NCBI GenBank assembly: GCA_030704615.1
Contig: CM060732.1
Location: 26,412,001 to 26,476,000, forward strand
Source: Takakia lepidozioides
Taxonomy: Eukaryota; Plantae; Bryophyta
Length of the DNA stretch: 64,000 nt
Reading direction: 5' to 3'
Shown here: positions 1 to 64,000 of the stretch, in pieces
Position numbering within the stretch: the first letter of the stretch is position 1
Layout of the letters: every line of letters starts with the position of its first letter
Position numbers and translations under genes: made by a program
The notes under the pieces: generated by a model
Told to the model about the DNA's origin: nothing
What the model saw: the letters and a program-made list of their open reading frames with translations, nothing else
Databases searched by the model: none

Positions 1-345
1 GACCCATGGAGGATTTGACTGAACATGAACCCAAGATGACCTCTAGCGTGTGCTGCTTGTGTCTGTAGTTAGGTAATGTCGGATTGGTCAGTGAGAACCA
101 CCACGGTGCAGCTGAGTGGGCAGAGATTGAAACACGGCCTACTAAGACCAAGCTAACTCTCCCAAGAACCTTGTAAACATCAGGAAGAATACCAAATCAT
201 GGTACTAACAGGAGCCAACAACCCACATTTTGCAGGATGGACAAACTTCTTCACATCGTACATTAAGAAAAAGCCACACCTTGCGATTGCGGTTGTCCCA
301 CCATCGTGAAGGATCTTTTAGAAACTCTGCTCCGTGCTGTAAAAT
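1..345 (-). pseudogene. 5' part of a degenerate PDF-motif (OSB-type) gene, running off the left edge
   Basis: Minus strand 345-280 reads AEFLKDPSRWWDNRNRK followed by a GT donor. 90-1 reads TNPTLPNYRHK..EV/(frameshift)WVHVQSNPPWV. Closely similar to 25816-25990. Confidence 0.7.
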
Positions 346-659
346 CAGGGCCGAGCGGGTAGAGATTGAAACACGGCCTGCTAAGACAAAGCTGACTCTC
401 CCAAGAACGGCGGGCTCCAGCCGAAACCTCCTCGCACACATACCCTAGCGTTTCTAGGGTTGCTTGCTCCAGATGCGAAGGTTGATCCAACTGCGGGCCT
501 CCCATGCATGTTTGCCCTCTCTCCCGCTTGCTCGCTCTAAGTCCCAACCCTCTCTCTCCCTCCCTCCCTCCCGCTCGCTCTAAGTCTGTTCACGCTACCG
601 TGATGGGCAACTTTTTAAGTTTTTTAACCTTTTTGTAAACCCTAAAACCCCGCTTTGAT

Positions 660-863
660 TTTTTTTTTTTTTCTTTTCTTAAAGGAAACCACAGGCCCTT
701 GAGGAGGGGGGAAAATTCACCCGCCTTCATTTATGGGCCATAAGACGTACAGGACAATGAACGGCCAGACATACCGTCACGAACAATCCCACACACGGGA
801 TAAGGCAGCGGGTTTGAACCCCAAACCACCAGGGCGACACACTGTGCACTTACCAGCCGATGT
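660..863 (-). mobile_element. Probable tRNA-derived SINE
   Basis: Minus strand has an A-box-like TCGGCTGGTAAG and a B-box-like GGTTCAAACCC, and ends in TTCCTTTAAG plus an A-rich tail (T run 659-672 on +). Confidence 0.5.
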
Positions 864-959
864 GTTTTTTTTTTTATAAATTGCATTTTGTTTTTGTTTT
901 TTGTTTTTTTTTAATTCATTCTAGTGGTCAGAGTCTCCGTTTTTTCAAAATATAAATAC

Positions 960-1333
960 TCATATATTATACATATAACCAGAAAAGCATGTGTCGACAC
1001 GTACAGTCATGTAGTGATTCATCCATGTGATGATCTGGCAGAATGCATTAGAGCGAGAGTCATGAAGTCATATGTCTTTCTAGCAATATACACACGTCAT
1101 TCCAGTGTAGCCATGACTGTGACTGGTAGTCATATCTGCCATGCCAATATTCGTGGTCAAACATGTTTGACCTGTGTTGCGCAGAGTCCGGAGCCATGCA
1201 GTTGCATATTCGCCTTCCCCAGACCTGCATTATGACTTCAAAAGCATTTTACGACTATAAATGGCATTTCTGCCACTAATCTGTCATGACTGCGCACCCA
1301 TGGGAGTCATAAAAGCCACAATCTGTTGTAGTA
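960..1333. mobile_element. CACTA-type subterminal repeat block with a degenerate terminus
   Basis: Recurrent GTAGTCAT/ATGACT motifs. Ends ...TTGTAGTA, a degenerate reverse complement of CACTACAA. Similar to 26230-26570. Confidence 0.55.
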
Positions 1334-2593
1334 ATTTGATTGAAGCAGGCCTCGTGCAGGACTAGTTGCACAAAGCACATAAGCAACAGCTATACCAAAT
1401 GCAGGTGAAGCATGAGAGCAAGTTGCAAGAAGTGAATGCACTACATACGGAGTTGCAGACAGTACATGAGAGGATGGCCATACAATGTGCTACACTCACA
1501 ACTACTCTTCAGCAAACTACAATAGAAGTTAACAGACAAGGGGAGATATTAATGAAGGCAGAGGTAGAGAATGTCGAGCAGGCGAAACTCATTGTTGATA
1601 TGAAGAATACAATCTGTCGCAATGAGAATACTTTCAAGCAATATAGGCAGGCTGAAGTTGACCAAGAGAGGTACATCCTGGAATTGCAACAAACGGTCAT
1701 GGTAAATAGAAATGAGCTCTCTGTGGCTAACAAGGCTTGGAAGGAAGCCAATAATCTGGCTGCTGCATATGCGAGTTTGGTTGAACCTCATGCGAAGCGC
1801 ATGGAGGCTTTACAGCAGCAGACAGATGTGTACAGGCTCACAGAGGAGCAGACTCTCGGGGGTGCCACACGCAACTTGGTGGATAACCACCTTATGCAGG
1901 TCTAGTTAGCATAAGGGCCGGTGGAAGGCAAAGCACCACGGAAGCTCACCCAGGGCGAGATGAATGAGCTCAGACTGCAGGTGCAGAACATTGCCACAAT
2001 TACTATAGACAATGTCTATAGTAGGATAGCGGAGCTACAGGAGGATGTAGATGGCCTGCAGACTCAGGTGGAGGACCTGACTTCAAATATTGACAAGAGA
2101 GTCTTTGTACCTGAGGAGCAGCTGATGGCTACTTATTTACAAGCCAGAACTCTAATTTTTTAGTCTTCTTCGCAAGGGGTGCAGGAGATGCCAGTGGTGG
2201 AAGGGCCAGTGTTACCAATACCACAACAAGTGACTGTGCCGGTAGCTGACCCTGTTGTTACTACAGCCACACCACAGCCGCCACAGCCTGAGGTATGGGG
2301 GGATGCTGCTTTTAACCCACCTAGGACTCCTGCTGCACGAGAGTACAGTCGAGCTATGATTATGCCCTTCAACCAAATTCCCATTGTGTTGGATTTGGCT
2401 TGGAAAGAATTTAGTCCTCCGCAGTCGTTGGCACATTACTACCAGATCATGCGCATTTGGCTGCCAGTGGCAACTCGGACTAAGGTTCTTCCAAACAATC
2501 GACCCATTGAGGATCATCATTTTACGAGGTACTGGTCTGAAGCAAGTACCATGTTGAGGGAATTAATTGCCTTCCAAGTTGTACATGGGTACA
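1334..2593 (+). mobile_element. Isolated second copy of the Gypsy element's extra 3' ORF (coiled-coil part)
   Basis: ORFs 1366-1905, 1921-2163 and 2179-2607 match 15930-17179 at high identity, with nonsense mutations at different positions. Confidence 0.9.
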
Positions 2594-3284
2594 ACAATGT
2601 AATGTAAGTCTGGTCCAGTACATTTGGAATTCTTGGGTTGCTTGTGAATTGCATGAGCAGTGGGTTTCTCTTGAGTGAGCTATATAACTAGTGTATTTCA
2701 GGTTGTAATGCCACTAAAGAAATTGTAATGGTTTGTGATATAGGGACCTATGATGAAGCGGCTCCATGTTGTCAACAAGTCAGCAGAGGAGCTGGAAAGT
2801 AGCCCTCTCAAGCAGTTCTCACAGCCGCTTGAAAGTCAGCTTGGTGTAAGTCCATGACCTTCTTTTCCAATTTTGTTTATGTGGCCACTGGAGTGTAGAC
2901 TACCGTCCTTCACGTTTGTTGTATCCTTGTGGTCATAGACTCCGCATCCAGTGGGAGACCATTGTGAGGGATTTACTTCAGTTTATTGCCAAGGGTAGGT
3001 ACAGAAAGTACTCATAAGACCTTGTGTTTGGCATAGCCTTTTGGGTAGGTAGGTAGAGAGAACGAAATTGAAATGTGTGTGTGTGTGTATATGTTATTTG
3101 CTGCAACTTGTTGGCTGTTGACCTTCCTGCCTACCCTTCCTCCCTCCCCTCCATCCATCCATCCCTATTAATAGTTGCAGCCCCCCTCCCGGTACTTAAG
3201 TACTATAATGTTTGGACCTCCGTAGTCTAGCGTGCATGTTATTTTCACTCATTGTTTTTGTTGGTGGGTGTTGGGATGACAGTT

Positions 3285-3552
3285 TAAGGTGGGAGACCAA
3301 GTTTGGCTCCTTAACGTGATGTCCAAAACGGACAAAGGTTGGATCAGGGATTATATGTTCTCTGCAAGGCTGCAAGGTAAGTGAGGGCTACCCCTGATGT
3401 GCCAGCTGAGTATGCGGCTATATACATCAAAGAGGCATACATCACTAACGCTCCTTTACCATATCTCAACGATGTTAAGAAACATACTGTGTTGGGGGAT
3501 GTGGTAGGAAGCACCACACTTTGGAGTTTGAAGCTACTGAGACATGAGGTTT
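3285..3552 (+). mobile_element. Probable CACTA TnpA-like C-terminal fragment
   Basis: AAIYIKEAYITNAPLPYLNDVKKHTVLGDVVGSTTLW resembles the 'PLP...T.GD.VGS...W' end of En/Spm accessory proteins. CACTA repeats follow after the gap. Confidence 0.4.
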
Positions 3553-4052
3553 NNNNNNNNNNNNNNNNNNNNNNNNNNNNNNNNNNNNNNNNNNNNNNNN
3601 NNNNNNNNNNNNNNNNNNNNNNNNNNNNNNNNNNNNNNNNNNNNNNNNNNNNNNNNNNNNNNNNNNNNNNNNNNNNNNNNNNNNNNNNNNNNNNNNNNNN
3701 NNNNNNNNNNNNNNNNNNNNNNNNNNNNNNNNNNNNNNNNNNNNNNNNNNNNNNNNNNNNNNNNNNNNNNNNNNNNNNNNNNNNNNNNNNNNNNNNNNNN
3801 NNNNNNNNNNNNNNNNNNNNNNNNNNNNNNNNNNNNNNNNNNNNNNNNNNNNNNNNNNNNNNNNNNNNNNNNNNNNNNNNNNNNNNNNNNNNNNNNNNNN
3901 NNNNNNNNNNNNNNNNNNNNNNNNNNNNNNNNNNNNNNNNNNNNNNNNNNNNNNNNNNNNNNNNNNNNNNNNNNNNNNNNNNNNNNNNNNNNNNNNNNNN
4001 NNNNNNNNNNNNNNNNNNNNNNNNNNNNNNNNNNNNNNNNNNNNNNNNNNNN
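3553..4052. other. Assembly gap (500 N)
   Basis: Run of N. The round length suggests a scaffold spacer. Confidence 1.
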
Positions 4053-4512
4053 ATATATAACAAATTTTAAAATCTACATGACCTACACGTGTCATTCACA
4101 CATACTCCAACAAGACCACGTGGCATCTGTAGTGTTGTAGTGATATAGTCACACCCATAGTAATGTAGCCATACATGTATTCAGGAAATGTGCCACATGT
4201 CATCCTCAGCGATGTACTAAGTAGTTATGTAGTCATCAGTGTAGTCACACAATGTAGTCATGTAGTCATAAAGTTACGCCTACATCACTATACTCCATCC
4301 CACGATTGGACACGTGTCATAGCAGAGGGATTACGTGTGTCACGCATACAACTATCTATGTAGGCGGACTTCTGTAGTAATGTAGTTATCATGTTAGTCA
4401 TGACATGTAGTCGTGTAGTCGTGTAGTCCACTGTACCATATGGTCACACATGTCAAATCCCAAGGATCCCACGTGTCACGCACAAGCCTCTCCATGTAGG
4501 CGCAATGCTGTA
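4053..4512 (-). repeat. CACTA-type subterminal repeat array
   Basis: Many GTAGTC and ACACGTGTC units plus CTCTCCATGTAGG, the reverse complement of the units at 10700-11130. Confidence 0.65.
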
Positions 4513-7500
4513 GTGGCCAAAGCTTCAAAGTGCGAATTCGGGGTCACAAAAGTGGAGTTCCTGGGGCATGTGATTACACAGGATGGGATCAAAATGGATG
4601 ACAGAAAGGTGAGGGCGATCTTGGACTGGGAGCCTCCGACTTCGGTCCCGGGAGTGCGATCCTTCCTAGGACTCGCCTCCTATTACCGGAAGTATGTGAG
4701 AAATTTCGCCAAGATCGCGGGGCCGTTGTCAGACCTTCTGTGTAAATCCAAAGTCTGGGTATGGAACACCTTGTGTGGCCAAGCTTTTGCTGAATTGAAG
4801 CAACGGATGGCGGCAGCTCCAGTCTTGAAAATCCCAGAGTTCGATCGGCCGTTCGAGATTCATACAGATGCGTCGGACTTTGCGATTGGGGGTGTACTGA
4901 TGCAAGATGGACGTCCAGTGGCTTACGAAAGTAAAAAACTGAACGAAGTGGAGCGACGGTGGCCGACGCACGAGAAAGAGATGAAGGCGGTGGTGCACTA
5001 TCTTGAGCTTTGGCGCCACTATGTTGGTTCCAACCCAGTGAAGGTGTTCACGGACAATGTTACGGTGAAGTATTTTGCCACGCAGCCCAAGTTGTCCCCA
5101 AAACAACTTAGGTGGCAAGATACTTTGGCGGTGTTTGACGTGGATATCCAATACAAACCGGGATGTGACAATGTGGTGGCCGATGCTTTAAGTAGAAAGC
5201 AGCAGCTCCTGTTGGTGTACAGGGGCGAGACGGCGCTCCAAAGGAAAATCCGGAAGGCTTGTCAGAAAGATGAGCTGGCGAAGTCCGTGATGCAGGACTT
5301 GAGGAAGGGGGTTAAATCGCAATTCCACTTGCAAAATGGACTGCTCCGGTATAAGCAAAAGCGTCTCTACGTGCCGAAGGGAGGGATCAGAGATAGTCTC
5401 TTGAGAGAATGCCATGATAGCCCGCTTGCGGGCCACTGCGGAGCCAAGCGCACTGCGGCACTCTTGAAGAAAGAGTATTTCTGGCCCAAACTAAGGGAGG
5501 AGGCAGAGGAGTATGTCAAGACATGCACCACATGCCAACAAAACCGGAGCGAGTACAAAAAGCAAGCGGGGCTGTTACAACCCTTGCCGATTCCAGAGGG
5601 GACTTGGGAAAACGTCTCGATGGATTTCATGACTGTTATGCATCCCCACCAAGGAGACGGCAACGACGCAAGAGACAGGGCGACTTTACTTCGCCCACGT
5701 CTTAAAACATCATGGAGTCCCGAAGGATATTGTCTCGGACCGCGATCCAAAGTTTACGAGTAAATTTTGGAGAACACTTTGGAAGAAGATGGGGACGAGG
5801 CTGAAGATGAGCACCACCTTCCGATCTACGACCGACGGCCAAACGGAAAGAGTGAATTCCGTAGTGAAGCAGATCTTGCGGAATTACGTGTCGGCAGACC
5901 AATCAGACTGGGTGGAACACTTAGACGCGGTAGAGTTCTGTTATAATAACACAGAACACTCCGCAACGGGAGTTTTCCCTTTCGCATTGGTCTATGGAAA
6001 AGCACCTCTGGTGCCGACAAGTTGGGCCGCCCAGGACGTTGAGGAACCGACAGTAGCGACGGTACTGGAAGAACGCGAGCGTTTGTTGAAGCTCGCAAAA
6101 TACAACATTGCCAAAGCGAGGAAACGGTATGAAAGGCAGGCACGGAGGTCTGGTTGAACATCAAGAATTTCCGACTACCTCCGGAAGTGAGTCCAAGTTC
6201 GTACCTCCGTATGCGGGACCCTTTCGCATCCGGAAGGTTATCAATGAGGATGTGTATGAATTGGAGCTGCCGGCAAACAGCAAGGTGCATCCAATATTTC
6301 ACGTCTCCCTTTTGAAGCCTCACTTCAAATGAAGGCGCGTCCGAATCGGCATCAAGTGTTGCGTCCGCCACCTGTGCTGTTGGATCATGAAAATGAACCT
6401 GAGTACGAGGTGGAGGCAGTACTTAAGTCGAGGAGGTTCAAGAACCGAGAAACGGAGTATCTCGTCAAATGAAAGGGCTATCATCATGTGGAGGCATCTT
6501 GGGTGCGTGCCTCAGAAATGGGAAACGCGTCCGAGGCGGTTGCAGTTTTCGAAGGGCGACCTCAAAAGCGGAAGAACCGTTGATGGGACATCAACCTTGG
6601 AGCGTGGGGGAGGAAATGCATGCTTAGCCCGGCTTAGCTAGCTCAGGAATCCGATTGCAAAAACTTGTATTGTACAAAAATTTGTTATAAAGGAAATGGG
6701 TTCCAAATGTTGTGTGTCCTATTTTGTTTGGAATGGTGATGCATGGTGTGGTTGGCTAGTGTGTAGAATGCATGCTAGCTTACAAAAGTGGGAGAGGTAA
6801 ATTGGGTTAATCGTGTGTTTGCGCAGTGCCGAAATCGGGTGACTCCCATCCAAGGGGCAAGGAAATATGCGCCTTCTTTGGGAGTTCACGTGCTAGTGCG
6901 CACCTGGCGCGTGTGCGTACTATAATTGCGCTACCAAGGTGGTTGCCTTGTAGTGCAATCTAACGCGGAAGCTATGTGCTTCCGTTCATGTAATTGTGTA
7001 GCCTTGGGACGAAGTCGTAGTGCGGCTTCGACGTGTTCCCGTACCTCAGGCCAGCATTCCAAGACGGACCCAATTGTAGTGATTGGGGCGCACGGTTGGT
7101 TCAAGGTTATCTTCCTAGTCAAAGGGGTTCGAGGTGAACCCTTGCGCAAAGTGATGCCAAAAAGCGGCATCAGGAGCGATCGCAAGCAATGTTGTTGCAG
7201 TAAGGCGATTCGATCCTCGGGGAGGATCGTTCCTTGACCTTGAAAAAGGCCAAGAAGAGTGCACTGGGGGGAGCTTGAGAGGCTCCACCCTTGGCCGGGA
7301 CTTGGAGGAAGTCGGCCGAACTAGCTAGTGGAGAGTAGAGTCAAGTGTGGGGTTTGGTTCTTTGCCATGGGACGCCGTGGTACGGAAACAAACTCCTTGA
7401 TGTGGGACGCCACAACTTGGATGTTCGTTTCTACAAAATGGACAAGTCGGTGAGGACATCGACTCCCTGTTGGTAGGGGTGTGTTCGCGGCCCTTTGCCT

Positions 7501-7968
7501 TGAGGGCAGGGGGTCGGGACACATGAGGGGCTGCCCCTGTGGTGGGGGCAGCGGCAGCGATAGGTATGGGGGGCTGAAGCACCCTTGAGTGCCCAAGGCA
7601 CTCAAGGAGGCGGAGGCGCTCACTAGGTGGAGCCCCGCACACCGGGTTGCGGTGGGGGTGGCTCCACAAAGGGAGTAGTAACCCCGAGAACGGTGCAAGC
7701 CCGTTGGTGACCAAAAACTAGTGAGTAAGCGAGCGAGCCGGAAAGCGACCAAAGAGTGGGGACTGTTCCGGACTGCCAACTACCAAAGGGAATTCCCACT
7801 GGTTCCAAATCGGTGGAGAGTTCTTTGGGAGAACAAAGGGGGGACCGTTATGCCCGGTGAGCAGCCGAAGCTCCAAGTTGGCCCGGCGGCTAGGTTGGGA
7901 GTCAGGCGCCGCGCATCAAAACGAGTAACTATACTTGAGGGGAGCTTACCGAAGTGAGGTGCGCGACA
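4513..7968 (+). mobile_element. 5'-truncated chromovirus (Ty3/Gypsy): RT end, RNase H, integrase, chromodomain, PPT, 3' LTR
   Basis: KCEF..FLGH; TDASDFAIG..YESKKL..EKE (RNase H); H..H..CTTC; DGQTER; GPF; chromodomain EYEVEAVL..EYLVK*KGY..EASW at about 6395-6555. PPT about 6599-6616. Probable LTR 6617-7968 (TG...CGACA). Stops, frameshifts and an integrase deletion near 5635. Confidence 0.9.
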
Positions 7969-8652
7969 GACTTCGCACAGCCGACATAGCCCGACACAGC
8001 CAGTCACAGCCGACACAGCCCGATACAGCCAGTCACAGCTCGGCAAGCTCCGGGCTAGCTTGACCACAGCCTGTCTAGTACATAGTGAACAGTAATCATT
8101 TGCAGGGAACAACTTTAAGGGATTGACGGTTAATTATTTAAGGTGGATAGACAGCTTGGGGCAGATAAGGAGAGCGACAACGGAAAGAATGACACTTCAG
8201 GGAGAGATGAGAGGAGATCAGGCGGAGAGCAAGAACGAGAGCATGGAGTAGGAGGAGAGATGAACAGTAGATGCGTTATTCATGCAGAGCTGTATGATAC
8301 TTAGGGCGGATTAGAGTCATTTTGACATTGGCCTAGTACCTGATAAATCGTAATCTGATACTTATTCGATACAAGCACTGTGTAGAGAGACTGAGTGAAG
8401 CTGTGAAATGAATGCATGATTAATTGGAATTAAGTAGATACTGAAGCAATCTGATGCTTCAGTATCAGATAAGGTGAATTGATAACATGAAGGCAAGAAG
8501 GAATACAAATGGGAAGCACAACCATGATTCACTAGCTGTAGGTCATGAGTGATTGTACTGAGCGGGCTGAGTGCTTAGAGATATCCAACTCTTCTATCTT
8601 GGAGTTTCCACCTCGGATAGCGAAGGGATGGGTGAGTAAAAGCCGCTCGATA
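7969..8652 (+). repeat. 5'-truncated LTR of the non-chromo Gypsy family
   Basis: 8400-8650 is nearly identical to 18580-18830. Contains the CACAG array 7975-8070. Ends GCCGCTCGATA. Confidence 0.85.
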
Positions 8653-10495
8653 CACCACAACTACCACAGGTCCTCAAGGACCAGCACCAGCAAGGGGGCC
8701 AGCACCTGTCAATGGGCAGGGGGTAGGGCCACAGATGGCGTTACAACCAACACGGGCAAAACCACCTTTTCCAATATATTCAGGAAAATGGGATCCTGAT
8801 GTACACATTAGCCAATTTGAGCACATGTGTATTGTGAACAATGAGAATGGCGATGATGCCAAGATGAGACTGTTTCCTTGTTCACTTATAAAGAAAGCAA
8901 GTGAATGGTATGCAAGATTCCCTGATAATCATTTCCTAACCTAGAATGGCTTGAATACAACATTCCGAAATAGGTTCAGGACAAGTAAAATTGAGGATGA
9001 AGTGTATGGAAGTTTACAACAGTTAAAGCAAAAGAAGCATGAAATTGTTGAGGAGTATATGAAAAAGATGGAATTGATGATGAAAAAGCTCGCTGCTGTA
9101 CCAGCACTAGGTTTACAGAAGACTTGGTTTGTGAGTGGACTAAGACCAGAGTTGCAAAAGAAAGTGGATATGTTACCCCATAATACAGTGGAGGAGGCAT
9201 TTGAAACAGCGAACAGAAATGAGCAATTGGGAATGCTCAAGAGAGAGAAAAGGGATGATGAGGACTCTGAGGATGAGTTAGATGAGGAAGAAGAGCAAGA
9301 GCTTAAGAGGAAGAGTAAGAGAAGGAAAAGTTGAAGAGGGATAACTATGAGAAAAGATTAGAAGAAATCTTGAAGAAGTATGCCATGGAGGCTGCAACAC
9401 ATTGGAAGAAGGGTGTTTGGTGTGCAAAATGCCATAATGAAGGCCATACCACCACTGAATGCCACATGAAGGAGAAACACTGTATTATCTGTAAAATGGA
9501 TAACCATTCTACTGAGAATTGTTACTACAACAGAAGGACAACAACAAGAGAACCTAGGCAAGTAAGGGTGCATCACCAGCCAAAAAGAAACAGTGATCAG
9601 GACCACTATGGTAGGCCTGGTGGTTATAACAATGGCATGGAAGGGAGAGGTAATCCAAGAGGGAATTACCAAGGAAATTCCAGAGGCAACTATCAGGGTA
9701 ATCCAAGGGGGAATTATCAGCCAGGGAATCAGGATTACAGAAACAATCCCAGAACAGACCAAGGGCGTGGACCTAATGGGGAAGAACTGTGTTACTATTG
9801 TAATCAGGCAGGACATCGCAAGGCAGCCTGTCCATTCTGGATCAGACACCATAATGAGATGAGAGCTCCTGTGAATGAGGGGCCAATGGTGGCAGCTCAC
9901 ATGGTTAGGCCATGTGTTGTACCAGAAGTAAGTACAACGATAGTAACCAGAAGCAAAGCCAGAATAATACCTCCAGTAGATGAGGAAGGTGATGATAATG
10001 AAAATGGCAGTGATGTGCCAGAAGATGATGAGGCTTGGAGAGATGAGAAGGAACTGCACAAGGAAGTGACAGATACCATAAGGGAAATGCAGAAGAGTAC
10101 TGATATTCTTATGGCAGATTCCTCTGATTCTGAAAGAGAAGAGGAAGTGAGTGAGGATGAAGGGAAGAAAGAAGCTGCAGAAATGCAGAGTAATGAAGGG
10201 ACTTTGGCTGAAGTAATATGCCAGTCCAAAGCGGAGATTACCATTGGACAGCTATTGGCTGTGGCACCTTATTGTAGACACAGGCTGTGTCAAGCAATCA
10301 ATCAAATTGCCCATGTGACAGGGAACACAGACCTGAACAGCAAGGTGACCAGTTATAATGTGAAGCCGGAAGGATGAGAAACAGTCATGGACTTTGATGA
10401 TTCTATGCCAGTAATCCAATTGAGAATTGGAAGCACAGAACTAACCGATGTACTGATAGATGGAGGCTCTGGAGTGAATATCATGACAGACCAAT

Positions 10496-11220
10496 CATTA
10501 CAACATATGAGCATTTTTATGATTTCACATATGACTATTTTTTCAGTCTTATATGCGTTCATGACTACATCACTCTGTAGTGAAAAAAACCCTGTTATAG
10601 CGACTAGTCTTTAGGACTGCATTTTGCAAGTCACATCCGTGACTGCTTGCGCGGCACCTGGAGTCCTGCTGCAGAGAGGGTTGCAGTCACAACTATATGA
10701 CTAATATATGACTACATTGTCTATTGAGCGCTGCCTACATGGAGAGGCTTCAGCGGGACACGTGCGCCACTACGCAAGCGACACGTCATGCATTCGTCAG
10801 GGGATCATATGACTATATGTCTGCAAAGTGATGCCTACATGGAGAGGCGACGGATGGACACGTGCGCCACTGAGAATTTGACATGTCACGACTTCTTGCC
10901 ATGATCATATGACTACATGTCTGCACAGTGATGCCTACATGGAGAGGCGCTAGCAGGACACGTGTGTTATAGCAGATTTCACACGTGGTGACTACATGAC
11001 TCGCTCATATGACTACAGAGATGTCTACATGGAGAATTGTTAGCGGGACACCTGTTGCACTTGAGATGTGACATGTGGCACACAGACAAAATATATGACT
11101 AGCATATATGACTACGGATCTTTACACGTGGTGAAAATATGGATAAAGAATGTCGTGTCACATACTGCCACGTGTTCTGGTTTGAGCAAGAGTGATGCCA
11201 CGTGTCATCAAGATTGTTTT
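10496..11220 (+). mobile_element. CACTA element end inserted after the protease active site
   Basis: Starts CATTACAACATATGAGCATTTTTA, matching the reverse complement of the terminus at 26570 (CACTACAAGATATGAGCGTTTTTA). Followed by repeats containing CCTACATGGAGA, ACACGTG and ATATGACTAC. Confidence 0.75.
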
Positions 11221-13332
11221 CCGAAATAGTTTATATTTTTAATGTTCATATTTTATTTTTTAGTTTTCATTTAATATTTAAAAGAACAGGGAGATTGCAG
11301 CCTTGGAATTTTTTTTAATGGTATTATTTTTAATATTATTATTTAAAATGAAAGTGAATTAAATGACTTAAAATCTTCATTACATGGTGAAATTCCAACA
11401 TGAAAACATAATGGATCCCTCCTGCATACTATCAACCACAAGGAGAATGAAAATAGTCAACTACAGGGCAATACAAGCCCTATAAATCACATTACAAAAA
11501 TCCAAATGAGACCAATGTCCCAATGGACACCTCAAAAGCCACAAGGTCAAAAAATCCATGCCTCAAAAGGCCCTGCCAAAAACAAGCAAGCCCACACATG
11601 GGTTGAATTGTTGTAGCTAGTATGTTCTACTGCTATTAGAATCAAGAACTCTGTTAAACAGTGCAATACTGACTATCCCTTCTGCAGCTCCATAAGTTTC
11701 AGTAACTTTAGACTCCAAAGTGTTGTCTGGCCAACCACCTGCCCCAACTCGGTCTGTTTCCTAACACCATTCACATATGGTAGAGGGGTGTTACTGACAC
11801 ATGCCTCTTTGATCGTTTGCATCTTGTGGCAGATCATTTGTCACGTCTATCAACAGGAGAGCCCGCCATAGGAGTAGACGACCAATTACCTGATACGAGT
11901 TTATTTGCAGTGGAGGTGCAGGGAAGTGCAGATGACTGGTTAGATTGGCAGTGGCCAATCAGATACTACCTTACTCATGGTGAGTGCCCACCTAGTTATG
12001 GAAATGAGCCGAGGAAGAGAATCGATATCAAGGCTTTACCTTATACTATGGTAGGGGGCAGAATGTATAAGCTAGGACCTGATGGAGTACTTAAACGATG
12101 CTTGTACCACCATGAAGTAAATAAAGTTTTGGAGGAAGTTCATAAAGGAGTGGCTGGAGGTCATTTTGGAGAAGAGACTACCAGTAGAAAGATACTACTT
12201 GCAGGTTACTGCTGACCTACTTTGTTCAAGGATATACACAAGTATTGTAAGAGTTGTGATGAGTGTCAGAGGCTAGGACCATTGCAGAGATTTGGGAAGA
12301 TGGCTTTGCATCCTATGATGCCTACTGAACCATTTCAGAAATGGGGACTAGACTTTGTTGGACCAATTAACCCATCAGCCAAAAATACACAGAACAAGTA
12401 TATAATCACAGCCACTGATTATACTACAAAATGGGTGGAAGCTAAAGCTCTGAGGGACAACACAGCTAAGTCCACAGCAAGGTTCCTGTATGAGAACATA
12501 TTTACACGATTTGGCTGTCCCCTGGAATTTATCAGTGACCAGGGAAGTCACTTCATTAATGAGACCGTTGAACTATTGACTAAAGAGTTCATGATTGTGC
12601 ATAAGAAGAGTACAACGTATTACCCACAGGGTAATGGGCAGGCAGAGGCTACCAACAAAATACTATGTACTATCTTGGCTAAGATAGTCAATGCAAACAG
12701 AACAGATTGGGATACAAAGTTGCTGACAGTTTTGTGGTCATACAAGACTTCATATAAAGTCACCACTAAGTATACACCATTCCAATTAGTTTATGGTATG
12801 GAAGCTTTACTTCCAGTGGAATTCTTGTTACCTACCATGAGAACTGAATGGGAAAGAGAATGGAATTAGAAGATTCAATTAAGGTCAGGAAACATGAATT
12901 ATACCATGTGGAAGAAGTACGTGCTGATGCAGCTGATAACATGACCAGAATTCAGATGAAGAAGAAGGATCAATTTGATGAAGGTAAATTAAAGACTTTT
13001 AAGACGGGAGATTTGGTACTGTGGTTGCAGAAGAAGGGGAAGATTAAAGCTTCTAAGCTTAAATCACCATGGAAAGGACCTTATGTCATACAGAAGATGT
13101 ATGATAATAACACCACCATGTTACAAACCATTAACAAAGAAATGCTGGGAAGAGTTAATGCCAATAAGTTGAAGGGGTACAGTGGTATCCATGACAAACC
13201 ATTGCAGCACGATTTGCATGTTGAAATGCAAAAACAGTCACGGGCTGTGCTAGTGATACCAACGGAGTATGGAGCACTTGTCGCTAAGCCGAGCGTGTAT
13301 GACCAGGGCGGGAAGTACAAGTGTTTGCATAG

Positions 13333-13535
13333 ATATCACAGCCCACCACAATGCCACACAGCCTATCACAGCCCATCACTGTGCCACACAGCCTATTACA
13401 GCCCAACACAGCGTGACACAACCTATCACAGCCCATCACAACGTGACACAACTTATCACAGCCCATCACAGTGTCACACAGCCTATCACAGTTCACCATA
13501 GTTAGACACAACATGTCACAGCCCAACACAGCCCA
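13333..13535 (+). repeat. CACAG-core minisatellite (10-bp unit, 30-bp higher order)
   Basis: CACAGCCTATCACAGCCCATCACA-type units, translating as (HTAYHSPSQC)n. Confidence 0.9.
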
Positions 13536-16500
13536 TGCGGGTTACACAGTCAATTGGGTCAGTGACAAGTGGACGCGGGTTAATGTCAGAAAAGTGGCCG
13601 TCAAGTGAAGAAGAAGTTTGGAAGTCAAACTCGGAGAATATGCCACGCGGAGAGGGGAAGTCGGGGGCACGTCTAAAAATGGACACGTGGCCACTAAGGC
13701 GAAGCACACCGCACTGCATAAATTGCAAGAGTGGGTCTCATCATGCAAGAGGACAAATCGGGCCGTCAAAGTACCTACCCGGTACATCAACAGCTATTTG
13801 TGGGCTCATTAATGCATTCAGAGCAAGGGTAACGAAACCCTTTCCGAGTACAGAAAAGAGGGACCTATGCCACATGTGCTATCCTACTGGACATTCCACG
13901 TGGGAATGTCCATGGACGGGGGTGGAATTAAGAAGTTACCTAAGCAGGCAACAGCCAATCAGGAGTGAGAATTACATGCAGGTGGTTCCCTCCAAGAAAC
14001 AATCATACAACCGTGCCTTCATTAGCACACAGTCAATCTGTCTCTACATCATAAGGAATGACAAGCTCATTGCCACTACTCCACAAGAAATAGGAAGTGT
14101 TATGAGCGGAAGAGTCGGGGTGGCTCCGAATAGCCAGTGTCTTGACGGGAGGGGCAATCAAAACACTAGCTTTGTAGCTATGGCGGATGTAACGGATTAC
14201 ACACTCGCTTTACTTCTCACGCAGTGGTGCAAGGACGGACGAATTGAGAGTACATTTTCTCTCACTCGATACTTGCAAGCCCCACAGGCTTATACGCACT
14301 TACCTGTTCCATTCTGTGCCAACCATACCTATATGCTCTGTGCCCTGCAAGCTTTCCTTCAGCTGTTTCAAACAAGGCCTTTTTGTTTGTCTAGAATGAA
14401 GAGAGTGAGGGGAATGGAGGATATCAGGGTGAAGAGCACCACGATTCTGCAGAAGCAAACAATTGCTACACCGCAGGCAGTGCAGCTGCTGAGAGAGTTG
14501 CGATTGGAGGGGCTGCTACGCAAGGACTGGTCCTTGCATCATCGGCAGTATATGATTCAATTTCTTCAGAACTTTGAGCCTTAGACGGGAGTTACCCAGG
14601 TGAGGGGAGTAGATATAGAAATTACTCCCCAGTACTTGCAGCAATTGTTTGATTTGCCATCAGGACATGTGGATGTGGATGAGCACAGGGCAAGATTGCA
14701 GATAGGGAATTTGTTCCAAGAAGGGAGTTTCTTTAAGACTCAAGGTTACGCTTGTACCAAAGCCGAGTACCCAGGGCTCAGAGAAGTTGGCCAAATATTG
14801 AACCATCTGTTTGCCATGAACAGAACCAATAATATTTGAGCAGGTCATTCACAGAGGAGATCATGAAAGCTTTGAGGGGAGAGGATGTAGCTTGGGCGGA
14901 ATTAATGTACAATGGTCTGGTGGACAAGATGAAGAGGTTACATGGCACTACTACTAAGTCTCCGATCATTGTGTCTGGTCCAGTCATTGCCCAAATCATT
15001 CTTGACTCTTGCATACTTGATACTCGGGAACGTAAGGAGATGGGAGTGTTTGAGGCAGTAACCACTGCAATTGAAGAGCAGGGCTCTTTCACATAGTGAG
15101 GGTGGACTGGAAGGGCAACACCAATCTAAGAGACAGAAGCGGGGTATGACTGTAGTGGCGGATCCACTGGCTTCACGGAGACCGCAAGATGATGTTTCCC
15201 AAGCTCTTGTGCAGGAAGGGGCACAGCAGCACAGAGGGCTGTTATTATTGGAAGCACGGCCTTCGGAGAGGGAAGAAGAAGTCACTTCGGTACCACAACC
15301 ATCACAGCCAGTTGACTCAGTTGTCTCAGAGGTTCCACAGTTAGAACATATTGTGACACCATCCCCAATTGCTCTGGATGGAGAAAGGTTGGACATTCCC
15401 ACTACAGAGCAAGTCGTGGCCGAAATTGAGAAGGGTGACATTCTCTATGAAAACTCTGTCTTGGTAAGGGAATTAATGGTTCTAGAGGTGCAGAGTTTGT
15501 CAAGGGAAAACCCTGCTGTGCATGTAATACCCACACCTGTGACGGAGGTACCAGGGGTAGAATATAAGAACACTGCAGCACCTATGGAGGATGAGGTGGT
15601 TCAGGAGGAGGATCTGGTGGGGCAATGGCCTGAATAATTGGTGATGCATCACACTATAGAGGATCAGGGAGAACAGCAGCAAGTTCACCATGATGACCCC
15701 CAGCAGGCCATGCTTATGAGTTCCATAAGCAGGACACTTAATTTATTGGGCACTTATGTGAAATCCCATGTCTCATCTACCCAATTGGCAGCTTTGAGGG
15801 AGGAACTCATGAAGGAGTTTGAGGCTCAAATTGCCACTGAGTGTGCTAACAAGGTAGATGAGGAGGTCAATCTCAAGTTACAGCAAGAGTTGGAGGACAC
15901 AAAGGCTGCCTTGCAGTTGGCCAAGGGACATTTGATTGAAGCAGGTCTCGAGCAGGACCAGTTGCATGAAGCACATAAGTAACAGTTATACCAATTGCAG
16001 GTGAAGCATGAGGGCAAGTTGCAAGAGGTGAACGTACTACATACAGAGTTGGAGGCAGTACATCAGAAGATGACCATACAATGTGCTACACTCACAACTA
16101 CTCTAGAACAAACTGCATTAGAAGTTAACAGACAAGGGGAGAAATGTATGAGGGCAGAAACTCAGATAATAGAGCAAGCGAAACTCATTGTTGATATGAA
16201 GGATACAATCTGTCGCAATGAGAATACTTTCAAACAATACAGACAGGTTGAGGCTGACCAGGAGAGGTACATCCTGGAGTTGTAACAAACAGTCATGGTC
16301 AATAGAAATGAACTCTCTGTGGCTAACAAGGCTTGGAAGGAAGCCAATAATCTGGCTGCTGCCTATGCGGGCCTGGTTGAACCTCATGCAAAGCGCATGG
16401 AGGCTTTACAGCAGCAGTTAGATGTGTACAGACTTACAGAGGAGCAGACTCTCAGGGGTGCCACACAGGACTTGGTGGATAACCACCTTATGCAGGTCTG

Positions 16501-17981
16501 GTTAGCACAAAGGCCGGTAGAAGGCAAAGCACCACGGAAGCTCACCCACGGCGAGATGAATGAGCTCAGATTGCAGGTGCAGAACATTGCCACAACTACT
16601 ATAGACAATGTCTATAGTAGGATAGCGGAGCTTCAGGAGGATGTAGACGGCCTGCAGACTCAGGTGGAGGACCTGACTTCAAATATTGACAAGAGAGTCT
16701 TTGTACCTGAGGAGCAGCTGATGGCTACTTATTTACAAGCCAGAACTCTAATTTTTCAGTCTTCTTCGCAAGGGGTGCAGGAGATGCCAGTGGTGGAAGG
16801 GCCAGTGTTACCAATACCACAACAAGTGACTGTGCCGGTAGCTGACCCTATTGTTACTACAGCCAAACCACAGCCTGAGGTATGGGGAGATGCTGCTTTA
16901 ACCCACCTAAGACTCCTACTGCACGGGAGTACAGTTGGGCTATGATTATGCCCTTCAACCAAATTCCCATTCTGCTGGATTTGGCTTGGAAGGAATTTAG
17001 TCCTCCGCAGTCGTTGGCGCATTACTACCAAATCATGCGCATTTGGTTGCCGGTGGCAACTCGGACTAAGGTTCTTCTGAACAATCGACCCATTGAGGAT
17101 CATCACTTTGCAAGGTACTGGTCTGAGGCACGTACCATGCTGAAGGAATTAATTGCCTTCCAGGTTGTACATGGGTACATCTATACCAAGACCAAGGAGG
17201 TATCTAGTATTGTCATGGGCTGTGGATTATACTATGCTGCTTGTTTTCTGGCACGTTATCACATTGAGCAGCAGAAGATGCAATCACGATTTTTGAGTTA
17301 TTCCAGTGGGGATCATTGGGTCTTACCTTCAGTGCCACCTCATATGTACCTATATGATGCAAAAGTTATGATGCAAAAGGATTCCCAACTTTGTTCATGG
17401 TTTAATCGGCTTGGAACAATTTGACAACACAAAAATTCGGCCCTGAGGATATTTTCTTTAAGGGACATGAAGCCTGGAAATACTTACACTGTTCCAAAGT
17501 CATTGGCACACCTCTCACCTATACGGATAAGGAGTTCAAGTCGTTCACTAATTTTGCTTGCAAGCGCTTACAGCAAGTTGTACAGTTTAAACTTCCAGAC
17601 ATGGTGGGACCACATTGTATGCCACACAGGATTCCACTTAAAGTTCGGCCTTTAAAACACCTACGGGGGGACGAGGATTCTGATACTACTGTTTCTTCAT
17701 ATGATTCTTTTGACATGGCAGAGGACTATGCACTTCAGATGGTAGAGAAGAAACTATGGGGATCTCCTATGCCTAAGAGATTACCTCGTTATCAGCCAAA
17801 GGAGGGTCAGACATTTCCAGGTAGTGCTCAATAATCTCCATGAGCCAGTGACAGGACTCGGGCTCGCACACGGAGTCCTTCACGAGACTCTCACCGTCAG
17901 AAGGGTGCTCGCTCACAAAGGTTTGCTAATCCCAAACAATAAACCGTGAGGACACGACTTTTTGAGGGGGGGGAGGGGTAA

Positions 17982-18832
17982 TGTTAGAGGGTGCTTGGGA
18001 CTTAGACGCTTTTATGGGTTCTAAGGGGTACCCTTAATTTTTGCGCAGACTAAGACCAACAGGAGTATTAGGAGTGGCAGGAGTAGGCTTTAAGGGGGTT
18101 ACACAGCCCGACACAGCTTTGCACAGCTAGTCACAGCCTGACACAACTTCACACAGCTCGACACAGCTTTGCACAGCCAGTCACAGCCCGACACAGCTTG
18201 ACACAGTTTATGAGGAACAATTATCATTGACAGGGAAGGACTGTGAGAGAACGACATCTGTAGAAGGAACGTGTTACTTCAGGGGTGACGGTTAGTTAGT
18301 TAGGTGGTTAGAACAGCTTGCGGGTAGATTAGGAGAGCGGCAACGGGAAGGGGATCACTTCTGGAGGAGGGCGACTTGTGGAAGGGAGGAAGAAACGTAA
18401 CGGAGAGCGGGAAATAGTGAAGAAGAGATGATGACTTGAATGAGGCTTAGTTCATGCAAGCTGTAGAATTATACAGTAGGATAGAATAGAGACACCATGG
18501 CATAGGCATGATACATGATTAATCTTAATCCGATACTGAATCGATACAAACATACTGTGTAGAGAGACACGAGAGAAGTTGTGGAATGAATGCATGATTA
18601 ACTGGAACTTAGTAGATACTGAAGCAATCTGATGCTTCAGTATACACGGTAAGGTAAATTGATAACATGAAGGCAGGAAGGAATACAAATAGGAAGCACA
18701 ACCATGATTCACTAGCTGCAGGTCATGAGTGATTGTTCTGAGTGGGCTGAGTGCTTAGAGATATCCAACTCTTCTATCTTGGAGTTTCCACCTCGGATAG
18801 CGAAGGGATGGGTGAGTAAAAGCCGCTCGACA
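17982..18832 (+). repeat. Complete 3' LTR (851 bp)
   Basis: TG...CA ends, preceded by a polypurine tract. CACAG array 18100-18207. Paralog at 7969-8652. Confidence 0.9.
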
Positions 18833-21814
18833 GTGGGGACTAAACTTGACGGTGCAGCATTGGACCTGGTCATGGATCATTTCTCCACTTTGAGTTCACC
18901 TAACATTCGGCATCAGATCAATGCATTAAGAATGGGCTCTGGTATCAGAGGCTACATAGACAACATTTTGGAGTTGAAACGAGTGAGCAAGTACGATTAT
19001 ATCCAGGACAATATATTCCCAGGTCAATGTGCCATCAAAGTTTTTCTTTTCAAAATGTCGACTGTTGGGGAGGGCAGTGGGGTTAGCCTCGTGAAGCGGA
19101 TGCAGAAGACTGGGGACTTACAGAACTCTTTTCTTATGTTTGATCATGTGAAACGAGTGAAGGATTGGACGACAATGGCTTGTCATGTCTACGATCCAGT
19201 GTACCAACGAGTTATGACAATTGCAGTTTGTGACATGCAATCCGAGGATACGGAATCCCAGAAGCTCATGTGGAATTCCCTGATACATGTCATGGGCTGC
19301 CATGAAGTGCCATCTCCAAATTTCGCAGGTTTCATGGCGGATAGTGCTCAAGCAAATTTCAATGCTGTTCGTATTGTCTTCGGATCGGGCGACCCAAAAG
19401 TGCCAATGCGAGGAAGAGAGCGTAAATGTCTATTCCTTTGGACACAATCTCTGGAAAAACATACAAAGTCGGACATCAAACCAGAGTTCAGACTTAGCAC
19501 CGTAAATTGTGCAAAGAGTACAAAGATGCTAGAACAATGAATGAGGCGGACTCTTTGTTCCAGACAATTCGTGCCTGGTGATTCTCTTCTGGAGCTGCAT
19601 CACTTGAGAGTATGAGAGCATTGGAAGATTGGCTGGCATTTTGGCACTTCCGGTATAGACAGTGGGGAGCAACCATGGCAGTGGTACGAGGCTTATATTT
19701 CTTGCTTTATTCATACATTTACTTTCCATTTTATTGTCTCCTCGCTTTCTTTATGTTGTTTCCTGTTCACTGTTTTGAAGTGTGGTTCTCCACTTTGCAG
19801 AACATGTCCATTGAGGAAATGACGGACATGCCATCTTGCAATTTGGCAGAAATTGTGCACAACGCATGGTTGCAACAGTCTGGGAAACGAGGTCGGGATT
19901 TGTATGTGGCAACAACAGATGATTTGATACGTGCCTTGCAACAACAAACCCGATACCGTGATTTCTTGCGAGGTGGGGTTGGTGGCAAGGGTCCGGACAA
20001 ATGGGAGTTGATGTTGCGTGCTGCAAATAGATCTGGGGATCCAATCAAGATAGCACGGGCGGTGAGCATGTATGCCCAGGGAACGCCACTTGTTTCTAGA
20101 GTTCCACATCTTGAAGGGGATGAGAGATTCGGCTCCTGTAAGAGGAAATTGAACACTCCACCTGGTTCGGATTCCGATTCGTACAGGGCAGACCGTGATA
20201 ATTTCTCGAAGCCTCGTGTTCCCCTGCATGACAGCTCCATGTCCGGAATCTCCATTCTGGAGGAACCTCCAACACGATGGCAAGCTCCAGCATCAAACAG
20301 TGCCACTGAAATGGTGCAGGAGAGAAACAACCCCCTTGATGTGCTTGGTCCGCATGCCCCGACCACGTTTGGCACATAGAACGCACAAGTGCAGGGTCTC
20401 GTGTGAAATGTACATCGATCAGGGCAACTAATTTCGAGAAGTGCACTTCATCTATATCCAGAGGTGGTGCCCGAACTCCTGCTCCAACTTTCACGGGTTT
20501 GATGCGTCCATACGGTCAACCAGAAGCCAAGAACCACAAGTTCTATTTCTACGCAGATGATTGTGCCAGATGTGTGCATGGAACTATGCGTCCTTTCGTA
20601 GTGATGAAGCCATCTCCTCCAACCGTTTGGCCCGTGAAGGTGTGAACACATCTCAGATTTCAGGAGATTGAAATGCTGGAGGAGGCAAGCTTTTCCCTTG
20701 CGAGACAACCCCAACTCCATGCATGTGCTACTACTTTTGCATCCTCCCGGGTCCCCCCGGCAAATCCTGACTTGTGGCCAACCAAACGAGATGGAAAGCT
20801 CGTTCGGCGTTTCCCTCCAACCGCTGAACACTTTGGCAAAGTGGAGTCCGCAAGAATGCTCCAAGCTCGTGTTGGAAGCACCACGGAAGTGCCCGATCCA
20901 GGATATGGTCGGGTATTCACAATCATCACTTCCACATCTGCTGTTCATGACAGGACCTACGACATCACGGTTTCCAATTTCCCCAATTGCACATGTCTTG
21001 ATTTTGTGAATATGCTATCAACCAGTTTGGGCAAGAGAGGTAAATTCATACCCTGCAAACATTTGTATTTCATATTTTTGAAGAGGATGGTTTGCGATCC
21101 CAAACGTGACAACTTCATTCACCAGGCCACTATGAGTTTCAACGAGGTCGATACTCTATTGCAGCGGGATACAACACATGGGTAGCATCAACTATGTAAT
21201 GTGGTATGTAGACGACCATGATTTGAAATGTGTAATTCACATCAATTCGTCGGCAGTGCAATGATATGGCCTCCAACTATACTGAGTGAGCTCTGAGTGG
21301 CAACTTTTAAAAGCACATTTGTCATTGCACCGTTCGAAGTCTACATGTCTTGCTGTCGCTATGCACTACAATCATCTTTTGAAGATGATCCTAACTCTCA
21401 TTGTTATTTGAGGAGGGAGGAAGGTCTTCCCATGGCAGCCTCTATGGCGCACACTTTGTGAGGATATTTTCTCGTCCTCGTAATTGTAAAAGTGAAACAA
21501 GCATTTGTAATTGCACAATGTTGGATGCTACAATTGTAGGCCTCATGGTAGTCTTGATTCTATTTAGGCAAGATTCCATGCATTAATTCCACGGTCATAG
21601 GACCATCCTCGGTTATAGGCGGCGCATGTTAAGATGACGGACAGTGCCACGTCATCATTTGCCGCCACATCAGCATGCTGACATGACGCTCACACCACGT
21701 CAGCTTGTGTGCAGGCTCACGCCACGTCACTCCTGCGTGAGCGTACGCTCGCACGCAACGCTCACGCCATTGCGTCGTTGGTTGTGGCACGATGCTTAGG
21801 TGCACGACATACTC
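18833..21814 (+). mobile_element. MULE-like DDE transposase with SWIM zinc finger; 5' part lost, disrupted
   Basis: FLMFDHVKRV, FMADSAQA, CLFLW and SCNLAEIVH fit a DDE layout. In-frame intron 19684-19800. SWIM CTC..CKH at about 20990-21062, stop at 21185. Possible right terminus ...GCACGACATACTC at 21814. Confidence 0.8.
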
Positions 21815-23129
21815 TTCTATCCCCATGTAGTCACATTTGTTTGGGTACCAACTGTCAATGAACATTGATATTCAAATATGCTCACAATTCCTCCATGCTA
21901 TAAGCTGTTGTGATCAAGCACTAGTGGATTGGCCACTGGTAGGGCCATTTATTCATATCCAGATTGTAAAACATTGGCACCTAGAAGTTGGGAAGTGACC
22001 CAATCTGGCACTTCACCATTCTACACTTCTAATATCTTCCAGTGTGCAACTATTAGCACTGATTTCATCGTTGGCAACCTGCAGTAATATCCCTATATCA
22101 AAAAAATCCCATACCCACATCCTTGGGCCTTTGTCTAGCTTCAACTACAACAACATATTGCCACATTTGGCATACATCTACGCCAGGGCAATATCCAGAC
22201 TGATATTGGTACAATTCACGCTTTGATCCTGTCAATTCTTTGCCCCTTTGTAGAGTTGTAGACGGGGTGGCATGCATAGCAATATCCTGCAAACCTGGCC
22301 CTGTGCATCTTCACCCCTTCTACCACTTTGAATCGCTCACATCTGCTGTGGTCAGATTGTTGAGAGACCTGTAAGACCATCCCAGTGGAACATCAATTGG
22401 CTTGCTCCCCACCCCCTCTCTAGCTTGCAATTGAATCATAATCTTATGTAGTTTTTTTTTCTTATCTCTAGGAAAATGACACGCTATCACATTGCTGCAC
22501 TGCAATTCTGCCAAAATCTTACAATGTCAGGCTATGGCTGTCATCATAGCCTCCACACCAATGTATGGATGTGTCCTTCATGAGCAACACTACCCCAAGT
22601 CTGCCTTCACCCTACCCTAACCACAAAACGTTTCCAGTCAACTGTGACCAACATGGGAGGTTTTTGGTGGTTCAAAGCTATTTCACGAGTAAAATACTTA
22701 CACCACTTGGTTGTGGTGGAAGACCTGCAATTATACCATATCGTACACATCACTTACTTGTGGTGGCAATCTTGCAATCCAATATCCACAAGCAGACAGA
22801 TTTATTTCGTCTTGACCAAGCTGTCATGGCAAGCCTATGGCATATCAGGAAAAGCAAAGCATTAGAGAGGTGAGTTCAAACAGTCATGCAATCAGTTTTC
22901 AGCCCACTGAGCTAGAAAGGAAGTGCCCAGTATACGACTTCTGTGTCACACATTAGTGGAAAAATAAACCAACACCAACTTTCACATCCCTCGTCCCATT
23001 AGAGCTTTGCCAACTTCACTGCCTCCCTGGAATCCCCCCCCCCGTGAAAAAGCAAGTATAAAGCAAATTCCCAGAGACATGTTTACCAGTGATACATGTC
23101 TCGCTGGTAGTCGTTGAGAAACAAGGCTC

Positions 23130-23194
23130 TTAAGCTTTGCCCACAAACTCAACATCAAATCTGAGTGTTGAATTGGGGGGTATGACACACAACC
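23130..23194 (-). pseudogene. Orphan last exon of an FKBP13-like peptidyl-prolyl isomerase
   Basis: TTGCAG acceptor, then (G)LCVIPPNSTLRFDVEFVGKA*, the FKBP C-terminal 'IPPNSTL.FDVE' signature with the GKA* end of plastid FKBP13. No upstream exons found. Confidence 0.7.
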
Positions 23195-23659
23195 CTGCAA
23201 TCCAGCAACTTCTCACGGTTTAGAAAAGACCTTTCAAAAATGAAGAGAAGGAAGAGATTGAAAGGGAACTATGTGGTTCAGGGCTGGATTAAATGGGGCA
23301 GCTTGGCATCAGATGGGCCTTGGGTTGCTGCCTACAGTGAAACAAAAAATATGGCATGCTACTGGAGGCATATCAATCGCATATCAATCCTCCTTGTCCA
23401 CAACTGACAGACCTCTAGAGCTGGCACCATCAACAATCCATATTTGTCATCTAGGCCATCATCATTGCCAAAGTAAATTTGCCCCTACCTCTCTTGACAT
23501 AAGATGCCTCTATTCTCACTGTGGAATTAGAACGGGAGAACCATGCACTGGTATGAACAGACTCTTACATGGCAAAAACCCTCGACAAACGGGGAGAGAG
23601 GAGAAGAGAATGGAGGTACTGCCGCCCTCGACAGTTGGTGGTTTTTTGGGGAAATGACA

Positions 23660-25990
23660 TAGTGAATGCCTATAATTACTTGTAGGGCCTCCCTCCTATG
23701 ACAACCATGCTGGGCATATCCTGCGATCATTGCATTCCAAGACACCACATCTTGTTCGGCCATATCATCAAACACTCCCTTGTCATCCTTGATGCTACCA
23801 TATTCAAAATACATGTCCACCCAGGTAGAGTTTAGAACAAATACCTCTCGTACTATTCCCATTTTGAGGCTGTCCAATTTCAGGGCTACGAAGCTCGCAC
23901 ATTCATTGCAAACGCAACCAATTGTGACCTTGTCCGGCTTCAACATCACTAAAAGAACTCGTTGTATAGTCGAATACCAATGTCATGAAGGGGGGAATGT
24001 ATCAAATTGTACACTTGAAGACTGCAAATAGGGATGACGATTACAAATCAATTCGAAGTCTGCAAACTGCATGACTCAATGAAGTATGCTACTTACTACT
24101 TCATGATATTTGCCCACGCCACTACATAGTGAAACTGCAAACTGCTTCGAGCTCCAGATCCAATATTTTGTCACTATCAAATGGACACATGTTCACATAT
24201 GACAAGTGCTTCGTTAAAGATAGATGGATGAGGTCATCCAATGGATGAACCCATTCATGTATATGCCTTAAGATGCCACGTGTAGTGATGTAATCATAGA
24301 AACAGAGATGTGAAACCTCCAGTAGTCATGTAGTCATAAGCTTATATGGCATGTCATCAATGTGTAGTAGTGGTGTAGTCATTTAGTCATAAGCTTACGT
24401 GGCACGTGTCTGACGTGTAGTATTGCGTATGACTACTAGTTATATAAACCAAGCCTATGTTCTTGGTCAACACTGTTTGACCGCGGCTCCTAGTCATGTA
24501 GTAAAACGTATGACTACATTAGATTAAAATATATTAAAATTCACCCAACAATGGGTTTCATCACTTCGTAGTCACACATATAGTCATGATTACCAAGATA
24601 GAAACATTAATCTGTAGTAGTGGTGCCAGAAGAGGCATTGTGGACTCCCTCTCTTGATCCGCTTCCAGAAGCTGTGGTCACGGTTGAGGTGCTTGGTTTT
24701 ATCAACTGTGCCGCTGCAGCTGCTGCCTTCAGTTGACCATCTACCCATGCAGGTTTCTTGTGGCTATTGATCCACAGGGAATCATAGGTAATCTTGTGCT
24801 TGAAATCTGGCCCTCTTGGAAACTCTGTACCCACTCTCTATCCCTGCTCCTTCAGCTATCCATGCGTCTGCACAAATCATGCATTCATCCTTGCTTTGCT
24901 GCTAGCAGCTGACAATAACAGCCTAGACACCCAACTTAGCTTATGACCCTAGTTCTTATGCTGAATTGCGTCTGTATTCTTTATAATCTAACAGGCATTC
25001 ACCTTTTTGCCTCGATTGTCTCACCATTGACTGGGGTCACAAAAGTATCCATTCCACAGCTTCTCCTCATCTCTATTACATACTTTCTTGTTGTCACATT
25101 GGCAGTATCATGTCCAATTCATTCCAAACTAGATTCACTCAACCAGCTAACTTGCAGAATTCAACATGGAAATTTAGGGCCGATTGTGATAAGAGGGAAA
25201 AATAGGGTGAAAGAGGTGCCTTCAGTAGAAATGTCTGACTTTATCAATTGTGCTGCTGCTACTGCCGCTTCCAGTTGACCATCTACCCATGTAGGTTTCT
25301 TGTAGCTATCCTTCCACAGGGAATCATAGGTAATGTGGAGCTTGAAATCCAGCCCTTTTAGATGAATTTGGACCCACACTCTATCCCTGCTCCTTCAGCT
25401 ATCCATGCCTCTGACAGCCTAGAATTCTACCAGCAAACACCCCAACCATACTGGTGTGGAGTTCTTCCCCAAAACACCCCAACCCTACTTATCACAATCT
25501 GAAATGCATCTGCTTCTCTCTGTAGTCCAACAGGCATTCACATTTTTGTCTCCATTGTCCCACCATTGACCGGGGTCGGAAAGTGTTCACCCCAAAGCTT
25601 CTCCTCACCTCTATTATATGTTTTTGGATACTTCCCTGCTGCCAGACTGGCAGTAACTTGCCAAAGTCACTCCAAACCACCACAGATCTACCCAACGACC
25701 TAACTTACATAATTCAATATGCATCTTGCGGCCGAGTCTGATGAGAGGGCAACACAGGCTGAAATAGGTTGAAGAAGAAGGTGCCCTCACCACATTGTCC
25801 TTGACCTCGTGTCCTGACCCATGGAGGATTTGACCGACCATCAACCCAAAAGGACCTCTTGTGTGTGCTGCTTGTGTCTGTAGTCAGGTAATGTCGGATT
25901 GGTCTATGAGATCGAACCACTACGGTGCAGCTGAGTAGGTAGAGATTGAAACACGCCTGCTAAGACCAAGCTGACTCTCCCTAGAACGGC
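23660..25990 (-). pseudogene. Pseudogene with three PDF motifs followed by a PLS-PPR fragment
   Basis: PDYRHK..EVL/WVDGRSNPPWV (25903-25815); EEKLWGEHF.DPGQWWDN|..LDFKLH..LW..PTWV; DEEKLWNGYFCDPSQW*DNRGKK|..PRGPDFKHK..LWI..PAWV (to about 24700). PPR motifs at 23945-23660 (DVVSWNAMIAGYAQHG). Interrupted by a CACTA block. Confidence 0.8.
24120..24622. mobile_element. CACTA-type repeat block
   Basis: Dense GTAGTCAT/ATGACTAC units, ending TCTGTAGTAGTG (reverse complement of CACTACTACAGA). No matching 3-bp TSD. Confidence 0.6.
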
Positions 25991-26229
25991 GAGCTTGCTT
26001 CTCCTCATCTCGTCTCCTCCTCCTCTTCTCCTTCCTGCATCATTTGCTCAACGCCTCCATCCCACGCCCCTGCATATCCTGCTATCATCGCGTTTCATCC
26101 CTCGGCTAAGTGGTGTGGCGCAGGAGACCAAAAAAACGCCAAGTCCCAGCCCTCCTCTCTGTTCACGATTACCCTAATGGACAACCTTATTAGCAACTTT
26201 TTAAAATTTTTAAACCTAATGGGCAACCT

Positions 26230-26570
26230 TATTAGCATTATATGTGCCTTCAAAATGACACGTGTAGTGATGTAGTCGTATAAATAGAGCTGTGAAACTA
26301 TCTTCAGTCATAGAGTCATAAGATTCCATGAAACGTCGTCCACGTGTAGTCAAACATATCACACTAGTCATATAAACCATCCCTGTCATCATGGTCAACA
26401 ATGTTTGACCAATGCTCCCTAATTTTCCGGAGTTATGTAGTGATATCCATTACTACAGAGTCATAAAACTATGACTGCAACGCATTTCAGCGCTCTGTAG
26501 TCGTCTGCCTAGTGCAGTTTTTATGACTCCGCCAAAGCCGTAGTCCTAAAAACGCTCATATCTTGTAGTG
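26230..26570. mobile_element. CACTA element right end
   Basis: Terminus AAAAACGCTCATATCTTGTAGTG preceded by subterminal GTAGTC repeats. Confidence 0.75.
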
Positions 26571-28090
26571 CTTCCACATACACTTCCACACAGTGAGTTG
26601 TAGATCCAGGTTCCACTTCCGATTCCATTTGGTAGAAAAATTGGCCTGACCGAGGAGGAGCTTATATCCAGTTTTGATAGTGCAACCCATCAATGGGGTG
26701 GTTGACCCATCCTTCCATGTCCATTCGCTCGGGGTGAATTGGAGTCTGCTAAGGGGCAGATTCAGAAACCAAATCAAAGAGGTTTTCTGAGCCCAAAGCC
26801 ACTCATTCCCTTGAGGAGGCCGAGGATCGGGAATACCAGAACGAGATTCAAAAATTCTAATTCTGTAACCCAAATTATGCTCCATGCTTCCTGAACCAAT
26901 GAAAGAGAGCAAACCTTCGGAGGAAGGCCTGAAAGCTAGCCCTTCCCATTGAGACCCTGAAGTTGAAATGGCCAGAAAGGTCCTGAGCTTTTGCCCTTCA
27001 GTAGAGCCAAACCAACACGGAAGGTCGTCAGGGGAGCAGCCACCGCCAAGCAATAGAGGTAGGACAAATGAGACCCCTTGCTTAATGGGATCCCAACCGC
27101 TTCTGACATAGGAAGCCAAAATGAGGGAGGAAAATAGAGGCGGATCCAAGAAATGGCTGTTCTCCCAGACATTGGCAATGTGCGATACCCTTGGACTCCC
27201 ATGTAGCCCATTTCTTATGGAGAGTGGCCAGAGGCTCATAATCAAGATTGCGATTACCAAAAAGTGGTTGGCGGATGGCCTCCTCGAATTAGCAGGTGGC
27301 TCTCCTCTAGGTTAAATGGAAGGGATAGAAGAGGGGATGAGTTAAGTCAGCACAGGCAAAAGACTCGGAGCTCTGCCGCTTTGCCTTTACATAAAGAGGG
27401 AGATGGAGTTGGACAAGCAGCGTGGCCCAAGATCACGTTGGCTAGGATATTGAAACCAGCTTTCAACTGCTTGCTGTTTTTAGGAAAATCACGTGAAGAT
27501 CCTTCCACCAGGGATTGCTTGGTAATCTAGGAGACGAGTTCCTATTGGCTTTGTCACCCACAATGTCATCCCATCGAAACGCCAGCAAGACATGAACAGT
27601 GGATGCGGAGTCAAACTTAGGCGAGTTGTCCCAAAAGGCCCCAAAGTAGATAGTTGTTTTTGTTTGAGAGCTGGAATTGAAAGAGCTGCTTTTCAAAAAT
27701 GTTTCCCACTGAGTTTGAGGGGGAGCTCAACCTCTTTGCTGGCGGAGTAGTATGTTGCGTGGTGAGTAGTAATCCATGAACCTGCCGGACCTTCAAAGCC
27801 ATTAGTAAGCAAGATGGAGGTGGGTTGAGTGGGACCGTTGAGACGACCCAAGATAAATTTGGGAGTGATCTTAAGCACTGCCAGGTTTCTCCTTACAGTG
27901 TTGTCGGGCGTTTGATCACATAGCTTGAGTTGCACAAATGACCGGAGGTCCAAGCATCTTGTAGCAAGATTGATAAGGGGGTTGGAGAAAGGACAAAACT
28001 CAAATACTGCTAGAGGGTGATCGGGGCAGTATGAGGCAAGGTCGTGGCGGTGGGGATGAGACCGAGGGAGAGCCCAATCTCTTGCGCTTG
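26571..28090 (-). mobile_element. L1-type LINE ORF2 fragment
   Basis: WFLNLPLSRLQFTPSEWTWKD..KTGYKLL..KWNRKWN parallels WFLSCPLVDLQFDPGEWRWMD..KKGYSLL..KWNAKWN in the LINE at 47140-47300. Boundary near 28090 is uncertain. Confidence 0.7.
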
Positions 28091-28324
28091 GCATATTCAT
28101 TTACACTAGAATGATTGCCATAAGCAATATCACTAACTCTAAACTAAGATAAAATTCCATGATCTATCTATTGTCCATATTTTCAGAGACAATAGTGTGC
28201 ATAATGTTATTTATTTTTCATAATAGTAATTATGACTATTTTTTATTTTTATTTTTTTTGGGTCCAACGAAACAGCTTGAAAGGCTGGCCTTGAGGAGGT
28301 TTTTTCTTTTGTTCTCTTTTTTTT

Positions 28325-28580
28325 GTTTTTTTTTAAAGAACAGGGGATGGTAGCCCTGGAAAATTTATTAAAGAAGATAAAAACCACAGTAGTTCATGAG
28401 GAAAAAATAACCTCAAACCGAGTGCCATAGAGGCTGATAAAGGAAGACCAAAAAAACTATGGCTCTCAGTGGTGATTTTTTCCTCTTACTTTGTAGCCCC
28501 ACTTCCATTAATAAATTTCCAGGGCCTCCGTGAGTCCCCTGTTCTCTAAAAAATTAAAAAAAAAAAAAGAAAAAGAAAAA
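28325..28580. repeat. Imperfect inverted repeat with poly-T and poly-A outer arms
   Basis: AGAACAGGGGA..GCCCTGGAAAATTTATTAA (28337-28371) versus TTAATAAATTTCCAGGGC..TCCCCTGTTCT (28508-28545). Confidence 0.7.
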
Positions 28581-29454
28581 GAACAGGTTGTGACGTTGTG
28601 ACAGATTCCGCGAACTCGATTTGGTCAGAGGGAGAGTGGGTGCGGGCCAATGAGAGCGCGCAGTGTTGGTGCGTCCTTTGGGCCGGGCTGGCGTCTTCTT
28701 GTCTCTTCTCTCCGCCATCGCTGCCTGCCAACCTTCAGGCCCCACACTCTGGCCTGCAAGCGGGGATTCCTATGGCGGAACCATCACAGAGCCGCATTGG
28801 ATCGTAGAGCATCGAATCACTCACAGAACTGCAACTCAGTGAATTTGGATGTGGTGTGGGGATAAAAGAGACATTACAAGTTTTGGTAGACGAGCCATCG
28901 TGCCCTCCGTAATTGAGGGCGTCTGTGTCGGACTGAAGAGAGTGTGCGCAGAGAATCAATATCAGAGAGGGAACGGGGGGCTTGCGGGTGGTGTCAGTGG
29001 ATAGCATAGGTTTGCTGTGAGATAGGAGGAGGGATTCCTTTTTTTCAAGTCTCCGAAAGGAAGCTGAGCTTTTATGTTTGTTGAGATCTCGTCAGTATTT
29101 TTTCTGCATTGTCAGCAGTCGCAAAGAGAGATCTTCATGTAGATCAGGAGAGCAGAGGAAGGAGTAACAGTATATTTCTCTTTAATTTGTTTGTTATTCT
29201 CCGTAAAAGCACCTAATGCATGAAGACGGAGTGATACTCTGGATGAGAAAGAATCTAAACGGAAGTGTCTGAAAAGCCCAATCAACTAAGAGTAATCGGC
29301 TGTTTGTTGTGGTTATTACTCTCTGTTTTAGTCACAAGGAGGGGGTGAGTCCGTGAGTGAGAGAGAATGCTGTCAGAGTCCTAAGGGAGGGCTTTCATCC
29401 TGTGTAGAGAGAGAAACAGATAACGGCAAGGGGGAAGAAGGGAAAGAGAAAGCG

Positions 29455-32400
29455 ATGGCGTGCTCATGTGGCGGCGGTTTGTTTCCAAATCCATGTAATG
29501 TACAGCCATCTCCACATATTCCTAAGCACAAACTCACTACCACGATACCTTTTACCTTGTCTGGTCCAAATCAATCACATTTGATCTCTAAGAGAGCTTG
29601 CAAGCAACCTTTGCTCCCAAAAACGTTTCTCCCTCCTAAGAGTCCGAAATTTTTGCAAGGGGTTGTTAAGGGGTATGGCTTCCCCAGGGGGCAGCGTGCA
29701 TTTCGTCCAGGTGGGAACCTCCTCTAATCTCACTTTTTCTCTCTCCATAGTGTCCCGGCACTCTGTGTGATAGTGCTGCCAGGTCCTTGTCTATGCGTTT
29801 TTCATCGGTCTCTGCCACTATTTCCAGTTGACATTGCATGCAAGGTGATACAACAAAAAGTGGCGTTTGACATTCGGTTTATTTTCTGGCTGACTGTTTG
29901 CAGCGTTCCTCCTCTTCCTCGAGAGGATGTTTGCAAGTTTCTGTCCAGCAACATGTTTTTGGATCTATGAAATCAATCAGGGCGCTAAGGCCCCGTTGTT
30001 CCACCGATGAGAATCTATTTTTAATTCAGTGTCTCATGGGGCTCCCCAAATGAGGCTCTGGGGGGAGAGTAGTTAGCTGGGGCACAGTAAATTGGCCAGA
30101 TGGGAGAGAGCAGGTTAGGGTGAAGCTTTTAGATAGGGGAGGCATGTTAGGCTGGTGGAAAAGCGCTGGCGGATGGGACTGAAGGATAAGACAGAGGAAT
30201 CTTCTGCAAGAGGATGCTGTCTCATCAAATAATAGGGGACAAAATAGACGGAAAGAATGTGCACTGAGATTGTCTCAGCCTATTTTTTAAATCCTTTTGA
30301 TTGTATTAAACCATCCCTGTATTCATCTGTTGGTTGTCTGTGCAACAGTGTGGAGAGCATTTGGAAAACAAGAATTGGTGGTCTGCTTTGGAGAGTTGCT
30401 TATTGATTTTGTACCCACAGTTGGAGGGCTATCTCTGGCCGATGCTCCAGCATTTAAAAAAGCACCTGGAGGTGCTCCTGCAAATGTTGCCGTCGGGATT
30501 GCCAAGCTTGGCGGCAATGCGGCTTTTGTGGGCAAGGTGATCTCTCTCTCTCTCCCCCTCTCAAGACTAATATTCTCTTCCTTCAGTGAAGGTAACCACT
30601 CATATTGCGCAAATGCAAGTCAAGGCAATTTTCTGAGGAAGCTCTGCAACAGTTCTTGACTAACTCAACATTCAAGTCAAAGAGACATGTGGATGTTGAG
30701 CAATTGTGTGTTCTCAGCAGATGGTCCATTCATTACATGATCCATTGGTCCACTAACTAACTGGCTTTAGATGGAAGTAGGTGATAAGGAAGGCCATGAT
30801 TCAACAGTTGTAGGATATTGCAGTTGAAATGTAGTTCCAATTCACTGAAGGTCTTGACTTACAGGAATACTCAATTAAGCTTGAATCTAGTTGCCAGATC
30901 TCTGCCGCAGTACTGAATCTGTGCGGCTGTAGTCTCGTTGGAAATTCTTAATGTGTAGGCCAGTGCACAACACAACAATGACGATGCACTCTTAAGAGGT
31001 AGCAGCGGATATCAAACTCCAGTGAAGAACTGTGTGAGAAACTGAAACGGGAAGGTTGTCAATAGTGGGACAAGCACTCTAATGGCATTTCATTACAATG
31101 AACGAAGGCCACATCCATTTCAGCTGTGTAACAACAGTATCTGTTTGCAGATCTTAGTTTGAACTACAATTGGGATAGCAGAACATTAAGTCTAACTTGA
31201 GTCATATTTGGTGGTTGCTTAGGTCGGGGATGATGAGTTTGGCTACATGCTAGTGGATGTTCTGAAGGAGCATCGGGTGGAAACGCGGGGATGCCGGTTT
31301 GATCCCAATGCCCGGACAGCACTGGCATTTGTGACACTGCGTGCTGACGGGGAGCGGGAGTTCATGTTCTATCGGAATCCTAGTGCTGACATGCTGTTTC
31401 AACCCAAGGAGCTTGATATGGACCTCATTCGACAGGTACCAGCCTTCCTCCTTCATCTCAGCTTAGTTCAAATGGCTCTACTGCCTTACAGTGGAGTGTG
31501 TTAACCTCACATTTTTGGAAGTAGTGCATCCTTATTCCCATTGCGGATTTGTACTTGCCTTATGTGTAGTGGCATGAATTGACACTACTATCCAGAGTCT
31601 AGACTCTGATCCATTTGCTTGAAATGGATGGTTGAAATTCGCCACTAAATCTGTGACTAACTTATCAAGTGTCCAAAAGTTGGGGTTGAGGTCTAATACT
31701 ACCAAATCTCGATAAAAATTGGATCTTCATCTGGAAGTACTGAAGTGGAAAATTGTGACCAACTACTGTCTACCTCTTCAAGTTCTATCTCTTTGCATGA
31801 TCTTCCACCCCTTCAAGTTTAGGGAGCCTTAGGGACCTTGGCAATAGTATGGGTACATGAAAATGTCAAATGAGTGGTGAATTCACTGTGGCTATTTACC
31901 GTTCTGACTCCAGGTCTTCCAGAACATGGGCACCCAGTAGAATATGGGTTGTAAATTTTTTTCGGATTCTGAAAACTGCCTCATTTGGAGCCCATGATAA
32001 CCATGTTCTTGGTAACACATGCAGCTTCCAGCTGTTGCACCATGTGGCTACTTAGCAAGCAATTATTTGACATCACTGATTCTATATATTCCTTTTAATC
32101 TGTGATAGTATTTATATTGCTGCTAGGGCATCTTGAGGAAGACAAGAGAGAGAGGTTCTTTTATTGAGTCCTGCATTATCATTCCAATGGACAAGGGACA
32201 TGACTGTTATCTGCAAACAGTAGCTATGACAATCCCCCGAAGAAGTCAGTACATATTGGCATGATATTTCTAGATAAGGTTCTTAAGTGAAATGATCTTC
32301 AGGGCACAGTAGTACCTGTGGATTCCCACCCTACTGAGGTGGTTGTCGGGGTTCAGCCCTGTAGAATATTTGCCATAGTGCTTCTGCATAGCTGACTATG

Positions 32401-35400
32401 CAATCCAGTAAGAGTGTTAATTTTATGGGCTGGGGTTGACATCGTACTAAAAGTATAAGGTCAATGAGTGCTACCTTCTATCTTGCAACATGTGACACAT
32501 GGGGCTATGGTTGTGCTGTGACTTAAACTACTACCAAAAAAAATGCCCAAAAGAGATGTTCTTTCTACCCAACAGGGTATAGAACTGTGATTCTTGGGGT
32601 CTCGCTTATCCCAGTGCTATTCCAGCCAAAGTTGCTCAATTCGAAGTTTGAATAGGTTCTTGTGTGAAAGTCTTGTTATGAGTGAGTGAATGAATGAGGG
32701 TGTAAGAGGAGCCCTCTAAGTTGGATTCTTTCCGAACAAATGTAGGCACTCCCCATGAAAAAAGCAGCTTGAACAGGTTCCTTGTTGGAAACCTTCCCTT
32801 CAAAGAAGTCAGGTGTGCCAAACATGGCCGAATAGAGTTCTCACATAGGAGGAGTGTGTATGAGCAGGCAAGCATCTTCCACTACGGATCAATTAGCCTG
32901 ATTTCAGAGCCCTCTCGATCGACACATATGGAAGCAATGCGCCTTGCCAAGGAAGCGGGTGCGTTGTTGTCATATGACCCCAATCTTCGGCTGCCCTTGT
33001 GGCCATCACCAGAGGAGGCAAAGGAGGGCATCAAGAGTATCTGGGACCAGGCCGATGTGATCAAGGTCTGAGCTAATCCATCCCTCCTCAGTTCCTTTCT
33101 CCACCCTGTTTCTGTCTCTGTCTGTGTGTCTCTCTCTCCCTGCTAATGTGAGTCAGAACTACTGTCATAGTTCTAAGCAGAAAAAGGGCAAGTTGACCAG
33201 GACTACCAGTGGCTCTGGCGTGTGGAAGAAGTTGATTCTGAGATTGTGGCTGGGAAAGCTTACATTCAAAAAGTTGTCGTAACAGGCTGGTGAAAGATGT
33301 TAGCTGCTGTCGGAGTTTTCTTCTGCAGGCAGATTGACTTAACAAGGACAAGATCTATGTAGCTCAGGTTGTTTGACCAGCCTTAGGGTATCCGTCCCCT
33401 GTATGGGAGGTAATTTTAAGTGTCCTAAGGACAGCATGGCAGTTTCCTGAAGAGTCACTAGTGTTGGGGTGAGAGCTTACTTCCGACTGCCTGGAGATCC
33501 CCGAACATTGCTGACTCTGTCCCACGTACCTTTCGAACAAGCCAAGTGGTGGTGGAACAGTGGGATGAGATTTTCACTCGAATATCTCAAGGGTGGACCT
33601 GCTTGAGGAGCCAGAAGATGGAGGCCAAAATTGGTCAGAGGGAAACTTCAAAATGAGCCAGCTGAAGCCCAGCACAAATTTACTGTGCTACTTCACACAG
33701 CCTTTGGTTGCACACTGTGACTCAAGGATGACCTGAAGGCCTCCCCAAATGCATACTTAGAGTAGGCTGCCAACCTCTCTGTGCCTGCAGGTACAAAGGG
33801 AGTCCACAGATTGGATCTATGGACATGATGGTGAGGATAGCAACATTTTCTTATGCATTGTCATGTTATCTGTCCAATGTGAGGCTCTTTTCGAAAGCAC
33901 CAAATTGACTGTCACTGGGTGAACACTCGCATCAATTCAATGCTAGTTAAGAGCTTTCTCAAGGAATGTGGAATGCCAGAAACACTTATATCTTGTGGTA
34001 AGTCCCTTAAGCATCCACGAGACCACATCCTGCTCTCCTATCCTTCCAGGCTGGGAGCTGGGTCTATGTCACAAGGTCATGGCAAGCCACGTATAAGGAG
34101 TAAATCTCTTTCTCTCTAGAGCTCTTTTTGATGTGGCGTTTGTTGTAGATCTAGTATATCCCATGAGAACTTTGGGCCCCCTGTGGACATTAAGTGTCTT
34201 TCTCTCTCCCCCCTCACTCTCACTCTCAATGGCCACAAGGCTACGGCAAACAACGTCTTATGTTTACATTCTCTCCCCCCCCACTCTCTCTCTCTCCCTC
34301 CCTCCCTCACTGTCAAAGGGTCTATGGCCACAAGGCTACGGAAAACGTCTTACGAGTACGATTTCTGTCTGTCTAAGGGAGGTGTTGAAAAGAAGGAGAT
34401 CTTGAGATCTTCTGTGTTCTCTCCGGTTGGTTGTGTGACAATCAACTTACACACCTTCTGAGGCTCCAGTGCTAAACAGGTGACTTTGGCTGACCCAAAT
34501 GCCAACAACAGGAGCACCAGAAACTTCCAGCCAAAATGAAAAAGTGGCCATGACAACTAACTCAGAGTCTTAGAAGCTGGAGAAAGCCCTATCCCAATTA
34601 CTCTTCCAGTCGTTATTGCAGCAGTATAGCACAAACAATGGAAGACTAGAATCGACCTGTGACAGAGTCTAAGAGACCATGGTTTGCATGTTGAAGTCTG
34701 CACCTGGAAGGAAAGGGTACCCCATCCCACATGGGTTTGTGGTCATCCAGGCTGAAAAGCATTTCTTGTCTGGAGGGTTTGTCAGATCATCCATGCTTGT
34801 TGGATAACCAGACAGCAGAAGATGGGCACCGCATGCTTGAACTTGAGGCCATGAATTGGCTTTTCCCTTCTGCATGATTTGCTTGTATTATCTGCTCTAT
34901 GATTCGTCAAGGAAGTTAGTTGTGCTTGGCCATGCATTACAAAGTTGTTTCTGGTTTCAATGCATTTGTCTTCCTGGGCCTCCCTCTTCATTTAGCTTGT
35001 CTATATTATTTTTTGAGAGATTATTATCATGATGTGAAGCTCTTTAGGGCAGGGAGGGGCTATTGTGGTCCTTTTTATATGAAGAGCCTCATTTTCTTGA
35101 GAGCCTGAAGCTACGTTTGACTAGGAAGAAGTCTGCTACGTAACATCATGAGTTCTTTCTGCAGTGCTATAGACAGTGGGGCTGCCTATTGTACGTGAAA
35201 CTAGGTCTGCCTGCTTTGGCTTATATCCCTTGTGACAATCAGTGTTTCATTGACAAAGGGCTTGATTGGATTCCCATTTGAGTGTTTTTTACGTCTGAGT
35301 GCCCACCTTCTTAAAGTGCTAAATTGTTTTATTGATGGTGGGTCTGAAGGTGAGTGATGAAGAGGTGACATTCCTCACAGGTGGGGATCCCAAAAGTGAT

Positions 35401-36521
35401 GAAAATAACATGAAGCTGCTTCATCCAAAATGTAAGCTGATGCTGGTGACTGAAGGTGGCGAGGGATGTCGATATTATACCCCGGTATGCAAATCATTAA
35501 CCATACTAGCTCTGATCAGTCCCTTGCAAGCACAGATTACTCTAAAAATGGATGGAATTTTTTTGGCTTAACCTCCATCCACAAAGGTTCGAGGGGTGCC
35601 CAGTAGACTTTCACATTTTTGGTCAAGTGGGCGCGGGGCCAATGGCCACCAGGCTACGGCAAACAAGTAAGTCTTACTACCAACGTCAGCCCCTGACAGA
35701 GGTAGGTTCTGTCCCTTTGGTTTCTGCTCAAACTGGGCGCGGGGTCAATGGCCACAAGGCTACGGCAAACAACGTCTTATGAGTACATTCTCTCTCTCCT
35801 GTTGGGGTCTAATTGCTGGAGAGCTCACTGTGCCCCAAGTTCCGTCCATGCTTGTCTTCACTTGTGAAAAGGGGACATGTAGATTTTTCTTACATGGCTG
35901 TGTAGTCTGAAGTCATTGCTTGCATTACATTTGCCTTGTTTGTGATATGACAAGTTACATTCATCCCTGGAAGAGACAGGAGATTTTTGTATACGGCTGT
36001 GTACATCTGGTTCTTAGTGTTGACAATTGTAGTCACGTCATGCAGCATATGAAAGGAAGAGTCAGTGGTATTAAAGTACAAGTAGTGGACACTACTGGGG
36101 CTGGTGATGCATTTTGTGCTGGCATTCTTAGCCAGATTGTGAAGGACACATCAATAATGCAGGTAAGAACAAAACCCAGAGCCGCTGCATGCACTGATTT
36201 ATCTGATTGTGTTACTGTTAGCAGTACATAGAATAATCTGGAAACTCGGCAGAAACTGCATGAATGCAATGGCAGTTGAAACCTAATGTTTCGTTTGTCA
36301 TGGTCGCGCTAAATCCTAAATTTTGCTGAACAGATGTCAGTGGATATTATAATCACCCTTGTCAACTTCGGATATGTGCACTACAGGATGAAGGTCGGTT
36401 GCGGGAAGCGTTGAGGTTTGCTAATGCGTGCGGGGCTGTCACGACGACAGAGAGGGGGGCAATTCCAGCCCTTCCCGACAAAGACACTGTGATGAGGCTC
36501 ATAAGTAAAGTCCCTGCTTAA
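29455..36521 (+). CDS. FRK: Fructokinase (pfkB family), probably plastid-targeted, 7 exons
   Basis: Exons 29455-29710, 30349-30536, 31223-31435, 32868-33065, 35350-35484, 36046-36162, 36387-36521 join in frame with GT-AG. Motifs [57 protein letters not shown]. Exon 1 resembles a transit peptide. Confidence 0.95.
34228..35797 (+). repeat. Four copies of a ~40-bp dispersed motif linked to (CT)n
   Basis: ATGGCCACAAGGCTACGGCAAACAACGTCTTA(T/C)GAGTAC at about 34229, 34325, 35642 and 35748. Reverse copy at 54883-54916. Confidence 0.8.
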
Positions 36522-39500
36522 TGAATCTGCCGATAATGTTGTCTGGCCATGCAATAGTTCGTCAGTTCTCACCTATGTAAAGCACGGTTAAATGAACCCC
36601 ACTGTCAATACCATGTGCAGCTAATGGGCTATTGCATAACACCTCCAGATGGTGTTTTGTGTAAATAGATGTCACATGGGAGGGACAGAGAATAAGGAGG
36701 TGACTTCCTGTGATTCCTAATGGAAGGTTCCCAGTGTAGGGAACCGATATTTTATTATTTATCAAGGAAAGGCCCCAATTGAAGGGAATATTTGCAGGCA
36801 ACTTTTTTCAGAAAGCTCTTTTGTGCTTAAGATTTGGCTCAAATTGATCAATTGGTGCTACTGCATTCGAAACAGATATTCTGCGGGGACCTACCTCTTT
36901 CGGCTAATTTAAATAATGGACCTTCTTCGTAGGCACTGCGAATCTTAGATTGGCACATGCAAGCTCCAACTTGATTAAATTGACAGGACTAGATCCATCT
37001 GATTTTTTTGCTTAACGAGTGGCCTTTGATACCTTCAGGTCGACCATCCCGAGGCCAAGTTCCAAATTCAGATCCTTCCTGGCAAGGTTATACCCGATGG
37101 CGGTTCCGCAATCAAAGTTTTAGTTCCTGAAGAAAATATGAAGATAGATATGGAAGAAAGTGATAGTGGAGCTTCAATAAGAAGCTGCAATTGCAGCAGC
37201 CTGTCTGAAGAAGTTGATAATTATCCGAGACAAGACTGCACACCTTCTCAGCAGCAGCTGGAATCAGGTTGCACCCACAAGCTAGTACTAATCAAAAAGT
37301 TGAGTCGCTTGAGAAGAATTTTGAGTGAGCAGTTACATTAACGGAGAAGGTACTTGAATCTCTTCATGTGAGCTCCAGGACATAGGCCACTGGCTAATGA
37401 AGAATAGCATGCATGTCTTAACAATCCGAAGCAGACCTCATTGACATGCGGAAGGTGTCATCTAGGTTTGTATTTCTGATTGTTTAGACAAGTTGTGTTT
37501 GTCATTGTTCATAGCAAGGACACCTTTAAACAGGTTACTGCCAGTTGATTTGTGGTTTTCAAGTGTTAGAAGTGACTAAAATGCCACCTTTTTGAGATAA
37601 TTGATAGGTCGAACAGCAGTAAATATGTGACCCAAGAATGGTAGGTACTCTAGAATAGAATTTTCTTGGACTTTACATAGGGTTTTAGACCAAACCCATG
37701 CAAGGTAAGGTTGCTGCTAAAACTTGCTTGCATTCTGGTAGCTCCATTGTCACCTATTATGTGGGCTTGACAATTTTTTTTTAAGCAGCAATAATTGCTG
37801 AGGAAGAAAAAATATAACTTCGGAGTTTCCTTGACAATTAGGTATGGTTGTTCCCACTACCAAACAAACAATCTAATTTAACAACTAGGTAAACAACTTC
37901 ATACGAGGGTCCTCAAAGACATGGTGTGGTTTTGGTTATAAGGGTGATTCATGGTGCCCATGTTGCCCTAAGTGTGTATGCCTAATGGCTATTTGTTTTT
38001 GCTCCAATAAACTCAATAAGTCCTTTGGGGCCAGCTTCAACTATGAATACATTATGTGTGCTATAGAAGGACATGACAAATGATACCCACAAAACATATG
38101 ACAAACTCTCATACAACATGTTGAAAACAGATGTAGTATTGTATACATTTGAATTTTTGTAGATGGTAGGAGAAAGATTGTTCATGGAAACGTTCTAACA
38201 AAAATGGTGCAAATAAACATCAACGAAATAGCATACAACTCAATTTGGAGATATCGACTTGTGATTTTTAGGAGAGTGGAGGTATTGAAATCGAAACCAA
38301 TGGGCTCTTCCCTAGCTTTTGCTTTTGTTTTTATTTTAAAGGAAACACCGAGCGACCGCGCACAAATCAGGCCCCTTAATTGTAGTGAGAGGACAAAATA
38401 ACCTCTTTCAAAGTAACCTCACCATGAGGCGTTGAGGACAAGGCTCATTGGACACCGCCCAAAAGAAGGGGGAGAGGATAATATTGGACCCGACAATATA
38501 GCAGGATTTGAACTTAGAATCACCTGATAGCACTCAGAGCATCCCCACAAATGCCACGACAACGGTATTTGAGCCCCCTGCCATGGTATCCACACCCCGG
38601 GCCGTACTTTGGTGCAGGACTGGCCCTCGTCAGTCCGGCCGGTACCTGCCGGAGAGACTAAAAAGCGCGCATGCGTGCATTTATTGCGTGATGGTAAGGC
38701 GGCGTCTGCCATGTGGTCCCTCCGCAGCCAGGCACGTCATCAAAAATGACATGTGCAGCGTAGTCACTGGGGGAGAGAAGCCCGCGGGAGGTTACCGTTG
38801 TTGCAGTGGTGTTTAGTGTACCCCCGGTGGAGATGCTCTCAGTGCACTATGGTATCCCTCCAAAAATCCACACAAAACTTTATGTATTTAAAAGCTCTAA
38901 AAGCCAAAAACAATAAGGGGCCTAGGTTTGAAGAGGGGTGTGAGGATTAGAGAGTGGTCTAGGAATTAAAAAGCGGGTGATATAGTAAGCTACACCACGA
39001 CTTGAATTAGTAACCATCATGTAAGGGGGGTAAGAAAAAACAAGGCATAAAGCCGATAGCTATTAAATGGGGGAGGGTTCAGGCTGCAAATTGGGTAAGA
39101 AGGTGCGACATGCCGGTTCTAGGGCTCACACATGTCACAAGGCAACTTTCTAGAAGGGTCCCACCGCCATGAGAGGGTATATAAATGAGAGCCCCCTCCC
39201 TAGTACTTACTAAGTTACCACTTACTAGTAATAAGTGGTGGGCTGTGCAAGCGCAGGCCCCCAAAGAAAAACATAAACACGAACCATAGGTATATTAATT
39301 AATAGGGACAACACAATAAGCTGAATAAGCCCCCCACAAAACAATTATGCAACTGAGTTGTGACACCGCGGCATATGTGCTGTGCCTACATTCATGGTCA
39401 ATTTGCTAAGCGTGATTTTGCGCTCATACTGATAATGAAGCTTAAGCGGGAGTTTGTATCTAAGGCTGATCGCGGATATATCAGAGGAGGAAGACTCCTT

Positions 39501-40431
39501 CCAAAGCAGACGTAACTTATGGTGTCACTTCACCAAAGGGCTACCGCCTTCCATTTGGAAGGTGTCTGAAGGTCTACACCTTCTACGGGCTGAGACCAAT
39601 GCAACGCAGTTGCCCAAATCTCCCCCAAAAGAATTGAAAGTCCTCAGGTACCCACACATTAAGGAATGAGTTGACTCTAGATCGAAATGTGACATCCAAC
39701 ATACCTATGTAGCTTTGAGCCCACAACCACTTATAAGGCGGATGGATATATGTAGACCTATTTACTCACAAGGTAGTATTATATCACTTTGCCATCGGCT
39801 CAATATAGAAATGTTGAAATCAGATTGAGAAGTTTATATGAATTTCAATCGGAACTCTACAATGGGCAAAAAGTTGTGCATTGATGCATAGCTTAATTTT
39901 CACCATATTAGTTGTTTAACAATAAACCTACAAGGACCATGAGTTGTGAATGTGTTCAACAATGAACACATGAAACGATCAGCAAAAACAAAAAACAAAT
40001 ATAAGCTATCTGCCGGTTTAAATTGAAAAGAGAGGAACAAGTTATCCATCACAACTTATTCCATTTTCGTTTCATGTGACATATCTAGCATTTTATTTAA
40101 TCAATTAATTATATATATGGGAGAAAACGTCAAGTGCTTCACAACCTACACCTATGAGGTTGGTATTTGAGCTAGATAACTCTAAGACCTGGTGCTCATG
40201 TGCAAAGATTATATGTCTTCCGGATCTTTGTAATTCTAATGGTGTAGTTGGTTCTCCACAATCTTGTACTCTCCAACATATATATATATATATGACGCCA
40301 GCCGAAGCTAGCGTAAATAAGAGCCTCTTCCCCGTGTGGGTACTGCCTCCTTTCGGGGGTGACTTGGGCTCTATGGCAACAAGAACCAGTTACTAAGCGG
40401 CAAGCTGGCCACTTTCAATCTTTCTTTTGTT

Positions 40432-40771
40432 GAGGAAAATGGTTGTTAGTGAAGTGATGGCCGTAAGGTGTAATGTCCATAATAGGGGGGTGGTATATTT
40501 CTGAGGTAGTTTAAGGTTTTCTTTTAGGATTAGACTGTTATGACAGTGAGCTCCCCCTCTGACACCAGCGGTGATGATTGTCAGAGGGGCAGTGTTCCAT
40601 CGAGGATAATGGTTGTTAGTGAAATAATGGCCGTAAGGTCTAATGTTCGTAATAGGGGGGTGGTATATTTCTGAGGTAGTTTAAGGTTTTCTTTCAGGAT
40701 TAGACTGTTGTGACAGTGAGCTCCCCCTCTGACACCAGCGGTGATGATTGTCAGAGGGGCAGTGTTCCATC
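40432..40771. repeat. 170-bp tandem duplication
   Basis: 40432-40601 is approximately equal to 40602-40771. Confidence 0.95.
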
Positions 40772-42838
40772 TATATTGACAGAGGGCTAGAACTAGGGGT
40801 TTGTATTTTTCACATTTGAAGTACATAATGCATTGGTCGGGATCACTGTCATGACAGAACACAAATTCAATGATGTGAATAGTGAGGGAGGGGAATGGAC
40901 CTATTGGCGCTGCTGACAAGATGGGGGGTCATTGGACAAGAAGAATATTTGGACATGATCTTGCTTGCCAGACAGAGGCATGGGTGATTAACGCATGTAC
41001 ACTGTAGCAACCATGAAGGTATTGTGTGGTCCGGTGGCCTACTTTAAAATGTGTCTGCATTAATGAGATTGTACCATCTACTTTTTGGCCTGTTTTTGGG
41101 TGTGTGAGAAGAAGTTTATGGAGTTGTCAAATTCCTTGATTATGCCAAGTAATGTCAAGTCCATGGATAATGACATGTTTACAGTGGAGAAGAAAGTGAT
41201 TTTTGGTAGTGTGTTTACAGCCTTGGTTTACCTCGGAGTTGGTTGTATAGCTTTGATGTTGAATAGGGTGGCGGCCATGGGTTAGTGTAGTGTTGTGTTC
41301 ATTGTATTGTGGTCTCATTTTGAGTGAGATTCGTAGTTGGTTACTTTGTGCCAGTGGGTTGAGGTGTATAAGGAGTCTATCATGCAATTTTGTTGAAATA
41401 GATCAATAATGGGGTGGGGAGCTGAAGGCTTATTTCGGGTACGTCTTTTGGTTTGATGGAACCAACAGTTTGTTACTGTGATAGATTGAGCAGCCTTGTG
41501 ATGGGATTGTTGTTGAAGTATAGAATGAGTGGGCTGATTCACAGTTTTGTGGGATATCTGCATGCTTGTTGGGTGTGGTGTTGGTAGGATATACAAGCTT
41601 TTGTAATGGTAACAACAAAGTCTTGTGTTTAAGTAGCAATGTTGCTTGCAGATAGGTCATACAAAAATGTAGCATTGTATAGCAGAATGAATATACCGAA
41701 AAATATCATAGTGGGAAAAGTGGAGCTCTGCCAGTTAGCATCTGTATGAGCACAATTACTATGTTCGAGCAGGTTTTTTTTTACTAGGGGTGTTACTCAT
41801 TGCCTAGTCGTTTCCTGGAGGTGTTAGGTGCAGTTGGGTGCTGATTTGTTTCAGGAGAGAGATGTTTACTTGTGGTGGCAACTTGCTCCACCCCAAGCAG
41901 GGTGATTTGGTTGTGCGTCTGTTGCACGTCTGTCTCGTAAACTTGCTAGCTGGAGGTGGTTGGTACTGGAAGACCGGTTGCAGCTGAGTGGGCGTCATTG
42001 TAGTTGTGTGATTTTTCAACTTCAGTTTGGTGAGTGCAAACATTGGCAGCTTGGTCGTCATTGTGTTAAACTGGGTCTGATATGATGACATGTTGTAGGC
42101 CAACTCCTCTGATACTGATGACTTTAGAGATTCCATGTACTGAGATATTTGTGTTTCGATCTCTGAGACTACCACGTCTTTGAAGGCGACGATGTCCTGT
42201 TTGTGCTCTTCGTGCTGCGTTGCCACCATGGAAAGCAGCTCATGTCTTAGCATTTCGTTGATGGGCCTAGACTACAGTTGAATCGATTCGACTGTATTGG
42301 CCAGCGCCTTGTTGATGTCTGTGTTCTGTAATTGTTGAAGTGTGTCCAGATCCACTGCGGTGTTACCATTGAGGCTGTGGCCCGGTGTGGGAGGAAATCC
42401 ACGTTCTTGCCTATGATGCAGATGTTCTTTTTCCCTTGCCAAAGATTGTAGACAGTTGCATTCTTGCATGTGACGTGAATGGTTCCTGCATGTAGCACTT
42501 TTTCGTTATTGAGCGCATTGGTGAAGAAGTAACTAGCCATCCCCATTAGGTGCCAGATGCCTTGCAGATGTTGTCATGTATTGCAGTGATTCGGAGTTGG
42601 CGAACGATGAGCGTAAGTGCTTCTCTTTCTGTGACTTGTTGTACTTTAGGCTGGATAGTGGCCCTGCTGATGCTGCGCAGTCGTTCTTGCACCTGGAGGA
42701 TCTCGTTCTCGTGCCTTAGGCCATGAGCAAGGGTCCGAGCCTTGGTTCCCTCTGTTGCCGTGTTCAGACATCCAAAGTTCGCTTCTATAGTGGGCTTGTC
42801 AATGTAGAGTATTTCGAGATATTCCCCTGCATTATAAG

Positions 42839-43537
42839 CCCGAGGAAGTCACTCTCTATCACTTGTATAAGGCACGTGAGATAAATGGTATTTTATAGGG
42901 GGGTATTACTTTTATTTTGGGTATTTTTTAGTACCCTACAATTACATAATTTTGTAATATGGTGAATTTTTGATATGCTATTTTAATTATATTTTTTGTT
43001 TCAAACGAATATTAGACACCATATATTAATAATACAATAAAAGAATTCCCAAAAAAATTGGTTTTATTTTTTGGTTGAAATAAATTCATTCAAGCATTCG
43101 TATCATCACCATTCAAGGTAAAAATGTCCTGTGCTTTATCGAAAGTCATAGTGACTGAACTCATAACTGAGTCTACATCTATCCACTTGTTGTTGATCAT
43201 ATTTGAATTCAAATTGTCCTCTAGATTTTGAGGAAGCTAAATACAAACTTCTATATCATCCCCCTAAGCTACGTACAAACATCTGTATCCTCCCCCTAAA
43301 AATATGTATATATTTTGAAAATTTTCCATAGGTATTATCTCAACCCTATAGTAATCTTAAGAAAAAATTAAAATGAGTAATTATTTTAGACCCTATATTA
43401 ATTTAAATTCCCTGATCACAATATAATGTACCCTTTATTAATTTTAAATATTTTCTAATTTTTATCTCTTCAAAATAAATTGCACCCTATATTTTTTTGC
43501 ACGTCGGTTGGAAATACTTGGAAGTGACTTCCCCGGG
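42839..43537. mobile_element. Non-autonomous DNA transposon (MITE), 15-bp TIR, 8-bp TSD
   Basis: TSD ATTATAAG at 42831-42838 and 43538-43545. TIRs CCCGAGGAAGTCACT and AGTGACTTCCCCGGG (14/15). AT-rich interior. The host frame (YEAYNAGEYLEIL) is restored on removal. Confidence 0.9.
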
Positions 43538-45082
43538 ATTATAAGCCTCATAGACAATGTTAGCAGCAGTTTGTGTGCCTGCAGGGAGCCCTTCCATGGT
43601 GGTGCCTTTCATGTGGAGGGAGAGACGGTCTCCACTGCTCTCCATTTCAAAGTTTTTTCCACCTTTCCTTGAACTAGGGTGCCATTTGCCATCATGATGT
43701 TAAGGATGAACGCTCTGTTGTTGATTAGAAGGTCCATGTCATACTTTTCCGGGTGCTTGAGGCATACTTTGATGAGCCCCGAGCTCGGACCAACATAGTT
43801 TCTTTTAGACGAGGTTCATAGATTGTTGGTTTGCTAGTGAAATCAGTGTTGTATTAGCTTCTCTTGCCAGGGACCTCATGTGTTGGATTGTATCCAATCA
43901 TGTTGAGCATGGATGATGGAACTGCCAACACTAGTGGAGAGGGCCGGGGTCTTATTATCTTTACGAGACATTGTCAATATTTAAAATCCAAGGCCGAGAA
44001 ACTTGTCGACTGATCGGCTGCTACTGAAGGAGAGTGAGTTGCAACCACAGTTCAGATTGATATTTTCATCATAAAAGAAGGGTAATAATTGATACTCATA
44101 TTTTCCAAAGATAAGCAAGTGGTGCATAATTTCTCATGCATTTTGATGGGGTATACCACTACTCAATGATACACCTTCTTTGACAAAATTAAACAATACA
44201 ATAACACCAATATTCTATTTAATCAATTAGGGCTTATCCCGGAAGGGGCAGTAGTTGAAAGGCGAAGCCCGTGGCTCTTGGCTACACTGGCCACAACCAA
44301 TGTCTTCTCTGTCAATTGTGGCCATATTCCTTGCATTTAGGCTTCGACAACTTAGTGGTCCATATGCTGCTCTCCTATTACCTCCATAATAGACATTTCG
44401 ATCATGGATAGATTGTATCCCCATAATATTGCTCAAGATCTGGAAGGGGCCTGATTAGAGTGTTGTTGCTGTTTCATGGCCATCAGTTGCTAGTCATGGA
44501 TCACACCTGGAGGAGATTGATATGCTCTTGCTATTGCGGTCTATGCACATACGCTATGCCATCTCCTGTCACTACTACCACCGCGACCAAAAGCCTAGGT
44601 GTCTTTCCGTCCATCTCTCTGCTTCCCTTGCTTCCCTTCCAAAAAACACTCACATTTGAGCCTTCCCCCACAGACTGTCACAAAAAACTCATCTTCTTCT
44701 TTCATGAATTCCACTTCCTACATCATGGGGCCATTTGTTGTTTGCTCCATTCACTTTAATCAATCCATCCATCCATCTTCCTCATTCATCCATAGGACCT
44801 ATAGATTTGAATAGGTAGAAAGAAAACAACCCCAAAAAATAGAAGAACTAAAAGACAATTGCAATAGCCACTGCAAAAAGTGATGAGTGATGGATGTGTT
44901 CACACTTCAAGCAACCATCATAACTTTGTTATTTCTTAGTATTATTTTCTAGCAACAAAAAGGGTTATGAAAATGGTCTTTCTATCATGAGAAATGGAAG
45001 CAATCACAAACTTCTAACTTAATGTACATATGTAATCCATTGGAAAATGTCGTGGGAGAAAAAATTGTATTACGACGTTCAG

Positions 45083-45280
45083 GGTAATTATATATCCTCA
45101 CAATCCGACAACCTGGCCCATGACCATGAAGGAGGATTGGGTGGACCTCCAATAGATCTCTTTACAAGTTCAAATGTGGTCACATTAAGCTTGCATGATA
45201 TTGAAGCATTGGCGCTAAACAAGACTCGTGACCAAGCATGGTTGGTGGCACTATATGCCCCATGGTGCCCATTTTGTTAG
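45083..45280 (+). pseudogene. APR: Orphan exon of the APS reductase thioredoxin-like domain
   Basis: DLFTSSNVVTLS..IEAL..RDQAWLVALYAPWCPFC* matches plant APR 'W.V.LYAPWCPFCQ'. CAG>TAG just before a GT donor. No other exons recognised. Confidence 0.75.
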
Positions 45281-45589
45281 GTCAGCGCGTGAATTAAATT
45301 ATGATTGTATGATATCGACAATCTTATGAAACCAACAGTAACCTAAGGTTGGTTATTTCTTCTAAGGCTTGGATCTCCATCCCCTTCTTTTTAAAAAATA
45401 ACGAAAAAAAATACGTTGTTTTTTTTGTTGGTCTCATTTGCGGAAAATGGGCAAGGAGCCAAAGAATTATCTCTCTCATCTCTTATAACTCATGGTAGCC
45501 TATCAACTTTTCAAGAGAAACCTTGCCATGTAAGGCCAAATCGAAACCATTGCATCATGATAGGTGCTGAATTTGATATGTTTGTATAT

Positions 45590-48414
45590 TAAATTGCCTG
45601 ACATGGGTCCACATCCTCTTGCATGCAACATCGAGCAAGGTCATGGTTAATGGGGTTATATCGAAGCCCTTTCGCATTTCCAGATCGGTGCGGCAGGGTT
45701 GCCCCTTGGCACCCTTCCTCTTCCTCATAGCGGCGGACTCGTTGGGTCACATGTTGTAGGCAAGACATCATTGGCCTTCATTTGCCCACACTGCCCCGGA
45801 GATGCTGAAACTCTCAATGTATGCAGATGACACTACTCTATTGCTGGACAACTCCACAAAGGCCAACGTTGACAAGGCACTCCAAATTCTCCACACCTTC
45901 TGCTTGGCTACAGGGCTCAAGGTCAATTGGAAAAAATCAATGGGCATTTTTTCCAAGCTGCATAATGAAGCAACGACAACCCACTATCAGCCATGGGGGG
46001 CAGATATAGGACTTGGGTGGCTGCAAGAGGGCCAAACGCATAAGCTGCTGGGGCATCAAATAGGTCTGAACATGTCAAATCATGACCGCTTCAAGGATGT
46101 GCTTGCTAGGCTAAAAAAAAACTTGGCGTTCTGGAGTGCTGCAATGCTCTCCATTGTGGGTACAACTTTAGTTGCCAACCAGGTTTTGGAGGCATCAATG
46201 TGGTTTTCTGCGGAAGTTTGGGACCCAGATGAGGCCATGGTCAAGGAAATTAAGGCGCTCATTCGTAATTTCATATGGGGAGCTACTTTTGTGGCCCCAT
46301 CAAGAAGGGCTTTGCTCTCATGGGACCAATTGTGCCAAAAGAAAAACAAAAATGTGGACTAGGTATTATTGACCCCTCGGCGCAGTTTAAGGCACTGTTG
46401 GCAAAGTGGATCCCAAGAGCCATCAAGCATAGAAACACTCCATAGAGCAAGCTCATACAACCATTTCATGGGGTCAATCCCCACATCCTCAAGCCTATGG
46501 ACTCAATCCTTGAGATGGTTTGTTCAAGGTAAAAACAAAACTGTTTCCTTGGGCTCCAAGCCATGGCAGTCTATATGGAGGGCCTGGCATGGCATAAGAG
46601 ACAATCTCACGCAACGAATGCCTCTGACTCACCAGGAGTGTTTGAGACAGCCTGTTTTTGCTAATTATAACATGGATTCGGACATTCTTCTTTCGCAGGC
46701 CTCGCAGTGGGCTTTTTGGGAGCAGATAGGATTCACGCACATATCAAACATGCGCTGTCATCATCAATTCTTATCCAGGGCGCAAGTCGCCACCATGGTT
46801 GGGCACAGAAGAGCTAAAACCTGGGACACTATTCTGGCAAATGTGCCTCAGTATATGGAACCTCTCCTACCTGATGCATTGGTCATAAAGATACCCACTT
46901 GGATGGCCACCAGTCAGCAGATTCAGACCCCTGTCATGCTGGTCACAGCCTGCCAAGGTGTTAGAGCAACAGGTTTGGGATTTTCTGCAGATGGGGAAGG
47001 TCTTCTTCAATATCAAGGAAGAATGGAAGCACATAAAACTGACCTCTTTCACATCAGAGTTCTGGATAATCTGGGCAACCCAAACCCGCTGCCCCCGCAA
47101 GGCATGGAGACCCAATGGGCAAGACAAGAAAACCTCACCTGGTTTTTGAGCTGCCCACTGGTAGACCTGCAATTCGATCCCGGGGAGTGGAGATGGATGG
47201 ATAAGAAAAAGACCCCTTTCTTTGCGTACTCTGTGAAAAAGGGATACTCTCTCCTTAACCCCCCCCGCTCGTTTGAGTTCAAGTGGAATGCAAAATGGAA
47301 CATCCCGCTGCTAGACCACCATGGATGGGACAAAATCTGAAGAGACATCTGGAGAAAAGACAGACCAGCCAAGCTATCCGGTTTTCTATGGAAAATCGCG
47401 CATAGAATTCTACCAGTTAGAAAACGCACCCATGAAGACAACCCTAACTGCTCTCTGTGCGGTTCTTCTCCCGAGTCCATTGAACACTGCCTGATGTTCT
47501 GCAATCTGGCTGTTAGAGTCTGGCACTTGGTTCTTGGTTTCTACTCCCGCTGGAATAGCTTCCCCTCTCCCCCCCCCACCTTCTCTGTTGCTTCTGAATT
47601 TCACCGTGGGTCAAGTGCAGACTATCTGCCCAGTTTGGGTTGCTCTTAGAGCGCTTACCTTGTGGAACTTATGGAAAACAAGATGTGCTTGGTTTATGAG
47701 GGAAAACCCCCCCAGGGGCAGATCGGTATGATTCAATACTTACCAATATCTGTTGACTGAGGGGCGGAAGGCTTGGTTAACTGTCTGTGCAACTGTTTCC
47801 AGAACTTCGGAGCAGCGAGGGAGGAAACTGCTTCAAGACTTCCATGACACCTGGGGCAAAAGCAGCATGCTCGGCGCCGGTTTTTCCAACTCTAAATTCA
47901 CTTGGCAACATTCCATCCCCTCTCAATGGGAGGTCCCTTGGTGAAGGTGATGAGGGAGATTGCAACTGGCGCCATAAACGTGCTAGAGGCCCCAAATTCC
48001 GCGCAGCTAAAGTTCTAGATGTTTGGCAGCCTCTGCGACGGTTCCGAGTTGCATCACCCTCAAAATCTACTTCCACCATCCCCTAGCATCCCTAGCTGGT
48101 TTCAAGTCTTTTTCAAGACTTAGCTCATTGCTTTTCCTGACATTGTCTACTTCCCTATAGTGAATCCTTGCTTCTAATCTCCCCCCATCCCTACCACATC
48201 TCTCTCGGTCCCCCGCACCACTCTCTCGACCCCTCCTTCTCAAAGTCATCTCTTTGGGTTTCCTTGCTCCTTTCCCTTAGCATGTTCGCTATGGTTCCGG
48301 GGAAGTTCCCCCCCGGGTGGTTATTTTTTTCCACCCCTGTGTAACTCCTCCTTATTTAATTTGATCAACAGTCCCTTTCCCTTTAAGAAAATAAAAAATA
48401 AAAAATAAAAAAAT
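45590..48414 (+). mobile_element. 5'-truncated L1-type LINE
   Basis: RSVRQGCPLAP and YADD (about 45820). Zinc finger CSLC..ESIEHCLMFC (about 47449-47500). Pyrimidine-rich 3' UTR and A-rich tail 48385-48414. Frameshifts and stops. Confidence 0.92.
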
Positions 48415-49568
48415 TCTAGGGAGCGGAGCTTTTATATCTTAGGGCGCTGTAAATTCCCACATGCTCCTCCTAACACGTACAATTTATCTTCAGGGTTCAC
48501 TTCCATCCACTATCATCCATGAAAGCTGGATCGTCGCAAAAATCTGACACGGCCGGGGTTAACTTGGGGTCGCTCCGGCACAAGCTTCTACCTAGTGATG
48601 TTTTAGTGATGGCTTTGGTTGTTTTCATGTTTGCAGGTGGCCAGGTTTGGCTGGTCGGATAGATAGTAGCTAAGTTACCCATCTCTTTACAGCACCGTTC
48701 AGCAATTTGAGCAACCGGGATTCTTTGAAGAAAATTTGGAAAATTTAAAAATGGAGATAAGAAAAGGAAAAACAAACAATGGGAGAAAAAAGGAGAAAGG
48801 GAACGTTGCTAATACGCACATGTGCCACAAAGCGATAAGCTTGCCCGATATTCCCTATGCGGATGAACAACGGTCGAATAGATGAAGGAGAAACATCCGT
48901 CCGTACACAAGAAGGGACAGCCGCAAGGATCTGCTGACGTGCTTTTTGTGTCCTTTCAGTTTCGGTAACTCATCCCTCATCCTATCGCCGCGGATGAACC
49001 TATGACCGTGCAGCCGGTTAAGGGCCACTCAGAAGTGCCATGTGCCGTATTGTAATTCACCAACGCTGGAAAAGTACGTAGACCCCACACATTAATAAAA
49101 TATATTTTAAGATAATACTTTTATAAAGAGGAGTAAAATAATTTTTAAGAGGAAAAAAAGGAGACTAGTTAGTCACTACACGTCCCTAATGTGCCCTTCT
49201 CAGTAACACCTCTCTCAGGTTACATATCCAGAACTGAACAACTAATAAATGGATGAATGTTCAAGTTTATTATGGATGAAAGTGGATTTCATTATTCACA
49301 ATAGCAGCTTGTTTTTACTTCGAAGGGGGGAAACACTAGGGATCCACCCTCACAAATGAAGCCCCTTAACTTTCATAAGGCCTAGTGAGAGAAAACGGAA
49401 GCAGCAGTCATGAAGGACACAGTTGAAGACATAAAAAGCACTCCCAGCTCAATTGTTAGTCTGGTGACCAGATCACAATAATTGATGTCCAATTTGGACA
49501 GGAGAAGCCCCAACACAATGGGATTTCCAACAAATAAGAATGACAAAAGACAAGCAAGCTTCCTTCAG

Positions 49569-52500
49569 CTAGAGAGCTTGTAATCTATGCAAGCGAATAC
49601 TTGACCTCTCAAACCCATTGATGTCTGGCAAACATCTTAATGGCTGCATTCTATCCATGACATCAATTATCTCTATCCCCTCTCTTCTTACGGACTCCTC
49701 AAAAAGGAGGAGTGTGTCTGGATTCCGTACAGCAGAGGCTACATACGCAACAGGCCGCGCTTTCAAGTCCTCGCCTGCAGGCTGCTCTCTTAGACCTGCA
49801 CCTTCTCTAGTGCTTTTGACAGATTGCGACTCTTTCCTCAGAACTGAGATTTCTGTTGAGAGAAGGGCAGCCAACACACGCACAAGGTGGGGCACGGTAG
49901 TAGGGTCATAGATTAAATCAGCTCCCAATCTGCACGGGATAAGAACCATGTTGTCAATGTACATCATAACTTCCTTCGCTATGCATGCCTTGTACACCTC
50001 ATCAAGCAGATAACGATCTTCATTCTTCCATAAGGCTGCAGGATCTGAACCAGCCTCCAGAAATACAATTGACAATTTAACGTTTTTTTGATTACCACAG
50101 CCAACAGCCTCTGAGAAATACCCAAAGGCCAACAGCCTCTTATCAAGTTGAAAGGACCATGTTTGACTCCAGGTTTGGATAAGAGTGTTGCTGTCTAGAT
50201 ATCCACTTATAAGCCAGTTGTTGAAACCTCAAGAAGCAGTGTCCATTTCGAGACGAGGGCTCAGTGCCTCAGGAATCCAACCGGAAAGTGTAGGCAACTT
50301 ACATGACATGGGCACCACAAGCATGCAGCTCCTCTTCAGAAGCTGTCTCCCACAGTAACTGTCGGCAGTCCACCTGCCCCACATGTACCCAAATTATTGC
50401 AAAAACAATAAGCTAAGCTTTGCTTGGATTTCAACTTCGGTTCCCAAAAGTTTGAAACTGATCAGATGTGATATTTCTCATCTACATTTTCAGTTGCCTA
50501 GACCAGACCACTTAAGTCATAATATTTGAAATGTGTATTGCAACATCACTGTCCCAAAATTGACACCATACTACTGCCATATGAAGAATATGGAAACCAA
50601 ATCGACGTTGCTTTTGAGAGTGTGGTGGAAGACGCATGCACATAACTTCCAGCCTAACATGGTTCAGAAAGTTGCCTTTGGTCATTTCTGCACATGTATG
50701 CACAAACAAATTCATGGGAGGGAACTCAATAGGTTTTGGCGATTCTGACCATGGTTGAGGTAGGTGTCCTTCCTTGATCAGACTTGACGCATTCCCTTCC
50801 CAGAATTTTGACATCATTGATTTCTAAGTTGTGCCTTAGATTGGCCAGTGTTGCCAAATCCCCATCTGTTAAAACTATCTGCACCAGAGCACCAACAGAT
50901 AAAAATGAGTGCACCAGTAACCAGTAACTCTCATCCTACCCATGGTGTTTCCCTTACATTCCTTTCTTACATGTACCATAAGAAAAGAACACACAACCCA
51001 ATAAACAAGGCCAGTTTCAAGGCACACTCTTTGAACAGGCGGATCAGAGACTGCAACCCTTCTCATCTGTCGTGTTTTAAAGTAAGTAGGGACGTCCATC
51101 GGTTCCATTACGCAATGGTAAATTAACATGCTTATTGAGAAATTAGCTTTGCTTTTCTCCCTGTGTACATATATGGGAATGTTGAGTGTTTGTAATTTTA
51201 CAGTTATCAGAATATATATATATATATACTGTAGACTGTAAATTCAGACTATCAGAAATGAATGAGGTACCTTGGAGGCAGCTAGTCGACTGAGGCAAAC
51301 GCCTATCATGCCTGCCCCAGAGCCCAGCTGAGGCCACAACGACACAAACAGAACAATAAGTTTGTTAAAATTTGACAGAGAAGAAGGGGGGGTCTCTTGC
51401 AAGTGTGACGAACGAAATAAACTGTTCAATGAACACACGCGGATGAACACTTTTAAGGGGAGCATGGCTGGATGGATACATCGAAAAACATAGCGAGTCA
51501 TCGGAAAGTGAGATAAAATGATGATACAGAGGAAAATGTGAATAAAAACAAACCTCAAGGCAGTTCTGACCAGAAACCAGCTGGGGATGACAAAGCAAGA
51601 ACTCGGTGAGGAGAAGGCTGGCTGGCCAAGTGTGGCACCTGCGATCATAGTGTTCATTAGTCTTTGAAGCCTACGCCCCACAGGGCTCAAGCAGTACAGA
51701 CATATCCTTTGAGGCTCTGATAATAAGATCCAAAAAATTGGTCTCTCAAACACTGGGTAAACTACTGCTTACTGCCTGGCTGACTGACCCATACCACTAT
51801 TTTCATGACAGCGTCACTAGCACTGCAAATGAGGTCATGAGACTTCCTGGTCTGTAAGATGCAAGGCACAGGTGAGTAAATGCCTAGTAATTCACCATGC
51901 TTGGCACACGACATAAGGTACAAAGTTCATTATATACAGCCACGAAAGCTGGCCCTCAATCATTCATCTCTTGTAAACAAAGACAATGAAACCGAGAAAG
52001 TACTTGTAAACAGAGAGACAACGAGCATACCCAGTAGCCCCTTCGAGCATGTTGAGTGAGACTCTCAAAGTGACAAGCCCTTCAGTGACCCGTGGTGATC
52101 CCTTTGCACTGCCGTTGTAAACCAGGCTCGTTCTTGCTTCGATTGGTACTGCATAGGCGAAAGTTCTGTAGCATTTCCCAGCAATTTCAGAGACCTGGTC
52201 CTGGTCATTGACAACCGTGGGAGTATTAAAGACGACAAAGGCACACTACACAAGACATGTAGAAATGCACCAAAGATACCAATGAAACTAAGTCTACAAA
52301 GACATCAAAAAAGGTATGCACCTGTTGTAGATGCAAGTAGTAGGCATGCAGCTCGTACAAAGCCTCTACAACCTCCTCACCGTCCCGCTCAGCAGCTAGT
52401 ATAACTTGCTTCAATGCGCTCCGCATGTAAAGCCTACTGGGTGGATACTGTCTGCAGATCTTCAATTCCAAGTATGTTCAGGACGGGGTGCGGGACCAGT

Positions 52501-53855
52501 TTCACCTGGGCAAAATTATTGCTACGTAGTACAGAATAAAAAGGTCGGAGACATGGAAACTGGATAGTGCCACCAGGCCAGAGAAAGAGAAGAGGCAGAT
52601 ACAACATGTAAGCCATATAAAATCAAAGGGAAGAGAAAGGAACTTTCAATAGCAATAAATCAGGAGAACCCTCCATCTCCAATATGCAATGTCAGTTACC
52701 ACTTTTTGAAAAACAGGTAGGCAGGAAACCACCAATATACTCTCACTTCAAAGACACATTTTGGCCGAAGTTGTAGAGGCACATATGAACAAAACCATCT
52801 TTCATTTCATAATCCTGCAACATAGTCACCCAATTTCTTTCTGAAGGACCATGACGTGTACCTGGTCATTGATACACTTCTCCAGGAAAAACAACTGGGC
52901 ATCTAGTGAGAGGGTGCCACCGCCCAAATCTCTGCATCCATAGTCACAGTTGAGCTGTGAGCTTATGACATAGTGACGAAATACTCTGAAGAAACTGCAA
53001 AAAGTAGTGCAGCTTGCTTCCAAGTCAAGCCCCCAATAACACACCCCAAAATAAACTATATATGTCGCATTGCAGGTACACATTAACCATTGTTAACAGA
53101 AGTGAACACATTCGTGAACAGTTCTGGCAAAGAGGAAGTTTTGTACCTAGTCTTTCCTAGCACTTGCACTTACTGAAGTAAGAGCCTGAAAATGTGGCTC
53201 AGCTAGCTTTGGCTTAATAGAGGGGTCTTTACCATATCTGTGCTGAGACACAATGTTCATAGAGTGATGCTGATAATAATCCCATTAAAAGTTTACTTGC
53301 CAGATTCTGGATCCCAATACATTGAAACATTTTTTTTGTCTACATCAACATGAGAGCCTAACATCCACATTGCCAAGCAAAGACAATGAGGCTCCTCTTC
53401 AGACAACTGTTGTAGATGTTTTGTAGCACTGTATTACATCAAAGGGCTGATTCCCACGGCGAAGTATTTACAGATAGGCTTTTAAATAAGACGCCCAACA
53501 GAGCAGGCGGAGACCACCCCACCTCAGTAGATACAAAAGGGGTTAAGGTCCAGGGTTGAATTCCATCCTCAGGTTCCTGGTACAAAACCTGAGATTTCAG
53601 AGCACGACGTCGTGACTGTCTTACTTTTCATTGTCCTACAGACCAACACAGGAAAAGGTAAATCAGGGTGCATACTGAGCTCAAGACAACAAGTGGCTTT
53701 TTCACCGCTGGAAAAAACAGGGCAACTAAGCAGTGTTGCCTGGGGGCTGTGGACAAGGTGTGCACACATTACCTCGCAAGAGAGACAAGAACAGAAGTGG
53801 GTTCCATAACACGAAATGCAGCTAACAAGCCCTTCCCCCGCTGCATCTCACCCAT
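49569..53855 (-). CDS. EEF2KMT: FAM86/EEF2KMT-like SAM-dependent protein-lysine methyltransferase, 9 exons
   Basis: Exons 53855-53773, 52931-52862, 52459-52322, 52200-52031, 51638-51554, 51327-51271, 50878-50750, 50373-50303, 49929-49569 join in frame. Motifs YPPSRLY..LK (FAM86 N-terminus), EGATGCHTWPAS, LELGSGAG, LTDGD, GADLIYDP, VRNPDT. Confidence 0.9.
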
Positions 53856-54284
53856 TGCCTTCAAGTTCCAAGTATCACTGCTTTCTGTCTACGAATCAGC
53901 GCACCCGACAGAAACACTGATGATTTAAACGATTAGGTTTACAAGGAACCAGCGCTAATCCCCCGAAGTTCAACATGCCACTAACCGCACCCGGTACACA
54001 CTTGCTTCCTCCATCCAATGCCCCTGCGATTTATCCACTTCCTCTCCCTCACTCCATTACTCCTCCTTGCTCAAAAATTGCACCAGAGCCGATTGAGGCC
54101 AGCCTTATCATAAGCAGGCAATATACAAATCGACGGTATCCACCTCACAATTTCTGTCCCTGCATCTTCTCGGCCAACACGATCTATTAGCGATAGATTC
54201 GGGACGGAATCGATTGGTAAGGGTGGATGAAAGTACATAACCCATCGCTCCAAACCATCTCGCTTTTCCAAGCGGGGGCGGGTG
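53856..54284. promoter_or_regulatory. Probable bidirectional promoter region
   Basis: About 430 bp between divergent start codons. Depends on the inferred first exon of the PPR gene. Confidence 0.5.
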
Positions 54285-54841
54285 ATGGCAGCGCGTTCCT
54301 TTGCTCTTTCGAGCGCGCAGGAAGTGGTCATCATACCTGGCCCCCTGTCGTCTTCTGGTGCATCATGCAGCAGATCTGCCAGCCAGGGTGTGGAGCTCAA
54401 ATGGGTGTCCATCCGGGCAATGCCGACCCCAAGATCCTTGCGCGTGGTGACCATGACGCCTGCCCAGGATCCAGCGTTACCCAAGAGAGGTATATGCACA
54501 TCAATGTTGGTGTACTTTTTTGGATCTGTAAAGTGTTGTTGTGGGAGCGACCCAGACTCCAATTTAAATCCTTTAGTCCCAGTTGTTCATCAGGAAGCTC
54601 TGTAAATTTGTGCCGCAGCTCCTTCACTTCGGAGCAGCAATTTCATGTGGCCTCACGAAGCTTGGCCGTCATCACCAACTCTGATATATCAAAGAGGGGC
54701 TGCCCTTAAGATGTTCAAGGACTTCAAATTTTCATTCACCCTCTTCTGCCACGACTTGGCCTTTTGAATGTGAGCCTTCCAGCTGTAATCCTGGGACAAT
54801 TCCCAGGTATGTTTAAAATGGGGAAGAGATCTCTTTCTCAC

Positions 54842-54886
<45 letters not shown>

Positions 54887-57712
54887 TACTCGTTGTTTGC
54901 CGTAGCCTTTTGGCCGCGAGAGAGAGAGAAGTTCATCTCATGGAAAGCCTGAACTACCACTCCTGCTCTAGCCACAGGTCGATTAGGAGCTGCTAAGGGT
55001 ATATATGTTTGAACATTAGAACTCCTTAACAGCAACTGAGACTGTGGAAAAAGCTGGTAAGAGCTAATGTTCTTTCAGTTGTTGTACGCAGATCAAACTA
55101 TGAGCACAGAACAGCTCTGGCAGGACTTCTTCTCAGATCCTTCACAGTGGTGGGACAATAGGTTTGATAAGGTAAGGCTGTCGTCATTCTGGAGGTGAGT
55201 ATGTGAAGGAGGGCTTGTTGGCACTGCAATGTTTAAACTTCGATTGCTTCTCCAAACTCCTACATTAGTGACAACTTTCCCCTTGTCCTGGAAATGCATT
55301 CAGAGTGGTTCAAGCTGTTGTGATGAAGGTTTTTCCCCATTTGAGAGATGCATGGAGCTTCGGTGGTTGTAGCCTAAAGCAATGTCTGCTTAGCTTCCCA
55401 TTGGTGTTTTTCACAGAAAGGTCCGAGATCACCAGACTTCAGACATAAGCGCACAAGGGAGGTCCTTTGGATTGAGGGATGGTCGAACCCTCCTTGGGTG
55501 AAGGCAGAGCTATCTGCCATGACACAAGGTCGACCACAATCTGGTGATGGTTCTTATGCCAATGTACACCATGGAGCTCCAGCCCGCGAATACAACGGGT
55601 ACTGTTTTGATGATTTAAGGGTTCTAATGGAAACAAAATAGATTGGTACAGGTACTGAGGCACATTAGTGTTTACTCCTTTTAATAGGTAGAAAGGATCT
55701 TGTTCCCATGACGAGATCTTTATTTGAAAGCTTTGGATTATACTTGTGAGTTTGAGTGTAGGTTTCTAATTAAGAGTCCAGAGTCATTCAGGATGGCAGG
55801 GTTGCATGAGGCTCAGTTGTTTGAATCGGCAAGCCCCACCATCACTACTTTTCGAAGAGGAGCAAGAGAAGAAGTCAACAAGAACTCTTCTGGCATTTGT
55901 GAGGATGTGAGGAGACTATGTAAGACAGGACAACTGAAGGAGGCACTGCACATTTTGACCCAACAAGGCATGCGTTCCGACTCCCATTCTTACGTTTCGG
56001 TCTTGCGGGAGTGCATCAATGTAAAGGGCCTCGTGGAGGGGAAGCAGGTGCATGCTCACATTATACAGAGTGGATTTAAGCCAAACACCTTTGTACTCAA
56101 TACCCTTGTCAACATGTATGCCAAGTGTGGGAGCTTGATGGATGCCCGCCAAGTGTTCGACAAAATGCCTGAACGAACTAAGTGTTCTTGGAACATAATG
56201 ATAGCAGGGTATGCGAAGCATGGATGTGAGAGAGAGGCTTTCGAGATCTATGAGCAAATGATAAGGGAAAGGGTGATTCCTGACAGGGTCACTTTCATTT
56301 GCATTCTCAATGCGTGTGCAAGCCAAGGAGCGCTGCAGAAAGGCAAAGAGGTCCATGATGACATCTTCAAAGCTGGAATTGTGCCGGATATCAATCTGGA
56401 GAACACCCTTGTTGACATGTATGCCAAATGCGGGAGTATAGAGGATGCACGTCAAGTGTTTGACAATATGGCACAACAAGACGTGGTCTCCTGGAATGCA
56501 ATGATCGGAGGATATGCTCAACAAGGGTGCAGTAGAGAGGCTTTCAAGACCTACGAGCAAATGCTACGGGAAGGGATCACACCCAACAGGGTGACGTTCA
56601 TTTGCGCAGTCGATGCATGTGCCAGTCTAGGAGCCCTGGAAAAAGGCAAGGAAGTTCATTCTGCCATCGTAAAGGCTGGAGTTGTGCCGTATCTTAATTT
56701 AGAGAATACCCTTGTCCACATGTATGCAAAATGCGGGAGTGTAAAGGATGCACACAAAGTGTTTAACAACATGCTTGAACGGGACGTGGTCTCATGGAGT
56801 GCGATGATTGCAGGCTGTGCTCAGCATGGGTATGGTAGGGAGGCCCTGCAACTATTTGAACAAATGCAACAACAAGGGATCAAGCCGAACAGTATCACCT
56901 TTGTATCTGTTCTTTCTGCATGTAGCCATGTGGGCCTAGTGGATGATGGGTATCGCCACTTTGAGTCCATGAGTCAAAATTATGGCCTTACTCCTATGGT
57001 GGAACATTTTGGCTGTATGGTGGACCTTCTTGGCCGTTCAGGTCGCTTGGAAGAGGCAGAGGATTTCATTAACAATATGCCAATCAAGCCAGGTACTGTG
57101 GTGTGGAAGGCCTTGCTTGGTGCCTGCAGAATTCATGGTAATTTGGAGGTAGCAGAACGTGCAGCAGAAAGCATTCTCAACGATGATCCACAAGATGCTG
57201 CAGCGTATGTGCTGCTATCCAACATCTATGCTGCAGCTGGCAGGTGGGCTGACAAAGCAAAGGTGAGAAAAATGATGGAGGACAGAGGTGTCAAAAAGCT
57301 GGAGCCAGGACGCAGCTGCATTGAGGTCGACAATCAGGTGCATACATTTGTTGTAGAAGACAAATTGCACCCACAGATTGAGGAAATCCATGCTGAGCTG
57401 AGGAAATTGTCTGGGCAAATGAAGGAGGCTGGATACGTGCCTGACACGCGCTTTGTATTGCATGATGTGGAGGAGGAGCAGAGGGAAGTTTCTCTTTTCT
57501 ACCACAGTGAGAAGCTGGCCATTGCTTTCGGGCTTATCAGCACACCACCTGGAGTACCTATCCGTGTCATCAAGAACCTTCGAGTTTGTGGTGACTGCCA
57601 CATTGCCACCAAGTTCATCTCTAAGATTGCTGGGCGAACGGTTATTGTACGGGATGCCAACCGCTTCCATCACTTCCAAGATGGGATTTGTTCTTGCAAG
57701 GATTACTGGTGA
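54285..57712 (+). CDS. PLS-E1-E2-DYW PPR RNA-editing factor with an inferred N-terminal transit peptide and OSB-type PDF motif
   Basis: Last exon (about 55792-57712): L-S-P-L-S-P-L-S-P2-L2-S2-E1-E2, PG box (PGRSCIEV), HSEKLA, CGDCH, DYW*. Inferred upstream exons 54285-54489, 55092-55171 and 55417-55598 join in frame with GT-AG. The PPR-DYW part is secure; the 5' exons are inferred. Confidence 0.85.
54844..54883 (+). repeat. (GA)n microsatellite
   Basis: About 20 GA units. Confidence 0.95.
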
Positions 57713-57782
57713 GACAGGTAGAAAAGGTGACACGTCATTACATTTGAAAGCAAACAGTCAGGTTGAAATTTATACATGACAA

Positions 57783-58400
57783 CATACCAGCCTTGATGAT
57801 GAGCATGCACCTCTTTGTCCTTTTCCAGGGCTCCTATGCTTGTGCACGCACTGAGACCGCTAGTGAATGTGACACTGTTAGGGGTTACCCCTTCCCTTTG
57901 GATTTGCTCTTAGATCTTGAAAGCCTCCCTACTACCATCCATGATGAGCATATCTAGCAATCATGACAGTCCATGAGACCGCGTCTCGCCCGGCCATATA
58001 GTTGAACACTTGATGCACATTCTTCATGCTTGTACATTTGGCATACATACTAACAAGGGTATTCTCCAGACCTATACATGAGACAGAAATGAATGTGACC
58101 AGTGTCTGGCGTCAACCCTTCCCATTGCATCTGCTTATAAATCTTGAAAGCCTCCCTAAAGCACCCATGCCTGGTATGTCCTGCAATCATTATGTTCCAC
58201 GTAATCAAAGTCTGCTATGAGCCCCCCCTGCGAGTGTCTGTCCAATTAATACCTGTAGAGGATTGTGCCCTGTCCTCCTGTATGTGTCAAAACTCTGGAG
58301 TTTCAATCCTTTTCACTCATCATATCACACATCTCAAGCCCCTATATCTCTTCATGAGGATGGATCTCCTTCTCGCAGCACAAGTAGCAGGGTTAAGAAA
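57783..58400 (-). pseudogene. Inverted degenerate PPR fragment with its preceding intron
   Basis: Reverse complement of 57783-58070 aligns with 56395-56685. 58280-58375 resembles the intron end 55690-55791. Confidence 0.85.
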
Positions 58401-58641
58401 CCATTGCAGTCATCCTGAGAATAAAGTTAAGCGATTCTCTGTTTGTGGTGGAACACCTGCATCACCATCAAAATAATATGAGTTGTACAGACTACAGACC
58501 CCCCATTGACAGTCGTCCGCCCCCTGATGGGGCTGTCCTCTGCTGGACCCCCATACAATCCCACGAGGGTCACCACAAAGCGAGAACAGAACCCACTTTG
58601 TATCAGCTTGGCCAAGAGAAAAGTAGACCTCAATTCAGACC

Positions 58642-59904
58642 TCAGACCTCGCTCAGAGTGGGCTCAAACCGAAATGTATCTTCACTCAACTCTGGACCAT
58701 CATTAGCTGAACGTTCAATCCAGCCGCTTTCCCAAGATCCCTTGAGAAAGTTGTACTTCATGATGCAGTCGTCACGATGAGTGGTAATGAAAAGAACATC
58801 TCCATGTACAGCAACACAGGCCCGCTCAAACATCTGAAGATACGCTCTCATCAGCGTAGCCATAGGATCAGGCATCTTGGCGATCAGCGTGAACTCGTTC
58901 ATAGCTGGTTCATACCTTCGGAGGACCACAGGGATGGGCCACTTGATTTTGGGCAATGTCGCCTCCTCAATTTCATAAACCAGTACAATGAGAGAACCTT
59001 TGTAGGTCAGAAGGCGAACCCCAGCTGCACCCCAGTAGTGCGCATCACCAGGAATTTTGAGGTAGTCTTCTACAAGGCAGCCCTGTTGAACGTCAAAAAT
59101 GATGAGCCCAGGGCTTCTACTGTAGCTGTCCTCCACCAACATGTAAACGAAGTTGCCAATTGCGATGCTCTCCAAGGTCTGGCAGCTACTAGCTGTAGTA
59201 AAACTACCCCTGCGAAATGGAAGGACATCATGGGTAGTAGTCCATGCCCCAGTGGAAGAGTCATATACCATCTGTTCCTCCAGACCAAGCAAAACTACTC
59301 TGTACGTAGTTTTCTTTGAATCCATCACCACCACCTGTATCATATAGCTCTGTAAGGCCTCTTGACTAATTACAGGCGGGAGTCTCCTCCACGTCTTCCT
59401 GACCGGGTTGCACATCCACAGATGAGAACCTGCATCCAATATGCACAACAGCCCCCCACATGTCGCTACCACCTCCAGATGGTGATCCCAGCTCAAAGGA
59501 AGAGGAAGAGCCGGATAACCTGTAGGCAGGTTGAGCCATCTTTTTGTACCGAAATCATACATGGTGATGCGCAGGCCACATTCCGCCAGCTTGCCCACCG
59601 GATGAAGTGTCTGGAAAAGCTGGTAGGACTCGCCAACATGTCTCCAAACCTCTGCTTGCATGCGCATGAGGTAAGAAGACGAAGTCAAACACTTCCACGC
59701 TTTACTCACAGCTCGACACTGAAATACAGTTGAATCAAGCATTGGGTCGAGGTGCGCCACAAATTTCTCCAGCAGGTCCTTGGGTAGCGCTCCCCACACC
59801 CTTGGGTCCATGGTGGCCGTCGCAGTCCTACTTGACTGAGTGGATACTTCAAATGAGTACCATCGGGAATTCAAATTCGGATCTGAATTCTCCAAACCAT
59901 CCAT
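58642..59904 (-). CDS. Intronless F-box protein with a kelch/beta-propeller-like C-terminus
   Basis: MDPRVWGALPKDLLEKFVAHL..CRAVSKAW (F-box); VVATCGGLLC..WMCNPVRKTWRRLP; VYDSSTGAW. The true start may be the ATG at 59811. Confidence 0.88.
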   Translation of the reverse strand: MDGLENSDPNLNSRWYSFEVSTQSSRTATATMDPRVWGALPKDLLEKFVAHLDPMLDSTVFQCRAVSKAWKCLTSSSYLMRMQAEVWRHVGESYQLFQTLHPVGKLAECGLRITMYDFGTKRWLNLPTGYPALPLPLSWDHHLEVVATCGGLLCILDAGSHLWMCNPVRKTWRRLPPVISQEALQSYMIQVVVMDSKKTTYRVVLLGLEEQMVYDSSTGAWTTTHDVLPFRRGSFTTASSCQTLESIAIGNFVYMLVEDSYSRSPGLIIFDVQQGCLVEDYLKIPGDAHYWGAAGVRLLTYKGSLIVLVYEIEEATLPKIKWPIPVVLRRYEPAMNEFTLIAKMPDPMATLMRAYLQMFERACVAVHGDVLFITTHRDDCIMKYNFLKGSWESGWIERSANDGPELSEDTFRFEPTLSEV

Positions 59905-60714
59905 GCCGCCACACTCACAACTTGCAGAAGCTTCCTTCTCTTCCCAAGCAAGTCCCGTTCACTCCGAGATGATGAAATCTATCTTTCTGTCTGCAAATTC
60001 GCTTCTACTCGGCCAACCCTTCACTCACTCTCCGAACTCCACACAATCTCTCTCTTCCAACACCATCACGATCGAGCAGACAGAAGAGCCTACACACAAC
60101 TCAAAGAAGGAACCAGCCACTTTTCCAATGTTGCGGAGCCCACACGTGTCCCCCAGCTGTATAGAGTGTTTGAGACGGAACACATGGCGATGGTGGGGCA
60201 CGCCCACCTTCTTCTCCAAGAATGGCAGCTGGGCATTCGGGGATGGGATGTGGGCTGTAGACGTTGTCCACCCTGCTGCCTTCTCCAGACCGCATTGCAT
60301 CGACATTCTTCTCCAGTACTTTCAAGCCAAGAGTCGAAGAGGGCGGGGCTTATGAACTAGGGGATGAGCCAGGGCCCGCGTCACATTCAGCAAGGTAAGT
60401 GTCAACCTCATTGGCAGTGTGGACCGTGACACGGAGATCAAATACTTGGATACTGGAAAATTGCTGGCGAAATCTAGCCTGACACTGATAGATGTTCCTA
60501 GCTGGTAAGCTATTGTTGTCCTACCAGAGAGAGATCGACCGACAGCGGGAGATGGGCTTCTACAAGGGGTGGTGTTTGCAAAATGCTTCATACTTGATTG
60601 CAATCCAACTGAGCAGGGGTTTTTATATGTCTGTCTAATTGGCTGTGATTTCGTTCCCTGTACAGTGAGATGGAGCAGAGAAGTTGCGGGTTACAAAGTG
60701 CACATTGCTATTAT

Positions 60715-61325
60715 TTTCGAAGGAGCCTCTCCTCATGAATTGATGCTTCTTGAAGAATATGGGAGCTTTGAGATTTGTTCTATGAGTTTGATGTGTCAAT
60801 GGTTATGTCTAAGAGTTTTGAGACAAACAATCAACAATAACTCTTCTGGCACTTGTGGAGATATCTGCAGACTCCAGTACATATGGTTGTCTCTTGCAGG
60901 AGTGCATCAAGATGAAGGGCCTAGGAGAGGGAAATCAGGTGCATCCGTTATTCAAAGTGGGTTCAAGCCAAATGTCTTTTCAATTGAACACCCTGGTCAA
61001 CGCGTATGCCAAGTGCCAAAGTTTGGTAGATGCACGCCTAGTGTTTGACAAAATGCCTGAACTGTTACTCGGAATACATGATGGCAGGATATGCCCAAGC
61101 ATGAGTGTGGTAGGGAGAGGCCTTGGAGATCTATGAGCAAATGACAGGAGAAGGGCTGATGCCCAACAAGGTCACCTTCATCTGTATTCTAAAGGCATGT
61201 GCCAACCTGGGAGCCCTGGTAAAAGGCCAAAGGATGTTCATGCTGACATCATCAAAGCTGGAGTTGCACCAGATATCATTGTGGAAACTGCCCTTTCTGC
61301 CATGTATGCCAAGTGTGGGAATGTT
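60715..61325 (+). pseudogene. Degenerate PPR fragment paralogous to the 55.8-kb exon
   Basis: AACAATAACTCTTCTGGCACTTGTG resembles 55876-55901. TYGCLLQECIKMKGL, NTLVNAYAKC, PNKVTFICILKAC with frameshifts. Truncated by a LINE fragment. Confidence 0.85.
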
Positions 61326-61329
61326 CAGT

Positions 61330-61885
61330 GATCCCTCTTCCTCTCCTGAGAGATTGGCAGCAGTCTCTCATGTGCTTGGTCACATCCACTACTCCTTATC
61401 CGAAGAGGATCTTAAGCCTCTCAGCCCCTTTTTCGGAAGAAGAACTGGGGAAGGCAATTCGGTCTCTTCCTCCATTCAAATCCCCTGGCCCTGATGGCAT
61501 CATAGTGGATAGTTCTTCAACTGCATGACAATCGCTGGCGACTTCACGAGCGTGGCCAATGATATTCTGACTAAGGGAATCATGCCATCCCAGATATCAG
61601 AAGGTATCATTACGCATTTACAAAAAAGGTGATAGAGAAGTAATCTCTAACTACAGGCCATCACCCTGGTCAACTCCTCATACAAGATTTTCGCCAAGGC
61701 CTTGGCTTTTCGTTTGCAACCTCTCCTGCCTAAGCTAATTCGCCCTGAGCAATCCGGCTTCATGAATGACCGCATGATAGTGGACAACATCCTTTTGGCC
61801 TTTGAGGCTCTTCGCTCTGGAGAAAACTCAAATCAGCCCCTGGCTCTATTACCGTTAGACTTCGAAAAAACTTTCGATTCTATCC
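61330..61885 (+). mobile_element. L1-type LINE RT fragment
   Basis: PFSEEELGKAI..KSPGPDG, SYKIFAKALAFRL..EQSGF..DNIL, LDFEKTFD. Confidence 0.85.
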
Positions 61886-61917
61886 AGCCCGGGCCCTTTC
61901 TCTCTTGCCTTCCTGAG

Positions 61918-62070
61918 CAGGTAGCCCAGTGGTTGGGTGTTTGTGCCTTGCCTGTGCATAACCTAGGTGATCCTGGGTTCAATCCTTCAACATGTGCCTT
62001 CAGACCGTCCATTGGGCCCTCGATGGCCTGTGTGTTGGGCAGTAGGCTCTGTAAATTCACTGGACGTTAA
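61918..62070 (+). mobile_element. Probable tRNA-derived SINE
   Basis: A-box-like TAGCCCAGTGG (61922) and B-box-like GGTTCAATCC (61976). Interrupted at TTAA by the next element. Confidence 0.55.
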
Positions 62071-62900
62071 CCCCTAATGGACGAGGCAGTTTTTGGTGGC
62101 CCCCTCCAATACAGGACATACCCTCACTAATGAGGGTATATCTCTCAAGAAACTAACATCCACAGGGATGAACCGTATGAATGGGAGGCTACCTACTTCA
62201 TCCAGCTTCTACGAAAATTTCAGCTCATTCCACCGAATCGTTTGGAAGATTATAAGAAATTTGCAAGCCCAAAATTTGGGGTACACTCCAAATTTAGAGT
62301 GGAAAAATGGTTTGACCAGGAAATTGGATCGACAAAATATTTTTTCCTCGCAAGACCCCATCCAGATTCCAATTATGTGGCACCTAAAGCATGTTGCCCC
62401 AAAATTTCAATCTTGATAATGTTGCTTTGTATGGAAAAACAGGGGGGTCAAAACACACCATGAAGCTCAAATGACATGTAATTCCGGCTTAGGAGGTCGA
62501 AATTTCTTTGGAATCATAGTTGCTGCGGTGAAAGTGTTCCTTGAATGATGAACTACTACCTCCAAAAAGAAATTCAGAATCCTAACAAAAATTCAGGCAG
62601 AGATTTGCATTTGTTTCCATTTGTATTTTTGCCTCGTTGTCACCCCTTTAGCCTGCCATGTCACTAGTCAAAGCTGCTGGACGACTAATTTTGGGCACCC
62701 CTGCACACTAAAAAAATTACTGAAGGCAGGTCTTTCATTATTTTAGGGTGCCATAAAGACGGGCAGGTGCATGACATCAAGGTGCACAACTTTCGTTCAG
62801 AAAGTTTTTTCATCCAAGGTCATCCAACGATTTGCCATCGTGGATGATTTCTGACGCGACCCTGACGCGACCCGAAACGGGTCGTCTCGTCCATTAGGGG
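62071..62900. mobile_element. Non-autonomous piggyBac-like element
   Basis: TTAA|CCCCTAATGGACGAG ... CTCGTCCATTAGGGG|TTAA: perfect 15-bp TIR, CCC..GGG ends and TTAA duplication. Confidence 0.85.
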
Positions 62901-62959
62901 TTAAAAAATCTTTATCTTTATCTTTATCTTTATCTCTTGGGTCAAGATTATGTCAATCT

Positions 62960-64000
62960 CGGCTTCCATGCAGTATCCCCATAAGCCGCGTCCGCTCACC
63001 TTGCGGGTGCAGCAGCCGCGGCCCAGCTGCCGCGCTTGCGGCAGCTCCCCCATGCCCGCAGTCCGCCGCGGTCGGTCCGCTGAGCCAGTCCCCTCACGTC
63101 CACTCTGCCAGTCTGCCCGCCAGTCCGCTGCCCATGAGTCCGCTTCCCTCTAGTCTGCCCGTCCACCAGTACGCTGGTGGGCGTTCCCTGAGCCAGTCCG
63201 ACGACGACGCCCGATCTGGGCCATCCATCTCAAAACCCATCCAAGCCCTCCATTTTTAGGGCCTAAACCCTGCGACCAAATCCGGCCTGTCTCTACTGAG
63301 GGCTCGTTGTTGTCCGATGTTGCGGTAGGCGTTTCCATGCACGCCCGTCTTCTTTTTGTGCACGAGCGACGTTCATGATGATGAGGGGTGTGCTTGAACA
63401 TGGCAGGACTGGCGGGGCGGGCTCTACAGTCACCATCATGCATATGCTTCCACTATTTTTGCCTGTTTGTTGTGCTTTACGGAATCTTGGGCTTTGTGAT
63501 ATGGTTGTATGTTAGAAATATGCTACTGCCTTATCTGTCTTCCATATCGTCATCTGCTTCTGATCCCTCATGATACGCTTGTCGTGCACATACATATCAC
63601 TACACAACTACATTGCTGTCCAAAACCACACAACACATGTGCACACCACACACTAGTATACCACTAGTCCACCACTAGTCCAGCCATTAGTCCAACCACT
63701 AGGCTGTCACTAGTCAGTCTCTAGGCCGCCCACTATGGCAGTCACTAGTCCACCACAATCGCCCCCCTAGCTAGGTGCTTAGGTCCTTCTGGTAGCCACA
63801 AGATGTGATAGTGACTGTAGCCTCACTAAGTCCTCCACCACTGTCCCTACTACACTCAAATTCGATAGATCAAGAGGCCGTACAAGAGTTGCCCCATCGT
63901 TAGTCGTCGTCTTGCAACCGGTGAACTTAAGCCTGTGATCTCGTGTATTGACTCCTATGAGTTTGGCCTCCCATGTCTTGTTAGTTGTCTCTAGTCATGT
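62960..64000. repeat. Low-complexity, probably transposon-derived region (CAGTCCGC and CCACTAGT units)
   Basis: GC-rich short repeats 62980-63200 and repeated CACTAGT 63650-63790. No credible ORF. Confidence 0.4.

Follow-up and report, generated by a model that had tools for sequence, protein, structure and literature searches.

Among plant RNA editors the PPR-DYW proteins have been studied best, and they are being engineered as programmable base editors. The PDF motif is known from a different group of plant proteins, OSB1-4 of Arabidopsis, of which OSB2 is presumably the same as pTAC9. For OSB1 this motif is reported to be responsible for binding single-stranded DNA (PMC6963530, PMC6451138), a preference for ssDNA is known from the literature for AtOSB1 and AtOSB2 (PMC4166229, PMC6451138), and work cited in reviews reports that OSB proteins prefer ssDNA over RNA (PMC4166229). 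An overview of PPR proteins in Physcomitrium gives only RRM, LAGLIDADG, SMR, NYN, CBS and SAP as additional domains (PMC9459714). The initial annotation of a locus in Takakia lepidozioides suggested that a PDF motif and a PPR-DYW editor are joined there in one protein, an architecture of which it knew no description; we likewise found no published account in the literature searched, and unnamed proteins of this kind exist in public annotations.

Within the 64,000-nucleotide stretch of DNA that we analysed (the window), the forward strand probably holds one nuclear gene with four coding exons, namely a possible leader (54285-54489), exon 2 (55092-55171), exon 3 (55417-55598) and a main exon (55792-57715), encoding a PDF-PPR-DYW product of an unnamed family. 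The predicted protein would have about 796 residues, or 725 if it starts at the alternative ATG at 55100 in exon 2, and would run from a possible presequence through a PDF module and a flexible linker to about 12 PLS PPR motifs, E1/E2 and a DYW cytidine deaminase. Database searches were run exon by exon, and for the joined model lengths and phases alone were computed.

The main exon encodes the remainder of the linker, about 12 PLS-type PPR motifs, E1/E2, the DYW deaminase and the TGA at 57713; the reading frame 55793-57712 within it is intact. Pfam finds PPR_2 (8e-66), PPR (8e-64) and PPR_1 (7e-47), in seven stretches each, then E_motif (8e-18, residues 448-511) and Eplus_motif (3e-6, residues 516-540) between the array and the deaminase, and finally DYW_deaminase (2e-43) over its full profile, 1-93. 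A PG box lies at 57305-57325, the catalytic HSE(K), which is the HxE of the deaminase, at 57503-57514, and CGDCH, with the catalytic CGDC (the CxxC of the deaminase), at 57587-57601; the protein ends in the terminal DYW at 57704-57712. The best sequence match in the PDB is the synthetic PPR-DYW 9kfx, over residues 82-639; the DYW domains 7o4e and 7w86 and the PLS9-PPR 5iww match too. No near-identical protein to the full PPR query was found in the protein collection, where the best matches are 57-61% identical. The identification of this reading frame as a DYW-type deaminase protein is thus borne out by its PPR, E, E+ and DYW_deaminase domains.

The two small exons upstream encode one PDF motif, with translations exactly as first proposed. 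Exon 2 carries the first half (...EQLWQDFFSDPSQWWDNRFDK) and matches a full-length PDF profile at 39.4 bits over positions 7-35, and exon 3 carries the second half (KGPRSPDFRHKRTREVLWIEGWSNPPWV...), at 50.0 bits over positions 34-72; since these two ranges adjoin, the exons span the model end to end. Exon 3 also holds the start of the linker (..MTQGRPQSGDG..) and ends in phase 2. With a profile built from PDF proteins that lack PPRs, none of the window's 2649 six-frame pieces scores higher than the exon-3 piece (44.7 bits, positions 14-46) and the exon-2 piece (18.6 bits, positions 2-14), and the match is beyond chance. All 14 conserved PDF residues are present, every invariant or nearly invariant column of an 84-sequence PDF alignment is kept when compared by eye, and exon 2 is 65% identical to the corresponding part of the Diphasiastrum protein P0185. 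That the motif is the one found in OSB proteins was equally well founded: among 1.84 billion proteins exon 3 alone has 213 matches at E<=1e-3 and 27 at E<=1e-10, including a Chenopodium quinoa protein named OSB3 (E 3.3e-21), which has four PDF stretches, and proteins in which a Pfam SSB domain is accompanied by PDF repeats at the C-terminus. A homologous-protein search with the 60-residue exon 3 gave no match because no short protein shares its words, and the Pfam scan of the PDF exons returned no family because Pfam has no PDF model. AF2 models give the PDF module a pLDDT of about 90 as a helix, three short strands and a helix, followed by a linker below 50 and then by PPR helices. Searching for its fold with this model gave no Foldseek match at E<=0.001, and the highest VIA Z was 4.6, so that no known fold can be named.

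The splice contexts are sound at both ends of each intron between these exons: the acceptor cag/AT at 55092, the donor AAG/gtaagg at 55172, the acceptor cacag/AAA at 55417, the donor GG/gtactg at 55599 and the acceptor ttcag/G at 55792. Intron phases of 0 (55171/55417) and then 2 (55598/55792) hold the frame open through to the TGA, as had been suggested for the phase-2 donor and TTCAG acceptor that join the PPR exon.

The gene probably belongs to a large, unnamed PDF-PPR(-DYW) family in liverworts, mosses, lycophytes and ferns. Scanning with the PDF profile, a step proposed at the outset, matched the exons in the window, and the homology searches showed the motif together with PPR/DYW in moss, liverwort, lycophyte and fern proteins. 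PPR arrays are carried by 11 of the 150 best PDF matches (from Diphasiastrum, four Sphagnum species, Adiantum and one Logan contig), with the PDF N-terminal in all 11. Conversely, the PDF is found in 11 of the 120 best PPR homologues (Diphasiastrum, Ceratodon, Calypogeia and one JGI cluster) and in none of the many Ginkgo, Cryptomeria, Taxus and Pinus rows among those 120. Diphasiastrum alone contributes 80 clusters from 70 or more loci; PPR Pfam domains occur in every one of them, and DYW in many. Examples are the Diphasiastrum complanatum O6H91_* proteins (e.g. KAJ7517632.1 and KAJ7568880.1), Sphagnum BDL97_10G099700, Ceratodon M758_3G008300, a Calypogeia fissa protein and Adiantum GOP47_0023879, which public annotation labels "hypothetical" or just "PPR protein". 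The architecture is therefore not unique to this locus, being already present, unnamed, in public annotations. The same window also holds a dead PDF-PPR copy and PPR fragments.

The joined model is strongly supported by collinearity with these relatives, by conserved introns and by RNA contigs. The annotated Diphasiastrum, Sphagnum, Ceratodon, Calypogeia and Adiantum proteins place the PDF before the PPRs in the order of the exons in the window, and the Diphasiastrum proteins run ..NP.WVK..M..G..QSGDG.., equivalent to the tail of exon 3, and then ..KLC.EG.LKEALH.L, equivalent to the head of the PPR exon. Takakia, Sphagnum jensenii and Diphasiastrum share a phase-0 intron in the PDF after D.R..K, five residues before the letters PDF (with a slash for the intron, DNRFDK/KGPRS-PDF in the window, DHRLEK/VNARY-PDF in Sphagnum and DNRYIK/KSPKY-PDF in Diphasiastrum), and Diphasiastrum also shares the phase-2 intron that separates PDF and PPR exons. 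Sphagnum has no such break: a single exon encodes the second half of the PDF and the entire PPR array. L001, a contig of 4755 nt assembled from public sequencing data, has an unbroken reading frame of 1371 codons with a presequence, two PDF motifs and PPRs.

Transcript data came from two contig sets, X1 and X2, from sequencing runs presumed to be RNA. The exons are covered and the intron bins are at or near zero; that the sets are DNA was rejected, two intron bins being at depth 0 or accounted for by a single exon contig. Contig ends fall at 54489, 54769 and 55597, and neighbouring contigs overlap by exactly 30 nt (X2 records 13/14, X1 records 5/6 and 1/2). X1 record 3 follows 55427-55597 without mismatch and then departs from the genome at the donor. 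If its 118 unplaced letters are read as 55598 plus 55792-55908, the overlap with record 4, which starts at 55879, is exactly 30 nt, and the depths across the join agree (20 and 19.4). From this contig arithmetic and from homology we infer the 55598/55792 junction, one of three joints that the initial annotation had listed; the record-3 length fits it. Exon 2 is joined at 55421 rather than at 55417 in three contigs, with GT..AG ends, an acceptor that would shift the frame. These contigs are probably paralogues, since their depth is above this locus's own and the sequence between is given as "not known"; a tandem acceptor is the alternative. The third joint, 54489 to 55092, was not seen in the RNA contigs, and a stop-bearing alternative was.

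The earliest exon in the RNA contigs, 53773-54489, is covered exactly by X1 record 1. Within it lies the candidate start ATG at 54285, from which a 68-codon leader, rich in Ser, Ala and Arg and transit-peptide-like, extends to the donor GT at 54490. The leader is present and would join in phase 1 as first described, but that description missed a further exon at 54619-54769 (acceptor cag/CT, donor AAT/gtgagc), seen as X1 record 2, a contig of 181 nt with 28 unplaced letters followed by 54617-54769, a length consistent with the last 30 nt of exon 1 being shared and joined at 54489/54619. This exon brings TGA 54765-54767 into frame with ATG 54285; it belongs to the 5' UTR or else is an alternative 5' exon that is unproductive.

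The fusion might be real and the copy nevertheless mostly unproductive, or endowed with another N-terminus, starting at Met 55100 with no presequence as a paralogue nearing decay. The exon that stops the leader frame has no in-frame ATG of its own, ATGs at 53975 and 54227 lie upstream of the candidate start, and a long, uORF-rich 5' UTR would thus precede Met 55100; the depth of this exon is 11.6 compared to 15.3 for exon 1, and the dead copy and PPR fragments lie in the same window. We nevertheless consider this unlikely, because the coding exons are all intact, with 14 of 14 conserved PDF residues, HSE and CGDC kept, and exon 1 is in frame with exon 2 and presequence-like, as in Sphagnum P0284 and L001. 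Furthermore, contig 1 terminates at a branch point, so that at least one more continuation past 54489 must exist, and Diphasiastrum genes of the family likewise have many 5' isoforms.

Highly improbable is an arrangement in which a short upstream transcript encodes the PDF alone and an independent PPR-DYW gene begins at ATG 55793. In its favour, this ATG lies one base past the proposed acceptor in an A-3/G+4 context, the joint from 55598 to 55792 is absent among the 15 listed from the contigs, and PPR genes often have no introns. Against it, the homologues run collinearly over the same boundary with a Diphasiastrum intron of equal phase there, X1 record 3 departs from the genomic sequence at the donor with a length that fits, and reading through the donor reaches a stop after 14 codons. 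Moreover, the 35 residues that follow Met 55793 are neutral or acidic, unlike a presequence, so that an organellar editor made from this start would have no signal for import.

For the single PDF-PPR-DYW gene, a mechanism can be sketched from its domains. The protein would be imported into an organelle, where the PLS array would recognise RNA immediately 5' of its target cytidines, one or a few in number, for deamination to U by the DYW domain. The N-terminal PDF, a small, flexibly tethered alpha-beta-alpha unit in the models, would be expected to add sequence-independent binding of single-stranded nucleic acid, be it nucleoid ssDNA or RNA beyond the 5' side of the PPR footprint, and such binding might increase affinity or bring the editor close to nascent transcripts. 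To our knowledge, the seed-free lineages with PDF-PPR proteins lack the MORF/RIP cofactors of seed plants. It is a tentative and on balance doubtful proposal that the PDF serves as a second, sequence-independent grip on single strands, whether as a tether to nucleoid ssDNA for co-transcriptional editing, as a built-in helper or, at the extreme, for deamination of ssDNA itself. A role in RNA binding is not a given, because OSB proteins are reported to prefer ssDNA (PMC4166229).

In liverworts, mosses, lycophytes and ferns, numerous natural editors carry this accessory module, which is predicted to bind single strands and is absent from the gymnosperm homologues sampled. The PDF could explain how very large numbers of editing sites are managed without the helper proteins of seed plants, and, as a small domain that is confidently folded in the models, it may be of use in synthetic editors. 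These proteins widen the use of the PDF motif beyond the OSB proteins, and a match in a dinoflagellate extends it beyond green plants. The value of the locus described here is as a clean, intact and expressed example of a PDF-PPR-DYW gene.

Compared to PLS-class PPR-DYW C-to-U factors such as Physcomitrium PPR56 and PPR65 and Arabidopsis OTP86 (with 7o4e as PDB reference for the DYW domain and 9kfx for a synthetic PPR-DYW), the predicted Takakia protein has the same array of about 12 PLS motifs, E1/E2, PG box and DYW deaminase with HSE, CxDC zinc ligands and terminal DYW, and differs in the N-terminal PDF module supplied by two small extra exons. With OSB1-4 of Arabidopsis it has in common the PDF motif of about 50 residues with invariant D, R, K, P, F and W positions. 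However, it lacks the SSB-like OB domain, as the initial annotation had noted: the Pfam scan gave no PF00436 match in any exon or reading frame of the locus, whereas that family is present in the OSB-type matches P0122, P0123, P0130, P0137 and P0143. The PDF is also N-terminal of another domain here and C-terminal of the OB fold in OSB, and the phase-0 intron that splits it in Takakia, Sphagnum and Diphasiastrum does not do so in C. quinoa OSB3. The closest likeness is to the unnamed PDF-PPR proteins. The PPR parts are 43-57% identical, the Takakia linker is about 40 residues longer than in the homologues, and the Sphagnum gene is without the intron that separates the PDF from the PPR array in Takakia, but, as modelled with its candidate presequence, the Takakia protein follows the same order of presequence, one to three PDF motifs, PLS array and often E and DYW, and the intron inside the PDF, the linker and the signature of the first PPR are the same.

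Four lines of evidence, namely co-occurrence, collinearity, gene structure and RNA contigs, agree that the PDF exons and the PPR exon probably encode one protein. Translation bears out the exons proposed in the initial annotation: 55094-55171 yields QTMSTEQLWQDFFSDPSQWWDNRFDK, 55417-55598 yields KGPRSPDFRHKRTREVLWIEGWSNPPWVKAEL..., 54285-54488 gives a 68-residue peptide rich in Ser, Ala and Arg, and 55793-57712 is an ORF of 639 residues with DYW at its C-terminal end. The proposed in-frame joining of the PDF exons to the PPR exon also fits, with good splice contexts on the plus strand at the acceptors cag/AT (55092), cacag/AAA (55417) and ttcag/G (55792) and the donors AAG/gtaagg (55172) and GG/gtactg (55599), and phases of 0, then 2, that keep the frame open across exon 2 (55092-55171), exon 3 (55417-55598) and the PPR exon (55792-57715) as far as the TGA at 57713. 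Continued into either intron, the reading frame closes within 8 to 14 codons. Each exon was searched and scored separately.

The PDF motif is not represented in Pfam. When exon 3 alone was compared with 1.84 billion representative proteins, there were 213 matches at E<=1e-3 and 27 at E<=1e-10, including a "Protein OSB3, chloroplastic/mitochondrial-like" from Chenopodium quinoa (E 3.3e-21, four stretches) and several proteins in which a Pfam SSB domain is followed by PDF repeats. A profile built from 232 motif copies in 70 of these matches, all lacking PPR, scores exon 3 at 44.7 bits (positions 14-46), a partly circular value because the training set had been found with exon 3, and exon 2 at 18.6 bits (positions 2-14), which is not circular. 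A full-length profile from an alignment of 84 motifs (A2) gives 50.0 bits for exon 3 (positions 34-72) and 39.4 bits for exon 2 (positions 7-35); judged from these profile matches, the two exons therefore encode the two halves of one PDF motif, with the junction at position 34/35. The invariant columns of A2 (D, R, K, P, F, W) and all nearly invariant ones are kept, and the proposed OSB-type identity of the motif thus stands.

The PPR exon ORF had been called a PPR-DYW editor, and Pfam finds PPR_2 (8e-66), PPR, PPR_1, E_motif (8e-18), Eplus_motif and a full-length DYW_deaminase domain (2e-43) in it. A PG box (57305), HSEK (57503) and CGDCH (57587) are present on the plus strand, as is the terminal DYW. 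By eye, the array has about 12 motifs, three P1-L1-S1 triplets and then P2-L2-S2, and the closest solved structures by sequence are a synthetic PPR-DYW protein (9kfx) and DYW domains (7o4e, 7w86). Proteins of the PPR-DYW family read RNA with the array and deaminate C with the DYW domain; from this established mechanism it follows that the window protein would do likewise.

Among the 150 best PDF matches, 11 also have a PLS array, with PDF N-terminal in every case; they come from Diphasiastrum complanatum, four Sphagnum species, Adiantum capillus-veneris, JGI metagenomes and one Logan contig. In the reverse direction, PDF is present in 11 of the 120 best PPR homologues, which include seven from Diphasiastrum, one each from Ceratodon purpureus and Calypogeia fissa and one unnamed JGI cluster, and is absent from all of the many Ginkgo, Cryptomeria, Taxus and Pinus entries among the 120. 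Searching with just the PDF region of one Diphasiastrum protein gave 80 clusters, derived from at least 70 loci of Diphasiastrum; each of them has PPR domains and the label "hypothetical", and many have DYW. PDF and PPR co-occur in several non-seed plants, a check that the initial annotation had proposed. The proteins are also collinear: Diphasiastrum has ..NP.WVK..M..G..QSGDG.., then ..KLC.EG.LKEALH.L., and the window counterparts are ..NPPWVKAELSAMTQGRPQSGDG.. in the 3' end of exon 3 and ..RRLCKTGQLKEALHIL.. close to where the PPR exon begins, though the linker is about 40 residues longer in the window. In a public sequencing run, one contig of 4755 nt (L001) has an unbroken ORF of 1371 codons for a presequence, two adjoining PDF motifs and PPR.

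Contigs of the same species were taken from two studies (sets X1 and X2), with the run type guessed as RNA. Contig ends fall at 54489, 54769 and 55597, and neighbours share exactly 30 nt (X2 records 13/14, X1 records 5/6 and 1/2). X1 record 3 (289 nt) covers 55427-55597 without mismatch and continues for 118 letters; read as 55598 plus 55792-55908, these finish exactly 30 nt inside record 4 (start 55879), which is arithmetic and not a read junction. The two records have near-equal depths (20 and 19.4). The predicted junction 55598/55792 thus fits by contig arithmetic but is absent among the 15 joints listed, and the joint between exons 2 and 3 is listed as 55171 to 55421 (GT..AG, 3 contigs, "between: not known"), four bases off the acceptor that the homologues require (55417). 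This joint is possibly a tandem acceptor at the window locus; we read it as paralogue-derived, because it is deeper than the locus itself and because exon depths of 1601 and 569 reveal numerous contigs from paralogues. Genomic DNA as the source of the runs was ruled out by a depth of 0 in the intron bin 54870-55056, the bin 54496-54682 being fully accounted for by one exon contig. Relative to the assembly, an X1 contig has C>A at 54294 (leader Arg to Ser) and a 4-nt insertion behind 54139, and the RNA is therefore from another individual or allele.

The 5' end is less simple than the initial annotation had it. X1 record 1 covers 53773-54489, exactly up to the proposed donor, and the Ser/Ala/Arg-rich leader is in frame with exon 2 and resembles the presequences of a Sphagnum protein (P0284) and L001. 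However, X1 record 2 (28 unplaced letters, then 54617-54769) fits a splice 54489/54619 with a 30-nt overlap onto the 3' end of exon 1; it finishes at a good donor, AAT/gtgagc, and adds an exon (54619-54769) missing from the earlier model. This exon has a TGA (54765-54767) in frame with ATG 54285 and contains no in-frame ATG. In transcripts that include it, the sole possible main-ORF start would be ATG 55100 (MSTEQLWQDFF...), giving 725 aa without a presequence; if it is skipped, exon 1 is in frame with exon 2 and the product has 796 aa including the leader. A link of either exon to exon 2 is absent among the joints and contigs listed, and the start codon is made less certain by upstream ATGs at 53975 and 54227. 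The intron between 54769 and 55092 contains a (GA)n microsatellite (54838-54930) at which the mapper cut reads.

Apart from the gene at 55793-57712, no PPR gene in the window is intact. On the minus strand, 23530-25959 holds a dead PDF-PPR copy with three decayed PDF motifs, one with an in-frame stop inside SQW*DNR; profile pieces lie at 25959-25717, 25586-25488, 25394-25164, 25107-25024 and 24837-24610, and a 151-aa PPR relic at 23982-23530. A further PDF motif is represented by its first half, ..FLKDPSRWWDNRNRK (21 bits), at 208-444, minus strand, in a gene whose remainder would extend past the window start. Short PPR fragments with frame breaks on either side of the intact gene (57706-58214 minus, 60822-61491 plus) look like remains of further copies. 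An intronless F-box/beta-propeller ORF of 420 aa (PF24750, F-box-like) occupies 58645-59904 on the minus strand, and the tail of its transcript apparently lies antisense to the final ~140 nt of the DYW coding sequence, because X1 record 8 and X2 record 16 extend from 57566/57573 to past 58600.

Elsewhere, the best match of exon 3 is a 730-aa PDF-repeat protein of the dinoflagellate Effrenium voratum (P0121; E 1e-27, nine stretches); reviews describe the motif as limited to green plants. Some long gene models of angiosperms likewise combine PDF motifs with other domains, namely those from Kingdonia (P0124, 1160 aa, 12 stretches), Coptis (P0212, a kinesin motor protein) and Striga (P0266, "Interactor of constitutive active ROPs 2"); these could be real fusions or merged gene models.

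AlphaFold2 modelled a Diphasiastrum PDF-plus-PPR fragment (alignment A1) with a mean pLDDT of 90.9, in the order helix, three short strands and helix for PDF, a stretch below pLDDT 50, and PPR helix pairs; PDF alone (A2) gave pLDDT 90.3 and pTM 0.76. The models thus suggest that PDF is a small, independent domain attached by a flexible tether, and Foldseek and VIA-align found no convincing solved relative (best Z 4.6). The experimental data on PDF come from OSB proteins only, in which ssDNA binding is attributed to the motif and OSB1 and OSB2 favour ssDNA over dsDNA or RNA (PMC6963530, PMC6451138, PMC4166229). By analogy, PDF in the window protein would act as an accessory single-strand binder, and its partner may be RNA, nucleoid ssDNA or a protein.

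We found no description of a PDF-PPR/DYW fusion in the literature searched, an absence that is not proof since most subscription papers lay outside the search; a 2022 overview of moss PPR proteins gives RRM, LAGLIDADG, SMR, NYN, CBS and SAP as extra domains, and PDF is not among them. The copy at the window locus is intact and expressed, and an alternative 5' exon is documented for it. Its layout is shared by Diphasiastrum (L005), with ..DNRYIK/gt, then a 146-nt exon ending in phase 2, then the PPR exon. Sphagnum jensenii (L002) has a phase-0 intron behind DHRLEK, five residues before the letters PDF and at exactly the place of 55171/55417 in the window, but there the second PDF half and the entire PPR array form a single unbroken exon. 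OSB proteins, in contrast, carry PDF repeats downstream of a Pfam SSB domain, the layout of several exon-3 matches, and the PDF motifs of Chenopodium quinoa OSB3 have no intron inside.
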